A DNA stretch of 64,000 bases from Camelus ferus (lineage: Eukaryota), in NCBI RefSeq assembly GCF_009834535.1, contig NC_045696.1, positions 81,966,001 to 82,030,000 of the forward strand, written 5' to 3'. Below the pieces are notes generated by a model. It was not told where the DNA came from. It worked only from the letters and a program-made list of their open reading frames with translations, and searched no databases. The position numbers were made by a program, and so were the translations under genes. Positions 1 through 64,000 of this stretch are shown here, one piece after another (the first letter of the stretch is position 1; every line of letters begins with the position of its first letter).

Positions 1-448
1 GGAATGTTGTTACAAAAAAGAATAAAATATCAAGAAATAAAGGATATGTCCTGAGAGTAATGAAAATTATTTGGTTCTATTATACTTGATGTCAGATGTT
101 TAAATTTAAATATAAAAAAAAGTTAGATTTCCTAGGAAAATCTTGAATGCATTATTAAGCATCACAATTAAATGGCAAAAACTGGAAGGAGATTCACAAG
201 CAGTTGCGTTAAAGTTGTGGGTTTGCAGACAGCTTTTACCACCACATTTTCTTCAATAGTGTCACAACTTTCAAGACAAAAACTTATGGACAATAAAAAT
301 AAATTAACTCTTTATTATAGAACATAACACAGAAAATATGGAATTTCGTAAATGGCTAGGAAGTAAGTACATTTGCCTTTGTGCTAGAATTCCAAAAAGT
401 ATCCTAAACAAAGTAGCAATTATTTCCCCATCTTTAAATATGAAGTTA

Positions 449-715
<267 letters not shown>

Positions 716-919
716 TTAAATCCTACTCCCATCTGCAAACCAGAACATCAAAATCATGTCAAAAGATTTTTTTCTTCCAGTGTTTTTAGGAACAACACCA
801 AAACACAAATTGGAGTACCACTTTAAAATAGCTGAGCCCCAAATATAACTACAAAAGTTCCAGTCTAAATTAAACTCATACTTTTTGTAAAGTTTAATGT
901 TTAATTTGAACGTCTCAAG

Positions 920-1077
920 CAGGGGTTCTTAATCTGGGTCCTTGGATAGACTTCAGAAAGTCCATATTCCTACAACTGGATGCAAAGTTGTATGTACGTG
1001 TACTTCTCCAATTGTTTTCACAGCTTACATCACTTCTCTAAGGGACAAATGATCTCCCCAAATGCTAAGAATCATTG
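920..1077. mobile_element. Short hAT-Charlie (MER5/MER3-like) DNA transposon remnant
   Basis: Termini CAGGGGTTCTTAA ... TAAGAATCATTG resemble Charlie TIRs. Confidence 0.5.
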
Positions 1078-2490
1078 GCTGGTCTAAAATAAAAGAGTAT
1101 GGAGAGTTGACCCCTCAAACCATAAAATCTATACTAAACTTCTAGAAAAGGAATAGGAAGAAATTATTCTACAATAGTAACATTTAATATTAAAGAACTT
1201 TTCAAAACTGCCACCAACTCGTTGGTGATAAGCAGAACTTCTGACCTGAACAATGAAAATGAAACACCCAAGCTGATTTATAGCTGCTTTGGTGAATACT
1301 ATCACGATCATGCTTGGAGGTATGTAATACACACCTTCTAGCTACTTAATTCTATGAAGAGGGAATTTGAGCCCTTATCCCGCACTTTGGTTCCTAGAAA
1401 AGTGAAAATGGTATAAAACCAGAATGGGCACTTTAATACAGTAAAAACTAGGTTACTTCCCCCAAGTCCAACTGAACAAACAAGGAAGAAATACTGGCTA
1501 TATTCACAATTTAAAATATCATCTGTGGCTTTGCTATGAAGGGTAACCATTTGATAAAGCCTAAATAAATAATGAACATACAGTAAAAAACAAATAAAGA
1601 GTTTGGCCTTGAGATTAGATTAATACACTTTATATCTTCTTATGAAGTTGAAGGATATTTTCTCTTTTTGACAAGAAATATCAATGAATAGCAAGATTTC
1701 CACTAAATAAGTTATTTTTTAAAATCAATATCTAACCTTTGTTACATACCTATACAAACTCCTATGCTTCTTTTTGGCATTACTCTTGTAAAGGGCAAAA
1801 GGGTAGAATTACTGCTAATTATGAGTGAAAAACAGCAAAGCATGGCACTGATGGATTAAACTTCATAACCAAGACCATGGTGCCTAGCCACCTAACTCCT
1901 CCAACATTTATATAAACAATATACAATCTTGCATAATATCTTAAGAGCACTAAACAAACAAATGATATTTAACACACTTTTCTCTTATTAATCAGCACAT
2001 GGGATCATAAGGGGAAAAGCCAAAGGCAAAACAATTTAGAGATTATAATTATGGAAGAACAATCAGAATTACATAATAGCTTGAGAGGAATTGTTTTATT
2101 ACTCTCAAGTATATATGAAATATAATCTTCTAATAAGTATTGCCAGAGATCACTGCAAACTTGAGGAGATTAGTAAAGTGTTTATAAATTCATCAATTCT
2201 TTCAGTGGCTGATGCTGAATAGACAAAATATTTGAAAGCAACTGAGTTCAGTAGATTAAAGGTTTCTCCTTTGATACTGTTTACACTTTTTAATTGCTTA
2301 CAATTATTATATATATAACATATTATATATATTATAATATAAATTAACTTTTAGCTTAGTCTCTACATGACATAAAGAATTAACTAGTATCAAAATCAAT
2401 GATTTACCTACTGTTTCACTGGCATATAAAAAGTCCCACAGCTCTCCCTTGCAAAATCCAAATCGAGCAAACAATAAACAGGAAACTAAC

Positions 2491-2577
2491 CTGGCATGTT
2501 CTTCAGGAAGTTTTCTCTGTCGCTGCATATGAAACATTAGATCGCCTCCATTAACATACTCTATGACAAAGAACAAT
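2491..2577 (-). CDS. PRKCI: PRKCI exon 11 ([29 protein letters not shown])
   Basis: 87 nt, acceptor TTTTAG, donor AG|GTTAGT. Confidence 0.98.
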
Positions 2578-2656
2578 CTAAAACACAGGAGAGAGAGAAC
2601 ATGTGAAACCAAGATTCAGAATAAGGCGGTGTAACTGCGTTTTAAACGCTGTGGAA

Positions 2657-2794
2657 GGGGGAGGGTATAGCTCAAGTAGAAGAGCGCATGCCTAGCATGC
2701 TCAGGGTCCTGGGTTCCATCCCCAGTACCTCCTCTAAAAATAAATAAACCTAATTATCCTCCCTCCAAAAAAAGAAAACCAAACCAAAACAAAA
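2657..2794 (+). mobile_element. tRNA-derived SINE (camelid Vic-1-like)
   Basis: GGGGGAGGGTATAGCTCAAG head with A/B boxes, A-rich tail, 13-bp TSD AAAC(G/A)CTGTGGAA at 2644-2656 and 2795-2807. Confidence 0.85.
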
Positions 2795-3347
2795 AAACAC
2801 TGTGGAAACCACTGACGACACAGAAAGCATTCTACATGATTCACCCTTAACAAAAATTCCAGGAATTTGGTGGAAACAAAGGGTACTGGAGTAAAAGGCT
2901 GTTTAATCACAGAAAGTAAACCAGAATGATAGCAATTCTCCTATTCTAAAGCAGTATCACTTGTGATCCAGAGCTCTCACTCCCACCCCAGTTTTAGCCT
3001 GTACAAGATAAGTCATTTTCAACTGTCACTTAAGGTAAAAGAATTAAGGATTTATCCCCCTATTAAACTCTAGGAAACTTTCGAATCCTAAAACTAGAAT
3101 CTTAGAGATATAACCTGGCCTTTTGCTTTTTTTTTTTGGCCTAAAGCAGTAATTTCCTACTGCTGATCTCAATGTCAAGTTGATATCACTGATTAGAGTA
3201 TGAGTAGCAAGAAATCATGAGCACAGTACTGCTGTGTCTGTTTCCATGTGACTTCCACTTCAGGAATGACCATAGAAAGGGTTCTTATTGTGTAATATAT
3301 CAAAATGTGTAAAGCCCAGTAATCATTCCATTATGTTTCAGTCTTAC

Positions 3348-3445
3348 CTGCTTTCGGTCTGGAAGCAAGAATGCAGCCCAACAAGGAAAGGATGATTGGA
3401 CGCCTGCTCAAAGACATGCTTCTCTGTCTGCACCCAGTCAATATC
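3348..3445 (-). CDS. PRKCI: PRKCI exon 10 ([32 protein letters not shown])
   Basis: 98 nt, acceptor AAATAG, donor AG|GTAAGA. Confidence 0.97.
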
Positions 3446-3880
3446 CTATTTTAAAATGTCAAAGAAATCTGTGTCAAACTGAAATGATATCATCAAAACT
3501 ATGATAAATATGTTCTTAGCAATTCCATTACCACGAACACAATTATTAACTAATTAGGCTAAATATCAAAAGCATTGATAATCATGAAATAATAATTTAC
3601 ATATAAAGAGAAAAACACTACCAGTAAATCTTTCAATATTATGAAACAGTCTAGAAAACTTTTACAAAGTTCAAGTACTTTCCCTTGATAATAATATGAT
3701 TTGATTTTTATTTTTTAAAAAATCTAATAATCATCAGATAACTTTAAATATACCTTACATAATATGTTTGAAGCCTATATTTAGAAAAGACTGAAATAAT
3801 AAGGCACAAACACTGGGTTTTCTTCTGAAATAGTATACTTGAGCCAACTTAACAGTAAACACAAACATCACTGTCTTTAC

Positions 3881-4057
3881 CTCATCATCATTGACAAGTT
3901 CTTTTTTCACCACCTTCATTGCATAAATACGATCTGTTTTTTTTAACCGCACCAACAGTACTTTGGCATAACTTCCTCTTCCTATTACCCGGAGCAAATC
4001 AAAATCCTGAAGACCTAAACTGGATGAAGCTTTGCCACTTTCCCTGGTGTTCATTGC
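3881..4057 (-). CDS. PRKCI: PRKCI exon 9 (AMNTRESGK...GRGSYAKV...[15 protein letters not shown]; kinase N-lobe)
   Basis: 177 nt, acceptor CAACAG, donor GAG|GTAAAG; Gly loop GRGSYA and catalytic Lys in YAMK. Confidence 0.98.
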
Positions 4058-5119
4058 CTGTTGAGAACAATCATATCAGCGTTACACTTGAAATATTTTG
4101 CATAATACAATATATTTCTAACACTGAGCTATAACTATACCTATAATACTTTTAATATTTTCTGACTTAAGTTCTTAATTATTTTCTTACATCATTCCAA
4201 ACAACACAATCTAACTATTCAAGAGGTAGGATGAATTCATGAGTTGGGGTCAGCAGGGTGGTGTTAAGAATGGAGAGGGAGCTGAAATCTAAGAAATGCT
4301 GGAGGCAATGGAGATGCATTAATTAAAAAAAAGAGACTAACTTTGGTGACTAGGAGATTGGAGGTATCACTGCCAGAAAAATAAAGTGTGAGCACAGGAT
4401 CAGACTGACAGAGTTGATGAGATACTGAGCTTGGTTTTTCACGCTGAAGTTAGAAGTTATAAGGGGACATCAAGAGGAAAGTCTGCTGAAAGCTTGATGT
4501 ATGAAATCTGAGTTAATGAGAGGACACTTTCAGAGACATTTCCACAAGCTACAGGCAGAAAACAGGCATGAGGCAGTTCAGCTAATGGAAAACATTCTTT
4601 TTTTAATACAACACCAAGTCTCCTTTGGAATGACAAAGGCAGCCTTACAATTCATTAACAACTAGAAACTCAGGCCTCTGATAATTTACAGAGAAGGCTC
4701 AAGACAATCTTTTATTAGATACCTGCAAAATCCTCAGCACACAACCAACAGATGTACCCGTGAGAATTAAGTATGAATTTTCTGAAGTGAAGAGTATCAA
4801 GAAAAACAAAGAGCAAATTTTGAGAAAGATAAACTACTAAGCACAAAACAGAAAAAAAAAAAGGTATTATGAAAACTGAAGGAGAATGACGATTCAAAAG
4901 AAAGCTCAACACATTAAAATTTAAAAATAATAATCTGATTTGGTAACAAGGATAAATTAAAAGGAGTGAAAGAAACTGGATTAGAGCAGATTAAGAAAGC
5001 AGAGAATGGTAAGAAGGTAAAGCAATGTACAGACTTAAGTACAGCTGAGTGAAAATGATAAAAAAGAATCAAATGGAACAAATGCACAGCAACTTCACAG
5101 GGCCTGGAAAAAAGGCCTG

Positions 5120-7330
5120 CTGACCTACAATTCTATACCCTGAAAAAATAGCCTTCAAAATGAAAGTGGAATAAAAACATTTTCAGACAAACAAAAACTA
5201 AGGAAATCTATCATTAGCAGGCATTCATTAAAGCAAATAGAGTTCTTCGAGAAGAAAGAAGACCTCATATAGAAGATGCAGGAATGAGTACTGAACAAAA
5301 AGAATAAAATATGGATAAACCTAAATAAGATTTATCCACATTTAAAACTATTGACTATTTAAAAACACTAATACACACACACACACAAATATTTAAAATA
5401 TGACAGAAATAGCACTAAAGGCAGGAAGGAAGCATGAATAAATTTAAATTGTTCTAAGGTCCTTGCATATTCTGGGAAATGGTAAAAAAATATTAATAAT
5501 TCATGCTGAATTTAAGTAAGTTAAGAGTATAAGATGCAATCTCTAGAACAACCAGTAATAGAATAGAATCACTAACCAAAAGAGAGTTGCAGCTAAACTA
5601 ATATGAGACAAAGTAGTTGTAGCCTACAGTGGTGGCTGCTTCTAAAGAGCACCAGTGATCCCCATGTCCTAGTATTCATGCACTTGCAAAGTCCCCTCCC
5701 CTTGTGTGTGGGCTGGACCTAGTGACTTGCTTCTGATGAAAAATATGTGACAAAAATTGACGGAATGTCACTTCTGAGATTAGATTACAAAAAACTGTGT
5801 GTTCAGTCTTGCTAGCATTTATTTTCTCTGGATCTCACTGCTTGCTTGCTTTCTCTGATGAAGCAAGCTACCTTGCTGTGAGCTGCCCTAAGGCCCTGTG
5901 GCAAGGTACTGAAACCTGCCAACAGTGAGGTGAGTGTGAAAGCAGTTCCTTCCCCAGCCAAGCCTTGGGATGACTGCAGTCTGCCAGCACACTGACTGCA
6001 GTGTGGAATGGACTCTGAGACAAGGACCTAGATAAGTCACACTTGGGCTTCTAACCCATAGAAATTGTAACATAATACATTTTGTTTCAAGACACTATAT
6101 ATTAAGGTAATTTGGTAAGCAGACTTTAAGACAAGAAGCATTTCTACAGAGAGAAATTTCTTCATGAAAAAGGGCTAACCCAATAGAAGATTTTATGATT
6201 CTGAATCATAGACTCATAAGAATACTTAATAACATAGCCTCAAAATATATGAAGCAAAAACTAACAAAACTAAAAAGAGAAGGTAAACTCAGAAACCTTT
6301 TGGTACAGAAAAAACAAGCAGTCAGTGAGGTAACAGAAGACTGAATAAAATTGTTAATAATCTTGACCTAATTGACATGTACAGTTACCACACCCAACAA
6401 CTATAGAACATACTGCATCTAAAAATACATATGGAACATTTACCAATGCCTATGTGTTCAGTCTTCAAGCAAATTTCAACAAAATTCAAAGGACTGAAAT
6501 CACACGGAATGCGTTCTGACTTACAGCAGAATTAAGCTAGAAGTTAACAAAAAAATTTCCCAAGTATTGGAAAATCAATTAGTATACTTTTAAATAATAT
6601 ATGGATCAAAGAAGAAACCATAATAGAGATTAAGATATATTTTAAACTGACAAAAAAAAAAGGAAATAATAAGAGGAGAAATCTGTGTACTAGAATAGAA
6701 AATAAGCATTCAACAAAGAGCTAAAAGTTCTTTAAAAAGACTAATAAATTGATACCCTCCTGGCAAGACTGATGAAGAAAAAGAGAATGCACAGGAACTT
6801 TTATCAGGAATTAAAAAAGCATATAATTTCATATTCTCAGAAATTAACATCTTTATGTCAATAAATCTGAAAATTTAGGTTAAACAAATTCCAAGGAATA
6901 ACACAAACACAACAAGAAACAGAGAAGCTAAACTGTCCTACATCTATTCAGAAATGGAATCTAGGATTAAATACTTCCCACAAAGAAAACCCCAGGCCAA
7001 GAGTGCTTTTCTGACAAATTCTTTCTAAAATATAAGCGATAAATAATGCTAATCTTATAAGATTCTACCTTGGAAATAGAAAAAAATCCCAAAATCATTT
7101 TATGGGTCCAGTATTATCTTGACACCAAAACTAAACAATCCAATACAAAAAGGGATTTACAGGCCAATGACTCTCATTAATAATTTTTTTTAAAACCTAA
7201 ATATTGGCAATCAGATTCATCAATATATAAAGAGAGTAATACATCATGACACATTAAATTTATTTCAGAAATGGAAAATAGGCTTAACATTTGAAAATTA
7301 ATGAAATTTACACATGATCAACTCCATAAA
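5120..7330 (+). mobile_element. Old L1M ORF1/ORF2 remnant interrupted by an MLT1 LTR
   Basis: A-rich L1 motifs (ATAAAAACATTTTCAGACAAACAAAAACT; CTTCCCACAAAGAAAACCCCAGGCC). Confidence 0.7.
5628..6133 (+). mobile_element. MLT1F-like MaLR LTR
   Basis: GTGTGGGCTGGACCTAGTGACTTGCTTC and ATGTCACTTCTGAGATTAG match my recollection of the MLT1F consensus. Confidence 0.75.
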
Positions 7331-7354
7331 TGCTATAAAATGTCTTTTTTTCTC

Positions 7355-7465
7355 ATTTTTAAAAATTGAAGTATAGATGATTTACAATGTATTAGTTTCT
7401 GGTGTTCAGCATAGTGATTCAGTTACACATATAAGTATATACCTTATTTTTCATATTCTTTTTGT
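7355..7465 (-). mobile_element. Short L1 3'-end fragment
   Basis: ATTGAAGTATAGATGATTTACAATG...TTAGTTTCTGGTG...CAGCATAGTGATTCAGTTA, a typical laurasiatherian L1 tail. Confidence 0.65.
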
Positions 7466-7497
7466 ACCTCTATTAAAAAAAAAAGAATTTAAAAAAA

Positions 7498-7586
7498 GGG
7501 AGGAGGGGTGTGTGCTCAGTGGTAGAGTATGTGGTTAGCATGTGTGAGGCCCTGGGTTCAATCCCCAGTAACTCCATTAAAAAAAG
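7498..7586 (+). mobile_element. tRNA-derived SINE (Vic-1-like, short)
   Basis: GCTCAGTGGTAGAG...GGGTTCAATCCCCAG followed by an A tail. Confidence 0.8.
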
Positions 7587-7996
7587 AAGAGTATGTTTTT
7601 AATAAAATTGAACATCTTTTCATGATGAAGACAAAAATCTTAGCTTACTAGGAATACAGATAAATAACCAGACCACAAAATGGAAGGATCTATAATATAT
7701 TTTAAACAATACTATCAAGTATTCTAAACACCATTCTTAAATACATTTATAGTTTTTAGATTATGCTATCTTAAAGTGAAAATAAGCTATCACACCAGAT
7801 CATTTCTTAATTTAAATGAAATTAGTAATCATTGGATTAAATCAGAATAAAAATCTAGAATCATCAAAAATCATCCCTGCATCTTACCACCATGATCATT
7901 TAAAAATCTAAGCAAGTCAGTCTGTCACATTTTTAAACTGTCTAGCTATTATTAAAAAGCTGATGACATAATGTACCATAAAACTAATTATCTTAC

Positions 7997-8055
7997 CTCC
8001 TTTTCTTCACCAACTTGGTCCAAACTCTCATGACTTGCAGGATTATATGGAATTA
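7997..8055 (-). CDS. PRKCI: PRKCI exon 8 (VIPYNPASHESLDQVGEEKE; hinge)
   Basis: 59 nt, acceptor TTTTTAG, donor GAG|GTAAGA. Confidence 0.96.
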
Positions 8056-9143
8056 CTAAAAACCCAATCCCAAACAAAAAAAAAAAGAGAGAGAGAGAGA
8101 AAAACAAAGTATCCATTAACTCAGTTTGACTTAAAAATTTCTCCTGATCTGACTTTCCTTAGTTTTTATTTCTGAATAAGTGTTCATCATTTACAATTGA
8201 ATATCTGTCCTATTAACAAAAAATTATATGTAAATATGAGTTAAATCTTAATTTTTAATGAGGGTAAAGACAGCAGGAACCAATCAACAGCCAAGTACTG
8301 ATTTTAACAAATATTTCTGCTATTTTAAAAATACTTCCCTTCCTTACAAATTAATCAATTCCTTCTAAAAAAGGTGACTCCATATACCTTATTTAATTGT
8401 TTTAGTATGACTGAGGCCTAGAGACAAAAGGTCTCCAGTTTTCACTCCTCACTTCCTTCATACTCAAAATGTTCCTGATTCAGAATGTACCATGCACACA
8501 GGTCAGGTAAAGAACTGACAAAGACTGGACTATAAAGCCTTCATTTCTTTTAACCAGCTTCTTCCATGAATAATATACTGCATTCTGTCCTTCCAGAAAA
8601 ACCCCTTTGCTTTCTTTTTCTTGATTCACTCCAGATCAGACTGCTCTGTCCCATTTAATTGCTCTCCAAATTTCCCAGATACATATTTAAGGTTTTGTAT
8701 CTATGAGACATTTGAACTCATGATCTTTTTTGAATTTTCTGTGCAGCATCTCTTTAGTTTTACATAATTTCTATATTTCATAATAGAGCTTTTAATAAAA
8801 ATAGGTCACTTGAATATAGTCAACATGACCCACAAAATCAGTACATGTTTTCATTGTTGAAAAAAAATAGGTTTACTGAATATAAAGGGGTCTCAAAAGA
8901 AATTTATCTGAATGAAAGAAAACAGTCATTTGTTGTAGTTTACTTAGTTGTCTTTACTTTATAAAGTGCCGGATGTATATGTTATATATTGTGACTCTGC
9001 TGTTAACACGATGAAATATGGTTACTTAGCTTTTATTTCAGAAGAATATCAGTGTTTTTAAACTTAGGTCAAAGATTCACATAAAGAAGTCTTTAAATGA
9101 TACTTTGTTAATGAGCAGTGGTTTGTGCCAGTAACATCCTTAC

Positions 9144-9198
9144 CTGTCTGTGCATGGTCTGAATGCATGGATGACTGGTCCATGGGCATCATTGGTTC
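9144..9198 (-). CDS. PRKCI: PRKCI exon 7 (EPMMPMDQSSMHSDHAQT; hinge)
   Basis: 55 nt, acceptor TTTGCAG, donor G|GTAAGG. Confidence 0.96.
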
Positions 9199-10249
9199 CT
9201 GCAAACATTTCCAAAGATACATTAACTTAGTGAATTCTTTTTAAATCCCAATACCACTGTAAATCCAGAAACAACATTATTTTGATGAGACACAGCATAT
9301 TAAAATTTAAATTTGAAAGAATATAACTTGTTAAATTATATTACTGTATAAAAATTTACATTTAATTTATTATATGAATAAATGAATATATGAATATATG
9401 GGAATATTTCTATGAATTAGGTAATATTAGTCATTTTACAGATCACAGAAGAAATCCAAAACTAATTTCAGATCATCAATTAGAAATCAAATTAAATTCC
9501 TGTATACTCTGATTTATTTCTCCTGTAACCACCTATTCTTCCTTCGATCTCCACATACTCATTTTAAGTCTTTGGCAAAAGGAGTCTTAGTATACAGTTA
9601 TTTAGCTGATGTCCAGAAATAGACTTCAAGATGTCTATAAACCTCCTGAAATTATATGTAAAATTTTATGGGTTTCCCATCTTTCTGAAGATTCTCAAAG
9701 GTATCAGTGACCCCAAAAAGGAAAAGAAATACTCCAAGAAAATGACTTACCAAATAACTCCCAATAACCTCAGGAACAATGCTAATTCAAACTAAAATGT
9801 AACTTATTCATTAATTTTGGACCCAAGTTTAATGAATACCAGCAAGAAAGGTTAAGCTTGAGAAGCAGCATTAGTTATGCAGTTACAATTGTAAGGCTGC
9901 CTTAAACATAAGCTCATGGATTTTTCAATGTGTTTAGCAGCCATCCTAAAATAGCAATACAATCACTAAGCCTGTCCCTCTTCTACATTTATGAACTCAT
10001 ACAAGTCATTCCATCACTTAAAAATACTCAAGAATATCAACAGTAACCTGGATAAATGATATTCACAATAATTGGCCTTCTGCTTTTCCTTAAGATTAGA
10101 TTCTCACCTCCTTAACTATAAACCCATTTGTAAACTTACACGAACTAGCTAAATAATTCTACTACCAATGAGCCACCAGTAATAATCCACTTTCACAACG
10201 TCTAAAGAAGATACTATGAATAAACATGGTATAATCATGCTAGAAGATA

Positions 10250-11330
10250 ACTTAGAAAGATGAATCCAGATCTTTTAAAAAACGCATATCCTTCAACCCA
10301 GTAATTCTACTTCTGCATCCTTAGGAAAGAAGATTTATTTACCAGGAAGTTCATTATGATTTTCTTTATAGGAGAACTTAGAAAATAACATTTAATCATG
10401 GGGATAGATTAAATAAATTATTGTATAGATATATAAAATATTATGCTAAAAATGAAGATACAGATATAGAAAAATGACCAAAATATATTGTTCAGTTAGG
10501 AAAATGAGTTAGAAAATAGTACATATATGATCTCATACTTTCACTAAAAAGTATGTAAAAGAACGAAACACAACCAACTTTACATGCCTTCTGATGAATA
10601 AACGCTCCACATTCTATGAAGTAGTCTCAACCCACAAAAAAACAAAAACTAGAATCTAATCAAACTCCTACATTCAACCATAATGTACAGAAAATACAGA
10701 GGATTGGGGAACATTCTAAATGTAACCATGGAGATGCAAAAAGAAAGATTCTGAAACTCTTTAAGTGACAAAACAGTTTCTTCTACAATTAAATTGTAAG
10801 GAAAAAGAGAGAGATGGAAGAATCAGTAAATTGAACAGTATCTAAGACACAGTATCAATCAGCTTCAAATATGAACTTCATTTAGATCCTGATTCATAAT
10901 GAAAATTATGAAAACAAAATTATAACATTTATGAGACAATTGAAATTTTGAATACTGCCAGGATGGATATTTGATACAAGGAATTTGTTTTTTAGCTAGT
11001 TTTTTTTTTTTTTAAAGAGTCATTATCTCTTAGAAATATGTCTAAAAGTTGTTTCAAAATAATATAGGGTGAGGACAGGTGAACTGAGGGTACAGATGAA
11101 ACAAGACTGTTGTGAGGTGATAACTACTGGAGTTGGATGATTGTTATACGGAAGTTCATTATACTGTTCCATCTGCTCTTATATATGTTTAAAATTTTCC
11201 CATTTAAGTTTGCATAGTTCTGGAAGAATATATGCCAAATGACAATTGTCTTTAGATGGTAGATTTCATGGAGGATTTTTATTTTTCTTTCTTTATTTTA
11301 ATTTTCTATTTCTTCTCCATTGAACATGTT
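10250..11330 (+). mobile_element. L1MC/L1ME 3' remnants
   Basis: ACATTTATGAGACAATTG...GATGAAACAAGACTG...GTTCATTATACTGTTC motifs. Confidence 0.55.
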
Positions 11331-11769
11331 TTAATTTCATATTTAAAACATAAAGTGAAAAATTCCCCAGTAATCTCACACTTTACATAATAAACATGAA
11401 GCCTCTGACTCTTCTTACCTGATGTCTGCTTAGTGCAGATGCTAGAATAATGGGAGTTATAAACTATAAACTAATGAGTTTAGCTTAAATAAGAAAAAAA
11501 TATCTTTTAAATGTTTCTCCTTACATCTTCTTAATTAGACCAAAGGAATTTTGTAGCGGGTCAAAGAAGTTAACCATATCCTACAAACAAACTGGTAATA
11601 ACAATTTCAAAGTCCACAATATATTATCTAACTCCTAAAGGATTCCTACCCACATTCTTTAACGACATTGTTGAGATGTGATTTCCTTAACACTCCTCTA
11701 TTTTAGCCCTCTGTATTAGCAGTGTTATCAAAAATGCTCTATTAAAAAAATCAGAGAGCTGCGTCTTAC

Positions 11770-11910
11770 CGGTGGCAAAGAATGCCGCCCACATTCAATT
11801 GTGACAAGTTTGTGGCACTTCTTATGGACCAGGAGTTTGCAGTTGATGCACTTATATCCCTGGCGTCCAAGCCCCCATATTCGGTCAGTGCAGATGGCAC
11901 AGTGGGCACG
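11770..11910 (-). CDS. PRKCI: PRKCI exon 6 ([48 protein letters not shown]1 domain)
   Basis: 141 nt, acceptor CCTCCAG, donor CCG|GTAAGA; C1 Cys/His pattern. Confidence 0.98.
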
Positions 11911-12534
11911 CTGGAGGGAGTAATGCAATAGCATTTTATTAACAACAACAACAAAAAAGTCATAATCATTTCCCAACAGTTTGCTCATGAAATAGTGACA
12001 ATAAATGGCTTTCTTCTCTAATTCAATTCCCATCATCATATATAACTTGTACAAAGTTCATGATCTTGGGAAAATAAACAGAAATGAGAGCTTGTTTTAA
12101 AGAAGACAGCAAAAATAAAATAGACAGTGAAATTTGCAACCATGTTGTTTTCTAAGTCCAAGAATTTTCAATCTTCACTAATTAAGTACAGAGCAATGAA
12201 AATAGGAAAAGTGAATTAAACTAGAGAAACATATGGCAGAAAAAGCTGTGCAAGGACTCACAAGGAAATCTTCCAGACTGTTCAGAGGTCAAATCAAAGC
12301 CTTGTTCTTCTCTTAGACACCTAAAGGATTTCTCATTTCAAAGCTTTTCAAATATCAGTGCTAAAGGGAACAACAGGTTAGGAAAGTTGGGTGGTGGCTT
12401 CTATTTATGAACTATAGAAATGATCCCTGAAAGTATAGTCTTGGTGGCTTCTATTTATATTAATAAATTCAGAACGTAACACTAGCCCTAGAATAGGAAT
12501 GGAGTCCATACATTTGTAGTTATCAAGAGCTGTG

Positions 12535-12685
12535 TCATCTTGGGCAAGTTAACTGCAACTCAGTTTCTTCCTCTATAAAATGGAAATATATAGTACACAT
12601 CTCATAAGGTTCTTGTAAGGGAACAAAAGAGTCACTGTCTTTTGGAAGAGTGCTTGGTATACAGTAAACACTAGATAAATGTCTG
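12535..12685 (+). mobile_element. MIR SINE
   Basis: TTGGGCAAGTTAACT...CTCAGTTTCTTCCTCTATAAAATGG core. Confidence 0.7.
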
Positions 12686-13029
12686 CGATTACCACTTTCT
12701 AAACAGTGAAAACTAAAAGTGCAAAAGTAAATGGTTTGCAAAATAAACCTTGTTTATTTTCTGGCTTTCTTAAATTATATTAAAAAATCCAACTTTCTTA
12801 CAGCTAGGGTAAACCATGTAATTAATCATCCAATCTGGAACATTTTTTAAGAGTCAAAGGAGATGCTATTAAAAATTGCCACAAGATAAAGATGTACTGC
12901 CCCAGGCAAACTGGGACTTTTAGATCAGCCTACTTACTCTTTAGAAGGGAATAACAACCTTTCTTTCACAGCAGAGAGGGAAAAAACAGATTTTTCAAAT
13001 TATCAACGTTCAACAAACTTAAGGTTTAC

Positions 13030-13115
13030 CCTGTTGAAACGTTTGGCTTGAAAAGTATGGCCATTTGCACAATAAAGCTTTCTCCAGCGGCGTGCACCTC
13101 GGCGGTAGATGGATT
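13030..13115 (-). CDS. PRKCI: PRKCI exon 5 ([29 protein letters not shown]; pseudosubstrate, start of C1)
   Basis: 86 nt, acceptor TTTTCAG, donor AGG|GTAAAC; carries the aPKC pseudosubstrate [13 protein letters not shown]. Confidence 0.98.
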
Positions 13116-13329
13116 CTGAAAAGAGATTAAAAGTTAAAAAAGAAAAAGAAAAAAGCAAGGGTGAATTAAGTAATTTTATAATTAAGTCCGTGATTTTTTT
13201 CATGATATTCATTGTAAGAAAAAATATAAACTGATAAAAATCTGAAAGTAAAAAAACTGATTCATCAAGAGACTAGATGAAAGTAAATAACTACTGATTT
13301 TCTATTTCTTAATTTTCCCCTAACTTCTA

Positions 13330-14150
13330 ATTTTGGAAAATTTTTAAGCCCAAGAAAATCTGAAAGAACAAACACCTCCATCCTTACCTTGATTTATCAA
13401 TTACTGTCATTTTGCACATTAGCTTTCCTCTCTGGTTTATACATACTTTTTTTTTTCCTGAATCATTTAAAAATAAATTGCAAACATTGTAACACTTTAC
13501 CCTTAAATATCTAAGTATCCATTGCCTAATTCTATTCAACCACAATATCATTACCATGTCTTAGAAAATTAACATTAATTCAATCTCGCCTACTATACAG
13601 TTCATATGCAAATTTCCCTATTGCCTAAAAAGCGTCTTTCATAGCTTTCTTTTTCTCCCCAGGATCCAATCAAGATTTAAGCATTGCACTTCTCTGTTAT
13701 ACATTTTTGTCCTCTAAAGTATGCTAAAACATTCACTCTGTCTTTGTTGTTTATTTTCATGATGTTGACCTTTTTTTTTTAAAGGATCTAGGCAGGTGTC
13801 GTATTATGTCCTACATTCTGGACTTGTTAGTGTCCTCATTAGAGTTAAATACATTAAGGATCTGTAACACACTTCCCAGATTAAAAAAAAAAAATTCCCA
13901 GATAAAAAAGTATTAAATACTTTTGGTGAAAATAATACACAGGTGATGTGTTTTTCTTACTACATCACATGAAGAAATACACAAATGCAAGATTGTTGAC
14001 TCCCACTAGGTGTTCCATCACTCTGTTAAAGGCAGTGATGGCTAGTTTTCTTCCCTGTAAAGTGTATTTTTGTAAGTACTTTATAAGGGACATTTTGTAC
14101 CATAAGAATATTCTCTTCTGCAACAACTTTTTATCCAATGGCTCTTATAC
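13330..14150 (-). mobile_element. L1MC 3' remnant
   Basis: CCCAGGATCCAATCAAG, TAAGTTGCA-like and CAAATTTCCC motifs typical of L1MC 3' ends. Confidence 0.55.
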
Positions 14151-14585
14151 TTTTTAAATACTTTTAAGTATTTTAAATACTTTCCTAAACAAATTAAAAG
14201 GTTCCATGAGATCCAGTCAAGTCCACTGGTGTAATTTTGGTTAAGTCAATCACCATTATATATATTGTCTATTAGTCATTAATAGTAAGATTCCAGTAAT
14301 AGTAATACTGTGGAGATTTCATTGCATTTCTAGTCATATTTTCAAGCAAGTGTAACACTGGGTCTACTACTTAAGATTAAGATAGAAAAAATAGTTGAAA
14401 TGCTCTGAATTAGAAATTTTGAGATAACATTGTACAGAACCTCAGAGATTCTTTTATTTTTAATTATTTATCCTGTTAGAAGTAACCAAAGCAGGTTTCT
14501 GTTATTATCTTAATTTAAAAGAACATCTTATTTCAGAAGCTTTCATGAACTACAGTTTGTTATATCTTAAATGTAAACATGTTAA

Positions 14586-15094
14586 TGTTGCCTAGAAATT
14601 AAAAGAGCCAATGCTAAGGAAACAACAGGCCAGCCAAGAAACAAGCACCACTCGGAGGGTTGGAGTGCTCAGATGTATTACGCCGGCGGGCTCAGAGGGG
14701 CTTCTGCTCCGAAGCTCTGAGCACCTCCAAGACGTGCGCATGATGTTTTGTAGGGTAAAGTACAAGCTTGGGGTATTCGGCCAATAGGCATGGAACGGCT
14801 TTAGCAGCATCATTATCACAAAAGTGGAGGCAGGGAGGCAGCAAACCAACATTCCAAAGCCAGATATATATCTTTGAAAATCCAGCTGGCTAGCAAAAAA
14901 CATGAACAGCAAAACAACACTAATTAACTTAGATTTACAAGTTAGTCCAGCAGAACTCAGATCAGTATTCCGATACTTAGATTTGTGAGTTATCTTGTTA
15001 GCCCAGCCCAGCCTCTCCTTCACATTCCTAGACTTGTGAGTTATCTTGTTAGACCAGCCCGGCTTTTCCTTCACACCAAGAGACCATATTAACA
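14586..15094 (-). mobile_element. Solo ERV1-like LTR in PRKCI intron 4
   Basis: TG...CA ends; 51-bp tandem repeats in U3 (14978-15075); minus-strand TATA-like TACAAAA (14746-14752), R hairpin (14690-14722) and AATACA (14674-14679); CpG-rich relative to flanks. Confidence 0.7.
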
Positions 15095-16358
15095 ATTATC
15101 AATTTTCCTCCAGGCTCTAGTTTAGTTATATTGATAAGTGTCCAAATCCCTACCAGCAAATTTTAAAGAGGGAAACTGAACACGAAACATAGTGAAAGGT
15201 TAGGAAATGATATTTTATCTGGGAAGAGTACTACAGACCCATAATAGATTTGGAGATGGGATTCTGAAACCAAGATCTGCTACAATGGCAATTCTGGCCT
15301 CCACAAAGAGGACAGCTGCTTCTCCAAAACCTCTGTGAAGGCTGCCCACGTTGGCTGTAGTCCATCTGCCACGGGAAATTCAGTGAAATATTCCTCGCTG
15401 AATTCAAACCTAGATTTTTCACTATTGCTTCAGGGGTCTACCTATTCCTTGAACTTCCCCATCTTCCTATAAAGTACATAACCGCCACTCAACTCTATAT
15501 ACAAACACCCATAGTTCTTTAATTTTCCCTTTTCACCAAGTTACATGAAGAATCACAGAATTAAAAGTTAGAACTATTTCACTTAATACAAAGCAAAAAC
15601 ATTTACCACTATTCCTTCTAAAGTCGTATGTGCAGAAACTACAAATGAAAATGAGTTGCCTAATATCCACAACCTATAAATTATATTATGTATCAAAAGT
15701 AATAACTTATGATCATACATAAGTTTGCATATTTAAATTCCATCAGACCAAACAGTTGTTTGACTCTTCCAATTCATCTCATTAATGTTAATCATTACTT
15801 TAGACATTCAAAAGAAAATCCCATAACAGTTCCTAAAATGCATGCTAATGTATTTAGAGGTGAAGTGTCATATCAGCTACTTACTCTCAAGTGGGATAGT
15901 AAAAATAAAATAAAATAAAACAAGCCTGTGTGTGATGTATATACATGTAGCATATGTGTGCACAGATACAGAGATAAAGCAAACCCAGAAAATGTTAATA
16001 ATTGGTGAATCTAGGTAATAGACATATGGCTATCTTTGTTTTTAATGTTTTCAATGTTGTTTCAACTTCTCCATAGGTTTGAAAATTTCCAAAATTCCCC
16101 AAAACAGTAAGAAATGACTTAAGATGAACTTAATTTTCCTTTCAAATATTCAACAGACAATTATGTCCATAAGTTGTAACTAAAAACTTTCTGATTTTGA
16201 TCTGGCAAAAGCAGAGAGTTTGGGCAGTTGTTAAAATATTTTCGGAAGAATGAAAAAGAAGTCAAATGAGTTAAAAGTTGTATTTCTGATTTCTTTTCAC
16301 ATGTGCCACTGTGTTGTAAATAACTCTATTTAAAGGTATGAAGTATATAAATACTCAC

Positions 16359-16409
16359 TATCTTCTCCTGGACAAGGCATTCCAGGACGTTCTGGTACAC
16401 AAGGAAATA
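16359..16409 (-). CDS. PRKCI: PRKCI exon 4 ([17 protein letters not shown])
   Basis: 51 nt, acceptor TTTTCAG, donor A|GTGAGT. Confidence 0.97.
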
Positions 16410-18059
16410 CTGAAAAAAAATAAACTAAAATTAATACAGCATACTTAAAACATACAAATTACAGAGACTTTTAAATTCCAGTATCAAATAAATTGACACA
16501 AATTTCAACCTGATATTCTCTTGACATAAGATACTTAGCATATGGTCAGTACTATCTTTGGAAGGGATCCATTTTACCAAGGCTGTAATAAAAGAAGTTC
16601 TTATGAGAGTACCTATGAGCAATGCATTAAAAGCTCAAATTACTCATTCCAGTCCCTGTTACATCACTAATTGATTTTTCATCATTAGATAAATCATTAA
16701 CTATTTCCTTAAATTCTTGTTGTAGTGACAAGTTTGCTATGATGAAGAATTAAAATTACAAAATGTATAGAAATGAAAACATATGCTATTACTGTTTTTA
16801 AAAGATGTATACTAAACTTAGGAATAAATAACATGGAAAACAGGACCCAAATCCAAAGATATAAGTATTGTCTTAGGAACTATAGATTTATGCTTATTCA
16901 AACTATTTTTATAAGGAGATAGAATACAACAAAATCATACATTTATGAACATCTAGTCAAGTATTTGTGGTCCGTGGTGGAAAAAAGGACATGGTTTAAC
17001 ACACAGCATAGAGTTGGGAAGCACTGTTCCTAATATATTTTTAAAAGTTGAAATATAAGCTAACTTCTGAAACAGATCTGTGAAATAGTTAAAAGAGCAA
17101 TAAAAAACTGACTGTTCAATACTATTGATCAATCATTTCTTTAAACATTCATTAGTTTTATTCTAGAAAGAGATGACCAAAAGATGACTTCTAAAATTCT
17201 GTCAGGATCTCAACAAATGAGACTATGACCCCATGGGAGTCATAATCCTGAAGGTAGACAAAAATCAAACTACTATTTTTAAAAACACACACTGTAAAGA
17301 AGAGTACAAAGGAAATGAGTCATTATACTGAGGCGAGATTTATTATCTGTTCCAAGTTTTAAAGCATCCCCTAGGTCTGGTCTTCTAAAGCTCCCCAAAA
17401 TGTTACGTGAAATACTGCCAATATACTGCAGTTACATTAAGGGCATTAAACAGGTTCTACACGAAATAAAAAATTTGAGGGATAGCATGGCAGAATGAAA
17501 AGAACACAGATTTGGAATCAGAATGCCTAGATTTACAACACAGGTCTGCAATGTGCCAGGTTACACGATGGCTGAGTTTAGACCTCTTCTGTACCACTGC
17601 CACCTCTCAGGCTTGCTGACATTTAACACACTTATGTTTATTATAACTATGTAAATGGTTTCACAATTAACCCTCAAACAAAAGAAAGGACATTTAAGAT
17701 ATCTTACCTTTGGAAATCATTATTTGCATACACTACAAAACTGCAAGGGGATGACTTAGGTTCTACTGGGCTCTCAGTTCTTAAATTCTGTGCTAAAACT
17801 TTGCTGTGAAACACTGAGATGATCACAGTTCACTATCTAAGAAGGCATACACAAATAACAAATTTCCCAAGATTATAAGAAGCTGATTGATTTTGTCTTC
17901 TATAGCATTTGAGATACTACTGAATAAGGACAATTACACAGCATTGGGGGATAAAGATTAAGAAAATGACATCAGGATTATATTTTTAAATGGGCAAGAA
18001 TATAGGGTTATTTTCCAAAAAATTTTAGCTCTAGAAGAGTAAAAAAATTACTCCTTTAC

Positions 18060-18149
18060 CATGAATCAAGAGTTCAGAATCCTTGTTTAGCTCATAAAGT
18101 CTAAAGGCTTCTTCTAACTCCAACTGAGATGATACTGTACATGGGTCTC
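18060..18149 (-). CDS. PRKCI: PRKCI exon 3 ([32 protein letters not shown]1)
   Basis: 90 nt, acceptor TTTTTTAG, donor G|GTAAAG. Confidence 0.97.
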
Positions 18150-19859
18150 CTAAAAAATATAAAAAAGAGTAAAGCTCACTTTTTATACCCTCTAAATGTG
18201 ATTAGCAAACAATTTCCACTTTATAAAATCTTGAGGAAAAACAATTGCATATACATGGAGAAATACTGGACAAGAACAAATCTTTAGATACTTATTTAGA
18301 CAATTCTATTCTCTGAAGCAGGTAACATAACTTTCACTCCTATTTCTACAAAATATTACATGAGGTTCATAGATACCAAATTTTATACATATAAAACCAC
18401 TTAATTCTCAATAATGTATATATTCAAAATACAGCAAACAGAATCTATACTGACCGCATTTTTAGATAGTCACTGCAATATGACTAATGGCCAGGAGTAA
18501 GTTTTCTGTTACCTGTTTCTTTGAAAGAGGACGTGCAAGTGGTTTCATTGGCACAGTGTGGTCAAGTTGAGGTCTCTATTTAATGATTTTGTCAAATTTT
18601 CCTTCATTGGAGAGCCTGCTCAAGAGGCTCACAGAAAGGAAGCACAGCTACTAAAGTACCGTGGACTGAAGGACAGTTCTACTTGACTGCTTTTACGTGT
18701 AAATGCATAGTTCTGTGTAGAGAGTGGGAAGGAAGAAACATCTCCCTTAGTCAACTGGCCAATGAACCGAGCCATCCCTGGAAATCAATGAGATGGCACA
18801 TCTTCCCGTACAATGGCATTTCTCAACGAAAAAGTCATTGCGAAACATAGTTGGGGCCTGAGTTGGGTCGTCCACACTGCCATTCTTTTGCGCACTCCTG
18901 TGGTTACACCAAACATTGACATACATGAGATGCCGTCAACCCTGTCAAACCTCAGTCACTCTCAGCAAGGGAACTCGGTCCAGTACTCAAGAAAGTGAAG
19001 GCACCTCTTTTCCCGCTAACTCAAAGAAATGAGTGCCTCTGTTCTTTTCTCCAACTTGGCCACTGAATCCCTACTTCTTTTTATCTTCTCTGGGTATTAT
19101 TCCAACAGTTCTCCTCAGCCTCATTTTCATTTTTTCCTTCCTACCACTGGCTCTTCTCAGGCAATAGTATGTTTGAGTCCCCCTCTCAAAAATCTTCTCT
19201 CCTGCTCAGGGTGCCACTCCATTCATTCTGTAGCCACATGTCTCAAGAGTAAACTGCCAGCTGAAAATGGAGGAGCTGAGTGAGAAGAAGGGAAGAAAAG
19301 GGGGCAGGGTCTTTGATTTTAGACTTCACACTTTTGTATTTTTTTCATCATAGCTTTATAATCTTTTAGATTTATTAGAAATAACTTTTCTTAATATCAA
19401 GAGTAATCCTACCTCATTTTCTCCATGTTCCTATCTTCCATGCATTTCTCAAAATTTTGCTATCATGTTTTAGTACAAACACTACTAAAACTGCTGTATC
19501 TAAGGTTGTGAAAGCAGCTGCTGAAATCAGTGGCATGTCTGCCTTTATTCTGGTTGATTTCTCTATACCATCTAACCAAGTTGTCCACTGACTATTTGTA
19601 GAAGCTCTGTCTGGGTTTCTAAAACACCATTCTCCTGATTCACCAACTCTTTCTTTTTTTAACTTTTTATTTTGGACATTTTCAAACATATTACAAAACC
19701 CTGTTTTGCTTGCATACTCATTCCCTTAACCCCTTCCACCATATCATTTTGAGCAAATACCTATAAGTCTAGATAAAAAGTCCTTAATATAATCACAATA
19801 TCATTACAAACCTATAAAAACTAACAAAAATTCACTATAAAATATTCAAACATAATCAT

Positions 19860-21270
19860 ATGTAAAAGAATGAAGTTGAACCTTTATCTTATACAATAAA
19901 CAAAAATTAAATCAAATTAGGTCAAAGACCTAAATCCAAGAGAGAAAGCTTCACACCACTGGATTTGGCAGTAATTTCTTGGATGTGACATCAAAAGCAC
20001 AAATAAGAAAGAAACTAGATAAATCAGTCTACATCAAAATTTAAAACTTTTGTGCATAAAAGGACACTATTAACACAGTGAAAAGACAGCCCAGTAGAGA
20101 AAATATTGGCAAATCATATATCGGATAAGGGATTAATATTCAAAACACATGAAGAACTGTTACAACTCGCAAACAATGACCAAAAAAAACCCCAAATAAA
20201 CAAATGAGCAAAGGGTATTTCTCCAAAGAAGAAATGCAAATGACCAATAAGCACACGATATGCTCAAAATCAATAATCATTAGGAAAATGCAAATCAAAG
20301 AGATACCACTTCATACCCATAAGGATGGCTATTGTAAAACACAAACACACAGACACAAGTGCTCACAGACAATAACAACTGTTGGCAAGGATGTGGAAAA
20401 ACTGGAACCCTTGTGCATTGATGGTGACAATGTACAATGATGCAGCTACTTCAAAAAATAAAACATAGAATTACCATATTATCCAGCAATTCCACTTCTG
20501 GAACTAAAAGCAGAGACGCCAACAGATATTTGTATATCCACGTTCAGAGCAGTACTATTCGTAATAGCCAAAAGGTAGAAGCAACTCAAGTGTCCATCGA
20601 CAGATGAATGGGTAAACAAAATGTGGTATACACACTTGGCCCTCCATTTCTATGCATCCTGAATCCATGGATTCAACCAACCATGGATTGAAAATATTCA
20701 GAAAAAAATACAGGAAGTCCCCAAAACCAAAACTTGAATTTGCCACATATTGGCAACTATTTACATAGAATTCACATTGTATTAGGTATTATAATCTGGA
20801 GATTCTTCAAAGAATCTGGGAAGATATGCATAGGTTATATGCAAATACTACCCCATTTTACTTATGAGACTTGAGCATCCCCAGATTTTAGTATCCCTGG
20901 GAGGCCCTGGAACCAATCCCCTGAAGATACCAAGGGATGACTATACATACAAAATAGTATTATTCAACTTCAAAAAGGAAGCAAATTTTGATATGTGCTA
21001 CAACATGGATGAACCTTGACATTATGGTAAGTGAAATAAGTCAGTCACAAAAAGACAAACATGGTATGATTCTACTTAAATGAGATACCTAGAGTAGTCC
21101 AATTCATAGAAACAGAGAGCAGAATGGTGGTTGCCAGCTGCTGAGGGGAGAAGGGAATGAAGATTAGTTGGGTAAAGAGTAACTTTATTGGGTAAAGTTA
21201 ATGGGTAAACAGTTTCAAGTTTGGGAAGGTGAGAAAGTTCTGGAGATGGACAGTGGTGATGGCTGCACAG
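19860..21270 (+). mobile_element. L1MB-like ORF2 end and 3'UTR, interrupted by MER2
   Basis: CCAGCAATTCCACTTCTG, GTGTCCATCGACAGATGAATGG, GCTACAACATGGATGAACCTTG. Confidence 0.85.
20633..20943 (-). mobile_element. MER2 (TcMar-Tigger) nested in L1
   Basis: GGATTCAACCAACC...GGTTATATGCAAATACTAC...GGAACCAATCCCC...GGGATGACT; the L1 resumes on both sides. Confidence 0.8.
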
Positions 21271-21389
21271 CAACGTGCACCTGGACTGGCTCTATCACAA
21301 CATGTACTAAGAAAAAGCCACAAAGTGGTGCTGTGCCAGTTCTACGCGTCAACCTTATAAAGGTCTGGCATCTTTTGCTTTTTTTGCTT

Positions 21390-21645
21390 TTTGGGAGCAC
21401 CATGTAAGTATCTCTGATAGTAGAAGCCCTGAGACTACACAGAGAGGGCAAGAGAACCTACATGCTAGCGTCCCAGATGAGCCCCTACATGACTCCAGAC
21501 CCAGCTGCCACTTGATTGCTATTGCATGAGAGACCCCCAGTGAGACCAGCAGAGCCAGTCAACTTACAGAAGTGTGAAAGAGTGTAAAACAAAATGGTGG
21601 GTTTTTAAAAGCCCCTAAGCTTTGAGGTGATCTGTTACATAACAA
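21390..21645 (+). mobile_element. MLT1 (H/J-like) LTR fragment
   Basis: TGCATGAGAGACCCCCAGTGAGACCAGCAG...TAAGCTTTGAGGTGATCTGTTAC. Confidence 0.55.
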
Positions 21646-21779
21646 ACCATCTTTCAAGGTGAATCCTGAAATTCTGTGTCTCTTACAAGACCCAGGACAA
21701 ATGCCACCTCTTCTGAAAAGCTTTACCTAAGGAGGTAATGTTTCACATTTTTTTAAATGTTAAAAATAATCTACTAAAT

Positions 21780-23030
21780 TTTAATAACAACTTTATCGAG
21801 ATATAATTCACATCACATTCAATTTACTCATTTGGAGTGTACAATTCAATGGTTGTTAGTATGTTCACAGAGCTGTGTCACTATCACCATAATCCATTTT
21901 AGAACATTTTTATAACCCGTCTTCAAAAATAACCCTTCCAATTAGCAGTCATTCCCCATTTTCCCCCAACCTCTCCTCCCACCGCCAGACCTAGGCAACC
22001 ATTGATTATTTTCAGTCTCTATAAATTTGCCTTTTCTCGACATTTCATATCAAATGGAATCATACAATACGTGGTCTTTTATGTCTAGTTTTTTTCCTTA
22101 GGATGTTTTCGAGGTTGATCTAAGTTGAAGCATGTATCAGTACTTCAGTACTTTTCCTCAGTGAATAATACAGTAAGTATTCCTGAACTGAAGTATCTGT
22201 GCTTGAAAAACTTCTCATAATTCCTTGAAATAGAACTGATTGGTTCAAAGTGTGCCCACTTACAATTTTGAGAATTATTTCAAAATTTTGGAATGACAGT
22301 AACTCCAAAAAGGTTATGACGTATATACTCATCAACAGTGTATCCTTCCTAACTCCCTACAGGTAATGATTAAGTTTTAACTATTTTCTAATCTGATAGG
22401 TGAAAACTGATGTCTTACTTTAAAATCTTTGTTTCTTTACTTACTAGTGATCCCTGAGCTTTTTTACTTATGAATTAGCTATTTGCACCTCTGTAAGTAG
22501 ATTTCTCATCTATTTCTTTTGATTAAATTATTTTATATTAGAGATAGCAATCCTTTGTAAGTGCTGCAAATATTTTCTCTCAGTTGTTACTACTCTTATA
22601 TATGTGATTATGGTGTTTTTCAACATACATAATGAGGAAAAGTACTCTGTCTTTACATTTCCTTTTTCAGAATATTCCTGTTTATTCTTGAACATTTATT
22701 TTTCCAGATGAAATTGTCAGTTTTTTAAAAATCCTTTTAGAATTTTTTTTGGGAACTATGCTCTTTATAAATTGATCTGTAGGGAGTTTGCTTTTTACAT
22801 GTTACTTCTTCCTAACCCCATTATTCAGGTTTTGTTTATGGCACCCAACTGGGTTTTTAAAGTTTTCATTCCATGGTTTCTACGTAGTTCTTTAAAGTTA
22901 GTTCCTAGATTAAAAATAAAAAAGTATGTAGTTACTATGGATGAAATCTTTTCTTCTAATGTATTTTCTGATTGAGAATTATCTTTATAAAGGAAAGCTA
23001 TTGGTTCTCTCATATACTAACTTTATACTT
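21780..23030 (-). mobile_element. L1M 3'-end and ORF2 remnants
   Basis: ACTTTATCGAGATATAATTCAC...GTGTACAATTCAATGG...AATGGAATCATACAATACGTGG. Confidence 0.7.
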
Positions 23031-25949
23031 GTTTTAGTGTTACGGATAACTTAAGAGGCTACATGAAAAATAGATCAATATGATTCAACTAGACTGCATA
23101 GATAGACCAGTTTTAGATCAACACTCAGTACACTGATAATAACAAGTGTTGGTGAGGATGCAAAGAGACTGGAATCTTCGTATACTGCTAATGGGAACGT
23201 AAAATGGTACCACTGCTTTGGAAAAATAAATAAAGCAATTCTTTTATACAGATTCACTTTCTCAGTTATGCAAATTTCTCCCAATTTGCCACATATATGA
23301 AAGTGCAAGTCGCATAATTACACCCTATTTTTGACACAGGTTTAAAAAAATAACTTTTGCTTCTACAGAAGTACATTTAAGTGTAGGTCAAAATTTAAAA
23401 ATAGAAATGCAACATAAAAAAGAACAATGAAAATTTCACATTTCAGTAAGTGTGTAATTATTCTTCCAGTTAGAAAACCAAAATAATTGTTAAAAAAGAA
23501 AGGGCGAAAAATAAGCCATTTGACTAAATTAATTCTGAATAATGAAAACAGTTTTGTCAAAGAATTCTAGAAATAGAATAAATCTGAAATATAATTAATG
23601 CTTCATTTCTAATTTTCCAGGTAAGGAAATGGAGTCCACACTGGCAAATACATTTAAGTTCACCTCAGACTATTTTTTAAACAATGAGAAATATTATATC
23701 ATTCATGTGTATACATATGTATGTGTGTATCTCTCTCTACATATACATTTATACAGACATATGTACACCATATATGAATGATACCAATGGATGCCTTATA
23801 AACATCTTGATTTTTTTTAATTTAAACATTAAATCCAATTTTCTCTACACTCACTGGCTGTTTTTGATGTCCTAATGGGCTATTTCTACATACTTTTCCA
23901 AAAAACCTTAAAAGACTGAACAAATTCAACACCCAGCAAACAGTGATGTCCACAATTCAAGTGACTTCTGCAGTTAGCATGATTTTACTGCACTAGTCTA
24001 TGAATCAAAAAAACCCAAACCTTAACAACCTCACCCTCTGAGCAACCTCAGGTAAACCTCTTCTTTAAGATGGCCCCTGATTTCCTTAATTGCAGAAAAA
24101 AGAAAAGACGAGACAAAAATTGATCAGATGCTATCTACAATGGGTTGGGAGTATCTTACAGAAAAGAAACTTCAGAAACAAACACAAAATAGCACAAAGG
24201 AAACAATCAAAATACATATAAAATGAACTTAAGAAAAGATCACTGAAAATATTACAAGTCTCCACGAAAAATAAACACATTTCTGCATCAAGATGATAGA
24301 AATATGGATGCAGTTTTTTAAAGTTTTATTTTGTAACTTGAAAAGTTGACTTAATATTAAATTCTTAGCTGGCATCGACAAGGTATCAAAGGTCTAGAAA
24401 AGGAGCTGTGTGTGCTGGAGAAAAATGTTGTATTCTCAATTCACATCAACCTAATTAGATAGTTAGATGCTCCTAAAACAAAAGAAAAAATCAGCCAGAG
24501 ATTACAGGCTGTGTATAATATAGATAAATGTCATATAAAATAAATCCATATAAAGAAAAATCCTAGGGAATGCCTGAGACAGGCCTTTAAAAAGGAGTAT
24601 AAAAAATCTCCCAAAAAGAGGTATCCTGGAGTACTTCACAAGCAGGTTCTCTCCCAGGCTCCAGATCCCTCCTCTCTTGTGTAACTTAAGCAAAATTACT
24701 TCTTTGAGCTTCAATTTTCTCCTATGTTAAAACAAGGGCTATTACCTATATTGCAAGGATAATGGGAAAACTAAAGATCATTTAAAGTGACTCATAGTAC
24801 GCTTGGTTCATCACAGGTGTGGCTTTTATTACTGCACTTTGATTAAAAGTCATGGATGGAATTAACTACTGTTAAAGGTATCAGAATAACCATATTTTAA
24901 AAAATCAATTTTTCCCTTTTGTTAGACATTGTCTTTTTGCCAGACAAGTATCTGCTTGCTGTTGGTTGAAACCTATGTCAGGGCCAAGTACTTGTTTTCA
25001 ACATGTACCTAGAGACTGATGCTTCTGAATAACCACAAGGAAGTGTGAAAGTAAGAGTTACTCGCTAACATTACGTATATTCAAATCTATTTTGTTTTTA
25101 TTGGCTGAGTGTCTTTGGTTCAGGTATTTCCTTTTCAGGCCAACTGCTTAATGCCTGATAAAGCAGAACACATAACTCAGAAGTAAAACATTCCATGCAG
25201 AGTCATCAAGAAACAAAGATGAGAGAAAAAGCTGTTTTTCAAAGCTCACTCAATTACTAAAGTCTGAATTCACATCCTAAAACAGGCATACACCCAGAGT
25301 GAGATCTGCTCAGCTCAATGAATTCGAGGTAGTGAAATCTGTATATTAACCAGCAGGACTGGTCTTTTTCTCAATGGATCTACATTTTCTTTTCACCTAT
25401 AAAAACAAATAAATGGGAGCAGTGGACCTCAAAGTGCTTGGTAAATATGCAAGATCCAATTATTTATGAGATACCCTCACAAGGTGTAGAACATGGCACA
25501 CATATATAACACTAGTTCTATCTCGTATTTTAGCATGTGGCTGAATTCAGTGCCCCACATTTTAAAGAATCAACACAACCAAAGTCGGCAACCTTTAACA
25601 CTTCCCTGAGATAGCACCGGCACACTCTCCTGATCTTTGGGCCTGCCATAGATTTACAGATTCCCTCTCTGTTCCCACCAGGACCTTCCCACTGCCACCC
25701 TGCCTCTGGATACTGGGTTCAGGACACTATATACCACTTGTGAAAGTCACAGCACTTCCTATTCTAACGGGTTGCATTGATTAAGATTATAGATTTTCCA
25801 AAATTTTTACAATGCTATGGTGTTTAGGTGGTCATCCTTTCAATATTAGGCTCAATCACAAATAGTAATGGATTTCTGGCTTGCTTCCTTTCTCTGGAAA
25901 GTGGAATTCAGTGGTTACAGAAGCATATGCTATCCTAACAAGCTGCCCA

Positions 25950-28095
25950 TCCTCAGCTTCCATTTCTGGAGAAGACAAACTAACAGGAATTGGATTTAAC
26001 CCTCCACCTAAAACAGCAGAAAAACTAGACAAAATAAATGAAAAAATGGTTCAAGTATTGGAAATCAAGCAGTGAAAGATCAACTGTTTCCAAGTAACTT
26101 AAATGCATCCCAGAAAAAAGTTCAAATATATCTATCTATATAAATATAAATATAAATATAACTATATTCAATATCTAATAAGGCAAAAATCACAATGTCC
26201 AGGATCCAATAAAATATAACCAGGCATGTGAAGAAGCAGGAAAATATGACCCATAACAGGAAAAAAAATCCATCAACTGAAACTGACCCCCAAATTGACA
26301 CCAATAAAAGAACTTGTAGACATGGACATTAAAAGAGTTATTATAATTATATTCAATACATTCAAAAGCTAGGGGTATTGAGTAAGTTAAGAAAACCTGG
26401 AAGATATTTTAAAAGACCCAAATTTAATGTCTAGAAATAATGTTACAACATCTGAAATGAAAAACACTCTCAAGGGAATTCATGGCAGATTAGACTTTGC
26501 AGAAGAAAAGATTAGTGAACAGCAATAAAACTATATAAAATGAAATGCATAAGGCTGAAAGAGAAAAAATAAAAGAACAGAGCATTAGTGAGATTTATGA
26601 CAAATTCAAGAAGCCTATACACATGTAACTAGCGTTCTTCAAAGAGGAATCTGGTGACAGAAAAAAAATTAAAGATAATGGCCAAAATTTTTCCAAATTT
26701 GATGAAAACTTTAAACATCAATCCAAGAAGATCAACTAATCTCGTGACAAGAAACACGAAGAAAACTAATGCACTCCTTACATTAATACATGAATAGATC
26801 TCAAGACATAAGATTCAGCAAAAAAAGAGGAAGTTTCAGAATATGTGCTGAATCATGTCACTGATATGAATTTAAAAGTACCTTAAAAACACTATGTCAT
26901 TTATATGTATAGAATAGTGACAGATTAGTGGTTGCTTGTGGATGGAGGGGTGAGAGTGAGAAAACAGTTAAGATTATGGATTTATCCTATGATAGTAGCT
27001 GGCTCTTAGAGAGGGAAGGAAGACAATGCAACTAGAGATGGGACTGCCAACAAGGACAGAACTTCCTAGAGACCAGAGCATGTATGGGAGTCGTGATGAC
27101 CTACTGGGCTCCTATGGCCTCTCCTGCTTCATTTCCTAACACACCCCCACCCACCACTCCAATGGGTTTCTCCCAGGTGGACCGCAGTCTGATCCCTTTA
27201 CCTCTCTGGCATCACTACAGCCTGGTGTATAAATGGTAGCAACCAGAATTCACTGAGCAGAATATTTGGAGCATGGAGTTGGGGTGGAGGCCAGAACTAA
27301 GAGAAGTGCTTGAGGACTTCTTTAAGTCAGTTTTCTTCTCATGGGGTCCTCTACCCCAGGGAGAATATGAAGACTTTCCAGGGACTACTAGGCATAGACA
27401 GTTTTTAAAAGGTATCAATTTCCAGATCTTCAACTTTCATATGAAATCCTTTCTCAAAACTACCTGCCTGAGACTATGCCTGGAGTGCAGTATCCCATTT
27501 TGTCTCCTTTTCAAATTTTTCTTTTCCTACTTTATAAAAAGCAAGCATATATACCTACCATATCATCCAGCCATTCCACTTCTAAGTATTTACCCAAGAG
27601 AAAAGGAAATATACATCCAACAAAGGCTTATACATGATTGCCACAGCACTTTTATTTATAATAGGCCCAAACTAGAAACAACCTCAATGTCCATCAACAG
27701 ATGAATGGATAAACAAGTTGTGGTATATCCACATGATGGAATACCACTCAGCAATAAAACGAAATGAACTACTGATACACACATGTATCAATAATTAAGC
27801 CGAGTGAAAGAAGCCAGACCAAAAAATAGAGTACATGTTGTATGATTCCATTCCTACAAAACTCAAGAAAATGTAAACTAATCTATAGGGACAGAAAGCA
27901 GATCAGTAGTCGCCTGAGATGGAGGGGCAGGAGTAAGGAACCACAAAGTGCAAGGAAACATTTTGGGGGGAAAAGATATGTTCTCTGCCTTGCTTGTGGT
28001 AATTGTTTCCTGGGTGTCAAAACTCATCAAATAGTACACTCTTCATATGTACAGTTTATTTGTATGTTAATTATATCTCAATAAAGCAATGTTTT
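25950..28095 (+). mobile_element. L1M 5'/ORF1 remnant (25950-26770) and L1M 3' remnant (27540-28095)
   Basis: CAGATTAGACTTTGCAGAAGAAAAGATTAGTGAAC; CCAGCCATTCCACTTCTAAGTATTTACCCAAGAG; ending TTATATCTCAATAAAG. Confidence 0.7.
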
Positions 28096-31000
28096 TAAGG
28101 TGAAATAAAGACATGAAAAAGCTAAAAGAATTCATTACCTGTGAACTTCCACCACAAGAAATGTTAAAGGAGTTTTCAAGCAGAAGGCAAAAACCAGTTA
28201 CAAAGTAAGATCTGCTCAGAGGTACTCGGGTATTTTTTCTTATTGATGCTGATTTTCATTTTTGAATTTTCAGGTTTGGAGCCACAACACTGCTATCTAA
28301 GTAACTGAAGTTACACTGAACATACATTCAGTCAAAAAGTTTTCCCCTCACTGTTTTTTTCTGACATGATTACCATTGTAAGTATATAGCGTTGGGTGTT
28401 AGAAAAAGTATGAAGAATGATTTACTATTTTAGTTCTTAACACACCAGCTAAAATTACACCAGCCTAAATATGTTTGGAAAATATCACATAAGAGAAATA
28501 CGGTTCTTACCATCCTAAACATGGTTTTTTACATCTTGGTACTCTATTTACCCCCAGCGAACACACATCAGGTTATACACTGCAAGTCAGGAAGTTTAAC
28601 CTCCTAGAATCCTGAAACACTCCATACTCCATGTCAAAGAATGTTTACACTCATTTTAAATTTCCATGAATCTCACCTATTAAAGTCAACAGGACATGAA
28701 TTAAAGAACTATATCCAAATAATACCCTTTCCCATTCTCTGCAAATCACCTACATTTTAAACTTTTTCCCACACATCTTTTGCAGGGTGTGAAAAAAAAA
28801 TTCACAAATGGTATTGGTGAAAGTGTAATAAGGGGTACATTTTTGGAAAATTTGGTATCACTTATCACCAAGGACATATTCCATTTCACGGAATTTACTC
28901 TAAAGATAATACAGTACAGGTGCCCCTGAAATATATGCAGAAAGATATTCTCTGCATCAATATTTTTCATAGTTAAACTGCCAACAATACAAATCTCCAT
29001 CAAAACAGAATTAGTTTAGGAAATACTGATGTAACATTGTCATACAATATTACACAGCCTTTAAGAGGAAGAGGTAAATCGACATGCACTGATAGGGAAA
29101 GATATCTACAAAATGGGAAGTGAAAGAGCAGGTTAAATAACAACTTGTATAATATTAGTCTATTTGTAAGATCAAAAAAAAAAATCGTTACACTATCCCT
29201 TCCAATTCTATATTCACAGGAAAAGACATCAATTTGCTCACAGCAGCAATTTCTGAGGATCCGAAAATACCCAGAGATACTTTTTCCTTCAAATAAATCA
29301 GTATTTTTAACAAGCATGCATTATTCTCAATAAAAACTTTAATAAGAAACAAAGTACCCAACAGCCAGTTTCTACTAAAAGTGACAGAATAGAAACACAG
29401 TTTTAAACCAGGCAAACAGATCCTGAATAAATTAGAAATTTACAGAATTAGAAATTTAGAAAATACTTAGGTTGTAAATTTTAAAAGTACATCCTTAAGG
29501 AAAAAGTCACAATTAAAATATGATGAACTAAAAAGTCACATTTACCATTCTCTGCCCCACACTCTCTCACTGCATATGAGAACTGGATATGATTGTTACA
29601 AAATTACTATTCACCTAAAATGTTTAGTTAGGTTAAACAAACCAGTTTTTCCACAGGCACATCAAAACAAATCCATAAAACTGGTTTTGAACAAAAAGAA
29701 AAAGAGCGGTTGTCATAAATCTGTTGAAAGAAGTGAAGTAAGCTTATGATTTTTATTTGCTCTAATATAAAATCCTACAATTAAATGTTTAGCTTCTAGA
29801 ACGTTTCTTTCTCATAAATCAGAGAAATCAAATTATAGTCCTGTCTTCCACTGATCCCAAGAGAAAATTTCTCCTCCATATAAGCATGCCCTAATGCCTA
29901 CGTGACTAAAAATAAGGATGAAAAATTACAACTGAAAAATAATTGCAAGGAACTTAAAAATAATTACTACTGGCTCTGTATGCCTAACATTAAGAACAGA
30001 CTGGTATCAGAATTAACACGGGAAGAGGGATCCCGTGGGAATCAACGGACCTTAATGAAAAGTTTCACCTTTTTACGTGAATGAGGCAAAGGCTACAGCT
30101 TTATAGTTTTCCCCAGAAAAATTAGGACACTTAACAGCTACTTAGAGAGAAGGAGCTATGAGTTGCACTATAAACGGATAAGACTGTTTCACCAGAGAAT
30201 TAAATTAATTTACTATGTGAATCTGTTAATTAAAATAAAGTATTAGGTTAAGAAAAAAAAGAATAAACTGCAATTCCCAATGCTTAAATTTTTAATAACC
30301 GACATAAAACGAACTGTGGAAAGGCTTGTTACCACCCTTTGGTACAATGCACAAGTATCTTTTGAACATACCAATATTGAGTATTGCTCCAGGTACCAGA
30401 ACTCCACAGAAAAGACAAGATGCCGGCTCTCATGGAGTTCACATCCTACCATACAAATACGATACAAAGTGAATACTGGAGAACATGACATTTGAGTTAA
30501 GACCTGAATGACAAGAAAGAGACAGCCATGTGACAATGTGGGAACAGAACTCTCCAGGCAAAGACAATACAGAGGATAATGGTACTATAAAAAAGTTTAA
30601 TGGCTTGTCTCTAAACCAATTTCTTTTAACAAAATGCACTCTCTAATGATTCCTATGTGCACTAACAGTCTGAAAACCACTGGATGAAAAAATCCTTAAG
30701 AGGTAAACAAATGACATGAAATCATCAGGACAGGATTAAAATGAGAATAACATTGGCTCATGATAAGAATCAGTTAATCAATGCTAACTATATTCCATGC
30801 ACTGTGTTAAATTATATAGTCTCATTTTCAGGCTGAAGACATACTGTGAAATATCCACACCACTTTTAATTAATAATAATTAAACAAACCTGTGACAGAG
30901 TAGGTCAAAAGTTGTTGGAATAGATGAAGATACTCAGTCTTACTCTTAAAATAGTACAAAATTTAAAATACAAAGCTAGCATTTCACTTTATTAGATTCC

Positions 31001-31909
31001 AAAAAACATCAAGGACACATAATATCTGAGGCTGGTGAGGGCCAGAGTGAAGGGATGCTCCCATTCAACGTAGCTGTGCCATAAACTGGTTTAACTTTCT
31101 TAGATAGCAAATTATCACTAGCTACTAAAATTTAACATGTGCATATTCTGCACATTTGCTGCACAGAGAGTCCCACATGATAGAACAAAATTATATATAA
31201 AACTGTTCATTATATACTGCTTATAGTAGCAAAAAAAAAAAAAAAGGAAACTCCAAATGCCTATCAATAAGGGATTAAATAAATCATAAAAAGTAATGAT
31301 ATAAATTGATGTACATTGAAATGAAAAAATGTCCAATACACAAGGTAAAAGGAAAATATTGCTTGATGGTTTATATATGATATACAGTTCTTTCTTTGTG
31401 AAAACAAGTATGCTTATAATGTACAGAAACAAGACTGTATATGTACGGAATATATGTAGAAGGATTATATATATTAAGCTGTTACCAGTGGTTTCCTCCT
31501 TTAGGACTAGAATTGGAGACGGAGAAAGGAGAAAGAGCAAACAGAAGACTTCTTTTTAAATTTCATAATCATCTCTATTATTTTTCCCCCAAATAATGAA
31601 CATGGATTACCTTAGATGAACTTTTTTAAATGTCTTTAAAAATGGAAATGGGTTTGAGTTCACCAAGAGCTTGAAGCTGGAATATCTTTCCAAGGTTCTT
31701 CATATCAGGGAACACAGAAATGGCCCCAAGTATTGAGCTAAATGTTATGACATTTCCTTAAAATGAAATTCCATTGGTATTACAATTAATAGAAAACCAT
31801 TATACAGAAGTATTATACCTAGGGTATCTTTTAACTATACCTAAATGACATTCCATCATATAAAATTAAGTATAATGTGGTTTGCAAAGCCTTCTGGGAC
31901 TTAGTCCTA

Positions 31910-32045
31910 TGCTTCTCAAACTTTAATAGTCATGCAACTCACCTGCAGATCCTGTAAAAATGCAGATTCTGTTTCAGTAGTCTGTGATGGGGCCTGAGAG
32001 CCCCCTTTTCTATTAAGTTCCAAAGATGAAATTTTGAGTAGCAAG
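31910..32045. mobile_element. MER5A-like hAT-Charlie element
   Basis: TTCTCAAACTTTA...AAAATGCAGATTCTG...GGGGCCTGAGA; a similar copy at ~55930-56040. Confidence 0.65.
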
Positions 32046-32334
32046 AATCTAGCCCAAGCTCCTCACCACTCTCCATACTTAATTTTTTAACTAATTTTAA
32101 AAATTAGTTTTATTTTAAGCATCTGTCCCACAAACTTTTTTTTAAAGTAAATTAACATCCAATCTCAAGTTTAACAAATCCTTGGTAGCAATAATAGCCC
32201 TTATGAGCAATCAGCATCTGATTTGAATAGTAATTGACTAATATTTTAATTATTCTTTGGGAAAAGTTGTCTTTTAAAAAGGATAATTAGCACTAGGCCC
32301 TCACTGCTTCTGGTTAACAGGTTAAACACAAAAA

Positions 32335-33070
<736 letters not shown>

Positions 33071-33821
33071 TCCTCATACTTTAGATTCCATGAATTACTG
33101 CTCCAGTCCTTACACACCATATTCTTCATACCTCTGTGCCTTTTTACATCATCTTCTTCCTTGTAAATGGTTTTCCCCTCACCTATTCCACTTCAAAAAC
33201 TTTCACTCTTTGTTACAAGTTTAGTTCAACTTTGCAGGTATTTCAGGCATATGTGGATGCTGTTCTTTTGTATCCCAAGGTTCAACTGTCAAATTTCTTA
33301 TTCACATGTCTGTCTCCTTATGAAACTATGAATTTGAGGCTAGAAGATATCTATCCTCAGCACATAGATATTCAATAAATGTTTTCTGCATCCAAGTCAC
33401 TAAGGTATTATGATTCTGCCACTACCTTTAAGATAATGGTTGTCACATTTTTATACTAAAAATATTTTCTTTAAAGAACTTTCCTTTAAAGTATTTTCCA
33501 GTGAAAAATACTGTCAAATTATTGAAAGTAAGCTCCTAAAATAAAAGACAACACATATTCAAAATTAAACTAAAATGTAACGCTATTTGATAGGATGTTT
33601 ACCTTACTGCTGGAAAAAAGTCGTGTTAATTTCACTCTATTTGAGGGTAAAAAGAGCAAAGTTGTTCTCTTTGGTCCTCTTTTAAACACTACATAAGAAT
33701 GGCAATAAATTTCTTTCCCTCCTTAAATTAATTAGGACTTCTACTATATTTTAAAAACAAAATGACATAATAGTATCTTAAATCAAAAGTTAATATAGGC
33801 AGTCCTCTCTTTACCACTCAC

Positions 33822-33943
33822 CTTCCTCATCTATCCACTTCATGGTGAAAAGCTGTTCATTGTCAAAAGAACACATGTCTCGAACCTCATTGCAAAGGCC
33901 CTCAAAGGAGATTGAAGGTTCAAAATGAGTTATCATGATATCT
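33822..33943 (-). CDS. PRKCI: PRKCI exon 2 ([42 protein letters not shown]1)
   Basis: 122 nt, acceptor TTTTCAG, donor G|GTGAGT, frame continuous. Confidence 0.97.
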
Positions 33944-34173
33944 CTGAAAAAGAAAAGGAGTTTTAAGTTAGTGACTAAAACTAATATAAGGCTCTATAAT
34001 ACCTAAGGTCTGTAATCTGTAGATGCCTGACAATCTGATGGACTTGCGCTACTTTGTGTATGCATCAACATGTGTTGCTTACAGTAAACTATCTCTGTAA
34101 GGCAAAAAATAAAATATCAACGTTAAATAATGCTTAAAAATAAAAATAATGAATTTATGAGAAACCTTATTAA

Positions 34174-35680
34174 GGCTGCCTCTCTTACTCCCTCATCTTT
34201 GGAAACAGCCCGCATTCTGTCTATGGAGTGTGTATCTACTTTTATTTTAAACCGGAGCACCCAGCCCCGACATCTTGTGGCCTTTCTCTCACATTTTGAA
34301 ACAGCCTACACTCTATATAGTATGCATCTCTCTAAATAAATCTACCTTTACTCAACTGTGGCTCGCTCTTGAATTCTTTCCTGCGCGAAGCCAAGGATCC
34401 ACACTTGGCGGGGCACGTCCCAGGGGCTTAACCAAGACCTGGGACACAGCCCTCCTCACGCCCCACATTCGTTTTTCCTGTATCACCTCTCTGGCATGGG
34501 GCGTTTAATTAAAGAGATGGGGCTCAAAGGGCATAATCTCGATCCACCTATTGGGCTACAGCTGCCCTCTCTTGGGGAGATTCAAGTAGCCCTTTAGGTG
34601 GCGGCTGACGCTGAGGCCAGCTCTCTAGCCGTGAAGAAGCCCACCGAGCCGAAGGCTTTTCTCTCCTCGATCTTTTCTCATTCTCTCCCCTATCGCTCTC
34701 TCTCTTCAGACTCGAGAAGATCCACCAAGGAGACCACTTGGACATCTAAATTAAGACCACGTGGCAAGTAATTGGCAACCTGGTTGGTGTTTAACCAGGC
34801 CTTTTAAATCTTTAGTCGTTATAGACAGTTGAACTGCTGTTACAAAGGTGCTTCATCTTTAAGAAGACTCATCAGAGGTCTAAGGAAACAGTGGGTTACA
34901 ACAGTCTCACATCAGAAGACGGCTGTGCGAGGATTCCAGCCCATACCACCCTCTGACGCAAAAACAAAAGGCTGTCCTGCCCCTGGGAACCCTAGATTAG
35001 GCATTCAGAGATTTTTCACTCCCTGATAGGCAGGGTCAACGCCCCTACCCAGCCCTGAAGTAGTTTCAGATGACGGACCATCACACCCCTCTGCACCCCC
35101 ATAAGATTATGGGAGTAAAATCTCTGAGGGGGGATGAGACAGGAGGCAAGGGGGCAGGGCACAGTCATTCAAGGAATGACACAGCAATTAACACCAAAAT
35201 GATCGAAGATTCAACTCTCAGTAGGCCTTGAGGTTCAAGATGGCGGGAGATTTGACTTCCAATAGACCTTGAGCTTCATTATATGCCCATTGTAATATTA
35301 ACATAGTAAATGACACTGCCACAGGCGCCATGACAGCTTCAAGGCTGACCATAAAAGGTCAAAGAGTGGGTGGTGGCCCAATTCCTGGGAATCCCAGCCC
35401 TTTCCTCGGGGTAGTTGGAATGGTCCTCCCCCATGTTTGCATGTGAAGCTACTTGACCCCATAAAAACTGGCAACACTGCCTCATGGCCCCCTCTCTCAC
35501 TCCCTCATCTTTGGAGACTGCCCACAGTCTGTCTATGGAGTGTGTATCTACTTTTACTTTAACCTGAACACCCAACCCCCACACTTTGTGGCCTTTCTCT
35601 CGCCTTCTGAAACAGCCTATACTCTATGCAGTATGTATTTCTCTAAATAAATCTACCTTTGCTCAAAAAGGAAAGAAAAA
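34174..35680 (+). mobile_element. ERV1-like element with retroposed-RNA structure R-U5-internal-PPT-U3-R-A tail
   Basis: ~180-bp R duplicated (34174-34354 and 35486-35665); U5 ends TCCTGTATCA at 34485; PPT GAGGGGGGA at 35126-35134, then U3 starts TGAGACAGGA; A-rich tail; TSD AAACCTTATT. Confidence 0.85.
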
Positions 35681-36299
35681 CCTTATTCAATCTCCCCTCT
35701 TCATTCAGGAAGCCCACCCTAACTGTTCTAACAGACAGCAGTCTCACTTTTGCTTTAATGTTAGTTATCACAAGCTTGCTCTTTTGTGAGGCATTACAAT
35801 CCACAAATAATTCCATTGTTGATAAGCTTCTGTATTACATTTAATTGAAATCTATTCCAATCCCTAGTGCTCCATCTCCCCTACCCTTCTACTTTCATCC
35901 AAGAGATGGCCATTCAAAAATTTGACAAAGATCAGTCATGTCCTTTTCCTCAGCCCTGACTTCCACAGATTAAACACCCATGAGACTGTCAATCATTCTT
36001 TGTATGGAATGATTTTTTGATTTCATGCCTTCATTTTCATTTTTTCCAAATGAACTGCGATTTGCCAAAATTGGTTTTAAAATAGGATTCATATTTTAAG
36101 GTAGACACCCCCAAAATGGAAGAAATAGACATAAATGTGTATTTATATTTATTTTACTGTTAAATAAGCCACAGTTTTTAAATAAAATTAATCCACATAG
36201 CAGCTATTCACCACAAGATTTAAAAATGCAACAAAATATTTTAGAGCAGAGGTCTGGGGTTTTCTTTAAGGAGCCATGAGAAGGCTCCCTGTGATCTAA

Positions 36300-36750
36300 T
36301 CTAATACATAGTAGCCAGCCACAGTCATCCTTGCAAACGTAAGTCAAATAGACTGAATGACTCTAATTTAACGTATAGTGATTTCTACGTGCCAGAGTCT
36401 GTCGTAAGGGTTTTACAAAAATTAATGTAGTTCATGTTTTTCCTCTGTGTGTGTTTTTTCAATAAGCACTATGACTTTCCTTTGTTTTAAACTCTTCAAA
36501 TGCCTTTCCCCCCTCTCATGCAGAATAAAATCCAAAGTCCCTAGCAGGGTCTACAAGGCCCTGTGTGAACTGCCCCAGCTGCCTCTCCGACTACCTCTTC
36601 TACCTGGACAGTTAAACCAATGTTACTAGTCCACTGTCTACCCCAGCTAGAATGTAAACTTGAAAGTAGGAATTTTGTTTTGTTCATTATATTCCTAGTG
36701 GCCAATATAGTGTCTAGCAGAGAATGGGCATTCGATAAATATTTGTTGAA
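36300..36750 (+). mobile_element. L2 3' remnant
   Basis: AGAATAAAATCCAAAGTCCCTAGC...CTAGAATGTAAAC...ATAAATATTTGTTGAA; other L2 pieces at ~38520-38655, ~43080-43960 and ~63230-63620. Confidence 0.65.
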
Positions 36751-37899
36751 GAAAAAAAAAAGGAACTGTGTGAACAGACGTGCATAGTTGGAACCTAGAA
36801 CACAGAGTAAGAAATAAGGGATTAAAATTTTTAGTCATCTGCAAAAATGTTAAAACTGCAATCTTTAGTGACCTTATAGAAGTAGTAAGTCAAACATAGA
36901 AACTGAATAGCTTTTTCTTGATAATCATTCTCTTTCTGAGCATCTCATGGTTTTCTGTCCCTGCCTCTTAGAGGCATTCTTCCTTGGCTTTCATGACAAT
37001 ATGCTTCCCTGGCTCCCTTTCTACTATTCTGAACACTTCAATCACAAGACACTCTTCATGCCCTCTCTCATATTCATTCTATGTCTCTCTCTTTCTGAAA
37101 GTTAATTCACATTCAATGTTTTAACTATTATCTCTATATAAGGGTCTCCTAAATCTGTAATCCCAGCTCTCTGTGTAGTATTTAAGACTCTTGATAAACT
37201 GGTTCCACTTTCTGTTCTCAATCTGATCCTTGCCATTCCTGACACTGACTCTGTTACAGACATCTGGTTTACTCACAACCCCCACACATAAGACCTTGGT
37301 GATCCAAGTTTTAATCTTAAAAGTAAGATTGACTGTTTGTATGCATTATGTTCCTGAGTTCCTCAGTTTAAGGCTCAGTTTACAGAGGGAGATGGGGATC
37401 TCTCTTTAATTGGCTATTCAACATCAACCCCCATCAAACCTTTTTCACCCACACTATGCTTGTCCAACATGTATCTTATGTCCATCTTTTGTTTTCAACT
37501 AATTATATACACACATCCTCAATTAAATTATAAACAACTGAAAGACAAAAATTCTTGGCCTTTTTAATACATTCACATAACATAATAGGGACTCAAATAC
37601 TACTTAACTGAATGTGGAAGAAGTATTTTCTAGGAGAAACTCATCTTCTAGAAAGTGCACTTTTGACAAGAAAATATCACTGTTTATGTTTCCTTAGCCT
37701 ATAAACATGTATGGAATATTCAGTGTGTTTCAGATATTTGAACTAAGTTTTTATCTTATACGATCTTCACAAGAACTGTCAAACTAGACAAATTAATCCT
37801 ATTTTACAGATTTTAAAAGCACAGCACAAATGAATATTTGCTGGAGTCTCACAGTTAGGAAACAGAATATATATTCAAATCCACGTCTCCTAATGACAC

Positions 37900-38310
37900 G
37901 TGGTGCATGCTGTGCTCTAACCTCCCCCTCCCTCACCTCCAGAATCCCCCATTAGCAATGGATCATTTATTACACTAGCTCCTGGGAGTGCTACCAGTAG
38001 ACAACCCCAGCCGTCAGCCTCTTTCAGAGATATGACTCCTCCCTTATGGTCAAACCCCAATGACTGATTCAAGGTGGGTACAAAGGTCCTAGATGTGACT
38101 CAGAAAGGCTCTCAAGTGTCAACTCATCTTCAGAATTCCCTGGAGGGTCAACTGAGGTTTCTGTTGAGACTTCACAGCATCTGGATTTTTTTCTACCTAA
38201 GCCTGCTTCCTTCCCTTCCCGTCTCTTCCATAATCATCAATCCCAAGAGCACTCCTGAAAAAACGTCCTGCATGCTAATCTGAGATATCACTTTCCACAG
38301 GAGCATCCAC
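37900..38310 (+). mobile_element. LTR16-like ERVL LTR
   Basis: CCTGCTTCCTTCCC...AAGAGCACTCC...CCTGCATGCTAATCT 3' motifs. Confidence 0.55.
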
Positions 38311-38724
38311 CCAAAGCATAGCTATTATCAGATGATACTATCTGACAAAAACATAATGCATAAAAACAGTCAATCTTACTTTCAAGAGATTGGCTAATGA
38401 AAACTGTAATCCTTGTTTCAGAGACTAAATCAGTTTACTCTATAGCACATGAAGCTAGTTAATTTTTTTTTATTCTTCAGAGAAAATAAATTGCTGGCAT
38501 GTATAAATTATACATATTTTACAGTCTGTCTCCCCCAGCTAAATGTAAAATTCATGAGAGCAGGCATTTTGTTTTGCTCATTGCTGTTATCACCAGTATC
38601 TGAAGCAGCATCTGGCCCACAGTAAATGTTCAATTAATAATTGTTGAGTGAATGGACTCTAAAGAAAGCGTGAGAAAATGTAAGCATAAAAAGCTTTTCA
38701 CAAAGGAGTAATGACATATATTAG

Positions 38725-38930
38725 ACAGCCACAGAATAATGGTTAAGACCATGAGAGCTAAAGCCAGTATGCCTGGGTCTGAATCCAGGCTCTATCACTT
38801 AGGTGAGTTACTTCTCTGTGGCTCAATTTCCTTACCTACAAAATGGGAATAATAATATTTCCTATGGTGTTATAAGGCGTTAATGGATTAAGTGAATTAA
38901 TATTTATAGTACTCAGAATAGTACTGAGCA
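38725..38930 (+). mobile_element. MIR SINE
   Basis: GCCTGGGTCTGAATCCAGGCTCTATCACTTAG...AAAATGGGAATAATAAT. Confidence 0.7.
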
Positions 38931-39579
38931 TATATCACACTCCATATGTGTTGAATAAATTTTAAAACATGTATCCTACAACACTTTAAATAGACGTGAA
39001 ACCTTATTAGAACAATAAAAATAATACAACCTTCTAAAAACAACCTACAGATGCTTCTGGTTTAATATGGTGGAGGGAACACAAATCTATATCCTTTCAT
39101 CCTAAGGGCCCACTAAAATGACAGAAAACTGAAACAACAAATTTATCAAAGTCTTATAAAACAAAAAAGGGACCAGCAGTAGACCAGAAAGTATGAGAAA
39201 ATCCTAAATGACTGAAAACAGATGGTATAAAATTGACAGAAAACATACCAGCCCCCAAAACCAAAGTTAAGAGAAACTCTTAAAAGAGAGAAATTTTATT
39301 GACACAAGATTACTTCTCGTTCTTTAACCATCTAATCATACCTCTTGGCTTTTCAAGGACATGACACATACATAAGCATTTATTACAAGTGTTTTTTAAA
39401 TTTGCTTTAAAGAAAAATTTATGAGTTAAAAGAACAGTGTTATAAAACTTTACAATGTAAAAATTACCAAGAAAAATCAAGATGTAGAGAAAGTGAAAGG
39501 AAGTATAAATTCAAAAATGTCTCTTTCCCAGCGGAGTCAACACTCTTATCTAAAACTAATATTTAAAAATAAAAGCAGG

Positions 39580-40600
39580 GAACAAGAAAAAAAAATAACC
39601 CAAATTAAAAAATGGGCAAAGAACCTAAACAGACATTTCTCCAAAGAGGATGAACAAATGGCCAACAAGCTCTAGAAAAAATGTTCACTAACACTAATCA
39701 TTAGAGAAATGCAGATCAAAACGTTAACGAAACATCACCTCACATCCATTAGGATGCCTACTACCAAAAAAAACCCAGAACAACAAATGTTTTCAAGGAT
39801 ATGGAGCAATAGGCACCTTGTGCACTGTTGGTAGGAATCTGAAATGGTGTGGCAGCTATAGAAAACTGTATGAAAGTTCCTCAGAAAGTTAAAAATAGAA
39901 TTTCCATATGATCCAGCAATTCCACTTCTAGGTGTATATATACTCAGAAGAATTGAAAGCAGGGAATCCAATAGATATTTGTACACCTACATTCATAGCA
40001 GCATTATTCACAATAGCCAAAAGGTGGAAGCAACCCAAGTGTCCACTGACAGATGAACAGATAAATAAAATGTGATATATAAACACAAAGAAGTATTATT
40101 CAGCATTAAAAAGAAAGGAAATTCTAACACATGCTACAATATGGATGAACCTTGAAGACATTATGCTAAGTGAAATAGGCCAGTCACAAAAAGACAAATC
40201 CCGTATGACTCCATTTATATGAAGTATCTAGAGTAGTCAAATTCATAGAAACAGAAAACAGAACAGTAGTTGCTGGGGGGGGAGGTGGAATAAGAGCGTT
40301 GTCAGTATAGAGCTTCAGTTTTGCAAAATGAAAAAGTTCTGGAGATTGGTCATATAACATAGTGAATATAGTTAGCACTATTGAATTGTACACTTAAAAA
40401 TGGTTAACGGGGGGAAGGTATAGCTTAAGTGGTAGAGCGCATGCTTAGCATGCACAAGGTCCTGGCTTCAATCCCCAGTACGTCCTCCAAAAAATAAATA
40501 ACTAAACCTAATTACCTTCCCTCAAAAAAAAAAAAAAAAAAAAGAAAAAGAAAAAAAAGGTTAAGATGGTCAATTTAAATTTTTTACCACAATTAAAAAA
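39580..40600 (+). mobile_element. L1MB-like 3' part with a nested SINE
   Basis: AAAATGGGCAAAGAACCTAAACAGACATTTCTCCAAAG...CCAGCAATTCCACTTCTAGG...GTACACTTAAAAATGGTTAA. Confidence 0.85.
40409..40558 (+). mobile_element. tRNA-derived SINE (Vic-1-like)
   Basis: Same head as 2657, long poly(A), flanking repeat AAAA(T/A)GGTTAA. Confidence 0.85.
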
Positions 40601-43600
40601 GAAAAGCAGGAGAAGGTATCATTTAAGTTATAAATGTAACAAGAAAAACTAAAAATAGTCAGGAGAGGAGGCAATGAAGAAGTGCTAAATTCCTCATCTT
40701 TCATATTGATCAGCAGATATAATAAAGGAAAACAACATTGTAACAGTAGTTCTAGGTGGTGGGATTGGGGAAGACTAAAGACAGAAAGAAGATGTACTGT
40801 GTACTTAAACCCTTCTGAATGGTATAGATTACTATTAGTTTTTCTACCACCATGTAAAGGTATGATCTTACGATAAATTTTGCTTTTTAACAAAATATAA
40901 ATACAATATAAAACAAATTTTAAATGACGGTAGTAAATAAAATTGATTTAAATATGTAAAATTTTTATTTTTTAAAAAGAAAATTATAAAATAGTTCCTT
41001 CTTCTAGTGACATTAAAAGGGAGCCTGCTTGTCTTAAATAAATTTTTCTTTCAAAATACCCTCAAGACTACTAGTATGAGGAGGTGAGGGTTGGGAGTAT
41101 ATATTTTAGAATAAAATCAGAAGAGAAGGAAAGGCTCCGAATTTTTCTGGCAAAGAACAAGTGTGATATTATCTTTTTTGAATGCAAGAGGCAAAAAATT
41201 AGTATGATCAGATATCATCAAAATATGACTTCCTTTTTAAGGTCCACAGGTAGTTGAAATTGATACATATGTAAGCATGTCTGTAAACAACAGGGATTTA
41301 TCAGAAATCTTATTTTTCGAGAGCTGTTGAAATATTTATCAGAACATACAAATATTTAAAAAAATCTGTGTAATCCTTAAAAAAATCTTAAGTACATCTT
41401 AAAGAGACTCAAAAAGAACTCATGCTTTCTCAACTGCCACTCCTTAAGTTCCAGGAACTAAAACATTTAAGGGAGTTTTTTATAAACATTTCTCTAAGTA
41501 ATTGGGAAAGCACCATGTTCACACATCCCACAATCTCCAGATCCTTATTATAGTACCAAAGCTAAAAATAAGCTGCAAAATAGAGATATTACTTCTAAAG
41601 GTACAAAACAAATTATGCATGGAAGTTTTTTTTTCCTGGTTTTAACATCAGTGTTGGTATAAATTATCTTAACCACTGGTCTTCGACAGAATACAGTCTG
41701 CTTCACCACAATGATACCCAAAATGGCAAATTTAGACATAGTTTTAACTGAATTTTAGAAAAAGAAAAAAAAAAGCATTTTTAATTTTGCTGTTGGGCTT
41801 CAGAAGTCACACTGTTTTAAGCATTCATTATGTTCCTATGTTCTAAAATACTGAATCTAAAGTTTTTCCTTAGGACTGCTTTTAAAAATAAACCTGAAAA
41901 AGAACCATATTCAGTCCTTCTGCTGTCTCAATGCAAACATTTCTCCTAAGTTAAATATGGTATAATCAGAAAAAAAAGCTTTATTTGTGATCACCAATGT
42001 AATAAGATTTACCACAGATGGTAAAATCACTGGGTTTTAAGGAAACAGGATAGGCATACAATCTCAAACTATCACCTCTCAAATTAATTGTTAATTATAA
42101 AAAAGCCATAAAGCAACTTTCATATTTTAATAATCAAGGAAATAGAAAATTGACTCAAAAAGAAAAACTTTCACAGTTATGAATCTGACAATAAAGAAAA
42201 AAGTAATCTTAAAAAGCCCCATCAATATGAGAAAAGAGAAATTTCTCTGAAGGGTAAAACTCAGTTTTGTATTCTGGTTTCACTAAGCCTCAATGTTATC
42301 ATCCACAAAATGGAGATAATGATATCTACCTCTGAATACTGTGTAAAAAAAAAAAAGTTAGCATTTTTTGCTAATCTTTTTTGCAAACATGTAAAAGACC
42401 AATAAACATGCAATGGAAGCATAAGGAAAATGCTTCCTTCCTACACTGTTGTTGGCAATGTAAATTGATAAGTTTTTGGAGAACAATATCAAGGTTTATA
42501 ACAGGCATATCTGACCATGTTTGCAAGAGTATATACTAAATATAAGGATGTTCTTTCAACATGATTTGAAGTAGTGATTTAATGAAAGTTCATCAATCAG
42601 AAAAAAGATTAAATTATTGTATAACAACACTATGGGACACTATGTACCAATTATAAAGAAAGAGGTGGATCATTCTACCTACCTATATGTATCTATCTCC
42701 TAATCTGTCTATCCTGACATGGAAAAATGACCATGAATGAAAAAACTCTAGTTACAGAAACATGTATAGAAACACAAACACATTTACTGGAGAAATAAAA
42801 GGGTGTGTCTGTGCATATGCTTAAAGATATATTGATACACTATAGAATATCCCAAACTGTTAACGGGGTTATTACGGCTACCCTCCAGAAGTGGGGGTGA
42901 GAGGCTACAGAGGGAACTTTCTGCTTTATGTATTTCTGTATTTTTAAAATTCACTTTTAGTGCCTTGTCTTTGAGATCTGTATTTGGCCACTGGTGGCAT
43001 TTTTGTTTCTATCATCATTCTCGGCCACATTCCCACACAGGTTAGCTGGCCTGCACAAGTGCTGAGGACACAGAGCAGGCGCACAGGGAGCAATTGTTCA
43101 GCTAATTCTGGGCATTTCCACCTGGATGTTCCCAAAGCACCTTGAACTCAAAACTCGGTTACCTGTTCCAGGTAAGTAATTACCTTTTCTCGTAAATCTC
43201 TTCCTTCTGTACTCCCTAATCTCTCTCCAAATAGTAAGTCTGTGAGTTGTCAGACCCCTTCCCTCTTCCCCACAGGCAACCCATCTCAAATTCATATTGA
43301 TTCTACACCCTAAAATCGTCACTGAATCCATACCCTCTTTTCCAACTCCTCAGAATTTTTCACCTGGACTACTTCCAAAGCCTCCAGATTAGTCTCATCG
43401 ATCGCTAATTCATCTCCATCCATCGCTAATTAATCTAATCATGCATCCTCCTTACTTAAAATCTTCACCTATGTAAAAAAGTCTGAAGCACGAACTATAA
43501 TATTCTGGCGTCTTCATGATCTAGTGCCTGTGATCCCTCTTTTTAGCTCACTTTTCATCAGTGGCCACTTTGCGTTTTACGTCCTAGTGAGGAATGACTA

Positions 43601-46600
43601 TGGGACTGACAACTAAACTGATCTTAATTCCCCAAACATACCCTGCAGTTGTGCAATGCTTGGAATGACCTCCCACCCAACATTATAATCCACCAGACAA
43701 ACCTACTTATCCTTTAAAAGGCTCAAACTTTTCACCATCTAGGAGGGCTTCCCTCACCCCAAACTCCTCCCCAATAGCCACTCTTGCACATACCTTACAT
43801 ACACACACACACTTTTATTAACTCTTCTAAGTTTCTCCTCCAACAAATCTCTTAGTTCTTCACAAGCAGAGCCTTGTACTCTCCAGCTTAGCATCCTCTG
43901 CGCCTACCCTTAGCACCATGTGCCTGGCTTATAGTAGGTATTCAACAACATTTATTAATCTGAATTTAAACACGCTTTGGTAAAATGTGAGATCCTAAAT
44001 AAGACTGGAATTTTTATAATTCATGTTTTAACTAGGCTCATTTCAACCATTAAAAAAAAGACACTCAAGTTACCTTAAAAAGAGGTTTGGGAGCTGTACT
44101 TGAAAGCCATCTAGGAAAATTTTTTCAGGAAAGAGCTGCCTTTTTCTCCTCCGTTTCCTTAGCCCTTTAGTTTGCACATGGGCGGTCCTGGCCTCACTTG
44201 CCTCTCCCTAAACTCTTCAGCTTCAGTCCTCACTGCTAATAAGCAATTTATCTCCATATTATCTAATCCGAACTTCTGAGAGGGCTGTTTTGGTTTTGGC
44301 GCCAGGCCACCATGTCCTTTGTCTCTGGCTGGTAAAGCTACAGCTCAGCTGCCCTGTGGTTAGGTGCCCTACTCCAGAAGCTCCAGGACCAATAACACTA
44401 CCCCAACTCTCAACTGAATATATTATTTTTATTTCCTCAGAACCATTACTCAAGTGTATCGCTAAAATTATTTTGCAATACTTTTAAAAACAAGTCTTGC
44501 CAAGACTTGTTTGCAGTGATAAAAACCCTGCATACTTCATCACTGAACCAGCTATACATTTCCACATATGCCAGGCGTTCATCTCTTCCGATTTGTACAC
44601 ATGCACAGAAAGAATCCTCTGGATTGTCGTAACGGCTCAACAGCAGTGGATTAAGAAGTACTTTCACAAGTTTTTTGCAAAATTTCCCATACGTTTATAG
44701 ACTGTAAAGAAATGAGCAGTTCAGAGATTTCCTTGTTAAATTCTATCCCATAATATCAAGTAACTTCATATAAGGATAGCAACACAATGGCAATCTATCA
44801 CTAACCCACAAAACCTGTTTCTCCTCCTCCAAACTAACACCACTAGGTAATGATTGAAGGAAAGCAGGCCACTCATTGACAAGCTCCCGTGGTGAGGAAA
44901 GAGGAGTACAGGCCAGGAGACAGGCACTCTTAGGTGGTCTCCAATAAAATCAGATTCTCAGTGCTATTAATCTTCTGCGTAAAGACTAGAAGTCTAATTG
45001 AATAATCTGTTATATCTTGGGAGACATCACATTTGCACAAAGAACAAATTTAACAGAATGAGAACACTAAACCCATCATGGAAAGGAGATGGCAATTTAT
45101 TCACTAAAAAATCCTGACTATTCCAAGATTTCAATATTCACTGGAAAGAAGTATTGTTAGAAGGGGATAAGGGTAAAGCTCTCTGATAATGGCCATTCAG
45201 CTGAACGGAAGGAAAAAAAAAACTTTTTCAAATGTAGACTGTCCTTTATATTTCCTGATAGTAAAGGAAGAATTTTCTACTTTAAAATCAGGCAGGTATT
45301 CTAGTTAGCCAACCTGTTTAACTATCCTCATTGGTGACTCATTTTAGTTTCATCTGTAGTAATGAGCAGCTGACTGTGTACATCATACCATCAGTTGAGA
45401 CTATTGTTAATAAACATACAATCTTAACAGACCTAATTTCAGAGGACAGAAATTGGTACAGTTTAGAGAGTGCTGATGTTGTCTTTAAATGAAGCTTGCA
45501 ATGAAGGCACTACTAGAAAGTTTTCATTGGATGAAAGCACTGAAGAGCAAAGGGTTGATTCATTCCTTAGCAGAATTCATAGGTTTTTAGAAACCAAAAT
45601 AAAGGTTAACTTGGATGTCTTAGAAACATTTCAGTCAAGCACTAATAGGTTTATTAAGTCCCTACCCTCCCTTTTCAAAAATAATTGGAGGAATAAGCCA
45701 AGAAAATATATCTATATTCTAAAGTTTCAATTTCTTTCCAAAGGAGACGCTCACAGTGATTTTAATTTATTAACTAGGTCTATTTACATTTGTCAAACTA
45801 ATAAAAGTGGGGAAAAAAAGGAAGCACTAGTTTCTTGATGTTTCATAGTTGGAATTATTGGAAACTAAATTTTAAAAATCAAGAATTTATATTATTTAAA
45901 GTCAGAAAGGTAAACCAGAGAACTAAAAAAATGGTTTAACAATCAAAAATTGAGAGGCATCAGGTGGTGAGGAAGCAAAATGAATGTGCACCCAATTTCT
46001 CATCTTTCAGATGAAGGAATCAATAAATATCACTTAAAGTTGATAAATCAGAAAACAGAAGTATAACTTTTAAAGTAATAAAGGTAACCTCCAGAAGAAC
46101 TGGAAATACACTGCCAACAGTAGTTACCTCTGGAGGTTGGGAAGACTGGATGGGGAACACTTTTTATTTTATACTTCTGTACAATTTGCACTCTCCTACC
46201 ATGTGCGTATATTCATTTTTTAATCTAGCTTTCTAAACTGTCAATAATCAGATACCATTTTAAAAAAGGAAAATGTACTATATTTCATCCTCTGCACCTA
46301 ACAAGTCACAGTCAACTTTCTAAAATACAATGGGTTTTAAAGTGAAATATCTCATCTGTCAAATTAAAGGTAAGGTAATAGGAAGCAAAGCTTTTTTCCC
46401 CACAGTGCTAAGTACATATCATAGCTCTTGTTTTAAAATCAAGACCTCTGTGATCAATTTAAGTAAAAACACTGCTACTATCTGAAATAACTCCTCTGAA
46501 CTACTCCTGAATACAGTCAAGCTAATGAACAGAGAGGTCAGAGACTTCACGGCAGCAACCAAACTAGTAAATCTTTATATCAAATCAATAAAACATTTAG

Positions 46601-47439
46601 GGGTTTCTATTTGCTTTGAAATCAAAACAAGAGAGGCATTTTGAAAGTTTGGTATCTTCACTGATCCTCTCAGGAATGTAAAAGTATGCATTGCAGTTTC
46701 AACCTCCTAGTGCTTGAGTTTTTTTTAAAGGAACTTACTTCTGCTTGGACAAGCAGACAGGCCAAGTGGTCAGGTTTTCTGTTAACTCTTAGTTTCAAAC
46801 CTTTATGCTCACTAACATTTCACCTTTCTAATGCTCCAAAATGTAATTATCTCAAAGAAATTTCAAACCACAGGAATTCAAGAGAAGAGGGACACTTCAA
46901 ATCACTGATTACAGAATATGACCTAACGATTTTAGGACTGGATTATTTCTGGTAACCACAGTAGTTATAACTTAGGTAATAATATGAGTAAAGATCACAG
47001 ATTTAAAAACTGCCTAGGCTCGTCCTCTTCCCGCAATACCTCAACCTATGAGACAGTCCTTGAAGCAACGCTGACAAAGAAGCGTTCACAATTTTTAATT
47101 TACACTACATGTGTAACCTAATCTTGGCGAGACCTAACGTATATCCCTGAAAAGGCATCAAGTTCACTTAAATAATAATTCCTATGGCTAACATACTATC
47201 AGCCTGACCACAGTCCAGATACACGTCGCGAACTCTTCTATGAGATAAAGATAAACCTGACTTAGAGAGCCAGAGGCTTTAGGCCTGCTGGTAATCAAAA
47301 GGGTCATCAAACGGAAGCATTCCTGTCTTCTAAATCCACAGTAAATTTAGTTAACTAAGGCATCACTCAGAATCAATTCTCAACCCCAAACACATCCAGG
47401 CTTAAAGAGACGTAAAGCTCTTGTAAATCTCTTAGCAGG

Positions 47440-48560
47440 CGAGGCTCTCGAACTCACCAGGTGAACCTACTCTTCTCGAAGGCTCCTCCCTCGGACCCTA
47501 CTCTGGACCCTCAGCTGCGCGACTCCCCGACGCCCAGCACTACACCTTGGGGGTGCCCCAATCCAGCGCTCCATGCTCCTCCCCCAACCACTCGGTCCCC
47601 CATCCCGAGTCCCCGGAGTTGCCCGCCCTGATCAACTCTCCCACATCTCCAGCCTCTCACCGGCCCCTCCTCCAGGCCAAGTGGAGCCGGCCTTCCCCCG
47701 CCCTCCCACCGTCACCCCTACCCCACGATACTCACCCGCGGTAGTAGGCTTTCACCCGGACCTGGTGAGAATGGTCCCCGCTGCCGCCGCCTGCGATTGG
47801 GTGAGACATGGTACTGCTGTCTCTCTGGGTCGGCATCTCCTTACACCCCCGCCTCAACGCCGGAGGCCGAGGGTGCGGGGGGCGCGCCAGGCGCGGTCCG
47901 GGACTCCGCAGCCCGAGCCGCTCCCGTAGCCGCGGCTGCCCGCTCGCCTACCTGTCCTCCCCGCCCGCGGCGCGGACCCAAGGGTCGCCTCGCCGGGGCA
48001 GCCGGAACCGCGCGGCTCCTCCCACCGTCCGCGGCGGCCACTGCCTCTACCGCCGCCCGGGCCTAGCACGCCTCCCGCCTCCGCCCCTCCCACCTAGCTC
48101 GCTCCAAAGCCCCACATTCCGGGGGAGGGCGGGTGCAACCATCGATCCAACTCAAGGAACCTCAATGCCCGGCTGAACCATTCTTACGGGGGGCAAAGGT
48201 AAGGGGGAGAGAGGATGGGGACGCTGACCATCACATCAGATACGCCGACAGGGTACCTTTCGTGAAAACTGTGACTGAGGGGATGTGAAGATTCGGGTAA
48301 GTCTAGTTCTGTAAAAGACTCTTCCTACAAGGAAAATGGTAGGGAACTAATGCTGCGGCATCTCACCCCAGTTTCCTAACTTGGTCGCGCCCGCGGTCAG
48401 CCGACTTGGGACCCGGAGTAGGTTCGCCCTGCGGGTTTCTGGGATTTGGAGTCCCCATGGGATTCTGGGACTCGAGGTTCCTTACGCGCAGAGCGCCCCG
48501 CCTTCTCGCTGAAGGTCGATCTTCGGCTTGTGCTCCGGCAGTCGTAGGCGTGGAACTCCT
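47440..48560. promoter_or_regulatory. CpG island / TATA-less PRKCI promoter and GC-rich 5'UTR
   Basis: Dense CpG and high GC around exon 1; GC boxes (CCGCCC ~48081, GGGCGG ~48127); no upstream ATG on the minus strand between 47837 and 48114. Confidence 0.9.
47736..47836 (-). CDS. PRKCI: PRKCI coding exon 1 ([34 protein letters not shown]; start of PB1)
   Basis: ATG at 47836-47834, 101 nt, donor GG|GTGAGT at 47735, inside the CpG island. Confidence 0.96.
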
Positions 48561-48898
48561 AAATCCAGGTTGGGCATCTGAGGGCACTGGAAATGATTGG
48601 GTTTCGTCACGATCTACACTTTGTTCTCTGGTGAATTCTCCCTTCCAATTGCGTGAATCGTCTCAATTATACAGTGCCCTTTTGGGGAAAAGGAATTTGG
48701 TTACAAGCTCAGCATAGTCTCTTTCATGGAAAGAATTTAATATAATGTGTGTAACACATGTAATAATGAATGTAATGAAGGAGGAAACTCAACTAGAAGA
48801 TACGATGACAGAGTGACTTTTCTTCCTTCGCGGCCCCGATATCTTGGTCCTTTTGTATTACCATTGCGTGGAACAAGGGCACAATGAATATTTAGCCA

Positions 48899-48927
48899 AT
48901 CCATCCATCCATCCATCCATCCATCCA
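48899..48927. repeat. (ATCC)n microsatellite
   Basis: About 7 units read directly. Confidence 0.9.
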
Positions 48928-49466
48928 TTAGCATTTGTTTTTGTTAATATCGGTTAACTAAGGATTATAAAGAAAACGTCCTTGCAGTGTAGTCTCTGGC
49001 GTTTCACTGGTCTTGGCTCTATCAAAAAGTGCAAAGACAGAAAGCATGAATCCAGCCCTTCCGAGAGTCCTTCTACCAACACATGCTAAAGGGTTGGAAT
49101 AATCAAAGAAATAACTTGCTTTATTATAATAACATAGGTTTGGGAATTGACTCATCGGAGTTATGTGTGACAGCTTGGTATGATGTTCTTCAACTGCCAC
49201 AAACTTGGATTTTATGTTCTTAATAAAAATCCCCGCTGAAAACTTGGTCCTGATGTTTTTTGCAACATCAGGACCTGCATCAGCGTGTTAAAGACGAATC
49301 AGTTAGCTATGGAATATAAACTTTCCAAAGTGAGACTGAAATTTTAATTGGATTAATGGAAATTTTAGTATGCTTGTGACAAATTTAAAAGATGATGTAA
49401 TGCTCTAGAAAAGGAAATTTATGTTGTATGGAAAATGAAAATTTAAAAAGGTAAAGGTATAATAAA

Positions 49467-49467
<1 letters not shown>

Positions 49468-49502
<35 letters not shown>

Positions 49503-49503
49503 A
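49468..49503. repeat. (TAAA)n microsatellite
   Basis: About 9 units read directly. Confidence 0.9.
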
Positions 49504-49749
49504 GTAAGGTATGAAAAATTTTTCATTTTGAATTCTTATTCCTTAGCAGTTTGAAAAATCCTTCATCGCTGGCCTCATAACATGCTCTGAAGATTATCAT
49601 TGTTTTCAGAGGAGGCTTATTGTTTACTTTGTCATCAACAAGAATCTATAAATATTGATAATTTGCATCAATCCCACCATATAAATACCTTTCCTTTTTC
49701 TGAATGATGAAAGCTGTTACTTGTGATTACCAAGAAAAGCATGACCTTA

Positions 49750-52312
49750 ATTTTTTAATAGTGTTATTGAGGTGTAATTCACATATCATACAATTCATTC
49801 ATTTAAAATGTACAATTCAATAGTTTTTAGTATATTCACACAGTTATGCAATCATTACTACTATCTAATTCCAGACTTTCATCCCCTCAAAAGAAACTAT
49901 GCATGCTTTAGCAGTAACTCCCCATTCTCCTTAGCCTCTGTCAACCACTGGTGTGCTTTCTGACGCTATGAATTTTCCTATTCTGGACATTTCGTATAAA
50001 TGCAATTATATATTGCATAGCCTTTTGTATCTGGCTTCTTTCGCATAATGTTTTCAAGGTTCATTCATGTTGAATCATATGTATATAGTTCTTCATTTAC
50101 TATATGGCTGACTAATACTTCATTGTATGGGTATTCCATACTAATGCTGCTATGAACATTCATGTGTAAGTTTTTGTGTGAAATACGTTTTTAATTCTTT
50201 TGGATATATACCTAAGAGTAGAATTGCTGGGTCAGACAATAATTCTGTATTTAACATCTTAAGGGAATGCCAAACTGTTTTCTAAAGTGGCTATACCATT
50301 TTACTTTTGTACCAGCTGTGTACTAGGGTTCCAATTTCTTTACATCCTTGCCAACACTTGCTATTACCCATCTTCTTTATTATAACAATCCTGGTGGTTG
50401 TGAAAGTGGTATCTCATTGCAGTTTTGATTTGCTTTTCATTAATGACTAACAATGTTGAGCATCTTTTCATGTTTCATTGCCCTTTCTATATTTCCTTTG
50501 GATACATTAATTTAAATCCTTTGGCCGTTTTAAAATTAGGTGATCTGTCTCTTCTCATTAAGTTGTAAGAATTTTTAAATATTCTGGAAATATGTTCCTT
50601 GTTAGATGATTGCAAATATTTTGTCCTTTTCTGTGCATTATCTTCATTTTCTTAGAGGTATCATTTGCAGCGCAAAACTTTTTAATTTTAAGGAAGTCAA
50701 ATGTATCTATTTTGTTATTGTTCCTTATGCTTTTAGTGTTTAAGAAGACTTTGCCTGACCTAGAATCATGAAAATTTACAACTATGTTTCCTTCAAGAAT
50801 TTTATAGTTAAACTCTTATGATCTATGATCTGGGTCTATGATCCATATTGAGTTAATTTTTGTGTGTAGTATAAGTGGTCCACTTTCATTTCTTTGCATG
50901 TAGATATGCAGTTGTCCCAGCACCGCTGAAAAGTCTGGTGAACATTATAGCTAAAAAATGACCATTGGATTGGACTGCAGGACAATTTTATGCTTCAAGG
51001 CATTGTCAAAAACATCGGAGCAGTCAGTTGCCAATTAGCAGAGGCTAACAGCTGGGAGTAATATCAATAAAGGCAAACCAGCCAAACGCTTGATAGAGAG
51101 ATGAGGGAAACAGACAAAGAGAACCTGACTAAAACTATGGTCCCGGCCCAGGGGAAAGACAAGGAGTCAGGGTGACAATGTGTATGCCAAAGCTTCACCC
51201 TCTGAGGAGAGACATTAGTGGGGAAATAGACTCTATTGATCTAGTCTGGCCAACTCACAAATAAACAAGCAAGCAACAAGAAGGACAAACAGCCCTCCAT
51301 CAAGCCTGGATCAGTCTTTGGAGTTGCTACAATGGAGATGTAGGTTTGCAATAAAAAAATTAGGAATCATACAAAGAAAAGGGCAATGGGACCCACACAC
51401 ACAGAAGCTGTCTTTGAGAAGATACATGTGTTGGACTTAGCATGCTGCTAAGACTTCAAAGCAGGTATTATGTTTAAAGAACTAAAGGGAACCATGTTTA
51501 TGAGTATAGATTCATAATTTCTTAATAAAATATTAGCAAATTGAATCTAGCAACATATGAAAAAGGATTATATGTCATAACCAAGAGGGATTTTTCCCAG
51601 GAATGCAAGGTTAGCTTACATCTAAAAATTAATTAATGTAAAAACTCGTATCAATAGAATAAAGCACAAAACCACATGATAGCTCAATAGTCCCAGAAAA
51701 AAGGACTAAACAATCTCACATTATATATATGTATATGTGTGTATATATATATGTATATGTGTGTATATATGTATATGTGTGTATATACATACATACACAC
51801 ACACACACGTATATATAAACAATAGAAGATTACCTAGCCATAAAAAAGAAGGAAAATCCTGCCATTTGAGACAACATGGATGGACCTTGTGGGCATTATG
51901 CCAAGTGAAATAAGTCAGACATAGAAAGACAAATGCCACATAATTGCATATCTGGAATCTAAAAAACCAAACCAAACTAAACTCATAGATCCAGAGAACA
52001 CATTGGTGGTTGTCAGAGGTGAAGCACTGGTGGTGGGTGGGAGAAATGGATGAAGGTGGTACAAGATATAAAGTTCCATATATAAATAAGTCCTGGGGAT
52101 GTAGTGTACAGTATAGTGACTATAGTTATGTATTGTATATTTGAAAGTGGCTAGGAGTAAATCTGGTGTTTTTGACAATGCCCTGAAGCATAAAATTGTC
52201 CCACAGTTCGATCCAATGGTCATTTTTCAGTTACAGTGTTCACCAGTTATGGTTGTTTCATGGAGGAGAGTATACAGGGAACCCCATATATTGCCATTCT
52301 GGACATGCTCTG
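49750..52312. mobile_element. Rearranged L1 cluster (minus 3' part 49750-50925; plus 5'UTR/ORF pieces 50935-51720; plus L1 tail 51815-52160; minus 5' piece 52167-52312)
   Basis: L1 motifs on both strands; 80-bp inverted duplication at the junctions. Confidence 0.7.
51721..51816. repeat. (TA/TG/CA)n compound microsatellite
   Basis: Read directly. Confidence 0.9.
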
Positions 52313-54163
52313 ACATTAATTTTTAAAGCCAGTGTGATGCAATTAAACTAGATGTAAGGCACAAATAGTTAAGCTTATAGGATGATCGGGGCACAGTAGA
52401 AATTGTACAATTTTTAGTAACAAAATGCTGGAAACAATGGAGCCATCTCTTTACTTTAAAGTAAACAGGACTCTGTAAAAGGGTTTAAAAGGAACCTGAC
52501 ATCATATTAATCAGATCTTTGGGAAAATTTGGTTTCCTTTCTACAGACTGAGCTGCTCTAACAAGAAAATATCTAATCAGAATAGGTAAAAGTTTATTAT
52601 CAGTCTTAACTAGCCTCACCAGTGTACCCTGCAGCCAGGATCAAATATGAACATTTGTTTGCCGTGTGCTTTATGTCATCTGATAAATCCTGCTGCCCGA
52701 ACTTTGATGCCTGTTTCTCAACTGAGAATTGTATGATACAGAATGGGAAGTCAATGCGACATTGTGAACAAGCCTCCCACAGCCCATTTTCTTTCTGTTG
52801 TACTTAAAATGGTGCTTACTAATACCTTCAGCTTTAAGTAAGCCTGCCTCCCTTAACCTAGCATTCTTCAGTGGTTTCACAAAGCATGTGATAATGTCAT
52901 TTAAAGGAGAGAAAAGTGTTTAAACTGCAAGTCCTGATCATTTGGAGGGACTTTATGACCTGTGGAGATAAATATTTGGTACTGGGCAGAATTATACTTC
53001 CTTTTGGCTCACTGCAATGACGTTAATAGAAAAAAATTAATTAATGCTCAAATCCACCAGCTTAAGGGATTTAAGATATTTTTGGCCAACATTCTCTCAT
53101 TTTGTCATTATCAGAGTGCTTGTACCAATGTGGAGCAAAGAAATAACCTGTTGGAGAATGGTGAATGAGACAATAAATAGTAGGCACAGGACCTGTGTTA
53201 TCATGTCTTAATAGTATCACATTAATTATTTTGTTTAACCCTCAAGAGCAGAAGCCATGACCCAAACTCCTAATTGGAGTCCTGACAGCTGAGGTTAGTG
53301 AGAGAGGTTATTCTGTTAATTAGCCTTAAGGAGCTGGCGTAGATAGCAAACAATACCCGTGACTCCCTTTCCACCTTCTTTCTCCTGTGCCCTCTCACTG
53401 TCCCATTGACATCACCAACTTTATCTGGGTACTCCCTTCACTCCAGCCACAGAAACTTATTTCCGCTGCAATTCCCCAATCTTACTCCCACACTACAGAT
53501 AATGACATATAGCAGTTTGAGCCTTAATCTGTTTTGCCTTTGAAATAAAATGTCTTCACTTTGAATTTAAAATAATTTTAAAATTCATGTCATATGTTCC
53601 CTAATTATAACAGATTACAGAAAAGGAAGCTCATTTATTGATCCAATGCCAAATATTCCTGGCTTGGGGAATACAGTACCCTCTGCTTAGTCTGAAACGC
53701 CCTCTGTAACTCAGTCCCCATCACTCCTGACCAACTTCCACTCTCCTGTAGAAAACATTTACAAAACTCACCTCTCTTCCCCAGGCTGTTAGATGCCAGT
53801 TTTCTTCGTTTTTTTCCTCTTCCTCTGCTCTATGCTTTGTTTCTGTATCAATTACAGTATGTATTGCACAGTATCATATTTTATTTTCTTGCTGGCATGT
53901 TCATCAGGCTGGAACTGCAATTTGTTCATCTTCACATCCCCAGCACCTAGCACATAATAGGTTCTCAATAATGTCCATTGACACTAAACAATACCACTTT
54001 GCTTCATTTTTCTTATCTATGAGACAAGCATAAACATTTGTTTTATTTGATAAAGATTTCCTGAGGCTGGACTAATTACTTAATTCTTGAAATATAAAGT
54101 AGCTCAGTGTTAATACAAACACTGCGTGAAAGAAGGGTTTCGTCCCCAAGTTTTCCATCATTC

Positions 54164-54375
54164 TTTTTTTAATTTTATTTTTTATTGAAGTGTGGTTGAT
54201 TTACAATGTTAGTTTCAGGTGTCCAGCAAAGCAGTTCAGTTATACATCTACATACATATTTTTATTAAGATTCTTTTCCATTATAGCTTATTACAAGAAA
54301 CTGAATATAGTTCCCCGTGCTATACAGTAGGTCCTTGTTGTTTATTATGTATATAGTAGTGTGTATCTGTTAATC
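54164..54375 (-). mobile_element. Short L1 3'-end insertion
   Basis: Poly(T) followed by TTTATTGAAGTG...TTTACAATGTTAGTTTCAGG...GCTATACAGTAGGTCCTTGTTG. Confidence 0.75.
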
Positions 54376-55542
54376 AAGAAGGGGTTTGTTTTAACAAACC
54401 ATCAAATGGAAAGTTCCATTAAGCAGAGGAGTCAGCAGAAAATATGATAATTATAAAACTTTTACTTAATGAAAGTCACTGAATAGTCGAAGAGTTCTAA
54501 GAAACCTCGACATAATTAATTCCTATGGGGTTAATCGGTGCAGGCACTATACGCTCTCTTTCTTTTCAAGAAAGTTACAACCCGGATAGGATGTCAGGAG
54601 GTACACCAATAAAGGGAAAAAATGCAAAATATAGGAAGCTATGTGCCAATAAGTGACAACGAATAATTGCAGCAACTCATGAGTCCTACTGCATCTTCTT
54701 TAGGAACCAGAAGAACCCACTGTGTCTGGCTTGACTGAAAGGCACAAAGTTGACTAGTAAAATGACAGGTTGAAAAAGCCACTATCAAAAATAGAAACTT
54801 AAAAAAAAATAGAAACTTCTTTTAGAAGTATCATTGTTTAATGATGTTCGCACAACAAATATGCTATCACTAACAGCAATCAACCATTAAGTGTAAGCTA
54901 CCCTCCAGTTTGAAAAGGCAAACCTGTTCTTGAGGACGGCATATCCAATTGAAAATATGAACCTTATCTAATAAATTCTCCCTGCTCCAGCAGCTTACCA
55001 ACCCTGCCTTTGGCCTCCTCCCATAATCTAGTTCTCTCCTCCCCATAAGGTTGCAATGCTTCTCCCCTCTCACAGAGGACTAGCTCATTTTCTCTTCCAC
55101 CTCCACCTACTTCCGGCTGGACTCAAATCTTTTCGTATTGAATTTCTGCTGACCTTGAATTAAACCATATCCTATTTTGGGCCACAGAGAGATCAGGGGG
55201 GAAATCAAAGCTCATCGTCCATAATGATTTCTGGTTGCTTAATCACATGTACACTGTCAAAGGGAACAGCACTCCAGAGATAAAGCTGCCTGTTAGTTCA
55301 CCTGCACACTGTGCTTATCACCCTGTGACTTAGGCACAAGGTATTTTTCTGAACTGGTATGGCTTCCAATTCCGGATAATAACAAATTATGAATCAGCCT
55401 ATAATTAAATTAATAAGGGCTGCAGACACTGAGACTTTTAAAGCAAAGCTGTTGTCTTCATTAGATGTCTCGAGAGCAGGAATCTGATCTTTTAAGTTCT
55501 TTTTGGCACTTAGGAAATTGTTAACTTTTGACAAATATTAAA

Positions 55543-55624
55543 TTTTTTTCCTTAACTGGGGATTGAACCCAGAACTTCATGGACACCAAGCATGTGCTCT
55601 ACCACTAAGTTATACCCCCAACCC
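55543..55624 (-). mobile_element. tRNA-derived SINE (Vic-1-like, short)
   Basis: Reverse complement of the SINE head (CTGGGGATTGAACCCAG...GCTCTACCACT). Confidence 0.75.
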
Positions 55625-57829
55625 AAATTAATTGAATATTTAAATTATTTTATGTTGGTTTATGTCCACTTAAATGCTAAAATTAATCTTGGTGTCATAG
55701 GAAGGAAGCTGACACCACCAAACAGGCAGAGCAAGTCTTTATTTTCTGTTTGCTTTGCTAAAGCTGTGACCTGAAAAGTTAGTTCAACTTGCTGAGTGAT
55801 CGATTTACTCAAGTCGAACACAACTTCTACGAAAGTGATGCTCTTTTTCCTGAACATGGACTCTTCCAGCTAGAATAATGGGATGGTAGAATTTACTAGC
55901 TGGAATTTGCTTTGTGTCATTTAGGTCAGTCTTTCTCAAACTTTGACATGCCTACAAATTAGGTAGGGATTTTGGTAAAATGCAGATTCTGATTTTAAAA
56001 GTCTTTTGCTGCTAGTCCCCTGATTACAGTTTGAAGAGCAAAAAATCTAGGCCTCATTTTACAACTGAAGTTCAAAGAACTGAAATGACAATGATTTTAT
56101 CATTGTTACAATATTTTCCATTTTTTAGCATAATTTTAAAATACCATGATTTTGAAACAAGTACTGAGTGATTTCTGGCAAATGAGGGGAAATAAATCAA
56201 CTTCACAAAATTCTTAGTTTTAATTTGTTATTCTCTTGTTTGTTTCCCATGATCTAACCATATGCTAAAATGCTGTCTGGATTCATTGTTATTAGAAAAT
56301 CAGTTTAATGCACACATAATCTGTTCTTACTGCAGTTGATTGACAGGCTCACTGTATTCCCATAGGTGCATGACATTGTGCTAAGTATCATGTCATGACA
56401 GACTCAGTCTTCCATTCAGCCACTTTTTCTCTTTCACCTCAGTTAAACAGTTCCAAAGATTCTGGTTATGTTCCGCAAGGCACAGTCCAACATGAGGCTA
56501 GATTATGCCACCTCCTTCCTCCACCTCATAACTAGAAAGCAAGCCTGAGATAAGAGAAATAGGATCTCTTTTTCTCTTTCACTTTCTGGCTCAGTCATTT
56601 AAAAACTACAACTCAGAGTTCCCTTGAGAATTAGTTTAATTTACTGGGTTCTTGGGGGAAATCCTGCCAATGGTTTTATCCTCTTAAGAAAAATTTAAAA
56701 CTTTCAATAGTAATATTGAGAAATATTTAAAAATATACATGTACTAATTATTAAGTGTCTGGTGTCTCCACTCTTCCAGGAAAGCAAGTAGACAGTCACC
56801 AGAAAACGTCCAAAGATGAGAAGATGCTTCTCCCTTTGAGCCTCCCACCCTGAGCGTCTTAGAGTAAGCTGCCCTATCAACTATGAAAAGGGGGGAAGAC
56901 AGAATGAAACTTAAGCCTAATCATTCCTTATTTTAAAACTGAATTCCATAAAAACACAAATAATATCAAGAAACATCTGCTTTATGTCCACTAGGTGCAG
57001 AGCCCCATATTTCATACAATCAAGTATAAAATCTAACTCTTGCACCTGAGTCTAGCTGGGATTGTCTACTTGGGAAGGCCACACATAAACCTATGATAAA
57101 TAACAATTCAAGATTATATACAAATCCAAAGCCCTAGGGCAGTACAAAACAAATTGCGAAGTTTATGGAAGAGCAAGTAAGATCTATAGAAATTCAGAGA
57201 AAGGAGTAATTATGTCCGGCAGGGGTGGAGAAAAAAATTTTTTTAAATCTCTGATAGCAGTTATCTCAGAAGATAAGTGTGGTATGAAACAGAAGCAGTT
57301 GTCTTTCATCTGGAGAGGACTTTATCAAGGCCTAACTGAAAAAATGCTTTATCAAGGACTAACTAAAAAAAAATCCTTTGTTAACTTGTAAAGTCATAAT
57401 GTAATTTCAGAGACCTGGGATCCTCTGGCAAATTAACATGAGATAGGACACAGGCTGCTATTTAGCCTTTTAAGGTCTGCTTTCCCTTACAGGAAGGTGA
57501 GAGGGTTCATGATCTCCAGGACCCATTCCAGACTAGGACTGTAAGATTCTGGGACACCTTTGGAAACTTTTAGTTTGAAAAATTCACTAGACTTGGGAGC
57601 TTCATGAACAAAACTTCCCAGCACCTAGCAGAGTCTATAGCATTTGGTACTTGTTGGTTGACACTAGGATTCTCAAATCAGCTTTTCATTCATTGAACAC
57701 GTTTGTTGAGGATTTACTATGTTATAGTCTCATGCTAAGCATGGAGGCAGGAATACAAAAAACCTTGCCCTCAGGGAGCTGACAGTAACAGCATATAAGT
57801 GTCAACATTTATTTAAAAACACATGTTAG

Positions 57830-59122
57830 AGGCCAAGACAATTCAGTGGAGGAAATAATAGGGGTTTTTTGGTGGGGGAGGGGTGGTATTTGTTTTAACA
57901 AATGATGCTGGAACAATTTAATATCCACATACAAAAGAATGAAGCTGGACTTCTACCTAAACCATTTATCAAAATTAACTCAAAATGGATCAAATATTTA
58001 AGCATAAAAACTAAAATTATAAAACTCTTAGAAGAAAATGTAGTAGTAAATCTTTGTGACCTTAGATTAGGATTCTTAGATTGACACCAAAAGCACAAAT
58101 AAGCAAAGGAAAAGATAAATTGAACCTCATCAAAATTAAAAATGCAGGTGTTTCAAAGGACACCATCAAGAAAGTGAAAAGTCTTCCTACAGAAAGGGAG
58201 AAAACATTTATAAATCATATGTCTGATAAGGGGCCAGTATTCAGATATACAAGCAACTCTTACAACTAAAAAAGACATAACTCAATTTCTCTTTGTGGGC
58301 AAAGAATTTGAATAGGCATTTCTCCAAAGAAGACATACAAATGGCCATAAAACATGAAAAAATATTCATTATTAGTCATTAAGAAAATGCAACTCAACGA
58401 CTTTGTACCTATAGGTTGACTATAATCAAAAGATGGATAATAACAGGTGTTGGCGAGGACATGTAGGAAGTAGAACCTTCATAGATTGCTTATGGGAATG
58501 CAAAGAGGTGCAACAACTTTGGGAAACAATTTGACAGTTCCTCAAGATGTTAAACATAGAGTTACTATATGATCCAGCAAATCCATTCTTCATTATATGA
58601 CCCTCATTATATAAGAGAATTAAAAACATATGTCTGCACAAAAACTAGTGCACGAACATTCATATAAGCATTATCTATAGTAGCTAAAAAGTGAAATCAA
58701 ACCAAATGTCTGTTAATTGAAGAATGGATAAACAAAATGTAGCATATCCATAAAATGAAATAGTATTCATTTATAAAAAGGAATGAAGTACTGAAACACA
58801 CTGCAATGTAGATGAACATTGAAAACATTAAGCTAAGCAAAAGAAGCCAGACACAAAAGGCTATATACTGTATGATTCTATTCATATTAAATGTCCAGAA
58901 TAGACAAATCTATAGAGACAGAAAGCCGTTTAGTGGTTGCCAGGGGTTGCAGGAAAGGATGAATGGCGAATGATTGCTAACTGGTCTTGGAGTTTTTTCT
59001 GGGGTGATGAAAATGTTCTGGAATTAGATAGCAATGATAGTTCCACAACAGTGTGAATATACACTGAGTTACACACTTTAAACAGATTAATTTTATTTTA
59101 TGTGAATTATATCTCAATTAAA
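57830..59122 (+). mobile_element. L1MB-like ORF2 end and 3'UTR
   Basis: AAAATTAACTCAAAATGGATCA...TCTCCAAAGAAGACATACAAATGGCC...TGTGAATTATATCTCAAT. Confidence 0.85.
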
Positions 59123-59486
59123 AGTAGACACCTGGTAAGTATTATCAGGAGTATCAACAGAGCACTATGGGAGCATTGACTCCATCTGGGAGATGCTATG
59201 AAGGTCAAAGGAAGAAAATGTTGAGCAGAATCTGAAGAATAATGCCAGGTGATGACAGTGGGCAATGGGGAGAGACAGCATACGGAAGAGGCCAGAACAC
59301 GTATTTCGCAGGTGGACTTCAGTTCCAAAGCTAATTCTGCCACTTTCTATCAGTGTGACCTTGAACAAGTTACTTAATCCCACTGAAATGAGTATCCTCA
59401 TCAGCAAAATGGAGGGTAACAACACCTGCTTCAGGGGTTTGCTGCTCAAATTAAATAGGAGACTTAGGCACAGCACTCAACTAGGA

Positions 59487-59808
59487 CAGTCAGCCCTCTA
59501 TATCCTTAGGTTCTGGATCCACAGATTCAACCAACTGCAGATCAAGAATACTAAAAAAAATTCCAAAAAGTTTCAAAAAGCAAAACTTGAATTTACCATT
59601 CTCTGGCAACTATTTACTTAGCGTTTAATTGTATTTACAACTATTTACATTGCATTAGGTATTATAAATAATCCTAAAATGATTTAAAGTATACTGAAGG
59701 ATGTGCACAGGTTATAAGCAAATACTACGCCATTTTATAGAAGAGAAGTGAGAATCCCTGGATTTTGGTGTCTGAGGGGGCCCTGAAAACAATCTGCCGG
59801 GACAAATG
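59487..59808 (-). mobile_element. MER2 (TcMar-Tigger)
   Basis: Same sequence family as 20633-20943. Confidence 0.8.
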
Positions 59809-60888
59809 TATTCAACATGTGTAGACTTCTCTTTCTCCCCTCAGCCTCTCCTTATTGCTATTTTAGGTGGATTAATGTAGAGTGTAATTGAGTGTAAAGG
59901 CAGAGCAGTGAAAAGGCCTAGCTTGTGTCTGACTGGTGAGAAATTTAATTAGCCTTAAGTATAAAGGCAGTTGGAAGCAGAGGAAGGTGTTTTAGAGTCA
60001 GAAAATAGAGACTTTGTAAGCAAAGGAAGGAGCTTTGGATTTAGTCCTGTGATTTAGTCCTAAATCACCTGAAATTTTAGGGTGAAGAGGAATGTGAAGA
60101 TATTGGCTCTTTAGATGAGAGCAGAAGGAAGAATGGCTCAAAATAGACAAAAGTGGTAGCTCTGGGACCTCTGGAGAGGACACAGATTCTTAACTTTGTT
60201 AAGTAAAACCAATGCCTGCATCTCAGAGGCACTTGATGTGGCCTATTTACTGATAATGAATTGCTAATGATTATTTGATGACAGACTTTCTGTATTTTAA
60301 TTGCTTGTTCCAGCAAGCATTTTGATAAAACCAAAGCTTAGATAATTCCGGCAAAAGAAGGCGCTTGTTTATCGTGGGGAGCCGTGCAGCTCCAGTCTGA
60401 GCACTACGTGGCAAAATTGAAAGGCTTGGCTCTAATTTTGACTCAGGCAGGTTACATAACTTGTTGTGTGTTTATTTCCCTTTCAGAGAGTAGATGACGA
60501 CAACTTTAACCTAACTGGCTTAAAAATATTATGAAAATAAATAAACATTCCAAAGCTCTTTGTAGTTCATTGAGGGAAAGTACCCTTTACATCCAAAATT
60601 TCACTTTGTAACTAGACAGTGACTTATTATTCTTTTCCTGAATCAGTTTTGAGCTTTCTCTCCTCCAGTCTTGCCTTTGAACATTTCTACAATTACAATA
60701 ACAACAAAAAACCTTCTGAATTCTTTTTCTGAAAAAAAATGTCCCTGCAGTATACTGCAGTAAGAGTAAACTTTAAACATATGCACATGGTGCATTGCAG
60801 TTACAAAACACTTTGACAAACACAGTCACATTTAGGTTAACCGATTTCTCCCAATAAGGTCACCTGGTAAAGATTACTGTTATCCTGT

Positions 60889-61330
60889 TGCAGAAACAAG
60901 GCCTCCATACCCTGTTTACTGAATTGAGACTCAAGGACAGAGTTTTGGATGAAGTAGAAAAGGCAGCTTTAATTCTTTGCCAGACAAAGGAGGTCACAGT
61001 GGGCTAATGCTTCTCAGACTGTGAGCCTGCTGGGGAGAGAAGGCAGGGGGTTTTATAGTAAAAGTTCGAGAGTTCAAGGGGTGGAGCTACTTTCCATAGA
61101 GATCACATACAGGGTAACAAATTATTGCAAGGTTGTTCTTGTTTTTGCAATGCAGCCGTCCCCTTCCCTCTGCTGGGTATGAAGTTCACCTCTGGCTTTG
61201 GGAATCTCTTAATATTCTTGTACCTAGAACAAAGCGTGCATAGGAAGGGGCTCCATGGAAAAAAGCTCTAGAGAAAATCTTGTGCAGTTTAAAGTCAGGT
61301 TGATAAATGCTTTTAGCCTTTTAAACAGGC
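60889..61330 (-). mobile_element. ERV1-like LTR
   Basis: GACAGAGTTTTGGATGAAGTAGAAAAG...TTTGCCAGACAAAGG...GGTTTTATAG resembles the reverse strand of artiodactyl ERV1 LTRs. Confidence 0.55.
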
Positions 61331-61350
61331 TGAGGCCTGGGACCTCCTAC

Positions 61351-61602
61351 TGTAGGCTGAAGCCTACAGCTCATATAACAGAATATAAGGAAACCACAAA
61401 GGGCCAAAAACAACCAGCAGACATGCACAGTTGGGGCTGGTTATGAACAATAAGATGCACAAAACCCCCAACTGCTATTTCTGAGGTGTCAGAGTCAAGA
61501 GGAGGGCACTGGGGTCAGGTGCAGGGGGCTGAGCATGATCCCTGCACACAGCACCACGAGGGGACTGGGCAGACCACCCAAGCCCCACTCCATCCCAACC
61601 CT
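61351..61602 (+). mobile_element. Truncated LTR fragment
   Basis: Starts TGTAGG, GC-rich LTR-like sequence; family uncertain. Confidence 0.4.
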
Positions 61603-62322
61603 GGTCAGCAAGAGCATGAGCAAAACCCTTTAAACCACTATTCAACTAAGCAATTACAAACACCATTACAGATATCGGATGGTCACCAGTGATGACAATA
61701 GGGTCCTGCTTAGTTACAATCCCAGCCTTTGTGATGAACTTTGTGTTCGGAGAGGTTAAATGAATTGCCTAAGAGCACCCAGCTGGGAATGGGCAGGATC
61801 AGTGGTTAAACTCAGGTTCTTAACTCTAAATTTCAGGCCTGCATATCTTCCTGCATTAAACTAGACAAAGATCTGTATACACAGATGCACAGACACACAC
61901 AAATATTTAATTACCTAGAAAATATTCCATACCTGTTTAAAATAGCAGATTGCTTCTGGGCTCTTAAATATATCAAGACAGAGGAAATTTATTATAGATT
62001 AAGATTAAATAGTATAGTACTGGCTAAGATAAAATCAGCTTTTAAATATTTTATTTCCATAAAACTACTTCAAGTAAGTAATCTGAGTATTTCTCAAAAT
62101 AATATGTCAATATTACACAAGTTATTTGAATAAAACTATATATATTAAATTATCATAGCATAAATCATTCTGATGTCAATGTATATTGCACTGCACTTTG
62201 TATAAATATATAGTGTATTTAAAATAACCACATAGTACTAATAGTATGTATTTTTCATCTGAAAAAATTAATCAGGGAATGAACATTCATAATATCTAAA
62301 TTAGGCTAGAAAAGTATTAATA

Positions 62323-62880
62323 ATGCTTTTTATTTTGTATATTTTATGATGCTTTGACATCTTCATGGCCTTACTGACAGAGGAGAGACTGCCACTCCCA
62401 GGGCTTTTATCTCTTCAAATTGTCCTAGAGACAGTGAATGACTCCTTCTGTGAATATGCCTTTCATATACAAACCAACCAATCCAAACTTCCTCCTTTAT
62501 TTAATTCTCATACACCAAGCCAATACTCCCCTGGCCTTAGTCACCCCAGGGCCAGGTACTGGACAACTAGAAATCACCCCTATGGACCAGAGCCTGCCAC
62601 AATTATTCAAACTATCCAATCCCAAATTTATTCAAACTTTCCTACACCATCTCGCTCATTCCTTTCAGCAAAAACCACAATAATGGCTCTGGGCCATGCT
62701 TTCTCTTTCACTCCTGCCTCCAGACTGATCCTGGTGCTTCCCCGTGTGGCCCTGCATGGTGTGTTATGCCCCCTTCACTTGGGAACAGTAAATAATAAAT
62801 TCTTCTTTCAAAAGTAGTTGTCCCTGTCTCTGTCACCTTACCATTCCTGATTAAAACAAATTCCAGGTGCAAATCAAGAC
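62323..62880 (+). mobile_element. MER74/MER73-like ERVL LTR
   Basis: TTTTATGATGCTTTGACATCTT...GAGAGACTGCCACTCCCAGGGC...AACCAATCC...AATAAA, ending CA. Confidence 0.65.
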
Positions 62881-62885
62881 AAATA

Positions 62886-63102
62886 CAGTTGACCCTTGAA
62901 CAATATGGGAATTAAGGGCACCAACCCCTATGCAGCTGAAAACTTGTATATAACTTTACAGTCGGGCTTCTGTATCCACAGTTCCACATCTACAGATGCA
63001 ACCAACTGCAGATCATGTAAGTACGTTAGTACATATTTATTGAAAAAAATACATGTATAAGTGAAATTGCACAGTTCATTCATGTTGTTCAAGGGTCAAC
63101 TG
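62886..63102. mobile_element. MER8-like Tigger MITE
   Basis: Perfect 18-bp TIRs CAGTTGACCCTTGAACAA / TTGTTCAAGGGTCAACTG flanked by TA on both sides. Confidence 0.9.
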
Positions 63103-64000
63103 TATAGTATTGTTTCTTAATTAAGAATAAAGAACTGAAGAAAAAAGAAGGCAATGCTCTATCCATCATGGATAAGAAGTGAAAGACCAAATACACCTTT
63201 TTCAGTGTGTTACTTGCAAACTTATTTTTTCCAACACATTTATTGAGAGCTTACTATGTGCCTAGCACTGTGTGAGGCACTGAGTATGAGTAATGAACTA
63301 AACAGTTTTGTTCCCTGTCCTCATGAGACAGATTCACAGTTTAGAGAGAAAAAGTAGGCAAGAAAATAGGTGAACAAGCACAATTACAAACTGTGACACC
63401 TGCTCCAAGGGAAATAAGTACTGTGTAGTAACAGAGAATAATGGTGGGGAGGAATATTGTTCAGGGAAAAAAATTACTTAAAGAAATGACATTTATGCTG
63501 AGAATTAGAGGGAAATAAGGAATTAGATTTGCAAAATATGAGAAAGAATATTCCAGGATGGTATGGAAGGCTCTGAAGTAAGCAAAGTTTGGCATCTTTG
63601 AAGAACTGGAAGGAAACCATTTGCAGTGATATAGAAAAATATACGGTTAAGTGCAGAAGAGTATATATATTCCAATACCACTTTGCTAAAAGAGATACAT
63701 ACACATATGTATGTCAGTACATAGGAAATCAGAAAGAATATAAAATAGGCTATAAACATGGAAAGACACGGAAAGAGTGGATTATAGTGGACTCTCACTT
63801 TCTGTTTCATATGTATTTCTGCATTATTTAGAGTTTTGCACAATTTTGTATTCAGGATTTACTAAAGATAAATATTAAAATCAAACTCTGTACTTTTGTT
63901 TCTGTCACAAAACTTCCCCCCAACTTTTCATCCCTCTTCACTAGCTTTGCTTATTCCCTGTAATGTATTTTGTTCTGCCTCCTCTTGTCTCTGGCATTTT

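Follow-up and report, generated by a model that had tools for sequence, protein, structure and literature searches.

A probable L1-made copy of an endogenous retrovirus RNA in intron 1 of PRKCI

Endogenous retrovirus (ERV) RNA is known to be pasted into genomes by L1 on occasion, mostly in accounts of primates, and the original account of the HERV-W processed pseudogenes is reportedly that of Pavlicek in 2002. Copies of this kind have a 5' LTR reduced to R-U5, a 3' LTR reduced to U3-R, a poly(A) tail, a TT/AAAA insertion site and a target site duplication (TSD) of 5-15 bp (PMC5016936, PMC5537654), while the retroviral integrase leaves a TSD of 4-6 bp (PMC13756887). According to reviews, no human group other than HERV-W owes its spread chiefly to L1, and the determinants that suit an ERV RNA to L1 are left open there (PMC5537654). 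Some HERV-W copies lack pre-gag, and the close ERV-W relatives of New World monkeys made no L1-processed copies (PMC6995185). The HERV-K(HML-2) rec retrocopies at 2q32.1 and 5q15 are also L1-made. In Vicugna pacos, clusters of short non-autonomous ERV1 elements were identified as elements with two fairly intact LTRs (PMC8605555).

Here we describe an element found in a window of 64,000 nucleotides (the whole stretch of DNA that was analysed), lying antisense within intron 1 of PRKCI, 218 nt from the acceptor of exon 2. It is very probably a polyadenylated ERV RNA copied in by L1 and not a provirus inserted by integrase. Its features, in window coordinates, are as follows.

33822..33943, minus strand: PRKCI exon 2, by protein match to PKC iota (E 7e-26, better than to zeta)
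34162..34171, plus strand: 5' TSD, exact over 10 bp, with a leftward reach possibly to 34157 (15 bp, 2 mismatches)
34174..34354, plus strand: 5' R region, the presumed start of the copied RNA, with no U3 in front and an internal duplication of about 96 nt period
34355..34485, plus strand: U5 ending in TATCA, 131 nt, with the 3' end of the family LTR at 34485
34486..35125, plus strand: short non-coding internal part, multi-copy, with a leader-like pyrimidine-rich 5' half and a 3'-end segment
35126..35134, plus strand: polypurine tract directly ahead of U3, recognised in the sequence
35135..35485, plus strand: U3 starting with TG, the 5' end of the family LTR, 351 nt, with a TATA-like CATAAAA at 35460
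35486..35665, plus strand: 3' R region; its AATAAA lies at 35646, it stops at the cleavage site, and U5 is absent behind it
35665..35680, plus strand: decayed poly(A) tail, 13/16 A, overlapping the TSD by 3 nt
35678..35687, plus strand: 3' TSD, by repeat match, spanned by a contig of run X18

The whole element (34162-35687) thus has the order R-U5, internal part, polypurine tract, U3-R and A-rich tail, all inside the TSD. R measures 180 nt and the internal part 649 nt, for which an earlier sequence-only reading had given about 650, and a normal LTR of the family would be about 662 nt long. That reading had paired the 5' R start at 34174 with 35486 and ended the 3' copy at 35665, and both ends stand. 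The CATAAAA box begins 26 nt and ends 19 nt before 35486, where this TATA-like box would place the start of transcription; no transcription start of the family was seen in the public runs compared. The AATAAA (35646-35651) lies 14 nt before 35665, and the A-rich tail reported behind it is there. LTR homology beyond these ends was looked for on both sides, and the match stops at 34174 on the left and at 35665/6 on the right. The R repeat is the sole self-match of the element inside the window. The alignment of its two copies (34174-34354 and 35486-35665) has 180 columns, among them 17 transitions, 6 transversions and 1 gap (K2P 0.143), a recount of 23 substitutions plus the gap that reproduces the roughly 24 of 180 differences given before. 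The 10-bp TSD, AAACCTTATT at 34162 and 35678, is exact as had been claimed, and it can be extended to 13 nt with 1 mismatch or to 15 nt with 2 (13/15 bp). Two extra A (34172-34173) separate the 5' TSD from R.

Four hallmarks of L1-processed ERV pseudogenes are therefore present in this copy: an R-U5 5' LTR, a U3-R 3' LTR ending at the poly(A) site, a poly(A) tail and a TSD within 5-15 bp. The two complete U3-R-U5 LTRs and 4-6-bp TSD of an integrase-made provirus are not found. L1 is indicated as the route because both truncations fall at the expected start and end of the mRNA, and because the length of the TSD fits 5-15 bp and not the 4-6 bp of integrase. From these hallmarks the enzyme would be L1. 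Against this, the tail has only 16 nt and overlaps the TSD, and the nick motif is not clean: the 10-bp TSD gives TGAG/AAAC, a poor match to the TT/AAAA consensus, and a near-consensus TTT/A(T/A)GA appears only if the TSD is read as 15 bp. The events may be pictured as follows. A short non-coding class I ERV elsewhere in the genome would have been transcribed from its 5' LTR, beginning at R, and its RNA polyadenylated in the 3' LTR at the end of R. L1 proteins would have taken this polyadenylated RNA in trans and cut one strand at an A/T-rich site within intron 1 of PRKCI, where reverse transcription in place would have left R-U5-internal-U3-R-poly(A) between duplications of 10-15 bp. Such a retrocopy, without a promoter in front, would be unable to move again by the retroviral route and would have decayed since. 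The insertion presumably took place in the germ line and was neutral.

We have compared the region with public sequencing runs. In a word screen of positions 33960-36500, half or more of the words were present in 17 of the 24 listed runs (13 of organism A, 3 of organism B and 1 unlabelled). Four of the 24 were aligned at 80% likeness: X4 (organism A) and X13 (organism B), both genome-sized contig sets, X18, a set of RNA contigs, and X24, raw single-cell RNA reads of which about 1% of the run was read; X20-X23, with a small share or none, were left out. Alignment details come from the best rows, 40 out of 902 for letters, 15 out of 309 for joints, 24 out of 2,217 for loose ends and 24 out of 27,588 for pieces, and depth in them does not equal copy number. 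This is a large family, with 10,296 (X4) and 13,334 (X13) contigs aligned to the region. With the median depth of the 8 pieces listed for each run as the unit, depth translates roughly into 5,000-9,000 LTRs and 20-190 internal parts, the two runs giving similar figures. Unrelated flanks appear ahead of 35135 in 153, 146 and 61 contigs (agreement 0.34-0.35) and behind 34485 in 95 contigs of X4 and 93 of X13 (agreement 0.35). The LTRs of the family thus span from 35135 to 34485 in the order U3-R-U5, indicating that the 5' U3 and the 3' U5 are truly missing from the PRKCI copy. The 3' junction is real, being assembled independently in a 419-nt contig of X18 that matches 35621-36036 with 0 differences; this contig may come from intron RNA or from DNA. 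No contig among the pieces listed spans the 5' junction, and no empty site was seen among the best 15 of 309 joints. Organism B likely carries the same insertion, judging from its word share of 0.65-0.69, similar to that of A. A pattern scan of metagenome, viral and prokaryote genome contigs found no copies of the family.

Within R, 34189-34223 and 34285-34319 are alike at 26 of 35 positions, a duplication with a period of about 96 nt. Some relatives omit one of these units (joints 34231-34328 and 34237-34334, among the joints listed), and the long R thus marks a subfamily. In U3 there are two CATAAAA boxes, at 35350 and 35460, 110 nt apart, and relatives vary in U3 length.

The 3' end of R is also where RNAs of relatives end. 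In X24 the depth is highest over 35490-35659, on the LTR-sense strand. Behind 35660, 23 reads of relatives change to a run of A, and A stands at 35670/35671 in every one of the 10 first-mate-minus reads that reach these positions. This picture could alternatively arise from priming on genomic A-tailed copies. DNA contigs with A at 35670/35671 number 8 in X4 and 22-24 in X13, corresponding roughly to 7-8 and 16-19 copies. Having the A-run at the same site in two runs, they indicate that other retrocopies probably exist, which may be sisters of this ERV retrocopy or retrocopies of host RNAs that ended in a solo LTR. Relative to the depth of the internal region, A-tailed R ends amount to 9-15% in X4 and 17-36% in X13. 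Family LTR ends, A-tails of RNAs at the same site and A-tailed DNA contigs together support the retroposition by L1 that had first been proposed from the letters. As for transcripts of the PRKCI-intron copy itself, none of 500 X24 reads (about 1% of the run) was 99% alike. Two further patterns were seen in X24. At 35065-35149 about 70 reads have near-identical loose ends (agreement 0.98-0.99) with the opposite mate direction, and one related locus seems to be transcribed antisense across its purine tract. Close to where R starts (35491-35514), 12-15 reads each are joined to sequence other than U3, and copies elsewhere with R as their first part may be the source.

Other origins of the insertion were considered. 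The same RNA might have entered by a non-L1 route, such as cDNA captured at a double-strand break or another LINE, and the weak match to the L1 nick consensus and the two extra A at the 5' junction would agree with it; we regard this as very unlikely, since a full-length 5' end, a poly(A) end and a 10-15-bp duplication are the L1 pattern, and the dominant LINE of camelids, if the host is one of them, is L1, with BovB at 0.035-0.05% of the genome (PMC6675863). An ordinary provirus from which two separate deletions later removed the outer U3 and the outer U5, with tail and TSD arising by chance, is harder still to credit. Old LTR elements are often truncated, and the short, impure tail and the imperfect endonuclease motif would suit such an origin. 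Nevertheless, it needs breaks at the expected start and at the poly(A) site used by the RNAs of relatives, and no LTR remnant stands outside the element. It also needs a flanking repeat whose chance is about 5-7 in 10,000 (a 10-mer in this arrangement turned up 137 times among about 200,000 randomly paired positions and 30 times among about 63,500 positions). That the element arose in the assembly, or is unique DNA that happens to lie between fragments of two unrelated LTRs, might be suspected from the 5' junction being in no listed contig and from holes in the flank depth, but is scarcely credible given the perfect X18 contig across the 3' junction, the multi-copy internal part ending in a polypurine tract and the 17 runs that share the words.

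Accepting L1 retroposition, the kind of RNA that was copied is less clear. The sequence-only reading had offered two sources, a spliced subgenomic RNA or a non-autonomous one, and the short non-autonomous option fits better while splicing was not borne out. On balance we lean towards an internally deleted non-autonomous element. A spliced subgenomic RNA of a full-length provirus, comparable to the 1.5-kb HML-2 rec retrocopies, which set a precedent of the same size (PMC4351823), is a doubtful source. Longer relatives do exist: two of those listed start matching at 34914, one of them with 2.4 kb of other sequence upstream, and another shares only 34799 onward, just behind a CAG. However, a donor-like CAA/GTAATT at 34767/34768 is retained, and depth shows no step across 34725-34894. 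The alignment of the 34799 relative omits 34797-34798, which would be expected inside if an intron ended in that AG. At 34708-34709 the acceptor-like AG belongs to this copy alone, the letter at 34708 being G for most of the depth (26 and 29 contigs), and 34660-34709 was accordingly ruled out as an unspliced acceptor of the family. A further joint, from 34782 to 34826, is seen in a contig of X13, which could be the orthologue in organism B. Clusters of short non-coding ERV1 elements are moreover described in alpaca (PMC8605555). That the copy was shortened only after its insertion is improbable.

No coding capacity, and no gag, pol or env homology, was recognised in the internal part, whose 7 forward frames gave 0 Pfam matches. 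The earlier suggestion of an env-tail-like end, taken from the TAVRGFQPIP of a 72-aa frame, found no support: Pfam, one of two protein searches, a full HMMER scan and the Atlas were all blank, though frames so short and decayed are easily missed. Two matches from the other protein search, a tandem-repeat protein without Pfam family and a 4,685-aa bacterial-type protein, were rejected as chance, both being repetitive and unrelated. An env origin of the 3' frame is plausible by position; the shared segment of the two relatives starting at 34914 begins just ahead of TAVRGFQPIP. Behind U5 no intact 18-nt primer-binding site was recognised. Against the tRNA-Lys1,2 site (sequence from PMC8775094), the single one scored and picked by eye, the best ungapped match was 8/18, and the gapped score, weak for a tRNA chosen in this way, was reached by 89 of 18,278 tiles.

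The age of the insertion can be bounded. At a rate of 2.2e-9, the K2P of 0.143 between the R copies corresponds to at most 33 My. The camel rate in PMC8605555 lowers this ceiling to 14 My, and both values have a sampling error near 20%. The two R copies derive from the two LTRs of the source, and the value thus sums the divergence of the source and the later decay, making it an upper bound and not an age. The description of the insertion as old agrees with its decayed tail and the 2 mismatches in 15 TSD positions, but the divergence between the R copies, offered as its measure, only caps the age.

The U3 core and the U5 end resemble MER41, and the LTR is probably MER41-like. Families of this type exist as thousands of mostly solo LTRs, as here, with 5,491 copies of MER41_BT and a MER41_Vpa also named (bioRxiv 10.1101/2021.10.01.462810), and MER41E likewise has different interiors with only the last 100-200 nt in common (PMC11905727). 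The MER41B motif (PMC2897888) aligns at 35424-35446, a score reached by 80 of 6,394 window tiles. The tandem-GAS position of our copy has no TTCN3GAA site; elsewhere in U3 a single TTCN3GAA is found at 35168, and a single TTCN4GAA at 35382. With the HERV-W processed pseudogenes the element shares the R-U5 and U3-R ends, the poly(A), a TSD within 5-15 bp and, very probably, L1 acting in trans (PMC5016936, PMC5537654). It differs in its LTR, about 662 nt with an R of 180 nt against the 780 nt of LTR17 with R at 256-326 (PMC5016936, PMC5537654), in its non-primate host and in that no coding remnant was found. Moreover, 135 of 213 HERV-W loci are processed, while A-tailed ends are here only 0.1-0.2% of the R/U5 depth. 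It has neither the LTR17-type LTR nor the primate host of HERV-W/ERV-W, working like HERV-W without being a member. The HML-2 rec retrocopies have the same size of about 1.5 kb, a 10-bp TSD, poly(A) and few copies in a large family (PMC4351823, PMC6091006), but their junctions are at known splice sites and one is 5'-truncated, whereas here the 5' end reaches R. The V. pacos elements, likened by description only, also have a short internal part without recognisable ORF, in contrast to the truncated LTRs and tail found here (PMC8605555).

This kind of copy is already known, and the one in PRKCI is a fresh non-primate case of an L1-processed ERV pseudogene. With signs of roughly 7-19 sister copies, it indicates a route that is neither W- nor primate-specific. 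Tentatively, this non-primate family (probably camelid, MER41-like) might be a second HERV-W-like case in which a sizeable part of the internal-bearing copies was made by L1, and its members might, with similar reserve, form a subfamily of short non-autonomous elements whose primer-binding site has decayed. If true, this would provide an independent lineage for testing which properties let L1 copy an ERV RNA well. The best-ranked open-access listings held no study of such copies in camelids or in MER41-like families, weak evidence of absence, and the main text of PMC8605555 contains neither 'pseudogene' nor 'MER41'. The value of the locus is comparative and it also marks the RNA ends of the family. 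LTR-LTR dating and two-LTR finders mis-handle copies of this type.

The placement within PRKCI that had been read from the letters is confirmed by the exon 2 match to PKC iota; exon 1 ends at 47736, making intron 1 33944-47735, and the flanks of the element have 34% G+C. The locus itself is probably neutral intronic debris without function. On its PRKCI-sense (minus) strand there are AATAAA, ATTAAA and donor-like sites at 34190, 34246, 34488 and 34509; lying a few hundred nt ahead of exon 2, such signals make a cryptic exon or early polyadenylation possible. Upstream of PRKCI, 62320-62800 presumably represents an older, unrelated LTR fragment. Rfam found only 3 tRNA-like SINE heads in the window, none within the element. 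Simple tRNA-derived SINEs were seen at 2657, 7500, 40410 and 55616, three Rfam heads aligning with a fourth, and we assume them to be camelid vic-1-like, which would make the host probably a camelid. Vic-1 is a simple SINE of camels (PMC3531059). Two inverted repeat pairs, with arms about 1 kb apart, are found at 37315-37352/38350-38387 (38 nt, 95%) and 50935-51014/52167-52246 (80 nt, 89%).
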